UHGV virus genome: UHGV-0121369
Length of the DNA: 25,410 bases
DNA from: a virus
Direction: 5' to 3' (one strand)
The notes under the pieces were generated by a model. The model had not been told where the DNA came from. It ran no database searches and saw nothing but the letters and a program-made list of their open reading frames with translations. The position numbers and the translations under genes were made by a program. This document shows positions 1-25,410 of the stretch, one piece after another; position 1 is the stretch's first letter; the number at the start of each line of letters is the position of its first letter.

Positions 1-3
1 CTT

Positions 4-42
4 TGTGTACACTTTTGTGTACCCAAAAACAAAAATGTGTAC
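4..42. repeat. Three direct copies of TGTGTAC (about 4-10, 16-22, 36-42) just upstream of and overlapping the integrase start
   Basis: Read directly: tttGTGTACactttTGTGTACCCaaaaacaaaaaTGTGTACCCa. Possible integrase arm-type sites or att-proximal repeats; function inferred only. Confidence 0.3.
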
Positions 43-49
43 CCATTCA

Positions 50-1243
50 ATGATCACCGACACAAAGCTCAGGAAGGCGCTCGGCAAGAAAAGAGATGAT
101 ATCGAGATTATTTCTGATTCGCACGGGCTCAACGCCAGAATCAGCCAGGCCGGAAAAATATCATTTTTCTATCGGTATCGCTGGGCCGGTAAAGCGGTAA
201 AACTCAATGTTGGTGATTATCCTGCAATGAGTATCACCCAGGCAAGAGAGCGTCGCCAACAATTCAGAAACTGGTTAACTGAGGGACTGGATCCGCGAGA
301 GCAGGTGAAGCTGGATAAGCAGACCCGACAGGAAGCGATGTCCGTTGCCGAAGCGTTCAATTACTGGATTGAAAGGCACTGTATCGCTAACGGGCTAGTT
401 AAAGTCGATTACTATCGCCAGGTGTTTGAGAAACATATCGCCGAACCGATGAAGAATGTCAAAGTCGATAACACAGCGAAAATGCACTGGATCAACGTCT
501 TCGATTCTATAGAAAGCAGGGTGATGGCTCATTACATGCTTTCGCTGTGCAAACGGGCGTTTAGGTTCTGCGTTAACAGAAGTGTGATCGCCTCAAACCC
601 ACTCGAGGGATTACTGCCATCTGATGTCGGGCAAAAGCCTAAAAAGAGAACTCGCAGGATGGACGATGACGATCTGCGCAAAATCTATCAGTGGTTGAAA
701 AGCCATATGTCGATAGAGTCCGTTTTCCTGGTGAAATTTATTATGCTTACCGGATGCCGTACGGCTGAGATTCGACTTAGTGAGAGATCATGGTTTCGAT
801 TGGATGATAATGAGTGGGTCGTGCCTGCGGGCAGTTATAAAACTCGGGTACATATTAGAAGGGGACTCTCAGACGCCGCCGTTAACCTGGTCAGAAATCA
901 CCTCAAGAAAATAAACACCAATCACCTGGTGACTTCACAACGTAAAATTGATGGCGGGATCAAAGATTCGCCCGTTCATTCACCTGTGGCATCCAATTAC
1001 GCCCGTTCTATTTGGAATGGAACAGGTATGGCAGAGTGGTCGCTTCATGATATGAGGCGGACGATAGCCACAAATCTCTCTGAGTTAGGTTGCCCGCCGC
1101 ACGTAATTGAAAAGCTGCTCGGGCATCAGATGGTGGGGGTTATGGCGCATTACAACCTTCATGACTATATCGATGATCAGAAACACTGGCTCCGCGTTTG
1201 GCAGAGCCATCTTGAAGAGATCATCGGAGAGCCCTTCAGTTAA
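50..1243 (+). CDS. int: P4-type tyrosine integrase
   Basis: N-terminal arm-binding-like region ([10 protein letters not shown]..., [31 protein letters not shown]) and C-terminal catalytic region ([29 protein letters not shown]). The ORF frame is open from 5 (GTG); ATG at 35 or 50 is the more likely start; no clear SD. Confidence 0.85.
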
Positions 1244-1482
1244 TTTATCTTCTTTTTATCCTCCCACTCTTTGATTGACTCAGAGCGCCAGCGGTTAGGG
1301 TTGCCGGGCCAGTCAGGGGGTGGGAACGGGCATACGAAGCCCCGAGGCATTGTGTCTGCACTTTGCCATGACCAAAGGGTTTTGCGTGAAATTTTGTAGC
1401 GACTGGTCAGGTCTGACGTTACCAAAATATCATCCATAGCTCTCTCCAGTTGCCCGTTCGGGCCATTCAAAATCTTTTTCAA
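1240..1482 (-). CDS. xis: Excisionase-like small DNA-binding protein (Xis/AlpA-type)
   Basis: 80 aa; [21 protein letters not shown] resembles the excisionase/AlpA helix-turn-helix, with a Trp-rich tail; 3' end overlaps the int stop; start overlaps the next gene stop (coupled). Confidence 0.55.
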
Positions 1483-1724
1483 CCAACCTGCCCGGGCAGG
1501 GAGCGGAGACGGCGCATGCCGGTCATCGCTGTGGCCACGTAGCTCGCCTTTCGGTTCACCACCTCCACCCAGACTTTCACGCCTTCAACCTTCACCGTAT
1601 AAGTCTCTTTCATCTTGCTTCGCCCATAGTCGCCATATGTTTGCAAGTGAGCCGCCAGCGCAACATCGCAAGCGCGGCGACCAATAGGTGATTGCTTACT
1701 GCGATTAATCAGCTTCATCATCAC
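1479..1724 (-). CDS. Hypothetical phage protein
   Basis: 81-aa ORF in the early-left operon, 4-nt overlap with the xis start; no recognisable motif. Confidence 0.45.
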   Translation of the reverse strand: MMMKLINRSKQSPIGRRACDVALAAHLQTYGDYGRSKMKETYTVKVEGVKVWVEVVNRKASYVATAMTGMRRLRSLPGQVG

Positions 1725-1826
1725 TGCACTCCCAAAGTGGCTACGACATCACTCGCTGTTTCGCGGGTACTGCCTTTGCTGGATATAGCCCGGTGCTCCC
1801 TGGCCTGCGGTAAAATGGTGTGCGTT

Positions 1827-2507
1827 TCATTTCCACTGCTCCCCGAACGTGAATCCGATCTCCGCCAGCGCCTCGTCCATCTTCTCGATGAACTCCGGCA
1901 CCATTTCGTTGAAATCGGTCATGTACTGCGGATCCCGTTCAACAACGACATGGTGAATGCCTTCGCGTTTCATGCGCGGGTCGTAGTTGGCAAAGAACCA
2001 GGCGTCTTTTCCGGTTACCCACATGCTGTACTGCACCTGGGCCATGTACTCGGACTTAATGGCTTCGAAACCGCCGAGGCGGAATTTCATAAAGTCGCGG
2101 GAGGTGAACGGGCATTTCAATTCGAGGCCGAAATCGTTACTGCAAAGGCCGTCAGGGGAGCATGCAGTGCGCATGCTCTCGTCACGGAACAGGATCGGAG
2201 ACTCCGTGACTTTCACGTCAGTAGTGAACTCGAAGAGGGTGCGGGCGTCTTCCTCGTACTGCTTGCCCCAGGCCAGAGCCTTGGCGTTAACCTCTGGCGC
2301 GACGCCGGTGCATACCTCGGCGAGTAGGGTGTGGAAGTAGGACATCTTCATGCCCGTCCATTTGGTGCCGGAGCGCGGCTTGGAAATGACGTTGTGCACT
2401 TCAGAGGCGGTGATTACGCCGAGGCGCAGCCGGTGCCACGCCTCATCGCCCTGTTGGATAGTGGTTACATCGATGCCGGTCCTGGCAAGGATAATTTCTG
2501 GTGTCAT
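1827..2507 (-). CDS. exo: Lambda-type 5'-3' exonuclease (Red-alpha / Exo)
   Basis: 226 aa, near-identical along its length to lambda Exo as I recall it ([14 protein letters not shown]..., [53 protein letters not shown], ...GEQWK); ATGA overlap with the upstream annealase gene. Confidence 0.93.
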
Positions 2508-3421
2508 GCTGCCGCCTTCTGTCTGAGGAACCCGAGAGCCTTAACACCTTCCGGCTCTGTTAGGTCGGCAGGCTGCGTGATAGGGCGTTTGAAAATGCGT
2601 GAGCAGAGAGGGAGAAGATCGGCGTCCCATGTCTTATCCAGAGAAATGAGCAGGTCGTTAATCTCTTTCTGCGTGGTTTCGCTAAGCGGCGTTATATCTC
2701 GCTCTGGCTGCCGTTCTGCAGCAAAGTTGATACCTTCTTCACCCTCGGTGTTAACGTGGTCGATAGCGGCATCCAGGCGTTCACGGCGCGGCCAGTATTT
2801 TGCTGCCTGCTTCACGACCGTCTTGAGGATCATCTGCTCTTCATCTGTTACCCATGGGCACTTCTTACTGTTGTCAGATTTGTACTTCTTCCATGCTTCA
2901 GACCGGTCACGGATGGAGTGGATGGCATCGATGCGCATCGTATGGGTGAGGTAATCACCATCGTCAGTTTTTACCGTTACATACGCGCCTACGATGTCCC
3001 CGCGCTGCTCTTCAGTATCGAAGTCGTTGTAGATGTGGATCGGCGGCTTATCGAGCCCCTCGCGGCGGAACTGGTCGTTTCTGCGAACAATTGCCGACTG
3101 ACACCACTTAATGGCGCCAGACTGCTGCGCGATGTGCATCAGGCCCATGTAACTGATGTCGAGGCAAATAGCCCCTTTACGCGGAACCAGGTAAGCCAGC
3201 TTCTGAGCTGGGTTTAGCGAAATACCGATAGCCGCAACGTTGATGATTGCGTTCTGCGTGCTGGTCTGGTTCTGGAATGCAACTTTGGCGAGATAGTCGT
3301 TGTTCTGAAATAACTGGATGGCGAACTGGCTTTCTTTCGCCCACACCATCCGCTCGTCAGTGGCCGCCTTAATGAAAAGCGGCTCCTGTTGTTTGACGAA
3401 ATCAACAAGGGTTAAGCTCAT
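2504..3421 (-). CDS. Single-strand annealing protein, RecT-family core with lambda-Bet-like C-terminal tail
   Basis: 305 aa. N-terminal about 230 aa has RecT-family motifs ([64 protein letters not shown]). C-terminal about 75 aa ([44 protein letters not shown]...[14 protein letters not shown]) closely matches the lambda Bet C-terminus as recalled. SD aaggaggga before the ATG. Confidence 0.85.
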
Positions 3422-3430
3422 AGTCCCTCC

Positions 3431-3712
3431 TTAAAATGGGCAGGTTGGATGAAGGCGATCCCACTCTTCTTCGGCGCGGTCGTAACAGATTCGTGTGACA
3501 TAGTCGTTATAGGCTTCCTCTGCCTTTTCACCGACTAGTGCCATTTGCGCTTCTTTTGGAAGAAACAGGCTACTCATTTGCAGAGCATATTTCGGGAACA
3601 TGGCGATCAGTTCTTTCGCTCGGTCGTCGATCCACTTCTCTTTCTCGTCGGTGAGTTGCTGTTCAACCCAGCGCCGATCTTCGATGCGGTCGTAAGTGAG
3701 GAATGCGTTCAT
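3431..3712 (-). CDS. Hypothetical phage protein
   Basis: 93-aa acidic ORF immediately upstream of the annealase in the same operon; no recognised family (not lambda Gam by eye). Confidence 0.5.
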   Translation of the reverse strand: MNAFLTYDRIEDRRWVEQQLTDEKEKWIDDRAKELIAMFPKYALQMSSLFLPKEAQMALVGEKAEEAYNDYVTRICYDRAEEEWDRLHPTCPF

Positions 3713-3719
3713 GGTTGCC

Positions 3720-4811
3720 TCAGTAATGAATTTTCGCGCAGGGGATCAGGTCATCTTTCAGTGCGGTGAGCACTTCGATAGCCTGTTCGCGGGTTAAACT
3801 GGTGTGGCTGGTGAGCGCGTTAACGATGTTGGTGCCGACCGTCTTGCGGTGCTTCACGTCAGCTTCGCGCTTTGCCTGCTCTTCGGCTTTGCGCTTCTCT
3901 TCGGCCAAGCGATTTTTTTCTTTTGCTTCAGCCTCGCGAAGAATGCGGTCATTCTCTTCTTGCTGCTTTTGAATAGCCTCAGCGTTAATTAGGAGTTGTT
4001 TGATCTGCGCAATTGCTTGCTGCTTGGCATTTTCAGCTGCACCCATCAATGAGCCAAAGCGCCCATCGATAGGCCACGCCTCAGCTTCAGCAAGCGTTTC
4101 TTTAATGCACTGGATTGTTCCACCCTGGCGAACACCTAAACGACCCGACTGAGCGATGATCACCTGCTGCTGAATTCCGCTGATCTCACTAAGTGCATCC
4201 TGGTGCTGCTGGCGTTCACGGTTGGCTTTTTCTTCAGCATCACGAGTGGCTTTTTCAGCGGCTTCTCGCTGGATCTTTTCATCACGTTCACGCTGAGCCT
4301 GTTCCTCCAGGCGGCGCCGCTCTTCGCGGTCGCGGTCGAAATCCTTATTCATCAGCAGAGCCATTTCGTGGTCCGCTTCGAACTTGTCCGCCAACTCCTG
4401 ATCTAACTTGATGTTCATTTCCAGCGCTTCGGCGTGCAGTGCGTTCATGGCTTCTTCAGCCTTAATGCGTTCCTGCTCGGCTTCCCATTCGGTGAGTGGG
4501 CGGCGGGTCGCATCGCGCAGCTCGTCACATGCATCAACGAACCGCTTAATTTCAGCCTCGGCAGGGCGTACAGCCTCTTTCAGGCGCTTCAGGTACTCAC
4601 GGCCCGGCTTTTCAATCGCCGTCTTACTGCGGGATACCTGCGCCGCCAGAGAGGCGACACGGTCACGGCCTTTCTTCGTAGAAAGGTCAGGCACTTCGTT
4701 TACTGCCTGGCGGATCTGCTCAAGGAAAGCGTCAAGGCCACCGGCGATATATAGTGCTGGTGCCTGATCTGGCTTGATTTCGATGACAGTTAAGTCCGTT
4801 ACTTCGCTCAT
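3720..4811 (-). CDS. Charged coiled-coil protein of unknown function
   Basis: Open frame 3720..4925; a strong SD (AGGAGAAACC) precedes the internal ATG at 4811 (MSEVTDLTVIEIK...), which I take as the start. Long E/K/R/A-rich central region (RERDEKIQREAAEKATRDAEEKANRERQQHQ...). Confidence 0.6.
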   Translation of the reverse strand: MSEVTDLTVIEIKPDQAPALYIAGGLDAFLEQIRQAVNEVPDLSTKKGRDRVASLAAQVSRSKTAIEKPGREYLKRLKEAVRPAEAEIKRFVDACDELRDATRRPLTEWEAEQERIKAEEAMNALHAEALEMNIKLDQELADKFEADHEMALLMNKDFDRDREERRRLEEQAQRERDEKIQREAAEKATRDAEEKANRERQQHQDALSEISGIQQQVIIAQSGRLGVRQGGTIQCIKETLAEAEAWPIDGRFGSLMGAAENAKQQAIAQIKQLLINAEAIQKQQEENDRILREAEAKEKNRLAEEKRKAEEQAKREADVKHRKTVGTNIVNALTSHTSLTREQAIEVLTALKDDLIPCAKIHY

Positions 4812-4881
4812 GGTTTCTCCTGAAATTTGGATGTGCAGATCACGCCCGCGTAATGCCAGGCCGAACGGTTGAATAGGGTGG

Positions 4882-5091
4882 TTAGTGCTGGATAGGGTTG
4901 CCGTGACCGTCAAGAAGGACGTCAATCACGCAGTCACTGAGTCGGATTATTTCTGCGTCAGTGTGCAGGTATACCCATTTGCGCTCCTGAATGACTGCTG
5001 AGACGCGATATGTGCGGCCTTCATGCAATGCCATCATGCCGGGCGTGACGCACTGGCGAATGAGCGGGGTGGTGCCGTAGTGGTTGATCAT
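4882..5091 (-). CDS. Hypothetical small phage protein
   Basis: 69-aa ORF; its ATG overlaps the stop of the upstream small ORF (ATGA). Confidence 0.45.
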   Translation of the reverse strand: MINHYGTTPLIRQCVTPGMMALHEGRTYRVSAVIQERKWVYLHTDAEIIRLSDCVIDVLLDGHGNPIQH

Positions 5092-5246
5092 GCCTTCACC
5101 TCAACCTGTTCCAGGAGGCCAGCCAGCTTCATATGCCAGCGGTTCATCGTCAGCTTTTCACGCGGGTTAGATACCGACGTCAGCTGCCACTCGTTATCGT
5201 TGAGCTTTTTGGCGGTGTACTGCTTGCCATTGTGGGTGACTGTCAT
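5088..5246 (-). CDS. Small hypothetical protein (52 aa), not in the supplied ORF track
   Basis: Hand-translated: MTVTHNGKQYTAKKLNDNEWQLTSVSNPREKLTMNRWHMKLAGLLEQVEVKA; preceded by GGAGGAA; exactly fills the gap between two flanking ORFs with ATGA overlaps at both ends. Confidence 0.4.
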   Translation of the reverse strand: MTVTHNGKQYTAKKLNDNEWQLTSVSNPREKLTMNRWHMKLAGLLEQVEVKA

Positions 5247-5482
5247 GATTCCTCCCGGGCGCGGAGCATTGCGTCAGCTATCTGGTATGCTTCGGTTGCC
5301 GTGCGGTCATCGCTACACAACCAGTCAGGATTAGCTAGTCGACCCTGCATAGCCTTAGCCGCGAAGTAATCGCGCAGCGTCATGCCGCCTGAGCTGACTT
5401 CAAAACCATGTAAGTGACCAACTTCGTCGCGCTCCACGATAGAATCACACGGGAAAGCGCGCCCTCCAGTTTTGTTGCTCAT
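5243..5482 (-). CDS. Hypothetical small phage protein
   Basis: 79-aa ORF in the early-left operon; no recognised motif. Confidence 0.45.
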   Translation of the reverse strand: MSNKTGGRAFPCDSIVERDEVGHLHGFEVSSGGMTLRDYFAAKAMQGRLANPDWLCSDDRTATEAYQIADAMLRAREES

Positions 5483-5610
5483 AAATCCTCTTGGCCTTAT
5501 CGCGGCGAACGGAACGGTTAATACAAGACTTCAACGCATTTATTCAGTGTTTCAATGGGCGGTGGATGGCCGCCGGTTGTCATAACTTGAGCCACTCGTA
5601 AATGACTCCA

Positions 5611-5638
5611 GGTATGAAAAAGCCGCTGGTTAGGCGGC
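5611..5638 (-). terminator. Intrinsic terminator-like hairpin immediately after the first early-left gene (tL1-like position)
   Basis: On the minus strand: stem AGCCGCC/GCGGCT followed by UUUUU, starting at the stop codon of the 5638..5934 ORF. Confidence 0.45.
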
Positions 5639-5934
5639 TATTGAGGTTCGCGCGGCTTGTGGTCGAATCGGTGCCACCCGTCAGTTAATTCAAATGGAGC
5701 ATAACTTTCCCGGCGCTCAGCGAACCCAAGCTCAACAGACAGAGCGTGCAGCTCATGCCGACGCTTAATCTGTTCCATCGCAATCCAGTCAGCATCGGCA
5801 TTGCGCTTTTGAGCTTGCTTCGGCGACAGGTCTAAACTGTTTATTTCACTTAGTTTCTGCTGACGCTTGATGTCCTGTTTCATATTGCGAAGCGCATTTA
5901 TCATTGAGTCGATGCGCTTGATGTCGTCGATCAT
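5638..5934 (-). CDS. Hypothetical protein, first gene of the early-left operon (occupies the N position but is not N-like by eye)
   Basis: 98 aa, SD gagggtaagggg before ATG; no N-terminal arginine-rich motif of N-family antiterminators; followed by a terminator-like hairpin. Confidence 0.55.
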   Translation of the reverse strand: MIDDIKRIDSMINALRNMKQDIKRQQKLSEINSLDLSPKQAQKRNADADWIAMEQIKRRHELHALSVELGFAERRESYAPFELTDGWHRFDHKPREPQ

Positions 5935-6137
5935 CCCCTTACCCTCTATCGTTACCCGCTGATGCGGGAGAAATGCTTTGGTGGTGAAGGCCGGACGTTA
6001 CCCCGGCGATGTGTTCCGGTCCGCTCGTTCGCGCTTCCGTGGGCCACCTTGCTACCCAACCCCGTGATTCAGTGTGTACGGTTCGCCACTTTGCGTGTCA
6101 CCGATTTCCCACGCCGCTTCACCCCAAAGCACTTCGC

Positions 6138-6240
6138 CACAACGAAAAGAGCACTACCGCGTTTTGCCATTCCATCCTGGCTTTTGGTACTGCAATGGCT
6201 GCGAGATTATTTTTTGCATGCCAGCGCTCTTTTCGTTGTG
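6138..6240. repeat. 15-bp perfect inverted repeat (CACAACGAAAAGAGC ... GCTCTTTTCGTTGTG) separated by about 75 bp inside the ORF-free early-left leader
   Basis: Read directly from the sequence; predicts a long-range RNA stem in the leftward transcript. Confidence 0.6.
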
Positions 6241-6590
6241 AGCCGTCTCTCCGGCTGTCACCCTTGGCGTTTCATCCAGTTGCAGGCCGTAGCCACTTAC
6301 CAGACGGACGCCACTCGAACTTCGTGTTGCGGGTTACACCTGTACTACGCGTCGAGTCCGCGCCCCGCAGTTAGCCTCTCATACGGGGAAAGCTGTGTTA
6401 TTGGCAGTAGGTTGCCAGCCGGGCAGCTAAGATTTGTTCATTAAGCGCCAACTCCCTGCCAGTGTTGCCCGTTCTCACGCCGTTATCGCTCTCGCGCGGG
6501 GATACTCTCTCACCGACCGGATCGCACACGGTGATACAGCACGTTTTCGTGTAGGGGTCTTAACAGGTCATTGACGCTGTAAATCTGCAT

Positions 6591-6622
6591 GTTGTTAAAA
6601 AGCAGGCGACTTACTGTCCGCC
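6591..6622 (-). terminator. Hairpin plus U-run about 40-60 nt downstream of the predicted pL start (attenuator-like)
   Basis: Minus strand reads GGCGGAC-agtaa-GTCGCC then UGCUUUUUAACAAC. Confidence 0.35.
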
Positions 6623-6662
6623 GCTGGCTAACTTCGCTCAGCTGTCGATGTTTCGTTTCGAT

Positions 6663-6711
6663 GAGCTGATTATTAACTAATGGTTATTTTCAGTCAATAA
6701 CCATTGGTTAA
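6663..6711 (-). promoter_or_regulatory. Predicted early-left promoter pL with two operator-like palindromes (oL)
   Basis: Minus strand: TTGACT - 17 nt - AATAAT. Overlapping inverted repeats TTAAC-N5-GTTA(T) (about 6673-6687) and TAAC-N5-GTTAA (about 6698-6711) match the palindrome type seen between cI and cro. Confidence 0.5.
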
Positions 6712-6815
6712 TTATTTTGCCATTGGTTATTAAGGTTATGATTTATTGGTTAATTTAGTTCTGTTATGGATTTGTGCAGTACGTGCTATGCTGCAAAAAA
6801 CATCAGGAGGTAGCT

Positions 6816-7034
6816 ATGGAACGAGATGAACGTGCAGATGAACGAATGGCCTTCATGGCTGGAGAGGTTGGGTGCGTAGTGTTCGAGCTGGTTTATAACG
6901 GAATTGAAATCAATAAGGACAACATTGTGGGATTTCTGGAAGGGAAGCGCAAAGCCGTAGGAAACGTGATCCATAAGGGGATGCTACGGGATGCAGCTGA
7001 GATAGTCAGGAAGGGTAGTAAAGCTGTGAAGTAG
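6816..7034 (+). CDS. Small basic protein of unknown function (72 aa), convergent with the cI-linked accessory gene
   Basis: Strong SD caggaggt 6 nt before ATG at 6816 (track ORF begins at an upstream GTG, 6774); MERDERADERMAFMAGEVGCVVFELVYNGIEINKDNIVGFLEGKRKAVGNVIHKGMLRDAAEIVRKGSKAVK. Confidence 0.5.
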   Translation: MERDERADERMAFMAGEVGCVVFELVYNGIEINKDNIVGFLEGKRKAVGNVIHKGMLRDAAEIVRKGSKAVK

Positions 7035-7036
7035 GC

Positions 7037-7066
7037 ACAAAAAACCCGGCGCGGTGGCCGGTTGTT
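7037..7066 (-). terminator. Rho-independent terminator (strong on minus strand, weak on plus) between convergent genes
   Basis: AAAAAA-CCGGC-gcggtg-GCCGG-TTGTT; on the minus strand the GC stem is followed by UUUUUUG, directly after the stop of the 289-aa gene. Confidence 0.6.
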
Positions 7067-7934
7067 AAAGCTCAATATCAACTATGAAAAGTTTACTAAT
7101 AGCCCCTTTTCTAACTGCTGCTTTGGCAGTTACTTTTACCGCTGACTCATGACTTAGACCCGTTGACAGAAAACGACTAAGTGAAATGAGATACGGGTTG
7201 TCTGCCTTTGAAGCAGATGGATCGCTTATTTGTGCTGAGATGCGCTTATCTGAATCATCACCTTCTATAATGACTTTAGCGGTCATTCGGTGAGCGTCGA
7301 ATTCAGTAAGGAAGATTCGATACTCCCTTAAGCCAAGAACTTCGTCGTCGTCCAACTGGTCTATTACTGCTTTATCTTGCTCATCAATTACAGCAGGCTT
7401 GAAACCATTCCCCGGTGTGACGCTTATCTTATTACAGGTGGTACCGATGGGGGAAACTGCCTGTCTAACTGATGGGCGTAACTCACTAGCCATCTTGTCA
7501 ATCACTGAGATTAGACCTGAGATGGTATCTTTATCTTTATTTCCGAGGGCCTCAATTGCCTTCTCAAGTGCTTCTTTTAGGTATTTCATTTCCTCTTTCT
7601 TCTGCGAGTTTTTAGCGAAGATATAAGGCACTAATGCGCCAAGTATAGCCCCCGCAGACCCTGAGAACAATTGAGACTGACTGATAAAATTCATGATAGT
7701 ATCAAGAGAAAAACAATTGGCCCTAGCTTCGGTAGCGTAAATTTTAACCTCTTGAGTTGAGGTGCTTCGCGAGTACTTTTGGGTTAATGCGAAGGTTCCA
7801 GCTGTAGCTAATATCTTCGAAAATCCCTTTAGCGATTCACCGAGCGAAGAAAGTTCAATCTCATGCTTTTCAGCATCCAAACCGTCATATCTAAGTGAAA
7901 AATTAACATCGTGTAAGCCAGTGTTTTCCATCAA
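7065..7934 (-). CDS. Unknown 289-aa protein in the cI-adjacent slot; candidate lysogen-expressed exclusion/defence protein
   Basis: Starts 43 bp downstream of the cI stop on the same strand with no intervening terminator; visibly AT-rich relative to neighbours; one hydrophobic stretch ([18 protein letters not shown]); does not match RexA/RexB as I recall them; function is inference from position. Confidence 0.65.
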
Positions 7935-7977
7935 CAGTCCTTATATGCTTTCACCAAAACGTCTCATCAGGCCACCG

Positions 7978-8754
7978 CTACAGCAATACCGAGTACCAGA
8001 AGAGACGGCCAATTATCTCGACATCATCAATATCAGCCTCTTCGTCTGGGTAGGAGTCGTTGTTGTAACTGCGGATGATCAGCTTCCCACCTGGCTTACG
8101 ATACAGCTGTTTAATGCGCTTGAGTTGACCATTCCCGCCATCTGTCTGACCAATGGCATACAGTTTCCCATCAACTATGCGTTTGTTGTTCGTATCGACG
8201 GCTACAGTCGTACCATCCGGTATCACAGGTTCCATGCTGTCGCCAGTAGCAGGGAAACACAGGATGCCAGACCCATCTGTGTTAGCTCCAACGCGGCGGA
8301 GGGTTGCCTTTGAGAACCTGAGCTTAAAACCATTGTGATCTTCGCTGTGTACGCGTCCATCGCCACACGCAAATTCAATATCCTTAAGAAACGGCACTTC
8401 AACCTCGTCAGCAGGAAGCGGTGTGTTTTTATCCCAGGCGTCAACAGTTCCCCATTCAGATTCTGGAGGGATAGATGACTCCCTACGCAGTTCAGGTTCG
8501 GGATCATTCCTTCCGTATTCAAGCCACTCAGGCCGTACCCCAAGCCAGCGGCTAAGGGCAAGGATATTGGTTTGGTCTGGTATCGCTGATGCGTTAAGCC
8601 ATTTCCAGATCCCGGGCTCAGATACAGTAATTCCTTGGGACTTCATAGCCTCTCTGATCCTACCAGCCTGCCCACGACCACCAACGCCAGCATCAAGCAA
8701 TGCAGCGCGAAGTCTTTTCGAGAATTCTTCTTTTAAATCGTCTTTTTTAACCAT
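7978..8754 (-). CDS. cI: CI-like prophage repressor (HTH plus S24 LexA-type peptidase domain)
   Basis: 258 aa; N-terminal HTH region; C-terminal S24 motifs (FPATGDSMEP with the Ser, ...LKRIKQL with the Lys); no SD, and a GATAAT hexamer sits 6 nt upstream of the ATG, consistent with a leaderless pRM-type transcript. Confidence 0.88.
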   Translation of the reverse strand: MVKKDDLKEEFSKRLRAALLDAGVGGRGQAGRIREAMKSQGITVSEPGIWKWLNASAIPDQTNILALSRWLGVRPEWLEYGRNDPEPELRRESSIPPESEWGTVDAWDKNTPLPADEVEVPFLKDIEFACGDGRVHSEDHNGFKLRFSKATLRRVGANTDGSGILCFPATGDSMEPVIPDGTTVAVDTNNKRIVDGKLYAIGQTDGGNGQLKRIKQLYRKPGGKLIIRSYNNDSYPDEEADIDDVEIIGRLFWYSVLL

Positions 8755-8838
8755 TCGTTAATTATCAATTAGAGTTGACATAACTGTCAGTTAAGATATA
8801 ACCTTAACTCGTAGTTAATATAGTTAACGGAAAACACT
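8755..8838. promoter_or_regulatory. Immunity switch: divergent pR/pRM with three overlapping operator palindromes
   Basis: Plus strand: TTGACA (8775-8780) then TATAAC-like -10. Palindromes TAAC-tgtca-GTTA (8781-8793), TTAAC-tcgta-GTTAA (8804-8818), GTTAA-tatag-TTAAC (8814-8828). Confidence 0.6.
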
Positions 8839-9084
8839 ATGAACCCAATGCAATTTGCAATCGAAGCTGTAGGCGGTCAAACCGCTGCTGCTCGCCTGTG
8901 TGGCCTATCGAACGTTGCTATTCACAAGTGGGTGAAGAACGCGGCGCTGCCTCGTACTGAGTACACAGAGAAAACCAACTATTCGCAGCTTTTGGCTGAC
9001 GCATCAAATGGGCAGTTTACGGCTGAATGGCTCCGTCAAGCAGCTAACCCTGACCGAATTAAACAAGATTCACATGCCGCCTGA
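8839..9084 (+). CDS. cro: Cro-like HTH regulator
   Basis: 81 aa, first gene rightward from the operator region; HTH segment QTAAARLCGLSNVAIHKW. Confidence 0.7.
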   Translation: MNPMQFAIEAVGGQTAAARLCGLSNVAIHKWVKNAALPRTEYTEKTNYSQLLADASNGQFTAEWLRQAANPDRIKQDSHAA

Positions 9085-9124
9085 CCGGCGGCCATAACCA
9101 ATTAAATCAGAGGAATTATCGCAA

Positions 9125-9346
9125 ATGGAGACCTTAACGACACGCAACAAAGCGGAGGCACGACGAATTGAGAGCTGGGTGCAGCGGCAAATCGCAGATC
9201 TTGGGACAACCAGGATCGCCGAAGTAGCTGGCGTGAACAAATCAACCGTAAGCCGGTGGCGGGAGAACCTGGTGCCGAACATGTCGCTGCTGCTCGCCAT
9301 CCTGATTTCTAGCAGGGATGGAGTGAAGGGAGATTTTGAAGCATGA
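9125..9346 (+). CDS. cII: CII-like transcriptional activator
   Basis: 73 aa; RIESWVQRQIADLGTTRIAEVAGVNKSTVSRWRENLVPNMSLLLAIL parallels lambda CII (RIESALLNKIAMLGTEKTAEAVGVDKSQISRW...FSMLLAVL). Confidence 0.75.
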   Translation: METLTTRNKAEARRIESWVQRQIADLGTTRIAEVAGVNKSTVSRWRENLVPNMSLLLAILISSRDGVKGDFEA

Positions 9347-9428
9347 ACGCAGAAAGGGCAAAAGCCGCGGTGCTGGAACACCAACGGCTTTCAGGTGGAA
9401 TTAACTGGATCAATTCACAGGAGCAATT

Positions 9429-10283
9429 ATGGCAAACACTGCCGAAGTAATCAATTTCCCTGTGCCTGACGTGGCACCTAAGGAGCCGCGCGTGGCAGAT
9501 CTTGATGATGGCTATACGCGCATCGCCAATGAACTTCTGGAGGCTGTCATGCTGGCTGGATTGTCTCAGCATCAGCTGCTGGTCTTCATGGCAGTAATGC
9601 GCAAAACATACGGTTTCAACAAAAAGGCGGACTGGGTAAGCAATGATCAGTTATCTGCCCTGACCGGAATCCTCCCACACAAATGCTCTGCGGCTAAAAG
9701 TGCGTTAGTCAGGCGCGGGGTGTTTACCCAAATCGGGCGAACTGTGGGCATTAACAAATCGGTCAGCGAATGGGTGAAATTACCCAAATCAGGTAACGAA
9801 AACAAAGTTTACCTGAAAGAGGTAAATTTACCCGAATCAGGTAAGAAATGTTTACCCGAATCAGGTAACGACACTTACCCAAATCAGGTAAACACAAAAG
9901 ACAAACATACAAAAGACAATAAAGACAATATTAATAAACCCCCTAAATCCCCCAAACCGGCTTCGTTCGATCCGGCTGCTGTTGACCTTCCTGAATGGCT
10001 GTCAGTCTCAGTCTGGAAGTCATGGGTCGATTATCGTCGTGACCTGAAAAAACCGATCAAGTCTCAGCAAACGGTTACCCAGGCCATCAACCTGCTCGAG
10101 CGTTGCAAGTGCAGCGGATATCAGCCTGAAGAAATCATCAACCAGAGCATTGCGAACGGCTGGCAGGGATTGTTTGAACCGAAAGGCATCAAGCAGCCAG
10201 CCCGCAATCAGACTCGCGTATCCGAGAACTTCGCTGGCAAGGACTACGGCCAGACTGAAATCCCATCATGGGCGAGGGACTGA
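9429..10283 (+). CDS. Replication initiator (lambda O-like) with origin inside the gene
   Basis: 284 aa; SD AGGAG 6 nt before ATG; basic N-terminal domain, central linker encoded by the iteron array, C-terminal domain; followed with a 2-nt gap by the helicase-loader gene. Confidence 0.8.
   Translation: MANTAEVINFPVPDVAPKEPRVADLDDGYTRIANELLEAVMLAGLSQHQLLVFMAVMRKTYGFNKKADWVSNDQLSALTGILPHKCSAAKSALVRRGVFTQIGRTVGINKSVSEWVKLPKSGNENKVYLKEVNLPESGKKCLPESGNDTYPNQVNTKDKHTKDNKDNINKPPKSPKPASFDPAAVDLPEWLSVSVWKSWVDYRRDLKKPIKSQQTVTQAINLLERCKCSGYQPEEIINQSIANGWQGLFEPKGIKQPARNQTRVSENFAGKDYGQTEIPSWARD
9780..9950. repeat. Origin of replication: five 17-bp palindromic iterons (TTACCC[A/G]AATCAGGTAA and one variant) followed by an AT-rich tract
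   Basis: Iterons at about 9780-9796, 9809-9825, 9828-9844, 9852-9868, 9875-9891, then an A/T-rich stretch (acaaaagacaaacatacaaaagacaataaagacaatattaataaa); same architecture as lambda ori inside O. Confidence 0.75.
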
Positions 10284-10285
10284 GT

Positions 10286-11140
10286 ATGGAACTGCTCGAA
10301 AAAATCGACGCTATCGAAAAAATGCTGGAAGTCCTTGGTAGACCTCCAGAGCAACTCCCTAACTGCGAGACCGTCTGCGAAACAGTGCTGTGCGAGAAAC
10401 ATGGCGAGTACGAACAGCGTAAACGCGTTCTTACCAGCAGCCTGATAAAACTACCGTCACCGCCGACTCGCTGTCCGGGCTGCCTGCGCGATGAGTTGAC
10501 CTTCCTGTATGCAGAGAAAAAACGCTGGGAAGACCGCGCGCGCCAGCAGAACATCGACCGCCTGCTGCGCCAGCTCGAAATCCCCGAGCGCTTTGTGACG
10601 TGCACGCTGGAAAACTACCAGCCGGTTGGCAAAGAGTCAGAACGCGCGCTGCGTGTTTGCCAGGCTTATGCCGCAAAGTGGCACGAGCGGCTGAAGCAGG
10701 GAGGTGGGCTGGTGATGTGCGGAAAGCCGGGAACCGGTAAAAACCACCTCGCCCTGGCGATCGCCCGCTACGTCATCGAGAACCACCAGAGCCCGGTAAT
10801 TTTCACCACGGCGCTGAAGATTGCCCGTGAGTTCAAATCAACGTGGTCGAAAACAGCGACGCGCTGCGAGAACGACGTGATTTCGCACTTCACCACTCCG
10901 GACCTGCTGATCATCGATGAGGTGGGCGTCCAGTTCGGCAGCGAAGCAGAGAAGCTGATCATGTTCGAAATCATCAACACCCGGTACGAGCGGATGAAGC
11001 CGACCATCCTGATCAGCAACCAGACCAAAGAAGAACTGGCAGCGTTCGTGAGTGAGCGTGTTATTGACCGCATGAGCGACGGAGGCGGATGCACGCTGTC
11101 ATTCACCTGGGATTCTTACCGTTCCAAGGGGGCAGCGTGA
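10286..11140 (+). CDS. DnaC/IstB-like AAA+ helicase loader (replication protein)
   Basis: Walker A GKPGTGKNHLALAIA, Walker B LLIIDEVG; ATG at 10286 preceded by GAGGGA (track ORF begins upstream at 10268, inside the O gene). Confidence 0.85.
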   Translation: MELLEKIDAIEKMLEVLGRPPEQLPNCETVCETVLCEKHGEYEQRKRVLTSSLIKLPSPPTRCPGCLRDELTFLYAEKKRWEDRARQQNIDRLLRQLEIPERFVTCTLENYQPVGKESERALRVCQAYAAKWHERLKQGGGLVMCGKPGTGKNHLALAIARYVIENHQSPVIFTTALKIAREFKSTWSKTATRCENDVISHFTTPDLLIIDEVGVQFGSEAEKLIMFEIINTRYERMKPTILISNQTKEELAAFVSERVIDRMSDGGGCTLSFTWDSYRSKGAA

Positions 11141-11331
11141 AAGCATGCAGCGATGACTATGTCGTTATCAACCAGTATTCGAAAGGGGATGCGGCCTGGA
11201 TAGAGCGCGTTGATACCGATGAAAAGCGAAAAGCACTTTACAAATCGAGTTGGGAAATAGCCGTAATCTCGCTCGCAATCGTTCGTGAATATGGGATCCG
11301 GAGGGTAGGCAATGACCATAACAATCCGTGA
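11137..11331 (+). CDS. Hypothetical small protein (start uncertain)
   Basis: Frame open from 11089; GTG at 11137 overlaps the loader stop (GTGA) with AAGGGGG upstream; no recognised motif. Confidence 0.3.
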   Translation: MKACSDDYVVINQYSKGDAAWIERVDTDEKRKALYKSSWEIAVISLAIVREYGIRRVGNDHNNP

Positions 11332-11656
11332 GCAGGTTCTGGCAGCCCTGCGTAACAACCCAGGGCTGAACAACGCCAAACTGGCAGGGCTTATCGGTAT
11401 GGACACCAAAAAGATATCCGGGACGGTGAGCACGCTCCTGGCCGAGGGCCTGATCAGCTGCGAAGGCAAATATGGCCAGCGGCTTTACAGCCTGACCAGT
11501 TACGGAATGCGCTATGCAGCTGACACAGTACCAGGCAGGAAGATTGGCACGACGAAGTTAATTCAGCGGACGGACACAAACGTGATCTGCCAGGAGTGCC
11601 GGAACAGTCCGGCGATGAGAAGGGTATTGATGGTTTGGGGGAGGGTAGGGGTATGA
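11312..11656 (+). CDS. Hypothetical protein, possible winged-helix DNA-binding fold
   Basis: 114 aa; SD GGAGGGTAGG; N-terminal region (AKLAGLIGMDTKKISGTVSTLLAEGLI) looks like a winged-helix HTH; assignment tentative. Confidence 0.45.
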   Translation: MTITIREQVLAALRNNPGLNNAKLAGLIGMDTKKISGTVSTLLAEGLISCEGKYGQRLYSLTSYGMRYAADTVPGRKIGTTKLIQRTDTNVICQECRNSPAMRRVLMVWGRVGV

Positions 11657-12177
11657 AACAGAAATTTATCGAGTGGTTTACCAAGAACAACAACGGCTGC
11701 TCGCCAGCGATGGAAGACGACAGAAGCTTTGTCTACGAGATGACGCAGCACATGTTCGAAGCCTACCAGGCTGGCGTGGCAGAAGGTGAAGCCAGATGCG
11801 CGACGCTGGCTGCTGAGAATGCGGCTCTGAAGGCTGCGTTTGATAAGCCTCAAGCCTATCTATCCTGGCACGCTATCCCCCCAACATGGGAAGACCCTCT
11901 TCCATGTGGTGAATATCTTGATGTTCATGACGAGGGAGGGCACAAGAATTCCGATGGCACTGATTGCTGGCCGGTATTTGCAAAGCCTGAAATCGAAACC
12001 CCAGGCACCGACACCTTCCTTGCTGAAGTGCGGGCGCAGGAGTCTAAGCGAGTATACGAAAGCATTTTGGACAACCCAGCTGTAACTGATATGGAGTCGC
12101 TCGTTGATTGGCTCGAACAAAACGCCAATGACTCAGTAGCTTTCGCCGCCCAGCTTCGCAAAGGAGTGCAGCAATGA
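11653..12177 (+). CDS. Hypothetical phage protein
   Basis: ATG at 11653 preceded by GGGGAGGGTAGGGG, overlapping the upstream stop (ATGA); track ORF extends upstream to 11596. Confidence 0.5.
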   Translation: MKQKFIEWFTKNNNGCSPAMEDDRSFVYEMTQHMFEAYQAGVAEGEARCATLAAENAALKAAFDKPQAYLSWHAIPPTWEDPLPCGEYLDVHDEGGHKNSDGTDCWPVFAKPEIETPGTDTFLAEVRAQESKRVYESILDNPAVTDMESLVDWLEQNANDSVAFAAQLRKGVQQ

Positions 12178-12404
12178 AACTTAAAATGCACACGCCAGAC
12201 GGATCGGTGATTGTCGAAAGTAACCTGGTAACGCAGTTCTACCCTGATTTTGATAGCGGCGGCGAACTGACCACCATCGAAACGGTATCGCCAACAGGAG
12301 AAACCTTCTCGGTGAAAGTAAAGCACTCGTTTATGCAGGTTACTGGCGCGCTGGCTACCGCCTGGAGCGTTGACGAGAAGAAAGCAGAAGGAGCCGCCCA
12401 ATGA
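12174..12404 (+). CDS. Hypothetical phage protein
   Basis: 76 aa, 4-nt overlaps with neighbours (translationally coupled block). Confidence 0.5.
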   Translation: MKLKMHTPDGSVIVESNLVTQFYPDFDSGGELTTIETVSPTGETFSVKVKHSFMQVTGALATAWSVDEKKAEGAAQ

Positions 12405-12697
12405 GCGACATCAACAAACAGGCTCGCGACAAACTGAAATCAGCCGCAGCAAAAGCAGCTGATAACTTCGACCCGAATATGTTCGTGGAAACTCGCGATG
12501 TGCTGGGGCTGCTGGATGAGCTGGAAGCCGCAGAGAAGCGGATTGCTGAGCTGGAGCGTAAAGAACAGCACAGTGACCGACAGTCAGTAATTGATGCGTT
12601 GGCTAGTTCGGGTGAGGAATGGAGTGATATCGAAGAATACATGCAGAAGTGGGACGCGGAACGCGCCGCCGCAGCCGGGAAAGGAGAGGCGTCATGA
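12401..12697 (+). CDS. Hypothetical phage protein
   Basis: 98 aa, predicted helical, coupled to neighbours. Confidence 0.5.
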   Translation: MSDINKQARDKLKSAAAKAADNFDPNMFVETRDVLGLLDELEAAEKRIAELERKEQHSDRQSVIDALASSGEEWSDIEEYMQKWDAERAAAAGKGEAS

Positions 12698-13188
12698 AAC
12701 CAGCTAACCTGGCACCAGTTTACTGCGCTCTATACCCAGCACTGGCAGAGATAGCCCGTAAGCACGGCTATGCGATGGCTATTCACGGGACAATGGCGCG
12801 TGACTTTGATCTGATTTGCATCCCATGGGTAGAGAACCCATCAAAACCAGAGGAAGTTGTTGCAGAAATCACCGCGACGTATGCAACTACCGATATCACC
12901 AACCCTGGCTACAAGCATCACGGTCGCCTTGCTTACTCAGTGTGCTTTGGATTTGGTGAGTTCTTCGCGGACCTGTCTTTCATGCCTACCGAATCAGCTT
13001 TCAATGACGGTGTAGCTGCTGCCGCGAACTGGGTTGATAAGCAACGCGAGTCATACGACAGCGAGCATGGCCGTACTGATCACGACACCGGAACGTTCGA
13101 GTTTGGGAATGACGTTCAGCGCGACTACTCAGAATCGTTGTTAGATATTGCTGAAGGTATCAGGAATTCCGTGAGGACTAACCCATGA
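12694..13188 (+). CDS. Hypothetical phage protein
   Basis: ATG at 12694 with SD GGAGAGG; 164 aa. Confidence 0.5.
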   Translation: MKPANLAPVYCALYPALAEIARKHGYAMAIHGTMARDFDLICIPWVENPSKPEEVVAEITATYATTDITNPGYKHHGRLAYSVCFGFGEFFADLSFMPTESAFNDGVAAAANWVDKQRESYDSEHGRTDHDTGTFEFGNDVQRDYSESLLDIAEGIRNSVRTNP

Positions 13189-13937
13189 GCCCTATTACCA
13201 AAGAATTCACCAAAGAGCAGTTACAGCAAATTATCGAAACTGACCACGTTCAATGCGGTGAGGCTTCTTCGCTGGCGCGTATCGTGCTGGCATCGCTCGA
13301 AGCGGAACCTGTGGCGTGGCTACTGTCAGGAGGCGGCGCTAAAAACCACGTCAGCTTCGATAGTGGCAATGCTTATGCTGACCCGCTGCGAGAAGTAACG
13401 CCGCTTTACACCGCCCCGCCAGCGCCGGTATCTGTGCCCGCTGCGATGGAAATTGATGATGACTTTGACAGCGCGTTTGAACACGGAAAAGCTGTCGGCT
13501 GGAACGCCTATCGCGCCGCCATGCTTCAGGCCGAACCTGTAAGTAATAGTGATGAGTTACCGCTGGACTATCTGCAAGGACACAAAGACGGCCTGGAGTG
13601 GGCTGCACAATTGGCAGAAGCCAATCATCCGCAAACAGGTGACTGGTTGTACGACGACCAAATCGATCTTGCCAGGGCGATTCGCAAAGGTCCGGATATG
13701 CCTACTGTTCAGGGTGGCAACTCTCCGGTGATTCCTGATGACGTACGCCGCATGGACTGGCTGGTATCGAAAACCGTTGATGTTCGTGAGCCTATGGTTT
13801 ACGGAAGCCATAGCCTTTTCTGGTCGCAGACCATCACGGATGAAGAGGATGATTATCACGCGACTAAATTACGCGAGCAAATCGATGCGGCTATGGCAGC
13901 TGAGCAGGCAGCAGCACCGCAGCAGGAGGCCGAATGA
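13185..13937 (+). CDS. Hypothetical phage protein
   Basis: 250 aa, acidic, coupled to neighbours; no recognised motif. Confidence 0.55.
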   Translation: MSPITKEFTKEQLQQIIETDHVQCGEASSLARIVLASLEAEPVAWLLSGGGAKNHVSFDSGNAYADPLREVTPLYTAPPAPVSVPAAMEIDDDFDSAFEHGKAVGWNAYRAAMLQAEPVSNSDELPLDYLQGHKDGLEWAAQLAEANHPQTGDWLYDDQIDLARAIRKGPDMPTVQGGNSPVIPDDVRRMDWLVSKTVDVREPMVYGSHSLFWSQTITDEEDDYHATKLREQIDAAMAAEQAAAPQQEAE

Positions 13938-14269
13938 ACGATTTCGTTAAGCGAATTCAGCGTCTTGAGGCGGAGCGTGGTAAGACCATCACCACTGAGG
14001 TGGAGCTTGTCTCTTACGTCAAAGAGCGCAGCACTGGAAGCTCTGAGGCTCGTTACTACGTTAAGCACAGCAACCAAAAGACGGTGCTTGAGCAGGGAAT
14101 GGTGATAAACAGAGATGGGTTTGGTAATCATCAAGCCAGCATCATCATCACTGATTTTCCGGGGCAGAAAACTCCGGAAGACGCGGCGCTCAAACTGGCT
14201 GATTGGTTAAAGCGCCTAGGAGAGTCCATCGAGGCTAATTTCAAAAAGCCAGAGGTGGATGATGCCTAA
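13934..14269 (+). CDS. Hypothetical phage protein
   Basis: 111 aa, last gene of the coupled block; followed by a roughly 210-bp intergenic region with a hairpin (CTGCCAG...CTGGCAG around 14338-14364). Confidence 0.55.
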   Translation: MNDFVKRIQRLEAERGKTITTEVELVSYVKERSTGSSEARYYVKHSNQKTVLEQGMVINRDGFGNHQASIIITDFPGQKTPEDAALKLADWLKRLGESIEANFKKPEVDDA

Positions 14270-14482
14270 CCCATTCGACGCATAACTAAACGTCAAGCAA
14301 CGTTTGATAAAACACTATCAACGAGCCATAATAAATCTGCCAGCGGCCTGAACAACCCTGGCAGACTTCTGCGCATTTAAGGGGACTTAAATGCGACCAC
14401 AATATGAACTTCTCACCTTGTCACAGATGCAGAAATGCACCTGCGATTTTCTGCATTCTGCGGTTTCCGTCAAGGAGGCCGT

Positions 14483-14938
14483 ATGATTATCCCCAAAGAC
14501 GGCATCAAGCTACACCGTGGAAATCTTGGTGCTATCACTCAGCATCTGAAGCCACTTCTCGAAAACGGTGAGTGCTTCCGGCTCCAACTCAAAGACTGGC
14601 GCGAGAAGAGAAGCCTTTCACAAAATAGTCTGAGCCACGTTTGGTACAAGGAAATAAGCGACTACCTGATCAAGTCTGGGCGCACTGACGCAACGCCTGC
14701 ATGGGTAAAGCGAAACCTCAAAAAAACTTATCTGGGTTATGAAGAGGTTGAGTACACCGATTTCGTCACCGGAATTAAGACGATTGAATTAGAACTCCGC
14801 CACACGTCCGATCTGGACACTGGCGACATGCACCATTTCATGTGCCAGGTGGAAGGCTGGTGCGCTCAGTTTGGCCTGGTGCTCACAATCCCTCAAAGCA
14901 GCGAATTTCAGGTGCTGCGCGATAAGCAGGAGGCCTGA
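14483..14938 (+). CDS. ninB: NinB-like recombination protein
   Basis: ATG at 14483 preceded by AAGGAGG; central motif KRSLSQNSLSHVWYKEIS resembles lambda NinB (RNRSLDQNRKLWACLGDVS); position before ninE and the phosphatase as in lambda. Confidence 0.6.
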   Translation: MIIPKDGIKLHRGNLGAITQHLKPLLENGECFRLQLKDWREKRSLSQNSLSHVWYKEISDYLIKSGRTDATPAWVKRNLKKTYLGYEEVEYTDFVTGIKTIELELRHTSDLDTGDMHHFMCQVEGWCAQFGLVLTIPQSSEFQVLRDKQEA

Positions 14939-15108
14939 TGTCAACTCCACTTTCCCGCGTCATCACAAACGAAATCTTTCGCGTTCCGGCGCGCCGCAAG
15001 CCTAAGCCCGCGGTTAAGCCGTCCGATATCCCGACCCTGAAAGACTACACCGCCCGCCTGGTGGATCAGAAATGGCTGCGTCTCGCAGCGAGGAGAAAAT
15101 CAGCATGA
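14938..15108 (+). CDS. ninE: NinE-like protein (56 aa), not in the supplied ORF track
   Basis: Hand-translated [56 protein letters not shown]; shares the KPKP...YTA.LWD..WLR..AR signature with lambda NinE as recalled; start and stop overlap neighbours. Confidence 0.6.
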
Positions 15109-15773
15109 GCATGTATCAACGAATTAATGGCGCTGACTGGCGCAATATCTTCGTCGTCGGCGATCTGCATGGGTGCTACACGCTGCTGATGAATGAGCTC
15201 GAAAAGGTTTCGTTCGACCCTGCGCGTGATTTGCTGATCTCGGTTGGTGACCTTGTTGACCGCGGCGCGGAAAACGTCGAGTGCCTGGATCTGATTACTA
15301 TGCCGTGGTTCAGGGCAGTGCGCGGTAACCATGAGCAGATGATGGTTGATGGGCTTTCAGAGCATGGAAACGTCAATCACTGGCTGGTAAACGGTGGCGG
15401 TTGGTTCTTCAATCTCGACTATGACAAAGAAGTGCTGGCTAAGGCTCTGGTTCACAAAGCAGCTGAGCTGCCACTCGTCATCGAGCTGGTTACCGCTGAG
15501 CGTAAAATCGTCATATGCCACGCTGACTATCCGCACAACGAATACGCATTCGATAAGCCAGTACCAGAAGAAATGGTGATCTGGAACCGCGAGCGGGTTA
15601 GCGACGCTCTGGACGGCATTGTATCGCCGATAGCCGGTGCTGATCTGTTTATCTTCGGGCACACTCCAGCTCGCCAGCCCCTGAAGTATGCCAACCAGAT
15701 GTACATCGACACCGGCGCCGTGTTCTGCGGAAACCTCACGCTGGTAAAGGTGCAAGGCGGTGAACATGCGTAA
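15105..15773 (+). CDS. Ser/Thr protein phosphatase (lambda PPase family)
   Basis: Near-identical to lambda phosphatase as recalled ([68 protein letters not shown]); metallophosphatase motifs GDxHG, GDxxDRG, GNHE present. Confidence 0.92.
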
Positions 15774-16407
15774 ACCATCCCGCCGTAAGTGCAAAGTATG
15801 CGGGGAATACTTCGTGCCGAAATTCTACGACATCCGGATCCGCTGGTGCTGCCCGGAGCACGGCGCAATCCTCGCGATGGAAGAGCGCGAAAAGGAGAAG
15901 GTGAAAGCCGCGGCTAAACGCATTAAGGAGCAGAAAGAGGCCGAGAAAGCAGGGCGCAAACGCCGCAAGGAGCGACTGGCAGAGCTACGTCCTGCCGGTT
16001 ACTACAAAGCTCAGGCTCAGCAGGCTTTCAACGCATACATCCGCGCGCGTGATGCTGATTTGCCATGCATCAGCTGCGGTGAGACCAACCCACCCGATCT
16101 GCATGGCGGACAATGGGACTGCGGGCACTTCAAAACGGTCGGCGCTAATCCTGAACTGCGCTTTGAAGAGCGAAACGCCCATAAGCAGTGCAAATCATGT
16201 AATGCCGGAGCTGGCAAGTACACCGCCAAAGAGGCGACAGTCGCGCAGCAATACGAAGCTGGCCTGGTAGCTCGTTACGGGCGGGAATACGTCGACTGGC
16301 TCAATGGCCCCCACGAAATGACTAACTACCGCCGGGAAGACTTCATCCGGATCCGCGATGAGTACCGCGCCAAGCTCAAATCACTGAAACAGCGGGAGTC
16401 AGCATGA
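15766..16407 (+). CDS. ninG: NinG/Rap-like recombination protein
   Basis: Cys-rich N-terminus (CKVCGEYF...WCCPEHG), basic middle, conserved C-terminal half (CISCGE...DCGHF...KQCKSCN); position after the phosphatase as in lambda. Confidence 0.8.
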
Positions 16408-16601
16408 TTTACGACCTCAAGCTTCCGCATTGGGCTTCACTGCTTAACTGCCCATTCTGTGGTGGTGAGGCAGAACTGGTCGCCGATGGCGATGGTGTTT
16501 ATGCCGGATGCGCTACCAAGCAGTGCCTGATTAAGCCAATAACAGACACATATCCAACAAAACGAGATGCGATTCGTGCGTGGAATCGGAGGCCATCATG
16601 A
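16404..16601 (+). CDS. Lar-family zinc-ribbon protein (restriction alleviation-like)
   Basis: 65 aa; CPFCGG ... GC..KQC ... RDAIRAWNRRP matches the Lar-type zinc-ribbon pattern as I recall it; SD GGGAG. Confidence 0.55.
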   Translation: MIYDLKLPHWASLLNCPFCGGEAELVADGDGVYAGCATKQCLIKPITDTYPTKRDAIRAWNRRPS

Positions 16602-16714
16602 CCAGAGAGCAGATAGCCAGATACCAGGCCGAAAGCGTTAAGCGCGCCAACCTGCCGCCAATAGCAAAGCACAGCCAGACCAAAACCCACCAGCCACAGA
16701 AGGAAGCCGCATAA
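16598..16714 (+). CDS. Possible small ORF (38 aa) bridging the Lar-like gene and Q
   Basis: ATG overlaps the upstream stop (ATGA), stop overlaps the Q start (TAATG); MTREQIARYQAESVKRANLPPIAKHSQTKTHQPQKEAA; could simply be a coupling spacer. Confidence 0.3.
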   Translation: MTREQIARYQAESVKRANLPPIAKHSQTKTHQPQKEAA

Positions 16715-17523
16715 TGAACCTCGAATCAATCGCTAAATACTTTGCGCCTAAATCACCGATGTTCAGTGACTCTCCTCGCGCAACCGCATCAGACAGTCTC
16801 ACCGGCACTGACGTTATGGCGGCGCTTGGCCTTGCTGGCCACAAGTGCGGGTTTGGTTTCGATCTTTACCTCTCGAAAATCGGCATTAGCAGCCCAGATA
16901 TAGCACTGGAGAGACTCTATGAGCAGGCACGTAAGTTATCAGGTAAATTCAGAGCACTGTCTGAACTCGATGAATCAGCTCGGTCAGGCGTGCTTAAGGT
17001 TCTCTGCGCTTTTGCATACCAGGATTATTCAAGAAGTGCTGCCAGCACTCGAAAATGTGATTGCTGTGATGGTGGCGGATTTACAGAGGCGCAAGTGTTT
17101 ACCAACAAGGTCTCATACCCATGGGGGAAACCGCCTTACTGGTCGAAAATGTCGCGTGCCGTTCGCCCAAGCGACTGGGAGAGCTGGACACAGGCGCGTG
17201 AGGTGGTGCGAGTTAAGTGCAAGCCGTGTAACGGAAAAGGCGTTATCAGCAATTCGTGTCGCTGCCATGGCAAAGGTAAGGTGCTGGACAAGGCAGAAAG
17301 CGATCGCCAGGGCGTTCCAGTAATGAAAGCCTGCGACCGCTGCGGTGGTAGAGGTTACGCCAGGCTTAAGTTCTCAACGGTAATTGAGGGCGTTAATACT
17401 GTTGCGGAGATAAAGAAAACGGCGGCATATGAGCAACTTCAGCCGCTATTTGAGGAGTTGGTCGCCGAATGCCATAAACAGGAGTCTATGGCTGATTCCA
17501 TTCTCTCAAAAGTAACGAGATGA
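16714..17523 (+). CDS. Q: Late-gene antiterminator Q-like protein
   Basis: 269 aa immediately upstream of the late promoter/terminator region and lysis cassette; multiple Cys clusters (CDCCDGGG, CKPCNGKG, CRCHGKGK, CDRCGGRG) consistent with a zinc-binding Q-type regulator; SD GAAGGAAG. Confidence 0.65.
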   Translation: MNLESIAKYFAPKSPMFSDSPRATASDSLTGTDVMAALGLAGHKCGFGFDLYLSKIGISSPDIALERLYEQARKLSGKFRALSELDESARSGVLKVLCAFAYQDYSRSAASTRKCDCCDGGGFTEAQVFTNKVSYPWGKPPYWSKMSRAVRPSDWESWTQAREVVRVKCKPCNGKGVISNSCRCHGKGKVLDKAESDRQGVPVMKACDRCGGRGYARLKFSTVIEGVNTVAEIKKTAAYEQLQPLFEELVAECHKQESMADSILSKVTR

Positions 17524-17565
17524 AAATAATTTTCCCTAATGTTGAAAATATATAGGAAATATGTA

Positions 17566-17602
17566 TTGCATTTCGCGGAAAAACTGGATAGATTCATCTC
17601 TA
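17566..17602 (+). promoter_or_regulatory. Candidate late promoter PR'
   Basis: TTGCAT - 17 nt - TAGATT downstream of the Q gene and upstream of two terminators. Confidence 0.4.
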
Positions 17603-17644
17603 ACGCTGGGAATCCGTTCAGTCGTTCCGAAGCCAAAAAAATTC

Positions 17645-17680
17645 AAGCCCGAGGTTAACGCCTTGGGCTTTTTTATTTGC
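17645..17680 (+). terminator. Intrinsic terminator (tR'-like, first)
   Basis: AAGCCCGAGG-ttaacg-CCTTGGGCTT followed by TTTTTATTT. Confidence 0.7.
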
Positions 17681-17753
17681 GGTACGCCGCACACCGAACC
17701 CACTACCTGGGACCCTTCGGCCAGAGAGCCGACATTGCCTTACCCTCACATTG

Positions 17754-17780
17754 CCAGCCTGTCGCTGGCTTTTTTATTTG
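17754..17780 (+). terminator. Intrinsic terminator (second, tandem)
   Basis: GCCAGC-ctgtc-GCTGGC followed by TTTTTTATTT; shares the tail GCTTTTTTATTTGCG with the first terminator. Confidence 0.7.
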
Positions 17781-17851
17781 CGATGTCCGGTCGTTGTTTC
17801 CTGGCATCCTTCCACTCTACACAAACAGCACCCCGTTCCTTCGGAGGTGAT

Positions 17852-18169
17852 ATGGCAAAGCGTATGAATGACGACCACAAAATTGTAGGCCTGTCCTGGT
17901 TAGTCCTGCTCGGCATTGCATGCTGGGGCGGCCTGGTCCGATACCTTATTGACGTTAAGCAGAACAAAGCCGCCTGGAGCTGGGTCAATGCGCTGGCGCA
18001 AATTGCAGTGTCCGGCTTTACCGGTCTTATTGGTGGCCTAATCAGCGTTGAAAGCGGGCTTAGCCTTTACATGATCCTGGTTACTTCTGGTATCAGCGGG
18101 GCGATGGGGTCCGTGGCACTGACGTACTTCTGGGAACGACTGACGGGGATGAAGAATGCAAACCAGTGA
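17852..18169 (+). CDS. Putative holin
   Basis: ATG at 17852 preceded by GGAGGTGA; 105 aa with three hydrophobic segments (IVGLSWLVLLGIACWGGLV, ALAQIAVSGFTGLIGGLISV, LYMILVTSGISGAMGSVALTYFW); directly upstream of and overlapping the endolysin gene. Confidence 0.65.
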   Translation: MAKRMNDDHKIVGLSWLVLLGIACWGGLVRYLIDVKQNKAAWSWVNALAQIAVSGFTGLIGGLISVESGLSLYMILVTSGISGAMGSVALTYFWERLTGMKNANQ

Positions 18170-18596
18170 TAAAGGCATTGCCCTGATCAAGCAGTTCGAA
18201 GGCTGCAAACTCACCGCCTACCAGGACAGCGTCGGTGTATGGACGATCGGCTATGGCTGGACTCATCCTGTAGACGGGAAACCAATCCGCGCAGGTATGA
18301 CGATTAAGCAGGAGACTGCTGAGCGCCTGCTGAAGACCGGACTGGTCAGCTACGAAAGCGATGTGTCACGACTGGTTAAAGTTGGCCTGACTCAGGGGCA
18401 ATTCGATGCCCTGGTGTCGTTCACGTATAACCTCGGTGCGCGGTCATTGTCGACATCGACTCTCCTGCGAAAACTCAACGCCGGAGATTACGCTGGTGCA
18501 GCCGATGAGTTCCTGCGCTGGAATAAAGCTGGTGGGAAGGTGCTGAATGGGCTGACACGTCGGCGGGAGGCAGAGCGAGCTCTGTTCCTGTCATGA
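18156..18596 (+). CDS. Endolysin, GH24 lysozyme family
   Basis: 146 aa; N-terminal catalytic region typical of T4/P22-type lysozymes ([25 protein letters not shown]). Confidence 0.9.
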
Positions 18597-19060
18597 TTAG
18601 CGCACTGGTTAAGCGTTACTGGCTGCAGTTGCTGGTGCTGGCGTTAATCGGCGCACTGGCTTTCTTCGTGAACCACTACCGCGACAACGCCATCACTTAC
18701 AGAGACCAGCGCGATAAGGCCACTGAGAAACTCCTCCTGGCGACCGCCACCATTAAAGACATGCAGACCCGCCAGCGTGATGTCGCTGCACTGGATGCCA
18801 AATACATAAAGGAGCTTGCTGATGCTAACGCGACTATCGAAAGTCTCCGTGCTGATGTTTCTGCTGGGCGTAAGCGCCTGCAAGTCGCCGCCACCTGTGC
18901 AAAGTCAACGACCGGAGCCAGCGGCATGGGCGATGGAGAAAGCCCAAGACTTACAGCAGATGCTGAACTCAATTATTACCGTCTCAGAAGTGGAATCGAC
19001 AAGATAACCGCGCAGGTTAACTACCTGCAGGAATACATCAGGACGCAATGCCTGAAATAA
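18593..19060 (+). CDS. Rz-like i-spanin
   Basis: 155 aa; N-terminal TM segment ([16 protein letters not shown]) then coiled-coil periplasmic domain; overlaps the endolysin stop; contains an embedded +1-frame lipoprotein ORF. Confidence 0.8.
18822..19007 (+). CDS. Rz1-like o-spanin (outer-membrane lipoprotein) embedded in the Rz gene
   Basis: ATG at 18822 with GGAG upstream; signal peptide with lipobox ([10 protein letters not shown]), then Pro-rich segment ([13 protein letters not shown]). Confidence 0.7.
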
Positions 19061-19138
19061 TTCTTTTGCAAATCACAAAGTCCATTTAATGAGCCTCGCG
19101 ATGCTGGGCTTTTTATTCCCAACTCTATAGGTAATTTT

Positions 19139-19609
19139 ATGACCCAGCATATTGGCGTAAAACTGATTAACGCCTTTCTGATGACGAGACAGGCATATAA
19201 CGATTTTCGTGGCTGGCAGCTTCCTGCCGGAGAAAACGGCGAGGATGAAGGCTATCTGGTTGAATATCTTGATGGCGGAAAACCTAACACCGATCGCTTT
19301 GATGGCTACGTTAGCTGGAGTCCAAAAGAAGTATTCGAAAAGGCTTATCGTCCGGTATCAGGGCTAAGTTTCGGCCTTGCCATTGAAGCGCTCAAGTTGG
19401 GGAATAAAGTTGCCCGTGCTGGCTGGAATGGTAAGGGGATGTATCTGTTCATTATCCAGCAGAATGCTTGGGGGTTTGAGTGTGACCTGGACGGAGTTAA
19501 TGGCCTTGTGACGCTGCCATGCATTTGCATGAAGACAGCGGACGATAAATTAGTACCGTGGCTGGCTAGTCAGACTGATGTTCTGTCCGAAGACTGGCAA
19601 ATCATTTAA
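19139..19609 (+). CDS. DUF2829-like protein (Tad2-like fold candidate) with an N-terminal extension
   Basis: 156 aa; C-terminal half LSFGLAIEALKLGNKVARAGWNGKGMYLFIIQQ fits the F..AL.ALK.G.KV.R..W..K signature I associate with DUF2829; located after the lysis cassette. Confidence 0.55.
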   Translation: MTQHIGVKLINAFLMTRQAYNDFRGWQLPAGENGEDEGYLVEYLDGGKPNTDRFDGYVSWSPKEVFEKAYRPVSGLSFGLAIEALKLGNKVARAGWNGKGMYLFIIQQNAWGFECDLDGVNGLVTLPCICMKTADDKLVPWLASQTDVLSEDWQII

Positions 19610-19757
19610 CCATGTAGGCATTACAAAGCCCATCTACGGGTGGGCTTGATAATGGATATCCCCGCAAGCGGATAATATGGTTTTTATCCCCTGCGGGGTA
19701 TAAATAGGACTTGCAAATGCGGGGTTTATCATTTTGAAGCCAATGACAGGAGTGGGT

Positions 19758-19916
19758 ATGACACTTGAAGAACGAATTACAGCTTTAGAAAAGGCAGTCA
19801 CATGCATTGTGAATGAAAAGCAAGAGGACACAACTGCCTTTGTTGATAAAATTATTCAGGAGATGCGTCAGTCCTCAGTATTTTCGCAGCTTCTAGAAAG
19901 GCCTCGTGAAGATTAG
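19758..19916 (+). CDS. Possible small protein (52 aa)
   Basis: ATG at 19758 preceded by AGGAGTGGGT; 3' end overlaps the convergent minus-strand ORF; uncertain whether both are real. Confidence 0.3.
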   Translation: MTLEERITALEKAVTCIVNEKQEDTTAFVDKIIQEMRQSSVFSQLLERPRED

Positions 19917-20112
19917 GGATGTTTTTAACACGTTCAGGATCAAGTTTTTCCTGGACAAATTTTGTCAACCCATCATATAAATCTTTGTTCGGGTACAGCT
20001 CATTAACTGCTTTAATTAGTGCTCCAAAAGCAAGCTGATTTGCTATTTTTTGTACGGCTAATTCTTTTTCTAACTGCTCAACCTTTTCTTTTAAACCAAA
20101 ACCTTCTGACAT
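19852..20112 (-). CDS. Hypothetical accessory protein (86 aa), reverse-oriented in the late region
   Basis: Good SD (AAGGAA) before ATG; AT-rich; predicted helical; not Bor-like (no lipobox). Confidence 0.45.
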   Translation of the reverse strand: MSEGFGLKEKVEQLEKELAVQKIANQLAFGALIKAVNELYPNKDLYDGLTKFVQEKLDPERVKNIPNLHEAFLEAAKILRTDASPE

Positions 20113-20241
20113 TTTTGATTCCTTATTCTGAGGTAATCAGCCATTACTCTTTATTAAGTGCGCCAGTGTCCCACCACCGACGGGCTGAATGCCTACATTA
20201 ACCAGGGTTAAGACGAAACAACACCCTGATATTCAAACAGT

Positions 20242-20266
20242 AGCCGCCATCACGCGGCTTTTTTAT
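20242..20266 (+). terminator. Intrinsic terminator
   Basis: AGCCGC-catcac-GCGGCT followed by TTTTTTAT. Confidence 0.7.
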
Positions 20267-20304
20267 GCGCATCGCACGCGCACATCGTAGAAAGTCTTTC
20301 AGCT

Positions 20305-20358
20305 GTGAGCCTGGGCAAACCGTTAACTTTCGGCGGCTTTGCCGTGCGACAGGCTCAC
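20305..20358 (+). promoter_or_regulatory. Nested stem-loop in the 5' leader of the 20378 gene
   Basis: Outer 9-bp inverted repeat GTGAGCCTG ... CAGGCTCAC enclosing inner GGCAAA ... TTTGCC; ends about 8 nt before the SD (AAAAGGAA) of the downstream gene. Confidence 0.4.
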
Positions 20359-20377
20359 GCCTAAAAGGAAATAAATC

Positions 20378-20845
20378 ATGGGTCATAAAATTATCACGTT
20401 GTCCGGCGCGGCGACGGATGTTCTGTATGCGCTGTTTTTCCGTGGCGCGCTTCAGTCTGGTGATCTGCCAGCCAAATCTGGTGCTGCTGAGCTTCTAGAG
20501 CTGGGATTCGCTGAAACACGCCATACCGCGACGGAGTATCAAAAGGAAAATTATTACACCTTCCTGACCGCTGAAGGGCAGGAGTTCGCCATTAAGCACC
20601 TGGTGAATACGCGCTTTGGTGTTCCTGCTGGTGGTTATATTGGTGGCTCTGTAAATATTCAGTTTGGCCGGATAGAGAACGACCCACGAAAAGGCTATGC
20701 CATCAATGTTGGCATCTGTCCCGAAATTAAGACCGGCGTGAAGCTATCCCCTGAAATGGTAAAAGCGATCTCAGATGTTGTGTCCGAGGAACTGAAGAAG
20801 AGTCTTCGGCCAGGTGGCACGATATGGTCAGCGCTGTCGCGATGA
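20378..20845 (+). CDS. Hypothetical accessory protein (155 aa)
   Basis: SD AAGGAA; Gly-rich middle (FGVPAGGYIGGSVNIQFG); sits between an intrinsic terminator and cos; no family recognised. Confidence 0.55.
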   Translation: MGHKIITLSGAATDVLYALFFRGALQSGDLPAKSGAAELLELGFAETRHTATEYQKENYYTFLTAEGQEFAIKHLVNTRFGVPAGGYIGGSVNIQFGRIENDPRKGYAINVGICPEIKTGVKLSPEMVKAISDVVSEELKKSLRPGGTIWSALSR

Positions 20846-20879
20846 ATGGACGTTTAGACGTCCAAATGGGTTGGTTTTC

Positions 20880-21130
20880 GTGTGTCGATGTGTAAGTGAT
20901 AATTATTATCGTTTGCGGGTCCTTTCCGGCGATCCGACAGGTTACGGGGCGGCGTCCGCGCAGATTCTCGCTATTTATGAAAATTTTCAGGCATTTGCCG
21001 TTTCCGTTCTTCTTCTCGCTAATTCATTGTTTTAACTGTAAACACCCCCTGAAAAGAAAGGAAATGATAAGCCTTAAAAACGGCTAAATAGCCAGAGGGC
21101 GTTTCCTTTCTCTGTTTTTGTGTATGGAGT
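20880..21130. other. cos: cos site (cosQ-cosN-cosB) of lambda type; predicted cohesive-end site about 20947-20958
   Basis: Aligns by eye with the lambda genome ends as recalled: here ...CGATCCGACAGGTTACGGGGCGGCGTCCGCGCAGATTCTCGCTATTTATGAAAATTTTC..., then R3-like CGTTTCCGTTCTTCTTC, CCCTGAAAAGAAAGGAAA, and CGTTTCCTTTCTCTGTTTTTGT before the Nu1 ATG. Confidence 0.85.
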
Positions 21131-21135
21131 GAGCT

Positions 21136-21681
21136 ATGGAGGTCAACAAAAAGCGTCTTTCTGAAATATTTGGGGTCAGCGTGCGAACCATTCAGAACTG
21201 GCAGGATCAGGGAATGCCTGTAGCACGTGGCGGTGGAAAAGGTAATGAGGTCCTCTATGAATCTTCCGCGGCTATCGAATGGTATTCCGCACGCGACGCG
21301 GCGATTGAGAATGAGAAATTACGGAAGGAGGTGGAAGACCTTCGTCTTGCATCGGAATCCGACCTTCAGCCTGGTACGATTGACTATGAGCGTCACCGCC
21401 TCACCCGAGCGCAGGCAGATGCCCAGGAACTAAAAAATGCAAAAGATTCCGCTGAGGTGGTGGAAACCGCATTCTGCACGTTCGTGCTGTCGCGGATGGC
21501 CGGAGAAGTAGCCAGCATTCTTGATGGAGTTCCTCTGTCGGTTCAGCGGCGCTTCCCGGAGCTGGAAAACCGACATATTGATTTCCTCAAGAAGGACATC
21601 ATTAAAGCCATGAACAAAGCAGCTGCGCTGGATGAAATAATACCGGGGTTGCTGAGTGAATATATCGAACAGTCAGGTTAA
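21136..21681 (+). CDS. nu1: Terminase small subunit (lambda Nu1)
   Basis: 181 aa, near-identical to lambda Nu1 as recalled (MEVNKK..., [31 protein letters not shown]). Confidence 0.95.
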   Translation: MEVNKKRLSEIFGVSVRTIQNWQDQGMPVARGGGKGNEVLYESSAAIEWYSARDAAIENEKLRKEVEDLRLASESDLQPGTIDYERHRLTRAQADAQELKNAKDSAEVVETAFCTFVLSRMAGEVASILDGVPLSVQRRFPELENRHIDFLKKDIIKAMNKAAALDEIIPGLLSEYIEQSG

Positions 21682-23578
21682 GGGGCTGCAGCACTCTGCG
21701 CGCGCGGGTCTACTTTCGCTGTACCGACCTGAGCCGCAAACGGCGGTTGAATGGGCAGACGATAATTACTATCTCCCCAAAGAGTCGGCCTACCAGGAAG
21801 GGCGCTGGGAAACGTTGCCGTTTCAACGCGCGATCATGAATGCGATGGGTAACGATTACATACGTGAGGTCAACGTTGTTAAGTCTGCCCGTGTTGGCTA
21901 TTCAAAAATGTTGCTGGGTGTTTATGCGTATTTTATTCAGCACAAGCAGCGAAATTCCCTTATCTGGCTGCCTACTGATGGTGACGCCGAAAACTTTATG
22001 AAGTCGCATGTTGAGCCGACGATTCGCGATATTCCGTCACTTCTGGCGCTGGCCCCCTGGTATGGAAAAAAGCACCGGGACAATACGCTCAGTATGAAAC
22101 GCTTCTCCAACGGTCGCGGGTTCTGGTGTCTGGGTGGTAAAGCGGCGAAAAACTATCGTGAGAAATCGGTCGATGTCGCCGGTTACGATGAACTGGCGGC
22201 ATTCGATGAAGATATTGAGAAAGAGGGATCCCCGACGTTCCTGGGTGATAAACGTATTGAGGGGTCTGTCTGGCCCAAATCTATTCGCGGCTCAACGCCA
22301 AAAACAAAGGGGACCTGCCAGATTGAGCGTGCTGCCAGCGAGTCCGGGCATTTCATGCGTTTTCATGTTGCCTGTCCGCACTGTGGTGAAGAGCAGTACC
22401 TTAAATTCGGCGACAAAGAGACCCCGTTCGGGCTGAAATGGACACCGGGCGAACCCTCCAGCGTCTTTTACCTGTGTGAACATAATGCCTGCGTCATTAA
22501 GCAGCAGGAGCTGGATTTCACTGAAGCTCGTTACATCTGCGACACCACCGGGATCTGGACGCGCGACGGTTTATCCTGGTTTTCATCAACAGGCACCGAA
22601 ATCGACCCGCCAGACAGCGTGACGTTTCACATCTGGACGGCATACAGCCCGTTTACCACCTGGGTTCAGATCGTTAAAGACTGGCTAAAAACGAAAGGGG
22701 ATACAGGAAAGCGTAAAACCTTCGTGAACACCACTCTGGGCGAAACATGGGAGCCTAAAATTGGTGAACGGCCTGACGCGGAGCTCATGGCCGAACGCAA
22801 AGAGTTCTTCGGGGCATCCGTACCGGAGCGTGTTGCTTATCTGACAGCCGGGATCGACTCCCAACTGGATCGATATGAAATGCGCGTCTGGGGATGGGGG
22901 CCCGGTGAGGAAAGCTGGCTGATTGACCGGCAGATCATTATGGGCCGTCATGATGATGAAGCGACCCTCGTCAGGGTGGACGAGGCGATTAACAAAACCT
23001 ATCTCCGAAAGAATGGCGTGGAAATGTCGGTATCCCGTATCTGCTGGGATATCGGCGGTATTGACCCCACCATTGTCTACAATCGCTCAAAAAAGCATGG
23101 TTTGTTTCGCGTGATCCCGATTAAAGGGGCTTCCGTTTACGGTAAGCCTGTCGCGAATATGCCGCGTAAACGCAACAAGAACGGCGTTTATCTGACGGAA
23201 GTGGGGACTGATACCGCAAAGGAGCAGATTTATAACCGCTTCACACTTCAGCCGGAAGGGAGTGAACCTCTTGCCGGTGCCGTGCATTTTCCCAATAACC
23301 CCGAAATTTATGATCTGGCTGAGGCGCAGCAGCTTACTGCTGAGGAGCAGGTTGAAAAATGGGTGGACGGGCGTAAGAAAATCGTCTGGGACAGCAAAAA
23401 ACGACGAAATGAGGCGCTCGATTGCTTTGTTTATGCACTGGCGGCGCTGCGTATAAGCATATCCCGCTGGCAGCTAAATCTTGATTCACTTCTGGCCAGC
23501 CTGCTGGAGGAAGAAGGCAGCCGTAACAATAACAAGACCCTGGCGGATTACGCGCGGGCATTATCTGGAGATGAATAA
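21656..23578 (+). CDS. A: Terminase large subunit (lambda gpA)
   Basis: 640 aa, near-identical to lambda gpA as recalled (MNISNSQV..., [25 protein letters not shown], ...ADYARALSG); start overlaps the Nu1 end as in lambda. Confidence 0.95.
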
Positions 23579-23784
23579 TGGCAACACAGACTGAACTGGA
23601 TGCCGCGCGCGCTGCGTTACATGACCTGATGATGGGAAAGCGCGTGGCGACGGTACAGAAAGACGGTCGAAGAGTGGAATTTACAGCCACTTCAGTCAGC
23701 GATCTCAAAAAATATATTGCTGACCTTGAATCTCAGGTTGGCACCACATCACGACGCCGGGGGCCAGCAGGGTTTTACGTATGA
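23578..23784 (+). CDS. W: Head-tail joining protein (lambda gpW)
   Basis: 68 aa; [45 protein letters not shown]...[10 protein letters not shown] matches lambda W as recalled. Confidence 0.9.
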
Positions 23785-25373
23785 AAATACCATCTTTGGT
23801 GGGACCTGACGGGAAAACATCCCTTCGGGAATACGCAGGATATCATGGCAGTGGAGGCGGGTTTGGTGGGCAGCTGCGAGGCTGGAATCCGCCGAGTGAA
23901 AGTGCAGATGCCGCACTCCTACCCAACTATTCTCGCGGAAATGCCCGCGCTGACGATCTGGTGCGAAATAATGGCTACGCGGCAAACGCCGTGCAGCTCC
24001 ACCAGGACCACATCGTCGGGTCATTTTTCAGACTCAGTTATCGACCAAGCTGGCGTTATCTGGGAATAAATGAGGAGGATTCACGGGCATTCTCGCGGGA
24101 TGTGGAAGCTGCATGGAATGAGTATGCCGAGGACGACTTTTGCGGGATTGATGCCGAGCGTAAGCGAACGTTTACGATGATGATCCGAGAAGGTGTGGCC
24201 ATGCACGCGTTTAACGGTGAATTATGCACGCAGGCGACCTGGGACAGCGATTCAACGCGTCTTTTCCGTACTCAGTTCAAAATGGTCAGTCCGAAGCGCG
24301 TCAGCAATCCGAATAATATCGGTGATACCCGGAACTGTCGCGCCGGTGTGAAAATAAATGATAGCGGTGCTGCGCTGGGATATTACGTCAGCGACGATGG
24401 TTATCCCGGCTGGATGGCGCAGAACTGGACCTACATTCCTCGCGAACTACCCGGCGGTCGACCTTCATTTATCCATGTATTCGAACCGATGGAGGATGGA
24501 CAGACCCGTGGGGCCAATGCGTTTTACAGCGTGATGGAGCAGATGAAAATGCTCGATACCCTGCAAAATACCCAGCTCCAGAGCGCGATAGTGAAGGCTA
24601 TGTATGCCGCTACCATCGAGAGTGAACTGGATACCCAATCGGCGATGGACTTTATTCTCGGCGCGGATAATAAAGAGCAGCAGAGCAAACTTACGGGCTG
24701 GCTCGGTGAAATGGCGTCCTATTACTCAGCTGCGCCTGTTCGCCTGGGTGGGGCAAGGGTTCCACACCTGTTGCCGGGTGATTCTCTCAACCTTCAGTCG
24801 GCGCAGGATACCGATAACGGCTACTCGACTTTTGAACAGTCCCTGCTGCGTTATATTGCCGCTGGGCTTGGTGTGTCGTATGAGCAGCTTTCGCGAAACT
24901 ATTCGCAGATGAGCTACTCGACCGCACGCGCAAGTGCTAACGAGTCCTGGGCGTACTTTATGGGGCGTCGCAAGTTTGTGGCATCCCGACAGGCCTGTCA
25001 GATGTTTCTTTGCTGGCTTGAAGAGGCGATTGTCCGCCGCGTGGTCACGCTTCCTTCGAAAGCCCGGTTCAGTTTCCAGGAGGCGAGAACAGCCTGGGGG
25101 AATGCCAACTGGATTGGCTCTGGTCGAATGGCAATTGACGGGCTGAAAGAGGTACAGGAGGCCGTCATGCTCATTGAGGCAGGTCTCAGCACGTATGAAA
25201 AAGAGTGCGCCAAACGCGGTGATGATTATCAGGAGATTTTTGCCCAGCAGGTCCGGGAAACCATGGAGCGTCGTGCTGCGGGTCTGAAACCACCGGCATG
25301 GGCCGCTGCAGCTTTTGAGGCCGGAGTGAAAAAATCAAACGAGGAGGAGCAAGATGGCGCACGAGCTGCGTAA
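23781..25373 (+). CDS. B: Portal protein (lambda gpB)
   Basis: 530 aa, near-identical to lambda gpB over its length as recalled ([10 protein letters not shown]..., [53 protein letters not shown]). Confidence 0.95.
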
Positions 25374-25410
25374 TCTTCCGCATATTGCCAGCATGGCCTT
25401 TAATGAGCCG
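25354..25410 (+). CDS. C: Start of head protease/scaffold gene (lambda gpC-like), truncated by window end
   Basis: ATG at 25354 with GAGGAGGAG upstream; [19 protein letters not shown] parallels the lambda C N-terminus ([19 protein letters not shown]). Confidence 0.7.
   Translation, partial: MAHELRNLPHIASMAFNEP

Follow-up and report, generated by a model that had tools for sequence, protein, structure and literature searches.

The att sites closest to the one examined here are those of phage lambda (arm-type sites P1, P2 and P'1–P'3), of the KplE1 (CPS-53) IntS/TorI and P4 Int/Vis modules, and of phage phi80 itself (X04051, JX871397). In lambda, a heterobivalent tyrosine integrase works with a short repeat that is unrelated to the core and occurs on either side of it, the P' arm having three copies close together; the P arm contains IHF consensus sites, a 15–17-bp core is held in common with attB, and our locus resembles it in all of these traits (for the integrase class and the arm sites, as a prediction). 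The two differ in layout and protein family, such that the lambda P' sites abut or overlap the int 3' end whereas here they lie at the int 5' end with int transcribed away from the core, and the lambda arm-binding domain belongs to another Pfam family whereas here it is PF13356, paired with a GTGTAC-based motif and with sites predicted from sequence. Lambda also has two P-arm copies against the single one found here, a difference that counts against reading our repeats as arm-type sites, and its P' sites lie nearer to the core than the ~140 nt seen here.

The KplE1 and P4 modules share with our locus the order of parts, with a core, P' arm sites and an outward-reading int, and with int and the excision gene uncoupled. 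In both modules int reads outward from attL, and in KplE1 the -10 box is overlapped by the P'1 site (PMC2951348), much as box 1 here overlaps an annotated possible -10. These elements insert next to tRNA genes whereas the target here is the yciI 3' end, the KplE1 P' sites share a TAAA motif rather than GTGTAC, and promoter and repression are known there whereas for phi80 they are predicted. IntS and P4 Int are P4-type integrases as here, the Arm-DNA-bind_3 domain having been checked for phi80 Int alone. The deposited phi80 attP is the same DNA as ours, and the features marked in its records are int and xis, the core, a single IHF site and a possible int promoter, pI (in JX871397 the core, the IHF site and the 'possible' promoter fall just left of the DNA analyzed here), with no arm-type sites annotated in either X04051 or JX871397; the repeats described below may already have been reported in the first publications on this att site (Leong et al. 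1985/1986, Rotman et al. 2012).

We analyzed a 25,410-nt stretch of viral DNA (UHGV virus genome UHGV-0121369), hereafter the window, which in prophage order has int at its left end and terminase and portal at its right end. Window positions 1–1300 are 100% identical to phi80 (JX871397 24774–26073) and mEp237, 99.7–99.9% identical to HK225 and mEpX1, and present at 99% identity or more in 173 complete E. coli genomes, among them DH5alpha and DH10B with their phi80 prophage. Across the whole window, alignments to JX871397 and to the lab-strain phi80 prophage cover 44% and 61%, respectively (both at ~95% identity), and identity with phi80 itself was rejected on that match of just 44–61%; none of the complete E. 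coli genomes in the collection covers 80% of the window. The replication/immunity region is likewise unlike phi80, encoding a 73-aa lambda-type CII against the longer annotated phi80 CII (543-bp gene). Judged by its sequence, the window is a mosaic lambdoid prophage carrying a phi80 int-xis-att module, whose features at the left end are as follows.

4–10, + strand: box 1 (proposed arm-type site P'1), exact TGTGTAC, inside the palindrome GTGTACAC
16–22, + strand: box 2 (proposed P'2), exact TGTGTAC, 12 nt start-to-start from box 1
36–42, + strand: box 3 (proposed P'3), exact TGTGTAC, 20 nt start-to-start from box 2
50–1243, + strand: int, tyrosine integrase of 397 aa, 100% identical to phi80 int
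1240–1437, - strand: xis (excisionase), annotated in JX871397 at 26013–26210

The TGTGTAC boxes, the int start and the att core

The window opens with CTTTGTGTACACTTTTGTGTACCCAAAAACAAAAATGTGTACCCATTCAATGATC, and the three TGTGTAC copies that the original prediction had placed within the first 42 bp are confirmed as exact matches at 4–10, 16–22 and 36–42. Downstream, copies 2 and 3 extend as TGTGTACCCA and copy 1 as TGTGTACAC, the latter making GTGTACAC an 8-bp palindrome. Counting both strands of the whole window, TGTGTAC occurs 6 times against 1.46 expected from shuffles, the remaining three copies being dispersed (6073, 8346 and 8961). A look-elsewhere test on simulated 25-kb windows, in which every non-trivial 7-mer was scored for three copies inside 42 nt at any position, returned such a triple in 2.8% of first-order and 5.4% of third-order Markov simulations; from sequence statistics alone the cluster is thus only modestly significant, and the strong support is comparative. 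The sole other 7-mer triple of the window, AAAGACAA three times within 32 nt (9897–9928), sits in the ORF at 9429–10283 (Phage_rep_O, PF04492) and resembles the origin iterons that lambda carries inside its own O gene.

Overlap of the repeats with candidate int start codons had also been proposed, and it holds for ATG35, whose T and G are the first two bases of copy 3, but not for ATG50, which lies 8 nt past copy 3 and so leaves that copy at a ribosome-binding-site position rather than on the start codon. The two annotations disagree, with PGAP calling ATG50 and JX871397 calling ATG35. We favor ATG50 as the likely start codon, based on the PGAP call, the homologue lengths (393–397 aa for most), a Pfam domain that begins at residue 2, and the loss of ATG35 in relatives. 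Specifically, ATG35 is missing in the Franconibacter, Yokenella, Serratia, Pectobacterium and Pantoea relatives as well as in the Enterobacter and the second E. coli prophages, and in all of these the ATG50 position is a start codon (GTG in one).

The protein read from ATG50 carries a separate N-terminal arm-binding domain, with residues 2–87 matching Arm-DNA-bind_3 (PF13356, E=1.4e-18, 67 bits against a cutoff of 27) and residues 203–371 matching Phage_integrase (PF00589, E=7.8e-17). At the far end of the gene, int (+) and xis (-) are convergent and overlap by 4 nt at their stop codons (window 1240–1243), and JX871397 annotates a leftward terminator inside the int end (window 1188–1208); the longest ORF at xis (1240–1482) gave no Pfam match.

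Comparing phage attP, lysogen attL, lysogen attR and the empty attB of MG1655 defined a 17-bp att core, AGAACACTTTCTTAAAT (positions 1347–1363 of L001, our phi80 attP locus), whose end 138 bp left of window position 1 places the TGTGTAC repeats in the int-proximal (P') arm, and the same P' arm stands upstream of int in every sequenced context examined. An att core just outside the window, as the original prediction anticipated, is therefore found both in phi80 attP and in the lysogen attL, and the matching direct repeat at the other prophage end is present too, attR having the identical 17-bp core. The tRNA-type target that went with this prediction did not hold up: attB is the 3' end of yciI, a protein-coding gene, and in a lysogen (DH10B) the 3 kb upstream gave no tRNA with ARAGORN. 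A 2026 genome report likewise places the phi80 attB 'within 3' end of yciI' (PMC13449921). In MG1655 the core spans the last yciI codons and part of the stop codon (L254 4070–4088), and upon phi80 insertion the phage arm gives yciI a new stop at the same position (TGA to TAA).

Among relatives, the neighboring genes are cls/yciY, yciA/yciB and other protein-coding genes (L255, L256 and L262 among the loci), and the targets that can be defined are again protein-coding 3' ends, namely yciI for phi80 and yciB for the E. coli 20A24 prophage (L263 918–925 and 48091–48098). Several relatives insert within one small chromosomal neighborhood (cls-yciY-kch-yciI-tonB-yciA-yciB). Dozens of IMG/VR prophage contigs with this int (L015–L059) start exactly at ATG50; with the P' arm and core removed by the prophage-calling pipeline, such contigs cannot be used to analyze att.

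Copies in both arms and conservation among relatives

A fourth exact TGTGTAC lies in the phi80 P arm (L001 1260–1266), with the strand unchanged and 80 nt separating it from the core to its right, such that a repeat distinct from the core occurs in both attP arms (three P' copies, one P copy); the bacterial arms, that of attL included, have no TGTGTAC copy. Two perfect IHF consensus matches stand between the P-arm box and the core (L001 1281–1293 and 1311–1323), while the ~140 nt between core and box 1 contain no IHF consensus match at one mismatch or fewer, which we count against the boxes being arm-type sites. P arms were recovered for three lineages only, these being phi80, Kp4864-1 and E. 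coli 20A24. In the record of Klebsiella phage Kp4864-1, which is split at att, TGTGTACTT is retained ~80 nt from the junction at the right end. In the 20A24 prophage (Int 52% identical, 8-bp core TCTTCCTG), three attL boxes start 142 nt from the core and one attR GTGTAC lies 88 nt from it, for which the phi80 counterparts are 141 nt (P' boxes) and 80 nt (P box). Pattern searches of IMG/VR added no lineages to these: the 17-mer core pattern, meant for Citrobacter/Kluyvera attR, gave among the matches listed only attL copies and chance AT-rich matches, the P-arm pattern gave only phi80-type arms and chance coding matches, and a pattern of core, gap and box found nothing.

The surroundings of the P-arm box also recur. 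In phi80 it occupies the loop (17 nt) of a hairpin with a 9-bp stem (AAGGGCACA / TGTGCCCTT) followed by a T-rich stretch (L001 1246–1280), and in the 20A24 attR the P-arm GTGTAC is likewise held in a hairpin loop (stems AAAAGCACGCTT / AAGCGTGCTTTT, L263 ~47975–48020), giving in both lineages a single P-arm box in a 17–18-nt loop of a strong hairpin and then T or A runs. This hairpin could be a terminator that keeps read-through transcription out of attP, or it could be part of the structure of the arm site. On the other side of the core, the P' arm has further conserved blocks 20–100 nt left of the window (L001 1403–1414 and 1452–1478), namely CTGTTACGC, GTGTTACAT (invariant in 24 relatives) and an inverted repeat, TAACACT-N9-AGTGTTA, and distant relatives show several TTACCTT-like copies in the same P'-arm region; we consider these extra blocks candidate sites for Xis or another accessory protein.

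Conservation of the boxes was evaluated in a closer and a more distant set of relatives. The closer set comprised 24 distinct P' arms from Kluyvera/Citrobacter genomes and IMG/VR prophages (Int 79–87% identical) and from Kp4864-1 (72% DNA identity). From the core to the start codon of these arms, 20 of the 21 motif columns are invariant as against 66 of the 165 other columns (Fisher P=7e-7, uncorrected for phylogeny or shared ancestry). Boxes 1 and 3 are invariant throughout, and box 2 reads TG(T/C)GTAC, which is the sole variable motif column, such that TTTGTGTACACTTTTG(T/C)GTAC and ATGTGTAC are kept in all 24 arms with spacers that vary.

The distant set (Int 51–76% identical) lies beside cls/yciY or beside an EAL-domain, TetR, DUF6622, yciA or TonB-dependent receptor gene, and it retains the 12-nt spacing between boxes 1 and 2 in every member. 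Box 1 is kept as TTGTGTACA(C/T) in 9 of 9 loci compared (Int 51–100% identical), box 2 is weakened in three of the distant relatives (TGTGCCC, AGAGTAC and TGAGTAC), and most have a third GTGTAC close to the start codon. The Franconibacter and Yokenella relatives carry box 3 in inverted orientation (GTACACA), with ATG35 lost and the motif kept, which argues for conservation as a DNA site and not as coding sequence. The Serratia and Pectobacterium relatives have a missing or weak box 3, and this we count against the arm-site interpretation. Both the sites and their geometry are thus conserved in relatives that share the arm-binding domain.

Int itself diverges unevenly across these relatives. 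Residues 1–85 are its best-conserved part (65–94% identity), compared with 45–76% for residues 86–190 (the presumed core-binding region) and 46–84% for the catalytic part. That the arm domain and the boxes stay constant together, and that the core-binding domain changes together with the core and attB, fits what would be predicted of a heterobivalent integrase. The motif is nonetheless constant across the clade, which amounts to conservation without co-variation with Int and also counts against arm-type sites. A scan with the box 1–box 2 pattern further turned up three tandem TTTGTGTACAC units with a 12-nt period at 840–990 of an unrelated contig (L246, IMGVR_UViG_3300027985_000423), in a non-coding stretch with further TGTACA-containing boxes and no integrase nearby; we set it aside as unrelated, probably an array of iterons or operators belonging to a different phage in which the motif recurs by coincidence.

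Arm-type sites weighed against other roles

Taken together, we interpret the three TGTGTAC boxes as predicted arm-type sites at which a phi80-type heterobivalent tyrosine integrase would bind the P' arm, a reading we consider probable. The original prediction that these repeats could be integrase-binding sites at the prophage end is thereby supported on comparative grounds, through their P'-arm location, the P-arm copy, their conservation and the arm-binding domain of Int. In such a scheme, the N-terminal arm-binding domain of Int (residues ~1–85) would bind the three P' boxes and the single P-arm box, the C-terminal domains would engage and cleave the 17-bp core (138 bp to the left of window position 1), and DNA bending, part of which could be supplied by the at least two IHF consensus sites in the P arm, would join arms and core into an intasome for integration (attP x attB) and, with Xis, for excision (attL x attR).

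A published construct bears on this scheme. Minaeva et al. excised a phi80 attL-Km-attR cassette in vivo with phi80 Int/Xis (PMC2532685), and mapping the primers revealed that its attL ends at window position 54, with all three boxes inside and nothing further, and that its attR fragment contains the P-arm box. The cassette shows that these att fragments are sufficient for excision, and it says nothing on the necessity of the boxes. Full-text literature searches, with the original phi80 att papers outside their reach, gave nothing relevant on phi80 arm-type sites or on the motif itself, and no footprinting, EMSA or mutagenesis of the boxes with phi80 Int came to light.

Conservation alone would equally fit a promoter or an operator for another protein. 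That the boxes are sites of such a protein (Xis, or a host or phage regulator) controlling int or directionality, and not anchoring Int, is in our view unlikely, although KplE1 offers a parallel in TorI, an excision factor whose repeated attL sites likewise fall in the interval from the core to the int promoter (PMC2951348). In favor of such a protein, the box has partial palindromic symmetry (GTGTACAC), which is common in operators of dimeric regulators, and the motif stays constant although Int diverges. Against it, the best-conserved part of Int is its arm-binding domain, as a constant Int-recognized motif predicts, and the separate conserved P'-arm boxes (GTTAC / TTACCTT) make a better Xis candidate. 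Copies moreover occur in both arms with conserved geometry, whereas excision-factor sites are normally clustered in one arm. We regard it as quite unlikely that the conservation reflects only int expression signals (promoter, 5' UTR, small RNA hairpin or translation start) with no role in recombination. The -10 of the deposited 'possible pI' does overlap box 1, box 3 does stand at the expected ribosome-binding-site position, and the RNA of window 1–70 does fold boxes 1 and 2 into a hairpin (z=-2.45), but the GTAC palindrome makes that hairpin arise automatically, a search of Rfam gave no meaningful match to it, and no sigma-70 consensus promoter was found. Nor would expression signals predict a copy beyond the core, at the other prophage end, in three lineages, or a box 3 that survives inverted, an arrangement hard to reconcile with coding or promoter constraints and easy to reconcile with a protein-binding site.

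A functionless origin, as a chance cluster or a remnant of replication slippage, could draw on the look-elsewhere rate of 3–5% per 25-kb window, at which the cluster alone is not overwhelming. Yet only one of the 21 motif columns varies among the 24 diverged sequences, compared with 60% of the neighboring columns, and the boxes persist down to 51% Int identity, such that conservation, as judged from these alignments, effectively refutes chance and leaves it highly improbable.

Expression of int and the wider integrase clade

The original prediction had also suggested that int expression may be autoregulated. The parts are ordered as core, ~140 nt, three boxes and ATG50 (+ strand), and with int transcribed away from the core, the region upstream of int is the P' arm itself. 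Int bound to the predicted arm-type sites would cover the int transcription and translation start region, probably lowering its own expression, and in KplE1 and P4 the integrases (IntS and P4 Int) repress their own promoters through arm-type sites in attL (PMC2951348). By this analogy, phi80 Int may repress its own expression via the boxes, which we judge to be close to an even call and stop short of favoring. The 'possible pI' of JX871397 has a 21-nt spacer and a -10 hexamer (TACACT, window 8–13) that overlaps box 1, and scans of attP for sigma-70 consensus promoters and for terminators found none, which leaves the autoregulatory step without a mapped promoter to act on.

More tentatively, the GTGTAC boxes could be a dual-purpose element, serving both as intasome arm sites and as the int operator, across an enterobacterial clade of P4-type integrases in which the intasome geometry is fixed. 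Were this true, the clade would insert in protein-coding 3' ends (with yciI and yciB among the targets and some members beside cls/yciY) using one fixed layout, with a single P box in a conserved hairpin loop ~80–88 nt from the core and three P' boxes at ~141 nt, the third of which could flip. The same boxes would be the operator by which Int shuts off its own synthesis, and new insertion specificities would evolve by changing the core-binding domain and the core only. The comparative picture is an example of modular evolution of integrase specificity, with arm domain and boxes held constant as core-binding domain and target change.

As an element, the boxes are an ordinary feature, predicted to be one more example of a familiar type within a classical phage module, and no current idea is challenged by them. 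Their practical interest lies in the routine use of phi80 Int/att to insert single copies into the chromosome (CRIM plasmids, the Dual-In/Out strategy) and in the presence of phi80 prophages in common laboratory strains; knowing the arm boxes would lead to smaller and better defined att cassettes, and would account for a possible difference in int expression between free phage and prophage.

A CII-type activator site for int was also considered, at TTGCGTGTAG, 24 nt left of the window, which resembles the lambda pI box TTGCGTGTAA; it was not adopted since the second TTGC half is absent and the first half is not conserved in relatives. At the same place, TTGCGTGTAGCTTT (L001 1477–1490) resembles the lambda pI CII-binding box TTGCGTGTAATTGC (checked in NC_001416). 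A CII-activated int promoter is thus a weak lead suggested by sequence resemblance, and the window phage does encode a lambda-type CII (PF05269) at window 9125–9346.

Follow-up and report, generated by a model that had tools for sequence, protein, structure and literature searches.

How did an annealase whose larger part belongs with RecT come to be paired with an exonuclease of the lambda Red type, and which part of the protein goes with that partner? The question is raised by two overlapping genes in a viral DNA of 25,410 nucleotides (UHGV-0121369; the whole of this stretch is called the window here). A preliminary description of the locus had read the annealase as a chimera, with a RecT-family core fused to a lambda Bet-like C-terminal tail, and had suggested that module shuffling exchanged the annealing core while the tail stayed matched to the neighboring exonuclease. 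The analysis reported here favors, with a probability of roughly 0.85, the reading that this phi80-type Rec SSAP is a mosaic of a RecT-clade core, a linker and a Bet-type helical bundle, and that its tail is a portable partner-adaptor cassette (Table 1).

Table 1. Features of the gamL-rec-exo region of the window, with positions counted from the first letter of the window and the evidence for each.
Feature	Position	Strand	Evidence
gamL, phi80-type host-nuclease (RecBCD) inhibitor	3431..3712	-	NF033500 phi80_GamL, 148 bits; directly upstream, same operon
Annealase gene (phi80 'rec' / RecT-type SSAP)	2504..3421	-	ORF and translation, 305 aa
RecT-clade annealing core, codons 1-223	2753..3421	-	Pfam RecT, TIGR00616, phrog_148, AlphaFold
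Inter-domain linker with mosaic joint, codons 224-247	2681..2752	-	Low pLDDT and identity switch
Linker motif AERQPERD, codons 235-242	2696..2719	-	Codon alignment; common to window, phi80 and lambda
Bet-type C-terminal three-helix bundle, codons 248-305	2507..2680	-	66% identity to Bet CTD, model superposition
Contiguous lambda DNA homology, tail and all of exo	1827..2721	-	blastn
Lambda-type 5'-3' exonuclease gene	1827..2507	-	226 aa, Pfam YqaJ, ATGA-coupled
Exo helix E, codons 88-96	2220..2246	-	Surface binding Bet CTD in 6M9K

Taken as a whole, the window represents a phi80-like prophage or phage; its int/xis/DUF4060 segment is 99.9% identical to phi80, and it extends on to cos and terminase. 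The annealase gene begins with an ATG that is placed just behind the sequence AAGGAGG, a good Shine-Dalgarno motif, and its TGA stop codon overlaps with the ATG start codon of exo as ATGA, an arrangement by which the exo gene is predicted to be translationally coupled to the annealase gene. The closest named counterpart, phi80 gp37 Rec, has the same length and 90% amino acid identity overall, rising to approximately 99% in the core, and phi80 shares with the window the gene order gamL-rec-exo as well as the ATGA overlap with exo. The inhibitor encoded upstream agrees with phi80 GamL in 90 of 93 residues; in the NCBIfam profile test it was not homologous to Gam, which holds the upstream position in lambda, and was of the phi80 GamL type instead, described in the phi80 annotation as a functional analogue of lambda Gam.

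The gene is widespread. An identical protein is deposited at NCBI as 'recombinase RecT [Escherichia coli]' and occurs on 33 contigs (90%-identity cluster, n=994); gp45 of Enterobacter phage CobraSix is 98% identical to the window annealase, and close homologs are distributed across Salmonella, Enterobacter, Klebsiella, Citrobacter, Cronobacter and others. Of 5,426 complete E. coli genomes, 72 carry the recT-exo pair; DH5alpha, DH10B and NEB strains are among them, and their copies (89.7% nucleotide identity) presumably represent the phi80 remnant of these strains. The same chimeric architecture is seen in the complete genomes of the phages phi80, CobraSix, ENT47670, Midgardsormr38 and PA2. Recurrence on this scale, in contigs, five complete phage genomes and complete bacterial genomes alike, leaves practically no likelihood that the chimera is an artefact of assembly or annotation. 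The novelty implied by the preliminary description was overstated, as the protein is a known phi80-type Rec, and its exact sequence was already in the NCBI database.

The N-terminal region is indeed of the RecT type and unlike Bet, as had been proposed from the sequence. The Pfam profile RecT (PF03837) matched residues 31-213 with 103.9 bits (cut-off 24), and the NCBIfam profile TIGR00616 ('rect') gave 56.6 bits against a cut-off of 52.65, whereas TIGR01913 ('bet_lambda'), which lambda Bet matches with 169.5 bits, did not match the window protein. The PHROG families divide the two proteins in the same way, with the window core in phrog_148 and lambda Bet in phrog_252; in the NCBIfam/PHROG subfamily test, TIGR01913 and phrog_252 were the only families matched by lambda Bet. 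BLASTP detected no similarity between the N-terminal domain of Bet (residues 1-179) and the first ~228 residues of the window annealase. Since Bet and the window protein are both members of PF03837, the distinction between RecT and Bet is one of subfamily and not of family; the earlier wording, by which the core is RecT-family and not Bet-family, holds at the subfamily level but not at the Pfam level. Rac RecT is 29% identical to the window core over 164 amino acids (E 1e-15), and the Rac RecT equivalog profile NF007351 reached 70.2 of the 296 bits required; the core belongs to a RecT subclade other than that of Rac RecT.

The structural model agrees with this placement. The AlphaFold model of the window annealase, built on 20 homologs, has a mean pLDDT of 81.7, with values of ~85 in the core, and Foldseek retrieved Listeria RecT as the top PDB fold match of the core (7ub2_E; E 1.1e-6, TM 0.61, 208 columns); RAD52 folds matched more weakly, and no Red-beta N-terminal-domain entries occurred among the best 50 PDB matches listed. 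By model and fold search together, the core has a RecT/Rad52-like annealing fold. Its subfamily and fold are shared with Rac RecT and with the RecT of Listeria phage A118 (7UB2); in contrast to the window annealase with its Bet-type CTD and its Exo, Rac RecT is paired with RecE and ends in a short acidic tail. By analogy, the core would bind ssDNA and pair complementary strands, and the putative recombinase activity can be related to the phi80 ortholog, whose core is 99% identical. This ortholog, 'RecT-phi80', has been studied as a recombinase with 32% identity to Red-beta, and deletion of phi80 recT lowers phage-prophage recombination (De Paepe 2014; PMC3945230).

The C-terminal part of the annealase, by contrast with the core, is Bet-like: BLASTP pairs residues 229-304 with lambda Bet 180-255 in a gapless alignment of 66% identity (E 1e-31). 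The likeness perceived earlier in the last ~75 residues was therefore real, but its extent required correction; similarity to Bet begins at codon ~234 (AAERQPERD), and the common tail comprises 72 amino acids. The tail matched the Bet CTD chains of the PDB entries 8tfu (E 2.6e-27) and 6m9k (E 7e-21), and its model, with predicted helices at residues 248-260, 265-277 and 289-304, was superimposed by Foldseek on 6m9k, 8tfu and 8tg7 with 0.4-0.8 Å rmsd (TM 0.88-0.95 for 6m9k and 8tg7); the window tail and the lambda Bet tail also match the same PHROG fragments, 12233 and 17377. Domain assignment thus divides the protein between Listeria RecT 7UB2 for the core and the Bet CTD 6M9K, at ~0.5 Å, for the tail. 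In comparison to lambda Red-beta, the C-terminal linker motif and the three-helix bundle correspond, the pocket for Exo and SSB is kept, and the downstream partner is again an Exo with overlapping stop and start codons; in contrast, the core is of another subfamily, and the window annealase stops 6 residues short of the end of Bet.

The Bet C-terminal domain was matched neither by Pfam-A nor by NCBIfam, which is likely the reason that annotation pipelines call the whole protein just 'RecT'. When the tail profile was searched against 1.84 billion representative proteins, only 40 clusters were obtained at E <= 0.001, and the domain family is therefore narrow. A word-indexed search with the tail profile yielded nothing longer than 144 amino acids; the fragments included some Gam-Bet deletion fusions and one of the ERF type (P0063).

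The transition from one part to the other is sharp. With blastn, positions 2721..1827 of the window aligned to lambda 32257..31348 (75.2% identity over 914 nt), and the core had no match in lambda; the homology starts at annealase codon 234, equivalent to bet codon 185, and continues unbroken through the tail and exo. Calculated over 30-nt segments, identity to lambda remains at the random level of ~0.3 up to codon ~230 and is 0.6-0.8 from ~233 onward. Since the switch from random identity to 60-77% falls within codons 230-235, the joint lies in the low-pLDDT linker, which according to the model is probably disordered (pLDDT <50 at residues 234-240).

The abruptness of this joint bears on the possibility that no horizontal exchange took place, and that the tail is ancestral to all RecT/Bet annealases and evolved more slowly than the core. 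The membership of Bet and RecT cores in a single Pfam family would be consistent with such a history, and so would the diverged tails on distant RecT cores (Yersinia, Vibrio and Aeromonas phages; P0085, P0091). Yet 75% nucleotide identity to lambda that sets in at codon 234, directly behind an unalignable core, is not the pattern of a slowly evolving ancestral domain; the tail is in fact the fastest-evolving segment in the comparison of window and phi80 (dN 0.29, vs. 0.002 in the core), and Rac RecT is without a Bet-type tail. Near-identical cores that bear quite different tail alleles, and a non-homologous tail on the same core clade in HK140-type phages (see below), argue in the same direction, and descent without exchange appears very improbable.

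The comparison with phi80 reveals another mosaic boundary, which coincides with the lambda joint. In phi80, the tail (codons ~243-290) together with the first ~35-40 codons of exo constitutes a different, anciently diverged allele, and the tails of window and phi80 share 61% amino acid identity. Synonymous divergence (dS) between the two amounts to 0.20 in the core, 1.64 in the tail, 1.82 in exo codons 1-40 and 0.38 in the rest of exo. AERQPERD is directly preceded by the lambda/RecT-core joint and directly followed by the start of the divergence between the window and phi80 alleles; from its position in the alignment, this motif could possibly be a microhomology joint. In the tail, dS is saturated and dN/dS amounts to 0.18, values that indicate old alleles acquired through recombination and not rapid evolution in place; positive selection on the divergent tail is ruled out by the same values. 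Behind exo, phi80 has 1.34 kb (gp35 and a damL pseudogene) that the window is without.

Similar mosaics are found among the relatives in IMG/VR. In 80 of these, cores that are 99-100% identical to the window core are combined with tails of 61-96% identity, some of them no closer than 61-68%, and tail, core and exo correlate just weakly in pairwise identity (r 0.19-0.37); some loci combine a core of 99%, a tail of 64% and an exo of 97-100% identity. On the Bet side, cores that are 96-97% identical to lambda carry tails just 67-72% identical to the lambda CTD. The uneven identities and weak correlations indicate that the tail is a cassette reassorting against both of its neighbors. Co-inheritance of tail alleles with exo alleles, as expected under co-adaptation of alleles, is ruled out by these correlations and by the discordant loci, and a signal of co-adaptation at the allele level is absent; the matching of tail and exonuclease is one of tail family to exonuclease family, within which alleles reassort independently. 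The Bet and RecT lineages each include members with diverged tails, and transfer could have proceeded in either direction. Some loci carry an inserted ORF between recT and exo, with a weak HTH match in Pfam and identified as an HNH endonuclease by PHROGs; its role as a determinant of the tail allele was unsupported, as the insertion is seen with both tail allele classes.

The exonuclease had been described as near-identical to lambda Exo; with 84% amino acid and ~75% nucleotide identity, it is better called closely related. The catalytic and DNA-handling residues that were checked (R28, R45, L78, D119, E129, K131) are conserved, so that annealase and YqaJ exonuclease, adjacent and co-oriented, form a gene pair of the lambda Red type with intact catalytic residues. 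In lambda, Bet residues L223, I227, F249 and L250 make up a pocket for residues T90, L91, F94 and T95 in helix E of Exo, and the complex is lost when L223, F249, L91 or F94 are mutated (Caldwell 2019; PMC6393309). The surface on which this interaction depends is retained on both sides in the window: L272, I276, F298, L299, Q301 and K302 of the annealase are identical to Bet L223, I227, F249, L250, Q252 and K253, and T90, L91, F94 and T95 of the exonuclease are the lambda residues. Among 79 RecT-core annealases (in Bet numbering), F249 is conserved in 100%, L250 in 99% and I227 in 99%, with L or V at L223 and K or R at K253; in 78 related exonucleases the corresponding values are 97% for L91, 100% for F94 and 99% for T95. 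As a caveat, the Bet CTD pocket also binds SSB, and its conservation alone does not single out Exo as the ligand. No binding or recombination assay for the window protein, or for any protein with a RecT core and a Bet-type tail, was found in the literature consulted.

The same residues argue against the view that the tail is an accessory DNA-binding domain of the helix-turn-helix type and not a protein-protein adaptor. Bet-CTD-like domains in annealases of Firmicutes have been read as DNA-binding HTH domains (Steczkiewicz 2021; PMC8093625); the likeness of the window tail to Bet is, however, not remote, since it shares 66% identity with a domain of which crystal structures in complex with Exo and in complex with the SSB peptide have been solved, and its contact residues are conserved here. 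An HTH function in place of a partner-binding one would thus be highly improbable.

In the distribution of the tail, the downstream partner goes with tail type and not with core type. Bet-type tails were found on four types of core, namely Bet, phi80-type RecT, ERF (P0079 and P0063) and a core without a Pfam match (P0096), and every readable neighborhood contained a YqaJ/lambda-Exo gene downstream; nucleases of this family are the next genes after P0063 (locus L008) and P0096 (locus L089), and the contig of P0079 ends before the next gene. Exo likewise follows the Bet-type tail in the reference phages PA2, Midgardsormr38, ENT47670, Yersinia X1, Vibrio 1.198.B and Aeromonas vB_AsaM-56, whose RecT cores are 52-81% identical to the window; their tails range from 71% identity down to matches recognized by profile only (E 1e-6 to 1e-10), the more diverged ones being those on the RecT cores of the Yersinia, Vibrio and Aeromonas phages. 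The converse arrangement is represented by RecT proteins of the HK140/HK639/mEpX1 type. Their cores belong to the same RecT clade (57-59% identity), and homology stops at the motif RLDxAIxxLN-EEG, as in the window; unlike the window protein, the HK140/HK639-type RecT continues into an unrelated tail of ~85 amino acids (Bet-tail HMM, E about 0.3-0.4). HK140 and HK639 have no exonuclease, and their next gene encodes a 160-aa Sipho_Gp157 protein (PF05565; 'Mu Gam-like' in RefSeq). Aeromonas phage phiA005 combines a core of the same RecT clade with the HK140-type tail, no exo and Sipho_Gp157 as the next gene, and in Pantoea phage PdC23 the HK140-type tail is attached to an ERF core, again without exo, and followed by an HNH gene and then Gp157.

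A census of IMG/VR loci gave the same division. In the 80 loci with a Bet-type tail, Exo was located downstream in all, save one whose contig breaks off behind an HNH insertion, and Gp157 in none; in the 80 loci with an HK140-type tail, Gp157 was located downstream in all and Exo in none. Mixed combinations of tail and partner were absent from these 160 loci, which were fetched with one tail as query for each set (out of 546 + 372 matches) and, as close relatives within two lineages, are not independent of each other. Independent support comes from the repetition of the pattern across core families and host genera, and the co-occurrence of tail and exo persists where 200-620 nt have been inserted between annealase and exonuclease genes. 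Together with the sharp crossover, the domain assignment and the conserved interface residues, the presence of this tail on several cores with its exonuclease partner sustains the suggestion of module shuffling from which the analysis set out. Edno5, for which a RecE partner of this annealase type has been reported and which would be expected to represent a third tail type, was absent from the taxonomy and from the matches. The RecE/RecT pair of HK225, which is related to part of the window, is of the Gifsy type with another core and was uninformative.

An alternative account of this distribution is that the tail was kept mainly for the binding of host SSB and for lagging-strand targeting, and that its association with exo reflects the co-transfer of adjacent DNA. 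The tail matches Bet CTD structures that contain the SSB C-terminal peptide (8tfu, 8tg7), the CTD is also required for ssDNA recombination, a role independent of Exo (Caldwell 2019, PMC6393309; Subramaniam 2016), and the reassortment of tail and exo alleles would be consistent with mere adjacency. However, HK140 and HK639 infect E. coli and therefore encounter the same SSB; their annealases, with a core of the same clade and no exo, carry another tail nonetheless, which this account leaves unexplained. The pairing of tail and exo, moreover, holds on four core types and extends to phages of Vibrio, Aeromonas and Yersinia, it outlasts the insertions between the genes, and helix E of Exo is conserved along with the pocket. 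SSB binding as the main reason for the retention of the tail is thus rather unlikely; binding of SSB and binding of Exo are not mutually exclusive, and as joint functions of the tail they are compatible.

Under the partner-adaptor reading, the RecT-type core (residues 1-~223) would bind ssDNA and anneal complementary strands, and a flexible linker (~224-247) would join it to the three-helix bundle at residues 248-305. By homology with 6M9K, the pocket formed by L272, I276, F298 and L299 is predicted to clamp helix E of each subunit of the Exo trimer; the tail would tether the core to the trimer and allow its loading on the nascent 3' overhang, as in the Exo-tethered loading model that has been proposed for lambda (PMC6393309; PMC11611040). 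The same pocket could alternatively accommodate the C-terminal tail of host SSB, by homology with 8TFU/8TG7, with a possible hand-off to SSB. GamL, Rec and Exo would then constitute a Red-like gamL-rec-exo module of a phi80-like prophage, and recombination has probably placed the tail cassette on several unrelated annealase cores.

The gene and the general idea of shuffling are already known. Zheng et al. 2025 list phi80 Rec as 'SAP sequence type 4', and reports of 2021 (PMC8093625) and 2025 had already pointed to the shuffling of partner-interaction or Bet-CTD-like domains between annealases; the former study observed a C-terminal domain with remote similarity to 6m9k and to ParD in several distinct families of annealases, and suggested domain shuffling (Steczkiewicz 2021). 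On the other hand, the Bet CTD has been described as having no significant sequence homologs (Caldwell 2019; PMC6393309), and a structural review of 2023 considered the use of a Bet-like CTD by RecT as unknown (PMC11611040). The mapping of the joint, the distribution over four core types and the rule that links tail and partner were not found stated in the literature consulted. As a gene, the window annealase is unremarkable: this recombinase is common in prophages and present even in standard cloning strains. Its value is that of a natural experiment, which provides a computational answer to the gap named in the 2023 review (PMC11611040).

The rule has practical uses in the annotation of annealases and in the design of recombineering pairs by tail grafting, and the HK140-type tail with Sipho_Gp157 emerges as a candidate second adaptor. 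A wider generalization is offered tentatively, at somewhat less than even odds: phage annealase C-termini could represent a limited repertoire of interchangeable 'partner-address' cassettes, which would recombine at the linker regardless of the core to which they are attached, with the Bet-type tail addressing YqaJ/lambda-Exo and the HK140-type tail, for which no function has been described, addressing Sipho_Gp157. HNH homing-endonuclease genes, which recur exactly at the junction of annealase and partner, may help to drive such exchange. If the generalization is true, it would imply a previously unrecognized physical complex of annealase and Gp157, the partner of an annealase would be predictable from its tail, and tail grafting would yield new annealase-exonuclease pairs for dsDNA recombineering.

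The C-terminal domain of lambda Bet escapes two profile databases, Pfam-A (E <= 1) and NCBIfam (E <= 0.01): no match was obtained, be it in window positions 2504..2737 or at the C-terminus of lambda Bet itself, and this is one likely cause of such proteins being annotated as 'RecT' alone. The structure and partners of this domain are known, despite the missing match. The Bet-type tail is also carried by other annealase cores, including ERF-family annealases (protein P0079) and the 241-aa protein P0096, whose core is without a Pfam match and whose family, phrog_7838, is labelled 'exonuclease'; at L008 (ERF core) and L089 (P0096), a YqaJ exonuclease gene lies directly downstream of the gene with the Bet-type tail, and the P0096 neighborhood also has a downstream SSB gene. 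The contig with P0079 stops short of an identifiable next gene. In three short E. coli proteins (P0024, P0040 and P0052), the Bet C-terminal domain is joined directly to a foreign N-terminus, either approximately 38 residues of lambda Gam or unrelated sequence (PF00521 in P0052); these fusions are probably remnants left by deletions within cryptic prophages, or miscalled ORFs.

Full-length copies of the recT-exo pair, with 89.7% nucleotide identity to the window, were found in the common E. coli cloning strains DH5alpha, DH10B, NEB 5-alpha, NEB 10-beta and HST04; presumably, they derive from the phi80 remnant of these strains. Between its exo and DUF4060 genes, phi80 has approximately 1.34 kb that the window lacks, comprising gp35 and the damL methylase pseudogene; the sequences flanking this site share 90% and 99.9% identity with phi80. 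The Glu/Lys/Arg-rich ORF at the agt position is another mosaic gene, since residues 39-233 are 92% identical to residues 1-195 of phi80 Agt and its C-terminal half has no match in phi80 DNA. As the match to phrog_1376 begins only at residue 39, the true start is probably the ATG near position 4811, not the TTG at 4925.

Coordinates of the features compared
Feature	Location	Strand	Remark
Site of the missing phi80 segment	window 1785..1793
ORF, 401 aa	window 3720..4925	-	lies where phi80 has agt ('anti-toxin for Gam', Mog)
Bet-type tail, ERF core	L008:1113..2214
Bet-type tail, P0096	L089:3001..4544
Alternative tail	L090:2492..3869 (HK140)		also L091 (HK639), L096 (Aeromonas phiA005), L095 (PdC23), L098-L177
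HNH gene between recT and exo	L017:3231..3851		also L009, L022, L026, L031, L040, L072, L078-L080
HNH gene between Erf and Gp157 genes	L095:2647..3111		Pantoea phage PdC23
recT-exo pair in E. coli genomes	H139-H146		e.g., NZ_CP025520 (DH5alpha), NC_010473 (DH10B)

An alternative annealase tail of approximately 85 aa (motif ...MDELKxxFxxAYxMTxGxxLQxNVQxxY...), for which Pfam returned no matches, occurs on RecT and ERF cores alike. The gene following these annealases encodes Sipho_Gp157 (PF05565) in all 80 IMG/VR loci and in four reference phages, a constancy that suggests a previously undescribed interaction between annealase and Gp157. Among 80 relatives, 11-13 have a gene for a 206-aa HNH endonuclease (phrog_374, E 7e-49) precisely at the recT/exo junction, with the N-terminus of exo replaced; 13 further relatives carry a 200-290-nt insert at the same site. 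Homing endonucleases seem to target the junction between annealase and partner genes repeatedly.

What the first reader, a model, noticed from the sequence alone, without database searches (positions are those of the whole stretch)
5935..6711. Roughly 700-bp ORF-free, GC-rich structured leader between the predicted pL and the first early-left gene; no N-like gene
Seen in sequence: a good leftward promoter (TTGACT-17-AATAAT) flanked by operator-like palindromes of the same TTAAC-N5-GTTAA type as between cI and cro lies at about 6663-6711. From there to the first minus-strand ORF (ATG 5934) there is no ORF of 60 aa or more on the transcribed strand, which is unusual for a tightly packed phage. 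The stretch is GC-rich and holds a 15-bp perfect inverted repeat (6138-6152 / 6226-6240, about 75 bp apart), several shorter repeats (TTCGCCAC twice), an rrn-boxA-like UGCUCUUUU on the transcript, and a hairpin plus U-run just downstream of the predicted start (6591-6622). The first gene (98 aa) is not N-like and is followed by a terminator-like hairpin. Inference: the leader may encode a structured RNA, for example a cis-acting antitermination element (analogous in role, not sequence, to HK022 put RNAs), an attenuator, or a novel phage ncRNA; a decayed remnant of an N region is the alternative.
Basis: partly seen in the sequence, partly recalled or inferred. Interest (0 to 1): 0.65.

Follow-up and report, generated by a model that had tools for sequence, protein, structure and literature searches.

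The report
Mosaic structured leader of phi80-type N
The gene-free stretch is the untranslated leader of a phi80-like prophage's early-left operon, whose first gene is in fact phi80's N antiterminator, and it has been enlarged by a conserved two-hairpin RNA module that recurs in about a hundred other phage genomes and is in no RNA family database.

Summary
The sequence observations hold: pL promoter, shared operators, no ORF of 60 aa or more on the transcribed strand, high GC, the 15-bp inverted repeat. The headline "no N-like gene" is wrong. The 98-aa first gene is phi80 N (about 99% nucleotide identity). The promoter-proximal 220 nt is phi80's annotated nutL region.

Relative to phi80, about 150 nt of leader is replaced by about 470 nt. 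Its core (6256-6138, minus strand) is a short hairpin P1 abutting a long hairpin P2; the 15-bp repeat forms P2's base. This module occurs in about 95 other phage loci, mostly pL leaders without a recognised N, with strand-specific covariation (95.5% of cells paired against 52% or less in slid controls). Divergent copies form tandem arrays in unrelated phages (Shigella DS8, Klebsiella SopranoGao) or abut tRNA genes. Rfam has no match, and homology to HK022/HK639 put RNA could not be shown.

A second structured domain (6137-5970), closed by a 19-bp stem, sits before the N ribosome-binding site, as in lambda's N leader.

Best reading: N/nutL does the antitermination. The extra modules are RNase III-type processing or stability cassettes; this step is inferred, not shown.

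The parts
6667..6763 (.). OL operator cluster (TTAAC..GTTAA palindromes) around pL; heteroimmune relative to phi80
   Evidence: Inverted and direct repeats I1, I2, I5, I8, D3 and D5 are shared with the cI-cro interval at 8748-8820. This stretch does not align with phi80's operators.
6669..6697 (-). pL promoter: -35 TTGACT (6697-6692), 17-nt spacer, -10 AATAAT (6674-6669); inferred start near 6662-6663
   Evidence: The promoter scan scores it 10 of 12. Identity to the phi80 leader begins at 6663, in the same register as phi80's annotated pL -10.
6445..6663 (-). Leader module A: the phi80 nutL region. It holds hairpin 6622-6605, boxA UGCUUUUUAACAA 6604-6592, and the 'nutL core' hairpin CACG-AAAA-CGUG 6551-6540.
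   Evidence: It is about 98-99% identical to phi80. Phi80 features 'nutL boxA' and 'nutL core' (JX871397) map onto it. The same module is present in HK225, 30EVA1 and Stx phages. Folding is not above shuffles, z = -0.18.
6266..6444 (-). Leader module B: about 180 nt of unknown role, not more structured than shuffles
   Evidence: It is absent from phi80 and 30EVA1. It is found only in window-type loci. z = -0.04.
6241..6256 (-). Module C, hairpin P1: AGCCG-GAGAGA-CGGCU
   Evidence: At least 7 different complementary 5-bp stem sequences occur across loci. 94.9% of cells are paired, and 3 of 5 pairs change on both sides.
6138..6240 (-). Module C, long hairpin P2. Inside are a small hairpin (6218-6200) and P3 (6199-6194 with 6171-6166, loop holding CCAGGAUGG).
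   Evidence: Covariance model R1 scores 136.6 bits on the minus strand against 23 bits antisense. Covariation was counted. Fold z = -4.48. About 95 homologous loci were found.
5970..6137 (-). Leader module D: a domain closed by a 19-bp long-range stem (6135-6117 with 5989-5970) that encloses 4-5 small hairpins
   Evidence: The MFE and centroid structures agree on it, z = -2.32. It is shared with prophage 30EVA1, starting exactly at the end of P2. Five of 56 pairs are compensated and the closing stem is invariant.
5935..5969 (-). Hairpin CCCGC-AUCA-GCGGG (5968-5955) and the Shine-Dalgarno region before the N start codon
   Evidence: Identical in phi80. The last 50 nt or so recur in 113 E. coli genomes ahead of various first genes.
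5638..5934 (-). Gene N of phi80 type (98 aa)
   Evidence: The best phage hits overlap features annotated 'N protein' and 'early transcription antiterminator protein N'. tblastn gives 100% identity to phi80 N. It matches PHROG 25091 (function unknown) and no Pfam family.
5612..5639 (-). tL1A intrinsic terminator directly after N
   Evidence: The terminator scan finds it at 5639-5621 plus a U run. It maps to phi80's annotated tL1A.

Best explanation
The stretch is the roughly 728-nt untranslated leader of the pL-N transcript of a phi80-like prophage with a different immunity.

Transcription starts at about 6662 and first makes phi80's nutL region (hairpin, boxA, core hairpin). N, encoded by the first gene, together with host Nus factors, is what carries RNA polymerase through tL1 just after N, as annotated for phi80. 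No RNA substitute for N is needed.

The leader is unusually long because recombination replaced about 150 nt of the phi80 leader with about 470 nt. That replacement carries two autonomous RNA modules.

Module C (P1 plus P2) belongs to a widespread, undescribed family of phage early RNA cassettes. A short hairpin abuts a long hairpin whose base stem is 18-24 bp. The base stem is conserved in sequence; the interior is variable.

I infer that this base stem, about two helical turns, is a double-strand-specific cleavage site (RNase III type). Cleavage would leave P1 as a protective 3' hairpin on the upstream RNA. It would also release the interior as a discrete stable hairpin RNA and free what lies downstream (a first gene, a tRNA or the next cassette).

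Module D, closed by a 19-bp stem directly before the N ribosome-binding site, is inferred to play the part of lambda's structured, RNase III-sensitive N leader, which tunes N translation.

Shown: the anatomy, the homologies, the covariation and the genomic contexts. Inferred: the cleavage, and any function of the released RNA.
For: N, nutL and tL1 identity.
- establish these.
- The mosaic boundaries are at 6444/6445 and about 5974.

Module C is a real RNA.
- With 63 distinct sequences, 95.5% of cells are paired, against 30-52% in slid controls.
- 55 cells change on both sides, against 13.6 +/- 3.0 in shuffles; 0 of 500 shuffles reach this.
- Invariant G-U pairs, and a sense score of 137-154 bits against 15-26 bits antisense, make the structure strand-specific.

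Cassette behaviour.
- The module has sharp boundaries and different flanks in different loci.
- Class A and the 'mini' class occupy the same slot upstream of the same rdgC-like gene in two Klebsiella phages.
- There are 2 tandem copies in DS8 and 4 in SopranoGao, each array behind its own promoter-like site.
- tRNA-Arg(UCU) overlaps the 3' end of P2 by 3 nt in 7 loci, and tRNA-Ser lies 100 nt downstream in phi_KPN_H2.

Base stem length.
- The base stem is 18-24 bp in every class, while interiors range from 27 to about 150 nt.
- E. coli RNase III substrates typically show two helical turns, and internal loops or bulges restrict cleavage (PMC1540722).

Lambda precedent for module D.
- nutL lies about 200 nt upstream of N. 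[quoted passage not shown] 1997 and 2002).
Against: - No cleavage data exist, and RNase III sites cannot be predicted from sequence.
- The interior of class A is almost invariant across E. coli, Klebsiella and Pantoea. A mere cleavage signal does not explain this. It implies a function for the excised RNA, or a protein contact.
- Sequence conservation of the base stem (CACAAC...GUUGUG, AGAGC/GCUCU) across very different phages is more than RNase III is known to need.
- In most class A members the stem has a C-U mismatch at position 7 (47 of 63 sequences).
- In most lambdoid loci the element sits in a pL leader with no recognised N. That position is where an antiterminator RNA would be.
- Phi80's nutL features are themselves labelled 'putative' in the record.
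- Phi80 N has no Pfam family and no obvious arginine-rich motif.
Confidence: 0.45

Rival explanations
1. Module C is a put-like, cis-acting antiterminator RNA. The nascent two-hairpin RNA binds the polymerase that made it and makes it terminator-resistant. In the window it would be a second, N-independent antitermination device.
For: - It sits in the pL leader, in the sense orientation, in about 90 lambdoid loci whose first early-left genes are not recognisable N proteins (RdgC-like, PHROG 15091, ParB-like).
- It has two adjacent stem-loops 0-1 nt apart, as in put (put anatomy from PMC9378689).
- HK639 places its annotated putL in a leader whose first 50 nt or so are the same as the phi80 and window leader.
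- It shares CAGGAU(G)GAACGGCA with stem II of HK022 putL; 10 of 2000 shuffles score as well for the majority type.
Against: - Model R1 finds no put site in HK022 or HK639 at E of 10 or less with filters off.
- The local similarity is weaker for the window's own copy (71 of 2000 shuffles). It is absent against HK639 putL and HK022 putR.
- That similarity lies in the interior, which other classes of the family replace entirely.
- No second copy was found in the part of the pR operon held for locus L003.
- The tandem arrays in DS8 and SopranoGao have no downstream genes to antiterminate. In DS8 the array is antisense to the tail genes.
- In the window, N and nutL are already present.
Confidence: 0.18
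2. The module is, or carries, a stable trans-acting early RNA. It would work as a decoy or sponge for a host or phage protein (for example a defence nuclease, CsrA, Nus factors or a tRNA-directed enzyme) or as a base-pairing regulator. Its position in leaders serves only to get it made first.
For: - It is always downstream of sigma-70-like early promoters. It forms stand-alone promoter-to-terminator arrays in a T1-like phage and in a Lastavirus.
- The class A interior is almost invariant between genera, while P1 stems and flanks vary.
- GGA motifs sit in the P1 loop in most classes, and CAGGAUG sits in the P3 loop. CAGGAUG is the CsrB repeat consensus as I recall it; this was not tested.
- It is repeatedly adjacent to tRNA genes.
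Against: - No complementary target for either conserved loop was found in the 25-kb window at 3 mismatches or fewer.
- No co-occurring protein gene was found.
- Interiors differ completely between classes, so no single ligand is implied.
- The boxA-like GCUCUUU matches only 7 of 11 positions of the consensus GYTCTTTAANA, and it is base-paired (sequence read directly).
- This reading is compatible with the processing model rather than exclusive of it.
Confidence: 0.22
3. The 470-nt insert is junk: a recombination scar, a non-autonomous mobile element (MITE-like inverted repeats) or a decayed gene with no RNA-level function.
For: - The exact window arrangement is rare: 1 of 5426 complete E. coli genomes plus one viral contig.
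- Module B has no excess structure and no homologues outside window-type loci.
- The conserved terminal inverted repeats with a variable interior look superficially MITE-like.
Against: - Orientation relative to the promoter is fixed in about 95 loci.
- G-U pairs and a roughly 110-bit gap between sense and antisense scores show selection on one RNA strand.
- There is at most one copy per E. coli genome, and in every locus examined it lies in phage or prophage DNA.
- P1 lies outside the inverted repeat yet covaries.
- 1-nt indels and the absence of Pfam or PHROG hits for the overlapping ORFs argue against a gene remnant.
Confidence: 0.07

Closest known systems
Bacteriophage phi80 pL-nutL-N-tL1 region (GenBank M11919, X13065, JX871397)
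   Same: - Gene N is identical at the protein level.
- The first 220 nt of leader are the same, including the annotated nutL boxA and core.
- The last 40 nt or so before the N start codon are the same.
- The tL1A terminator is the same.
- The gene order cI, 289-aa '40A'-type gene, OL/pL, N, kil is the same.
   Different: - The operators, and therefore the immunity, differ.
- About 150 nt of the phi80 leader is replaced by about 470 nt (modules B, C and D). The leader is about 728 nt against about 410 nt in phi80.
Lambda N leader (nutL, structured RNase III-sensitive region, N)
   Same: - An ORF-free, structured RNA lies between nutL and the N ribosome-binding site.
- A long-range stem lies just upstream of the Shine-Dalgarno sequence.
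- A terminator follows N (PMC5725501).
   Different: - There is no sequence similarity.
- The leader is about three times longer.
- The boxA is of the rrn type (UGCUUUUUAACAA) and is preceded by a hairpin.
- RNase III cleavage has not been shown here.
HK022 putL/putR and HK639 putL antiterminator RNAs
   Same: - The position is the same: the pL leader.
- Two neighbouring stem-loops with irregular stems.
- Occurrence in lambdoid phages without N.
- HK639's leader starts with the same 50 nt as this one.
   Different: - The element is 120-130 nt against about 73 nt for put.
- P1 is a plain 5-bp hairpin, not put's stem I with its triplex.
- No significant model or sequence match was found.
- There are tandem and gene-less copies.
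- Here it coexists with N and nutL.
T7 early-region RNase III processing signals (R1.1 type)
   Same: - Irregular hairpins of about two helical turns in phage early transcripts, between functional units.
- They leave a 3' hairpin on the upstream product (PMC1540722, plus general knowledge).
   Different: - A large variable or conserved interior, and an extra upstream hairpin P1.
- Strong sequence conservation of the stem.
- No cleavage data.

Membership tests
N/nut antitermination leader (phi80 type) | An N gene is the first gene of the pL operon | tested here: met
   ORF 5934-5638 is 100% identical at the protein level to phi80 N. Three GenBank records annotate it as N.
N/nut antitermination leader (phi80 type) | A boxA element in the leader | tested here: met
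   Window 6604-6592, UGCUUUUUAACAA, maps to phi80's annotated nutL boxA. It matches the gamma-proteobacterial consensus GYTCTTTAANA at 10 of 11 positions; the consensus is from PMC5725501.
N/nut antitermination leader (phi80 type) | A boxB-type hairpin bound by N | tested here: inconclusive
   The hairpin CACG-AAAA-CGUG (6551-6540) maps to phi80's 'nutL core', which the record labels putative. Its loop differs from phi80 (UAAA) and from 30EVA1 (AGAAA). Binding cannot be tested here.
N/nut antitermination leader (phi80 type) | A terminator downstream that N must overcome | tested here: met
   An intrinsic terminator lies at 5639-5621 plus a U run, matching phi80's tL1A.
put antiterminator RNA (HK022/HK639) | Sequence and structure homology to put (stem I and stem II) | tested here: not met
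   Model R1 gives no hit on HK022 putL/putR or HK639 putL at E of 10 or less with filters off. Local alignment to putL is marginal (10 and 71 of 2000 shuffles). There is none to putR or HK639 putL. Rfam holds no put model to test against, since the HK022 locus gives 0 hits.
put antiterminator RNA (HK022/HK639) | Located in the early leader of a phage that lacks N | tested here: not met
   The window has N and nutL. Most other loci have no recognised N. The feature is therefore met for the family at large but not here.
put antiterminator RNA (HK022/HK639) | Acts in cis on downstream genes by binding the RNA polymerase beta-prime zinc-binding domain | not testable with these tools
   Context argues against a general cis role: the DS8 and SopranoGao arrays have no downstream genes.
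RNase III processing signal | A double helix of about two turns (about 20 bp) | tested here: met
   The P2 base stem is 19 bp in the window and 18-24 bp in all classes. The closing stem of module D is 19 bp. The criterion is taken from PMC1540722.
RNase III processing signal | No inhibitory base pairs in the proximal and distal boxes; actual cleavage | not tested
   The cleavage site is unknown, so the boxes cannot be placed. This needs an enzyme assay or end mapping.
rrn-type boxA / Nus complex site (for the UGCUCUUUU in P2) | A single-stranded match to GYTCTTTAANA | tested here: not met
   GCUCUUUUCGU matches 7 of 11 positions. It lies inside the 19-bp stem (sequence, fold, consensus).
Any curated RNA family (Rfam 15) | A covariance-model match | tested here: not met
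   There are 0 hits at gathering score in the window. Only chance-level miRNA-type hits appear at E of 10 or less in 5500-6900. The related loci give nothing. ARAGORN finds no tRNA or tmRNA.
Antisense immunity RNA of P4 CI / P1 c4 type | Loops complementary to target sites in the same operon | tested here: not met
   The two conserved loops match only themselves in the window at 3 mismatches or fewer. There is no Rfam C4 hit.

The most novel reading that the evidence does not exclude
P1-P2 cassettes are a new class of phage early non-coding RNA. A conserved 'frame' (a hairpin plus a stem of about 20 bp) presents interchangeable interior RNAs, singly in early-operon leaders or as promoter-driven arrays, often next to tRNA genes. 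The RNAs would be excised and act in trans on a host or phage protein, for example a defence or takeover target, or they would modify the transcribing polymerase by a mechanism unrelated to put.
Probability: 0.25. Interest if true: 0.8.

Novelty: new variant of a known kind. Interest (0 to 1): 0.55.

Why it matters
For this prophage the result is mostly clarifying. Early-left regulation is the known phi80 N/nutL scheme, not an N-less system. An ORF-free structured leader before N is what lambda-type phages normally have.

What is new is the module inside it. It is a well-supported, strand-specific RNA structure shared by about a hundred phage genomes of at least four unrelated types: lambdoid, T1-like, Lastavirus and the 60-kb Klebsiella phage phi_KPN_H2. 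It is absent from Rfam and from genome annotations. In two places it is even overprinted by spurious 'hypothetical protein' calls.

It occupies the very position where N-less lambdoid phages must solve early antitermination or RNA processing. It therefore offers a concrete, clonable candidate for experiments on how those phages control early transcription. It is also a case study in how RNA modules, like genes, are shuffled as cassettes between phages.

Tried and rejected
- **Rfam.** I scanned the window at gathering score and region 5500-6900 at E of 10 or less, and then the related loci. Nothing meaningful came up.
- **tRNA/tmRNA.** The scan of the window found none.
- **A 14-base pattern scan of viral contigs.** It was mostly chance hits and was filtered afterwards by BLAST. 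The later 23-base degenerate pattern was specific. In species-representative genomes it gave one true hit (Pantoea) and one chance hit (Asaia).
- **put homology.** I tested it with a covariance model and by shuffled local alignment. It is not established. King et al. 2011 on HK639 could not be read.
- **Coding hypotheses.** The plus-strand ORFs of 160 and 121 aa, and the minus-strand ORFs of 26-43 aa, have no Pfam or PHROG match. They are broken by 1-nt indels among homologues.
- **Antisense-target hypothesis.** No complementary site was found in the window.
- **MITE or transposon hypothesis.** I rejected it on fixed orientation, G-U pairs and copy number.
- **rrn-boxA reading of UGCUCUUUU.** I rejected it because the match is partial and base-paired.
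- **A CsrA-binding reading of the GGA/CAGGAUG loops.** This rests only on memory of the CsrB repeat. It does not explain the conserved base stem, and I did not pursue it.
- **A remembered RNase III sequence consensus.** I dropped it because PMC1540722 states that alignments found no positive consensus.
Full report
**Observation.** The region was read on both strands and all ORFs listed.
- The leftward promoter TTGACT-17-AATAAT at 6697-6669 is the only promoter-like site in 5400-7100.
- It lies inside a 20-nt inverted repeat (6669-6688/6696-6715). The arms of that repeat recur at the cI-cro interval (8748-8767, 8805-8820), so the TTAAC..GTTAA palindromes are plausibly the operators of this immunity.
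- Between 6711 and the ATG at 5934 the longest minus-strand ORF is 43 aa.
- GC is 0.53-0.59 across 5900-6500, against 0.37-0.50 on either side.
- The 15-bp perfect inverted repeat, the UGCUCUUUU on the transcript, the hairpin plus U-run at 6622-6605 and the terminator-like hairpin at 5639-5621 are all present.

**The first gene is N.** A similarity search of 5600-6800 against phage records returned phi80 as the best hit, at 98.7-99.2% identity.
- The 98-aa ORF lies under features named 'N protein', 'N gene (AA 1-98)' and 'early transcription antiterminator protein N'. tblastn gives 100% identity.
- The phi80 annotation and a pairwise alignment show that window 6663-6445 is phi80's promoter-proximal leader.
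- The annotated nutL boxA maps to 6604-6596; the full motif UGCUUUUUAACAA runs to 6592. The annotated nutL core maps to 6551-6540. The terminator after the gene is phi80's tL1A.
- The operators do not align with phi80, so this is a heteroimmune relative.
- The neighbours fit this: an S24-peptidase repressor (7978-8754), a 289-aa DUF7946/DUF7947 gene in the place of phi80's 40A, and kil downstream of N.
- N itself has no Pfam family and falls in a PHROG of unknown function. Its identification rests on the phi80 records, and on my recollection that M11919 is the 1985 characterisation of N, nutL and tL1.

**The leader is a mosaic.**
- Phi80 identity stops at 6445 and resumes about 40 nt before the start codon. 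In between, about 150 nt of phi80 is replaced by about 470 nt.
- Only one of 5426 complete E. coli genomes (UPEC85) and one viral contig (L113) carry the whole arrangement.
- Prophage 30EVA1 has the same module A, then a different middle. It then rejoins the window exactly at the end of the long hairpin and shares the 3' domain, ahead of a different first gene.
- I therefore divide the leader into A (6663-6445), B (6444-6266), C (6256-6138), D (6137-5970) and the hairpin/Shine-Dalgarno stretch (5969-5935).
- Excess folding stability is confined to C (z = -4.48) and D (z = -2.32). A and B are indistinguishable from shuffles.

**Module C is a conserved RNA.** Searches with the 470-nt segment hit only its centre, at 86-93% identity.
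- The hits were two E. coli phages, two Klebsiella phages and 22 further E. coli genomes.
- A 23-base degenerate pattern found 88 viral contigs. It also found one Pantoea genome among 100,044 species representatives, plus one chance hit.
- All copies fold alike. A 5-bp hairpin P1 sits 0-1 nt before a long hairpin P2. P2 has a 19-bp base, a small internal hairpin, and a distal hairpin P3.
- P1 occurs with at least seven different, fully complementary stem sequences.
- On a MAFFT alignment of 30 sequences, 93% of cells pair, against 56.5% or less in slid controls.
- On a model-fitted alignment of 63 distinct sequences, 95.5% pair (slid controls 30-52%). There, 55 cells changed on both sides, against 13.6 +/- 3.0 in shuffles, and 0 of 500 shuffles reach the observed covariation score. 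That alignment leans towards the structure, and the sequences are related, so these are supporting figures, not probabilities.
- Invariant G-U pairs, and model scores of 125-154 bits in sense against 15-26 bits antisense, show that the selected strand is the pL transcript.
- One-nucleotide indels inside otherwise invariant stretches rule out coding on either strand.

**Context of module C.**
- In the typical locus a 219-aa repressor gene ends about 280 nt upstream. In phage 733R5 a pL-like promoter lies in that gap, so there the element begins about 180 nt into the transcript. The first gene starts 26-136 nt after it.
- Those first genes are RdgC-like, PHROG 15091 or ParB-like. None is a recognised N.
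- Phi80 N follows the element only in the window, L113 and L149.
- Seven loci combine A, B and C with yet another first gene.
- In seven loci a tRNA-Arg(UCU) gene overlaps the last 3 nt of P2.

**The family is wider than class A.** The covariance model found weaker, same-strand copies near some primary copies.
- These copies keep P1 and the base stem, 5'-CACAAC(A)GRWAAGAGC ... GCUCUUWYCGUUGUG-3'. Compensatory changes in the base stem include CACAUC/GAUGUG, CACAAU/AUUGUG, GGUAA/UUACC and AUGUAUUG/CAAUGCGU. Their interiors are unrelated and range from 27 to about 150 nt.
- A 'mini' class replaces class A at the same slot upstream of the same gene in a Klebsiella phage.
- The T1-like Shigella phage DS8 has two tandem copies in an 840-nt ORF-free island among tail genes. 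They are antisense to those genes, behind TTGACA-17-TAGATT and ending at a convergent terminator.
- Klebsiella phage SopranoGao has four tandem copies behind a promoter-like site (read by eye from the sequence) at the end of the record. Its first unit shares about 170 nt of upstream sequence with the lambdoid leaders.
- Phi_KPN_H2 has one copy 100 nt before a tRNA-Ser.
- Across all classes the base stem is 18-24 bp.

**Comparison with put.** HK639 carries an annotated 'putL-like antiterminator RNA', in a leader that starts with the same 50 nt as phi80 and the window. That made the put idea worth testing.
- HK022 putL was located and numbered against the cryo-EM paper.
- Model R1 does not detect putL, putR or HK639 putL at E of 10 or less with filters off.
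- The one shared string, CAGGAU(G)GAACGGCA, reaches p of about 0.005 for the majority type and 0.035 for the window's copy. There is no excess similarity to putR or HK639 putL. That string also lies in the replaceable interior.
- Rfam has no put model, since the HK022 locus gives no hits. The Rfam negatives therefore say nothing about put.
- Together with the gene-less arrays, membership in the put family is not supported. A put-like mode of action remains possible for the leader copies.

**Mechanism.**
- For the operon as a whole I take the phi80 scheme at face value: N with nutL overcomes tL1.
- For C and D the most economical reading of all contexts is a processing cassette. Those contexts are leader-gene junctions, tRNA junctions, tandem arrays, interchangeable interiors and a constant stem of about 20 bp.
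- E. coli RNase III substrates typically have two helical turns, and bulges restrict cleavage (PMC1540722).
- In lambda, nutL lies about 200 nt upstream of N. The intervening RNA is highly structured, and RNase III modulates N's translational autorepression (PMC5725501).
- D has a 19-bp closing stem that ends 35 nt before the start codon. It shows five compensated pairs against 30EVA1 and fits that role.
- The processing model does not explain the near-invariance of the class A interior, nor the sequence conservation of the stem. I therefore rate it at about 0.4. I keep a put-like role (about 0.18), a trans-acting decoy or regulator (about 0.22, not exclusive of processing) and junk (about 0.07) as rivals.

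**Verdict.**
- The premise (no N) is wrong.
- The inference (a structured, functional leader RNA) is right for two of the four modules.
- The specific put analogy is unproven.
- The leader is a new variant of a known kind.
- The P1-P2 cassette family it contains appears to be undescribed and is the part worth following up.

Noticed in passing
L190 (Klebsiella phage SopranoGao MF612073) 2763-3487; L187 (Shigella phage DS8 MK759854) 2242-2606: Tandem arrays of 4 and 2 P1-P2 cassettes with unrelated interiors. Each array sits behind its own sigma-70-like promoter and has no downstream gene. In DS8 the array is antisense to the tail-gene cluster.
   Followed up: partly
L004 4101-4177, L130, L138, L145, L151, L152, L180; L189 3207-3294: In six of these seven loci a tRNA-Arg(UCU) gene starts within the last 3 nt of the element's long hairpin; in L145 it lies about 200 nt downstream. 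In phi_KPN_H2 a tRNA-Ser lies 100 nt downstream. SopranoGao's third cassette is followed by a tRNA-like D-arm sequence that ARAGORN does not call.
   Followed up: partly
L126 (HK639) 34374-34325, compared with window 6663-6615 and phi80: HK639 uses putL and has no N, yet it shares the first 50 nt or so of its pL transcript with phi80 and this window. After that point the leaders diverge, to putL in HK639 and to hairpin-boxA in phi80 and the window. The antitermination devices look like swappable modules behind a common leader start.
   Followed up: partly
window 7065-7934 (-): A 289-aa protein with DUF7946 and DUF7947 sits between the repressor gene and OL/pL, at the position of phi80 gene 40A. 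Lambdoid phages often carry exclusion or defence genes in this slot. Its function is unknown.
   Followed up: no
window 6816-7034 (+), hairpin 7046-7061: A 72-aa ORF (PHROG 3975, function unknown) reads rightward out of the OL region and ends at a GC-rich hairpin. It is an isolated small gene between pL and the 289-aa gene.
   Followed up: no
L185 (E. coli 30EVA1) 1211-1495 (-): The first early-left gene there is behind the same nutL-type module A and module D. It encodes a 94-aa protein with the arginine-rich stretch KERRRIARN, which resembles the RDRRRIARW of HK022 Nun. It may be an N or Nun analogue. It has no PHROG match.
   Followed up: no
L004 3553-4107 (-) (WP_162782382.1); window 5962-6444 (+): The GC-rich leader is overprinted by long antisense ORFs. 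In strain 2017C-4173W12 one of them is annotated as a hypothetical protein. They have no family match, span mosaic junctions, and are most likely spurious.
   Followed up: partly
L191 (Stx2a phage P13374) 2501-2661, and about 60 other Stx phage records: The boxA-to-end part of module A (window 6444-6604) recurs at 92-93% identity in Stx-converting phages. There it lies upstream of ant-like genes and a 224-aa gene annotated 'antitermination'. The phi80 'nutL' module therefore serves operons with different first genes.
   Followed up: no

Follow-up and report, generated by a model that had tools for sequence, protein, structure and literature searches.

Phi80 gene 40A downstream of a cI repressor in a viral genome: putative prophage cargo and candidate exclusion factor

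The interval between cI and N is a recognised hotspot which holds rexAB as well as bstA (PMC8585504). BstA is a protein of about 300 aa whose locus shows the same architecture in a wide range of Gram-negative prophages (PMC8585504). Gene 40A of phage phi80 has been in GenBank since the early-region record X13065 of 1988, where genes 40A and 40B are annotated. Here we analyse a locus in the UHGV virus genome UHGV-0121369 and compare it with these systems. The whole stretch of 25,410 nt is referred to as the window. An earlier note on this DNA had proposed that a gene following the repressor may encode an undescribed exclusion or defence protein, possibly as part of a two-gene module.

The 40A locus in the window

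A summary of the features is given in Table 1. The list of open reading frames contains a minus strand ORF at 7065..7934, beginning with a TTG at 7934, which had been taken as a gene of 289 aa. The ORF itself stands, but the gene probably starts with the ATG at 7931 and encodes 288 aa, the TTG being an alternative. The ATG is preferred because the Shine-Dalgarno sequence AAGGA is located 6 nt upstream of it and because the RefSeq product WP_000432054.1 comprises 288 aa starting at this codon. The protein is 100% identical in amino acid sequence to 'protein 40A' of phi80 (PHI80_46, AFV29182.1), and by this identity the gene is phi80 gene 40A. It can thus not be called undescribed, being represented by X13065, by Pfam DUF7946/DUF7947 and by PHROG 5147.

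Table 1. Coordinates of features at the 40A locus (positions in the window).
Feature	Position	Strand	Details
Candidate pL	6669..6697	-	TTGACT-17-AATAAT; from scan, 10/12 matches; within OL operator repeats
Candidate extended -10 element for 72-aa gene	6784..6792	+	TGcTATGCT; putative promoter role
72-aa gene	6816..7034	+	phrog_3975 E=1e-31; AGGAGG 6 nt ahead of ATG
Swapped cargo cassette	7016..7977		Last 6 codons of 72-aa gene, terminator, 40A and leader; phi80-like
Intrinsic terminator	7036..7061	-	Stem 7061..7046 (CCGGC-CACCGC-GCCGG), tail GTTTTTTGTG 7045..7036
Gene 40A	7065..7931	-	288 aa; DUF7946 aa 11-191, DUF7947 aa 201-286; stop codon 7065-7067
Possible nested in-frame product 40B	7065..7589	-	174 aa, starts at Met115; putative, annotated by the X13065 depositors
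cI-40A spacer	7935..7977	-	Shine-Dalgarno AAGGA at 7942..7938
cI-type repressor	7978..8754	-	258 aa, C-terminal S24 peptidase domain; RefSeq WP_000239214.1

The repressor upstream of 40A matches Pfam Peptidase_S24 (E=1.2e-15) and phrog_4 (E=2.8e-43). It shares ~71% DNA identity with phi80 cI over part of the gene only, and by sequence comparison it is of an immunity type other than that of phi80. Its stop codon (7978-7980) leaves a spacer of 43 nt to the TTG and of 46 nt to the ATG. Scanning this spacer revealed neither a terminator-like nor a promoter-like site, hence read-through from the cI transcript would be expected. The 43 bp distance on the same strand and without a terminator was therefore described correctly. 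40A reads in the same direction as cI, lies between it and OL/pL and is not separated from it by a terminator; this slot corresponds to that of rexAB, as had been proposed.

The OL operator repeats span 6672-6760 with half-sites GGTTAA/TTAACC, including an inverted repeat with 17-bp arms at 6672-6712. The position of the candidate pL agrees with the annotated pL/OL position in phi80, HK225 and HK639. An OL of phi80 type, mismatched to the resident cI, was considered and rejected: the immunity type of OL is that of the window itself, and only nutL and 40A are phi80-like. Rfam and tRNA scans of the window returned no hits.

The terminator hairpin is located directly 3' of the 40A stop codon, which confirms the GC stem with U-run noted before at the end of the gene. 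The convergent 72-aa gene runs into the same hairpin, which shows a weak T tract (TTGTT) on the plus strand. The hairpin is kept in HK225 (100% over 7040-7061), HK639, CX21, 88COLEC and the Klebsiella L003 prophage. On the other side of the 72-aa gene, an alignment of the upstream regions of the window, phi80, CX21, 88COLEC and HK225 places the candidate -10 element within the block GTGnTATGCTGnAAAAAACATCA, which is kept across immunity types. The consensus promoter scan made no call at this element.

The borders of the cargo cassette were set by blastn against the E. coli 88COLEC prophage, which shares its cI and OL with the window. 88COLEC matches the window at 6592-7015 (98%) and 7978-9000 (99.7%), its homology ending exactly at the boundary of the cI stop codon (7978), and phi80 matches through 7976. 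From the cI stop codon to the conserved terminator, different cargo is thus found in otherwise identical immunity regions, which makes this cassette a practical spot to mine for further candidates. The GC content of 40A is 0.42 (GC3 0.38) compared to 0.50 for cI and 0.517 for the window. The gene is indeed more AT-rich than its flank, and we count this for mobile cargo since such a composition is typical of it.

Family and predicted structure of the 40A protein

The 40A protein shows full-length matches to two Pfam models above the gathering score: DUF7946 (E=3.8e-62, 210 bits, gathering cutoff 27, model positions 1-183 of 183) and DUF7947 (E=1.2e-20, 73.8 bits, cutoff 27). In PHROG it matches phrog_5147 (E=2e-156). 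An exhaustive HMMER search yielded at least 640 cluster representatives of homologues at E<=1e-3 across Proteobacteria. For the 72-aa protein 98 homologues were found in addition to its PHROG match. These homologies identify both ORFs as genuine genes and not as chance ORFs, and they overturn the view that neither protein belongs to a recognisable family.

Two other assignments were rejected. An 'acetate kinase superfamily domain' is annotated in the phi80 record, and Pfam and NCBIfam give no such match. LAPAL_fam, an NCBIfam family of putative phage structural proteins, reaches 24.8 bits against a cutoff of 60, and 40A sits in the immunity region, not in a structural module.

All relatives share one two-domain architecture. 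Domain fusions that would reveal an effector were not found by the exhaustive HMMER search, by Pfam scans of odd-length relatives or by a profile search with the N-terminal domain. A profile search against PDB sequences gave noise only (E>=0.017), and no characterised homologue was found. Our literature search returned no mention of DUF7946/DUF7947, of PDC-S42 or of 40A together with phi80, and the 40A protein is absent from the DefensePredictor paper and its supplements.

The AF2 model of 40A (pLDDT 81.5) is predicted to consist of a novel N-terminal domain and a C-terminal OB-fold, and the model of the 72-aa protein is a three-helix bundle (pLDDT 90). None of the top structural matches listed for the 40A model is RexA. 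The family motifs R-[YF]-D-G-x-D-A-x-x-H, A-N-C-F and S-P-I-G as well as D-P in the C-terminal domain are present in 40A. Across 34 relatives, down to 30% identity, the residues R14, D16, G17, D19, A20, H23, C73, P161, G163, D212, R230, D237, P238, Y247 and K270 are invariant.

The hydrophobic stretch of roughly 20 residues seen before is located at aa 88-106 (Kyte-Doolittle 19-mer mean 1.67). It forms a conserved, Gly/Ala-rich helix of marginal hydrophobicity, after which comes a charged coiled region. We do not regard it as a proven, clean transmembrane segment: despite the Kyte-Doolittle value, the simple Hessa sum is positive in 34/34 relatives with a median of +2.9 kcal/mol. Moreover a signal peptide was not found in 40A, and the charges flanking the helix are a poor fit to a membrane segment. 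Met115, where the putative 40B would start, is kept in 30 of the 34 relatives. A conserved Shine-Dalgarno sequence ahead of it was not found in 12 homologous genes.

Possible functions of 40A

At least five different repressors are followed, at a distance of 30-450 bp, by a relative of 40A with 48-65% identity. These include a 131-aa CI-like repressor in Klebsiella, an S24 repressor in Vitreoscilla (58 bp gap), two S24 repressor variants in Morganella (gaps of 34-58 bp) and the repressors of metagenomic prophages (30 bp). In natural E. coli (77 genomes) a 40A-family gene follows a 230-aa XRE repressor. In prophages that share the cI or the 72-aa gene of the window, the 40A slot is taken by a YafO-family toxin pair or other genes. 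From this distribution we read 40A as a single-gene, self-contained cargo ('moron') directly after the repressor.

Several relatives have defence genes as neighbours. On a Serratia island the 40A relative adjoins AbiD (E=5e-55), another relative adjoins an AbiLi-like ATPase (E=1e-43) with a PDC-M38B partner, and in Vitreoscilla a SIR2/STALD PDC-S25 gene (E=2e-142) follows directly. Some relatives are found among ordinary metabolic genes with no obvious phage or defence link. Pfam and PADLOC show no homology of 40A to any validated or characterised defence protein. PADLOC returned only a partial and weak similarity of the N-terminal half to the candidate PDC-S42 (best E=1e-5; 19 of 34 relatives match). 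The alignment covers aa 9-136 and model positions 4-130 of 302 with 23 bits, and is thus not full-length. The accessory or defence role put forward earlier nevertheless seems the best reading, as suggested by the conserved post-repressor position and by the AbiD, AbiL-like and SIR2/PDC-S25 neighbours.

Hence our preferred explanation, for which we see roughly even chances, is that 40A is a lysogen-expressed single-protein exclusion or abortive-infection factor. Its protective role is deduced from the conserved position and the neighbours, and its mechanism we can only infer. In the lysogen, the maintenance promoter would drive cI and 40A together, as the anatomy suggests (43-46 nt spacer, no terminator, own Shine-Dalgarno sequence, terminator after the stop codon), and the transcript would end at the conserved hairpin (7036-7061). 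The protein would then protect the lysogen against other phages by one-protein exclusion or abortive infection. More speculatively, the C-terminal OB-fold with the invariant residues D212, R230, D237-P238, Y247 and K270 might recognise a nucleic acid or a protein of the phage. The effector might be the N-terminal domain, which carries the invariant R14-x-D16-G17-x-D19-A20-x-x-H23 motif and C73, along with the helix at aa 88-106; it might associate with the membrane or have a catalytic activity of a new kind. The convergent 72-aa gene would play no part in this function.

Identical 40A and phi80 cI are present in DH5alpha, TOP10 and JM83 via phi80dlacZdeltaM15. Strains of this type are sensitive to T4, T7 and lambda-vir and are in routine use as hosts of these phages. 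The genotype of EPI300 presumably includes phi80dlac as well. EPI300 has likewise served as phage host (PMC9519451). Phi80 lysogens block T4 and lower the yield of P1, the P1 reduction being 10-fold in Lula lysogens (PMC2885432). As the 40A-carrying strains are phage-sensitive, 40A is an unlikely source of the T4 block, and whatever protection it may give must be of narrow range. HK106 plates normally on a phi80 delta-taiEcA lysogen in which 40A is still present (PMC11364771); the Tai paper deals with orf63/64 and not with 40A (PMC11364771).

The tight linkage to repressors of many types might also indicate that 40A is an accessory regulator which acts on the lysis-lysogeny decision or the induction of the prophage carrying it. 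It would then bind nucleic acid and target the immunity region or the function of the repressor, not foreign phages. The predicted OB-fold would allow binding to DNA or RNA, and lambda RexA, which occupies the equivalent slot, has been reported to influence the switch to lytic growth, which we count for this idea. Moreover the induction behaviour of phi80 is unusual (PMC2885432). However, the repressors preceding 40A are unrelated and have different operators, which argues against a repressor- or operator-specific partner. Prophages with identical cI do without 40A and carry other cargo instead, and AbiD and AbiL-like genes adjoin relatives that do not lie in prophages. We consider such a regulator improbable.

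The strong enrichment of 40A in the repressor-downstream slot and on mobile elements, together with the defence genes adjoining relatives in three sampled contexts, speaks against a factor for lysogenic conversion or host fitness that has nothing to do with phages, e.g. a membrane-associated stress or envelope protein. The missing signal peptide and the lack of a convincing transmembrane segment point in the same direction. A role of this kind, which we rate just as low as that of a switch regulator, would be in line with the conserved hydrophobic helix and its charged coiled region. One relative is named YhcB-like by JGI, two weakly match a ZapG-like Pfam family, and the relatives among ordinary metabolic genes would fit as well.

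The 72-aa gene has the strong Shine-Dalgarno sequence and the convergent orientation attributed to it, whereas its product is only weakly basic (pI 7.9). In the window, phi80 and E. coli TC24 and 730V1 it adjoins 40A in convergent orientation and has its terminator in common with it, which would suit a toxin/antitoxin-like or sensor/effector module as suspected in the earlier note. A convergent 67-aa gene occupies the same place in a Klebsiella prophage, yet its homology to the 72-aa gene is not demonstrable (hhalign prob 24%). Against such a module, the 72-aa gene and the same terminator flank a YafO-family toxin pair, other gene pairs or no cargo in other prophages. The gene was seen with at least five other cargos as well as directly against the repressor without cargo. 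40A in turn is not accompanied by it in Vitreoscilla, Morganella, natural E. coli, Serratia and others. Moreover the ancestries differ: the 72-aa gene of the window resembles that of HK225/88COLEC (92-98%) and has just 52% identity to the phi80 copy, though 40A is 100% identical. Type II toxin-antitoxin pairs are co-inherited and co-oriented, whereas these two genes are convergent and separable. Since it stays while the cargo changes, is present without cargo and differs from 40A in ancestry, the 72-aa gene is a backbone gene of this immunity-region class and not a partner of 40A. The distribution of the genes thus largely refutes the two-gene module, which we regard as very unlikely.

If 40A is a true defence protein, the prophage immunity genes linked to repressors (RexAB, BstA) would gain a one-gene family of novel structure. 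A broader proposal, to which we give slightly less than even chances, is that DUF7946-DUF7947 founds a new single-protein, repressor-coupled family of anti-phage immunity. It would have an unseen combination of folds (D/D/H/C-motif domain, latent membrane helix, OB-fold sensor), be silently present in DH5alpha, DH10B/TOP10 and JM83, and maybe be tuned by 40B as SieB is by Esc. The identical copy alongside phi80 cI in common laboratory strains makes 40A unusually easy to study. A host-range effect would, if true, concern anyone plating phages or screening defence libraries in DH5alpha, TOP10 or JM83.

Comparison with known systems

PDC-S42 resembles 40A in about 130 aligned N-terminal residues and in being a single-gene candidate. 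The C-terminal part of 40A differs, and PDC-S42 is itself a candidate only.

The earlier statement that RexA, RexB and SieB find no counterpart here was borne out. 40A has no match to RexA or RexB at E<=1 in Pfam or PADLOC, libraries which we take to include Rex models, and none to SieB at E<=1 in Pfam. A possible parallel to SieB, a prophage-encoded exclusion protein of P22/lambda, and its in-frame Esc would be a nested shorter product, the putative 40B. SieB lies in the PL operon, whereas 40A lies behind cI. The resemblance to lambda RexAB is one of position: both follow cI in its orientation and precede OL/pL, and co-transcription with the repressor in the lysogen would be expected. In contrast to RexAB, 40A is one gene between cI and terminator and not a pair of sensor and membrane channel, and unlike RexB it is not a multi-pass membrane protein.

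BstA of Salmonella phage BTP1 and relatives is, like 40A, a single prophage protein encoded downstream of the repressor. Sequence and fold of 40A are unrelated to it, the only PADLOC match being PDC-S42. Pfam and PADLOC give no KilA-N-like domain in 40A, and there is no sign of an embedded DNA element of the anti-BstA (aba) type.

Phi80 itself carries the identical protein, in both cases between cI and OL. In the window, however, 40A follows a 258-aa repressor of different immunity type with a spacer of 43 nt compared to 136 nt in phi80, and the 72-aa gene next to it is a chimera of another lineage than that of phi80.

Anatomy of the locus and identity of 40A

The anatomy of the locus, evaluated by ORF list, sequence and terminator scan, agrees in all points with the earlier note. 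The large minus-strand ORF which it had placed at 7065..7934 is present, its likely start being the ATG at 7931, one codon past a TTG (7934) and with an SD (AAGGA) 6 nt before it. This results in a 288-aa protein (40A), as annotated in RefSeq. cI ends 43-46 nt upstream, and as described no terminator was found between the two genes by the scan, while a hairpin directly abuts the 40A stop codon. Based on this arrangement 40A may be co-transcribed with cI. The gene is indeed AT-rich (GC 0.42 and GC3 0.38; the GC of cI is 0.50, that of the window 0.517), and its product has the single hydrophobic stretch claimed (aa 88-106). The convergent 72-aa ORF shows the strong SD (AGGAGG, 6 nt ahead of its ATG) and stops 5 nt short of the hairpin region; its product, described as basic, is so in sign, although weakly (pI 7.9). 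On the far side of the phi80-like nutL region lies a GC-rich segment that is absent from phi80. The only ORFs in it, of 160 and 121 aa on the plus strand, look odd and have no NCBIfam match, and RefSeq leaves the segment unannotated.

Features of the locus in the window and in compared records
Feature	Record	Position	Strand	Remarks
N-like gene	window	5638..5934	minus	
GC-rich segment	window	5935-6443		GC 0.55-0.58; between N-like gene and nutL region
88COLEC homology	window	6592-7015		98%; OL and most of small gene
Conserved block	window	6784-6806		GTGnTATGCTGnAAAAAACATCA
Small gene	window	6816..7034	plus	72 aa; phrog_3975
Cargo-exchange cassette	window	7016-7977		cI stop codon to conserved terminator hairpin (AAAAACCCGGCGCGGTGGCCGGG)
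Terminator hairpin	window	7061..7046		followed by GTTTTTTGTG
40A	window	7065..7931	minus	
88COLEC homology resumes	window	7978		99.7%; cI including stop codon
cI	window	7978..8754	minus	S24 peptidase domain, phrog_4
phi80 small ORF	JX871397 (L001)	4211..4420		69 aa; between OL and 40A
Truncated 40A with 40B	X13065 (L002)	1761-2390		
40A variant	E. coli AST216 (L028)	3878-4742		annotated as frameshifted pseudogene
SIR2/STALD gene	Vitreoscilla sp. C1 (L007)	7661-9274		537 aa; PADLOC PDC-S25, E=2e-142

In E. coli 21AR0133 the window forms a prophage, with the integrase gene adjoining kch. Its integrase (WP_000627155.1) is shared with the phi80dlacZdeltaM15 remnant in TOP10 (L015, 6499-7692; L030, 236-1429). 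Hence the window represents a phage of phi80 type that differs in its immunity region and carries the phi80 40A cargo. The large protein is 100% identical to phi80 'protein 40A' (PHI80_46), which is located between cI and the operator region OL. The claim that it falls into no recognisable family does not hold, since it matches Pfam DUF7946 (E=4e-62), DUF7947 (E=1e-20) and PHROG 5147, all of them families without assigned function. Similarity to the PADLOC candidate PDC-S42 is partial and weak, and a match to NCBIfam LAPAL_fam stays below threshold. The 'acetate kinase superfamily domain' noted for 40A in the phi80 record was reproduced by none of the libraries searched. In a literature search DUF7946/DUF7947 went unmentioned, and 40A was never mentioned together with phi80. 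The gene had been considered as perhaps undescribed; it is already catalogued (phi80 40A, DUF7946/7947) and functionally uncharacterised.

Distribution and predicted structure of 40A

Family members occur in 139 of 5426 complete E. coli genomes. Carriers at ≥99% identity (62) are, in the sampled listing, mostly laboratory strains including DH5alpha, TOP10 and JM83, besides natural isolates such as TC24 and 730V1. The other 77 carry a variant at ~68% DNA identity, every listed one being a natural isolate. In AST216 this variant is annotated as frameshifted, and at least some lysogens can therefore do without the gene. An exhaustive profile search gave 640 cluster representatives (E<=1e-3), those listed being mostly 270-300 aa long, plus shorter fragments. 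Odd-length relatives and a search with the N-domain only revealed the same two-domain architecture and no other.

Relatives in the repressor slot (48-65% identity) lie directly downstream of differing repressors: a 131-aa CI-like repressor in Klebsiella, an S24 repressor in Vitreoscilla, two repressor variants in Morganella and an XRE repressor in natural E. coli lambda-like prophages. The position is likewise kept in metagenomic prophages with shuffled replication modules. Further relatives were found in a Serratia island that also carries AbiD and AlpA, next to IS1595 and a pair made up of an AbiLi-like ATPase and PDC-M38B, in an element with a D5-type primase, and in an Aureimonas prophage on the strand opposite to neighbouring genes; the context of one sampled relative showed no mobile or defence link. 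By association, this distribution is the one expected of mobile single-gene defence cargo. In Vitreoscilla sp. C1 the 40A relative is followed by a SIR2/STALD protein, and two candidate defence genes thus seem stacked behind one repressor.

The AF2 model of 40A (pLDDT 81.5, pTM 0.66) consists of four parts. The N-terminal beta-alpha-beta-beta unit bears invariant R14, D16, G17, D19, A20, H23 and C73. It is followed by a helical region starting with a conserved Gly/Ala-rich hydrophobic helix, a short linker with an SPIG motif (invariant P161 and G163) and the C-terminal OB domain. KD of the helix is at least 1.6 in 26 of 34 relatives, yet for every one of the 34 a simple Hessa sum comes out above zero, which would make it a marginal membrane segment. 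Neither the whole protein nor the N-domain matched in the PDB, and a BFVD search returned one match, an uncharacterised phage protein. The predicted fold is structurally unlike any known defence protein.

The exchange cassette and the small gene

Cassette borders were set by comparison with E. coli 88COLEC, whose cI protein is identical. The sequence between the two homologous regions is entirely replaced, and the exchange is precise. Immunity regions with alternative cargos are near-identical apart from the slot. It is filled in 88COLEC by a different pair of hypothetical genes (116 and 141 aa), in CX21 by a YafO-family toxin pair, in HK225 by HK97 gp48/gp49-like genes and in HK639 by three unknown genes. 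A PADLOC scan of the 88COLEC, CX21 and HK225 cargos gave no match at E<=0.001.

The family of the small gene is a constant OL neighbour in phi80-, HK225- and HK639-type immunity regions. The phi80 counterpart, unannotated in its GenBank record, shows 52% identity to that of the window despite identical 40A, and the window gene is a chimera whose final residues derive from the phi80-like cassette. Homologues in Citrobacter and metagenomes adjoin further cargos (134/155 aa; 159+88 aa), and in a Salmonella prophage the gene converges straight on the repressor with the cargo absent. Conversely, no small-gene neighbour is called or annotated for the 40A relatives in Vitreoscilla, Morganella, Serratia and natural E. 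coli. On these comparisons the small gene belongs to the backbone shared by immunity regions of this class. Its product is predicted as a confident three-helix bundle (pLDDT 90), and searches gave no informative match. The block upstream of the small gene is retained in different immunity types while the adjacent operators differ. Within it, next to the outermost OL operator, lies TGnTATGCT, which resembles an extended -10 element and points to a candidate repressor-controlled promoter divergent from pL.

Possible role of 40A

The favoured reading, given about even odds, is that 40A is a single protein expressed in the lysogen and acting in exclusion or abortive infection. Sensing would then fall to the OB domain and the effector role to the N-terminal motif with the hydrophobic helix, a mechanism that is at best rather unlikely. 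phi80dlac strains carry an identical cI-40A and are in standard use as hosts sensitive to T4, T7 and lambda; EPI300 presumably has the phi80dlac genotype as well. EPI300 served as host in a published study (PMC9519451). Moreover HK106 plates normally on a phi80 delta-tai lysogen retaining 40A (PMC11364771). The plating of HK106 and the sensitivity of phi80dlac strains count against a broad defence and hint that common phages are unaffected. Any protection is thus likely narrow, perhaps aimed at particular temperate phages. The literature supplies a motive for a protective reading, though with no gene assigned: in phi80/Lula lysogens T4 development is completely prevented and P1 yield is down 10-fold (PMC2885432).

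Alternatively, 40A could modulate the lysis-lysogeny switch or induction, or serve host fitness in a way unrelated to phages; we regard both as unlikely, and equally so. That the two genes form a module, as the earlier note had considered, is very improbable, as each gene occurs without the other. A protective role of 40A is readily testable, since the gene sits in common laboratory strains.

In the phi80 early-region record of 1988 (X13065) a second product, '40B', is annotated as nested in the frame of 40A, with its start at Met115 of the true 288-aa protein; a frameshift error in that record truncates both products (40A to 209 aa). Met115 is kept in 30 of 34 relatives, and no conserved SD was found ahead of its codon. 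Several cluster representatives start precisely there, which may be gene-calling artefacts. With the putative 40B as the shorter nested product, an arrangement like that of SieB/Esc is possible. Taken together, 40A is probably a repressor-linked prophage exclusion gene of a known kind, and its slot, the cI-N interval, is the same recognised hotspot that holds rexAB and bstA (PMC8585504).

What the first reader, a model, noticed from the sequence alone, without database searches (positions are those of the whole stretch)
20242..20845. Terminator-insulated accessory gene (155 aa, unknown) with a structured 5' leader just upstream of cos
Seen in sequence: a strong intrinsic terminator (20242-20266) is followed by a nested stem-loop (outer 9-bp arms GTGAGCCTG / CAGGCTCAC, inner GGCAAA / TTTGCC) ending about 8 nt before the SD of a 155-aa ORF with a Gly-rich middle and no family I recognise; a TGGACGT-ttag-ACGTCCA palindrome follows its stop. 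Inference: an independently regulated accessory gene whose leader structure may control translation or mRNA stability; the position (between lysis and cos) is a typical accessory-gene slot.
Basis: partly seen in the sequence, partly recalled or inferred. Interest (0 to 1): 0.45.

Follow-up and report, generated by a model that had tools for sequence, protein, structure and literature searches.

The report
Conserved pseudoknotted leader RNA for phage accessory genes
The small gene just before the phage's DNA-packaging site is an ordinary, dispensable-looking accessory gene. The "hairpin" in front of it is one copy of a widespread, intricately folded RNA leader, absent from the RNA family database, that sits before many unrelated accessory genes in related phages and probably controls their translation.

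Summary
The ~105-nt leader (20266-20370) is not private to this gene. It recurs at 70-100% identity before at least 15 unrelated gene types: in at least 120 IMG/VR contigs, 33 phage records, 122 of 5,426 complete E. coli genomes and 41 Enterobacterales species. Most copies directly follow a terminator of variable sequence.

Covariation supports hairpin A, helices P1-P4 and two pseudoknots. On 77 copies, 93.9% of pair cells are paired (35-47% in slid controls) and 25 of 39 pairs show compensatory changes (0/500 shuffles). The SD lies in closing helix P1. Nothing in Rfam 15 matches it.

No promoter is evident, and the gene lies downstream of Q and the lysis genes, so expression is probably by late-operon read-through. 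ORF155 belongs to the family of phi80 ORF x171.28 (PHROG 16910). It combines a winged-helix-like N-domain with a C-terminal "PGG" motif shared by a highly mosaic protein family.

The leader is a new cis-regulatory RNA motif; what triggers it is unknown.

The parts
20242..20265 (+). Intrinsic terminator: stem-loop 20242-20259 plus T-tract 20260-20265
   Evidence: Consensus scan. 109 of 147 copies of the leader have a terminator-like hairpin and T-run in this position, with at least 6 unrelated stem sequences.
20266..20282 (+). Hairpin A (UGCGC-AUCGCAC-GCGCA). Its loop UCGCAC (20272-20277) is the 5' partner of pseudoknot PK1. The sharp left boundary of the conserved element is at G20267.
   Evidence: Stem covariation CG->UA. 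PK1: 97-98% of cells paired and 5 of 6 pairs with compensatory changes.
20283..20295 (+). Purine-rich linker. GAAAGU (20290-20295) is the 5' partner of pseudoknot PK2.
   Evidence: Class-specific complementarity to the apical loop: GAAAG/CUUUC, GAGAG/CUCUC, CGAUAAC/GUUAUCG, CGAGACA/UGUCUCG, UCAGAA/UUCUGA, CCACAGAG/CUCUGUGG.
20295..20302 (+). Anti-SD strand of helix P1: UCUUU 20295-20299, plus A20301 and G20302
   Evidence: Pairs with AAAGG 20364-68 and C20361-U20362 in the minimum-free-energy fold and in the RNAalifold consensus. A compensatory variant CCUUA/UAAGG occurs in a divergent copy.
20304..20359 (+). Long hairpin. P2: 20304-13 with 20350-59. P3: 20314-19 with 20338-43. P4: 20320-24 with 20332-36. 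Apical loop 20325-31; its ACUUUC (20326-31) is the 3' partner of PK2. Internal loop GUGCGA 20344-49 is the 3' partner of PK1.
   Evidence: P2 is wholly replaced by a complementary pair of arms in divergent classes. P3 shows 6 pair types at one position.
20361..20377 (+). 3' strand of P1 containing the SD (AAAGG 20364-68; SD AAGGA 20365-69), then an A/U-rich spacer
   Evidence: CUAAAAGG is at least 90% conserved in a set that was not selected for it, and a start codon follows within 10-20 nt (mostly 17-20) in all 122 distinct copies.
20378..20845 (+). ORF155. N-domain aa 1-81 (20378-20620) is winged-helix-like. Aa ~79-121 is a Gly-rich, predicted disordered linker. The C-terminal helices carry the motif ...ELKKSLRPGGTIWSAL.
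20847..20864 (.). Palindrome TGGACGT-ttag-ACGTCCA. It is the first bases of the cos-flanking block, not part of the gene cassette.
   Evidence: Homology with HK225 and mEp237 starts exactly here, and HK225 has the block directly after Rz without ORF155. No T-run follows it.
20897..20958 (+). cos-proximal block: Fur-box-like palindrome 20897-20911, a cosQ-like sequence from ~20917, and the predicted 12-nt cohesive end GGGCGGCGTCCG at 20947-20958

Best explanation
ORF155 is the cargo of a recurrent late-operon accessory-gene cassette. Its 5' end is a conserved, portable leader RNA of ~105 nt.

The leader folds into hairpin A plus a long hairpin (P1-P4), locked by two pseudoknots. PK1 joins the hairpin-A loop to the internal loop between P2 and P3. 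PK2 joins the purine linker to the apical loop. The SD of whatever gene follows is the 3' strand of the closing helix P1, next to PK2.

The RNA is most likely made when Q-modified RNA polymerase reads through the terminator that abuts it. The fold then sets or gates 30S access to the SD, and probably also protects the 5' end of the downstream message.

Shown here: the fold, its conservation, its strand specificity, its position relative to start codons, and the diversity of its cargo.

Inferred: late-operon transcription, translational control, and the direction of that control. The default is probably a damped or 'off' state that some factor relieves.

The protein is a non-essential-type accessory protein of unknown activity. 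It has a variable N-terminal module, here winged-helix-like, on a conserved C-terminal helix-PGG module.
For: Distribution and portability:
- The leader is found at 92-98% identity before different genes in unrelated phages, and at 70-80% identity in Klebsiella and Enterobacter phages.
- It occurs in at least 120 IMG/VR contigs with 67 distinct cores, 122 of 5,426 E. coli genomes and 41 Enterobacterales species.
- A start codon follows every one of 122 distinct copies, and these encode 111 distinct proteins of many types.

Structure:
- The RNAalifold consensus and the single-sequence fold both give P1-P4 and hairpin A.
- On the 114-sequence alignment A1, 95.2% of cells are paired against 33-47% in slid controls, and covariation exceeds all 500 shuffles.
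- On the 77 covariance-model hits (alignment A5), 93.9% are paired, 25 of 39 pairs have compensatory changes (shuffled 9.6 +/- 1.7, 0/500), and the covariation score is 0.173 against 0.086.
- PK1 was not in the model, yet it is 97% paired with 5 of 6 pairs compensatory.
- PK2 complementarity changes class by class.
- Divergent copies replace P2, PK1, PK2 and even the SD/anti-SD pair with new complementary sequences.
- G-U pairs and the model scores (134 bits forward; in other copies ~22 bits for the reverse strand of the same site) fix the strand as +.

Transcription context:
- Q, tR'-like terminators and the lysis genes lie upstream on the same strand.
- No promoter-like site lies near the leader.
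- In phi80 the homologous region is in the Q-dependent late operon (PMC11364771).
Against: - No expression, processing or translation data were available.
- Secondary structure alone makes the SD cheap to open: 1.3 kcal/mol here and a median of 2.8 across 120 leaders, against 3-11 for other genes of the window. Without the tertiary contacts the leader might not repress at all and could instead be a constitutive, insulated ribosome-binding site.
- Whether P1 and PK2 coexist or exclude each other could not be modelled.
- The promoter scan is a strict sigma-70 consensus scan and cannot exclude a weak or activator-dependent promoter.
- About a quarter of the copies lack the upstream terminator.
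- The cargo genes share no function that would point to a signal.
Confidence: 0.6

Rival explanations
1. The leader is mainly an RNA-processing and stability element. RNase III cuts the long, irregular duplex, or RNase E cuts the U-rich spacer. This segments the long late transcript and leaves hairpin A as a protective 5' cap. Any effect on translation is secondary, as at the lambda N-leader and the T7 R sites.
For: P1-P4 form ~28 bp of quasi-continuous duplex with internal loops directly upstream of the SD. A single-stranded U-rich tract lies between two hairpins, the terminator and hairpin A. One copy carries an extra hairpin inserted into the linker without loss of the rest of the element (L126).
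Against: The two covarying pseudoknots and the conserved SD/anti-SD pairing are not needed for a simple RNase site. The hairpin-A loop is constrained by PK1, not merely by the need to form a hairpin. No cleavage data exist.
Confidence: 0.15
2. The leader is a ligand- or protein-responsive switch (riboswitch-like). A small molecule, an ion, or a host or phage protein stabilises or disrupts the double-pseudoknot fold and thereby closes or opens P1.
For: The fold is complex, with two long-range pseudoknots. Unpaired or junction nucleotides are highly conserved. The switching helix carrying the SD is marginally stable. This architecture is typical of translational riboswitches (established knowledge).
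Against: The downstream genes are functionally unrelated: glycosyltransferase, HNH, Rha, TerB and mosaic J-like proteins. No ligand is suggested, and no binding data exist.
Confidence: 0.2
3. ORF155 is a classical autonomous moron. It would be transcribed from its own promoter in the lysogen, insulated from upstream transcription by the terminator, with the leader tuning its expression.
For: The terminator lies directly upstream. The gene sits in a hotspot where lysogen-expressed genes such as taiEcA occur (PMC11364771).
Against: There is no promoter-like site between 20113 and 20377. The conserved RNA structure starts at the end of the T-tract, leaving no room for one, and the sequences upstream of the leader are unrelated among copies. 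No terminator follows the gene.
Confidence: 0.1
4. The conservation reflects a DNA-level role. The element would be a homology patch or linker that lets phages swap the downstream cargo by recombination, with no RNA function.
For: Identity is 92-98% across otherwise unrelated flanks. Both boundaries are sharp: at G20267 and at the start codon. The cargo proteins are mosaic, with a conserved 3' end that could serve as the second homology patch.
Against: Compensatory changes in six helices, G-U tolerance on one strand only, and divergent copies that keep the fold but not the sequence all show selection on an RNA structure. The two roles are not mutually exclusive.
Confidence: 0.05

Closest known systems
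phi80 ORF x171.28 (gp49; orf66 of He et al. 2024) and N15 gp59-like proteins (PHROG 16910, 17079, 4365)
   Same: The same leader, the same position immediately before cos, and an N-terminal 81 aa that are 88% identical. They lie in the non-essential orf62-66 region of the Q-dependent late operon (PMC11364771).
   Different: The middle and C-terminal parts differ (242 aa against 155 aa). The function of either protein is unknown. The 'Fur-regulated' label could not be traced to any feature of the gene.
Lambda N-leader (nutL-N) RNase III hairpin and T7 RNase III sites
   Same: A large irregular hairpin in a phage polycistronic transcript, directly upstream of an SD, that influences translation or stability (established knowledge).
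   Different: No sequence relation. This element has two covarying pseudoknots and is portable between many genes and phages. RNase III cleavage is untested.
SD-sequestering pseudoknot regulators: SAM-II and preQ1-II/III riboswitches, and the mRNA pseudoknot operators of rpsO (S15), the alpha operon (S4) and T4 gene 32
   Same: A compact pseudoknotted 5' leader in which the SD is part of the fold, and a marginal closing helix.
   Different: No match to any Rfam 15 model. No ligand or protein partner is known. The cargo genes are heterogeneous.
Pistol self-cleaving ribozyme (topology only)
   Same: A 5' hairpin whose loop forms a 6-bp pseudoknot with an internal loop of the neighbouring helix, connected by an A-rich linker (own knowledge).
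   Different: Here the pseudoknot partner is on the 3' strand of the internal loop. The element is twice as long, has a second pseudoknot, and the Pistol model does not hit it.
Lambdoid morons (lambda bor and lom, HK97 gene 15)
   Same: A dispensable extra gene inserted between essential late-gene modules, flanked by a terminator.
   Different: A moron is defined by its own promoter upstream and a terminator downstream. Here the terminator is upstream, no promoter is evident, and a conserved structured leader replaces the promoter.

Membership tests
Rho-independent terminator | G+C-rich hairpin immediately followed by a U-tract | tested here: met
   6-bp stem (5 G-C pairs), 6-nt loop, then TTTTTTAT at 20242-20267.
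Moron (autonomous phage accessory transcription unit) | Own promoter upstream of the gene | tested here: not met
   No sigma-70-like site in 20113-20377. The conserved fold starts at the T-tract, and upstream sequences are not conserved among copies.
Moron (autonomous phage accessory transcription unit) | Own terminator downstream of the gene | tested here: not met
   The palindrome 20847-64 has no T-run and belongs to the cos flank. Tail-region copies such as HK639 gene 13 do have a downstream terminator.
Any Rfam 15 RNA family | Covariance-model score at or above the gathering threshold | tested here: not met
   Best hits on the leader score 13-17 bits against thresholds of 41-70 bits.
Translational riboswitch | Conserved structured domain supported by covariation | tested here: met
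   25 of 39 pairs show compensatory changes (0/500 shuffles), and two pseudoknots are supported.
Translational riboswitch | SD or start codon inside a helix of the conserved fold | tested here: met
   AAAGG 20364-68 pairs with UCUUU 20295-99. A compensatory CCUUA/UAAGG variant exists.
Translational riboswitch | Specific ligand binding that changes the fold | not testable with these tools
   Requires in-line or SHAPE probing.
Translational riboswitch | Coherent downstream gene functions that point to a ligand | tested here: not met
   The cargo includes a glycosyltransferase, HNH, Rha and TerB proteins, J-like mosaic proteins and small ORFs.
RNA thermometer | SD helix melts between about 30 and 42 C | tested here: not met
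   The predicted P(unpaired) of the four paired SD bases stays at or below 0.17 from 20 to 45 C. This is in silico and ignores the pseudoknots.
RNase III processing site | About 20 bp or more of quasi-continuous duplex, and cleavage by RNase III | tested here: inconclusive
   The duplex length criterion is met. Cleavage is not testable here.
PHROG 16910 / phi80 x171.28 family | Significant profile match over the protein | tested here: met
   E = 1.2e-103 over aa 1-154. The N-domain is 88% identical to phi80 gp49.
PF09327 tail-tip fibre (J-like) domain | Pfam match at or above the gathering score | tested here: not met
   ORF155 has no Pfam hit at E <= 1. Several other cargo proteins behind the same leader do match.
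Winged-helix (PadR/MarR-like) DNA-binding domain | Fold match of a confident model | tested here: inconclusive
   AlphaFold2 pLDDT is ~55-72 for aa 10-80. The best Foldseek PDB hits are PadR and MarR proteins, but with E = 0.05-0.3.
Tai/Ati tail-assembly-inhibition system of phi80 | Sequence similarity to TaiEcA or AtiEcA | tested here: not met
   No significant match to any window ORF or by tblastn of the window.

The most novel reading that the evidence does not exclude
The leader is a new class of sensory or catalytic RNA, either a riboswitch-like switch or a self-processing element. It would gate a hypervariable slot of late-expressed accessory and counter-defence genes in temperate Enterobacterales phages, responding to a cellular or infection-state cue. 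Its portability would let any newly captured gene inherit that control.
Probability: 0.25. Interest if true: 0.85.

Novelty: new variant of a known kind. Interest (0 to 1): 0.68.

Why it matters
The slot just before the packaging module, and a second slot in the tail module, are where lambdoid phages keep fast-evolving accessory, defence and counter-defence genes. A single portable RNA with a double pseudoknot heads many of these genes. This suggests a common, so far undescribed layer of post-transcriptional control for them.

It also gives a sequence and structure signature for finding such cargo genes in prophages: covariance model R1 scores 42-137 bits on true copies. It corrects several database annotations where CDS starts were placed inside the leader. 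It provides a well-defined RNA with natural compensatory variants that is ready for structural and genetic testing. Copies exist in common laboratory strains such as DH5alpha and DH10B, which carry a phi80 remnant, and in E. coli Nissle 1917.

Tried and rejected
- Rfam 15, on 2.4 kb and again on 165 nt at E <= 10: nothing credible. There is only a 17-bit isrK-like match that is essentially the terminator.
- RNA thermometer: the predicted SD pairing hardly changes from 20 to 45 C.
- Strong SD occlusion by secondary structure alone: rejected, because the opening cost is only 1.3-2.8 kcal/mol.
- Own promoter: none found by scan. By eye there is no sigma-54, sigma-E or extended -10 motif, no RfaH ops/JUMPstart element (GGCGG is present but the spacing and following bases do not fit), and no conserved leader peptide (the ATG at 20265 is not conserved).
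- Fur box in the leader: none. The only Fur-like site is downstream of the gene, near cos.
- Pfam, NCBIfam, PADLOC and PDB sequence searches for ORF155: all empty.
- Tai/Ati homology: none.
- tblastn with the C-terminal motif and with HK639 gp13, to link the family to bona fide J proteins: only 3-5 hits, none in a gene annotated as J.
- Literature searches by sequence strings and by keywords: no description of the element found.
- A simple cognate versus non-cognate score for PK2 was only weakly discriminating (11.3 against 9.7), because the two commonest classes cross-pair through G-U. The class matrix and contingency table were more informative.
- Eight pattern hits in unrelated phyla were chance matches, and the covariance model rejected them.

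Full report
**Observation.** The window is a lambdoid phage nearly identical here to mEp213 and mEp043 (99.9% over 20100-20871). All described features are present.
- An intrinsic terminator lies at 20242-20259 followed by TTTTTTAT.
- A nested hairpin joins GTGAGCCTG 20305-13 to CAGGCTCAC 20350-58, and GGCAAA 20314-19 to TTTGCC 20338-43.
- The SD is AAGGA 20365-69 and the ATG is at 20378.
- The ORF encodes 155 aa and has a Gly-rich middle.
- The palindrome TGGACGT-ttag-ACGTCCA lies at 20847-64.
- A lambda-type cos follows, with a cosQ-like block and the predicted cohesive end GGGCGGCGTCCG at 20947-58. This is by alignment with the annotated phi80 cos.
- Nu1 starts at 21136.

**The leader is a portable module.** BLAST shows that only ~115 nt, running from the 3' arm and T-tract of the terminator to the start codon, recur at 92-98% identity in phages whose flanking genes are different.
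- In HK639 it sits between the major tail gene and gene 13.
- In mEp390 it precedes a 485-aa glycosyltransferase.
- In Fraca, FSL SP-016 and AsXd-1 it precedes 257-297-aa proteins.
- phi80 carries it before ORF x171.28.
- Klebsiella and Enterobacter phages and 'Elizabethkingia' phage EKP1 have copies that are 70-80% identical.

Wider scans show how common it is.
- 122 of 5,426 complete E. coli genomes carry it, unannotated. These include phi80-remnant laboratory strains and Nissle 1917.
- A scan of one genome per species, anchored only on hairpin A and the SD, found 41 true copies, all in Enterobacterales.

The left boundary is sharp, at GCGCAUCGCACGCGC, and the right boundary is the SD/ATG. 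A start codon follows every copy, 10-20 nt (mostly 17-20) after P2. A terminator-like hairpin plus T-run abuts 109 of 147 copies, with at least six unrelated stem sequences.

**Structure.** The single-sequence fold and the RNAalifold consensus agree. They give:
- hairpin A, 20266-82;
- P1, where UCUUU 20295-99 pairs with AAAGG 20364-68, which is the SD;
- two further pairs, then P2, P3 and P4.

Two long-range pairings emerged from the alignments.
- PK1 joins the hairpin-A loop UCGCAC (20272-77) to the conserved 6-nt internal loop GUGCGA (20344-49). Natural variants are UCGUAC/GUACGA, UCGCAU/AUGCGA, UCUCAC/GUGAGA, UCACAC/GUGUGA and CGCUC/GAGCG.
- PK2 joins the purine linker GAAAGU (20290-95) to the apical loop ACUUUC (20326-31). 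Class-specific variants are GAGAG/CUCUC, CGAUAAC/GUUAUCG, CGAGACA/UGUCUCG, UCAGAA/UUCUGA, CCACAGAG/CUCUGUGG and CCGCAGA/UCUGCGG.

Pair counts support the whole structure.
- On the 114-sequence alignment A1, 95.2% of cells are paired against 33-47% when partners are slid, and every covariation measure exceeds the shuffles.
- That set was selected with a pattern that fixed P2 and the anti-SD. I therefore built covariance model R1, without the pseudoknots, and searched the independently gathered loci.
- All true copies score 60-137 bits. The eight chance pattern hits score nothing, and the reverse strand scores ~22 bits.
- Three further divergent copies appeared at 42-49 bits.
- On the resulting 77-sequence alignment, 93.9% of cells are paired. 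25 of 39 pairs carry compensatory changes (shuffled 9.6 +/- 1.7; 0/500). The covariation score is 0.173 against 0.086. PK1 is 97.4% paired with 5 of 6 pairs compensatory.
- Divergent classes replace P2 entirely (GAUGACCCUUG/CAAGGUUCAUC; AAAGCGAUCCUG/CAGGUUCGCUUU). One changes the SD helix itself (CCUUA/UAAGG). All keep the architecture.

The fold is therefore real, specific to the + strand, and elaborate. Rfam 15 has no match. Text searches for the sequence and for related keywords found no description of it.

**How it is probably transcribed.**
- Q (PF03589, 16714-17523) is followed by two tR'-like terminators (17648-76 and 17754-80).
- Holin, lysozyme, Rz, a Tad2-like gene and then the cassette all follow on the + strand.
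- The scan finds no promoter-like site between 20113 and 20377.
- The structured RNA begins at the end of the T-tract, and the upstream sequences differ among copies.

I infer read-through by Q-modified polymerase. This matches phi80, where the homologous region lies in the Q-dependent late operon and is non-essential (PMC11364771). In a Pseudescherichia prophage a divergent copy also heads the lysis cassette, in the order terminator, leader, TerB-domain gene, holin. This fits a role as a late-operon leader.

**How it probably works.** The SD is always the 3' strand of P1, and P1 abuts PK2 on one continuous strand. By secondary structure alone P1 is marginal. Opening the SD costs 1.3 kcal/mol here and a median of 2.8 kcal/mol across 120 leaders. 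That is less than for other genes of the window, and the predicted pairing does not melt between 20 and 45 C.

Any strong effect must therefore come from the tertiary fold or from a bound factor. This is the design of a switching helix, but it is equally compatible with a constitutive, insulated ribosome-binding site. I could not model whether P1 and PK2 coexist. The three helical segments are of similar length (about 10-12 bp each), which would allow a closed fold. That is inference only.

My best reading is translational gating or tuning, plus 5' protection, of whatever cargo follows (confidence about 0.6). The alternatives are a processing element, a ligand- or protein-responsive switch, an autonomous moron, and a pure recombination linker. 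The covariation speaks strongly against the last as the sole role.

**The protein.**
- Pfam, NCBIfam, PADLOC and PDB sequence searches give no match.
- It matches PHROG 16910 (E = 1e-103).
- Aa 1-81 are 88% identical to phi80 gp49. They recur in Klebsiella phages (56-60%), and, as matches confined to this domain, in large Salmonella/Escherichia phages of ~155 kb (39%) and Erwinia jumbo phages (40-50%). Foldseek's closest viral matches include stand-alone proteins of about 77-106 aa.
- AlphaFold2 gives a medium-confidence helix, helix, beta-hairpin, helix domain. Its best fold matches are PadR and MarR winged helices, though weakly (E = 0.05-0.3). The middle is disordered and the C-terminus is helical.
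- The C-terminal ...LRPGGTIW... motif is shared by at least 54 of the 111 distinct proteins found behind the leader. Their N-terminal and middle modules are shuffled, and several contain FN3 and PF09327 tail-tip-fibre segments.

This is a highly mosaic accessory family, and its function is unknown. He et al. deleted the phi80 homologue (orf66) individually, and the passages I read report a titre defect only for the orf64 deletion. The window has no Tai or Ati homologue.

**Other corrections.** The palindrome after the stop is the start of the cos-flank block, which HK225 carries without ORF155. The cassette therefore ends at the stop codon. The 'Fur-regulated protein' label on homologues probably derives from a Fur-box-like 7-1-7 palindrome at 20897-20911. 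That site lies next to cosQ and is not a promoter of this gene (the consensus is from my own knowledge).

**Verdict.** The gene is an ordinary member of an uncharacterised accessory family. The leader is a new, widespread, double-pseudoknotted cis-acting RNA motif whose trigger and direction of control remain to be tested.

Noticed in passing
window 19139-19609 (+): A 156-aa protein with a Tad2-like (Thoeris anti-defence 2) domain (PF11195, E = 2.8e-26; PHROG 872) lies directly after Rz in the late operon. It is a candidate anti-defence gene in the same hotspot.
   Followed up: partly
window 19852-20112 (-) and 19734-19916 (+): An 86-aa minus-strand ORF (PHROG 21164) interrupts the plus-strand late operon and overlaps a 60-aa plus-strand ORF (PHROG 28630). 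The layout resembles the 'noncontiguous operon' of taiEcA/atiEcA in phi80, but there is no sequence similarity to Tai or Ati.
   Followed up: partly
window 20897-20911: TGATAATTATTATCG is a Fur-box-like 7-1-7 palindrome with one mismatch. It is the only such site in the window (0.1 expected by chance) and lies just upstream of cosQ. Equivalent sites occur in mEp213 (TGATAATCATTATCA) and phi80 (TGATAATTATTATCA). It is probably the origin of the 'Fur-regulated protein' label on neighbouring ORFs.
   Followed up: partly
window 20184-20264 (+): A weak isrK-like Rfam match (17.6 bits against a threshold of 50; E = 0.84) ends in the terminator. The similarity is mostly the terminator plus an AUUCAAAC stretch. 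It is not credible as an sRNA on this evidence.
   Followed up: partly
L181 (HK639) 17247-17383 and L001 2507-2628: HK639 carries two copies of the leader with different PK1 sequences. UCGCAC/GUGCGA precedes tail-region gene 13, and UCUCAC/GUGAGA precedes rha after the lysis genes. Loci L159, L150 and L142 also have a canonical and a divergent copy 1-4 kb apart.
   Followed up: yes
L181 17344 (HK639_73 rha); L008 1615 (CobraSix gp76); L007 1495-1794 (phi80 gp50); window 20198-20386 (-) and 20265-20498 (+): Database CDS starts for the two Rha-family genes lie inside the leader RNA, so they are probably over-extended. The antisense or overlapping ORFs across the leader (phi80 gp50 and the 62-aa and 77-aa ORFs of the window) are probably spurious.
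   Followed up: partly
window 17648-17676 and 17754-17780 (+): Two tandem tR'-like intrinsic terminators lie between Q and the holin gene. Each is followed by TTTTTTATTTGCG, which resembles the T-tract/AUGCGC junction at the leader.
   Followed up: no
window 20947-20958: The predicted cohesive end GGGCGGCGTCCG differs from the GGGCGGCGACCT of phi80 in its last four bases. HK225 shares the window's version.
   Followed up: no
L159 4103-4522 (-), with neighbours up to 6661: In a Pseudescherichia prophage, a HicA/HicB toxin-antitoxin pair and a ParA-like ATPase lie just upstream of a terminator-leader-TerB-domain gene unit that precedes the holin.
   Followed up: partly
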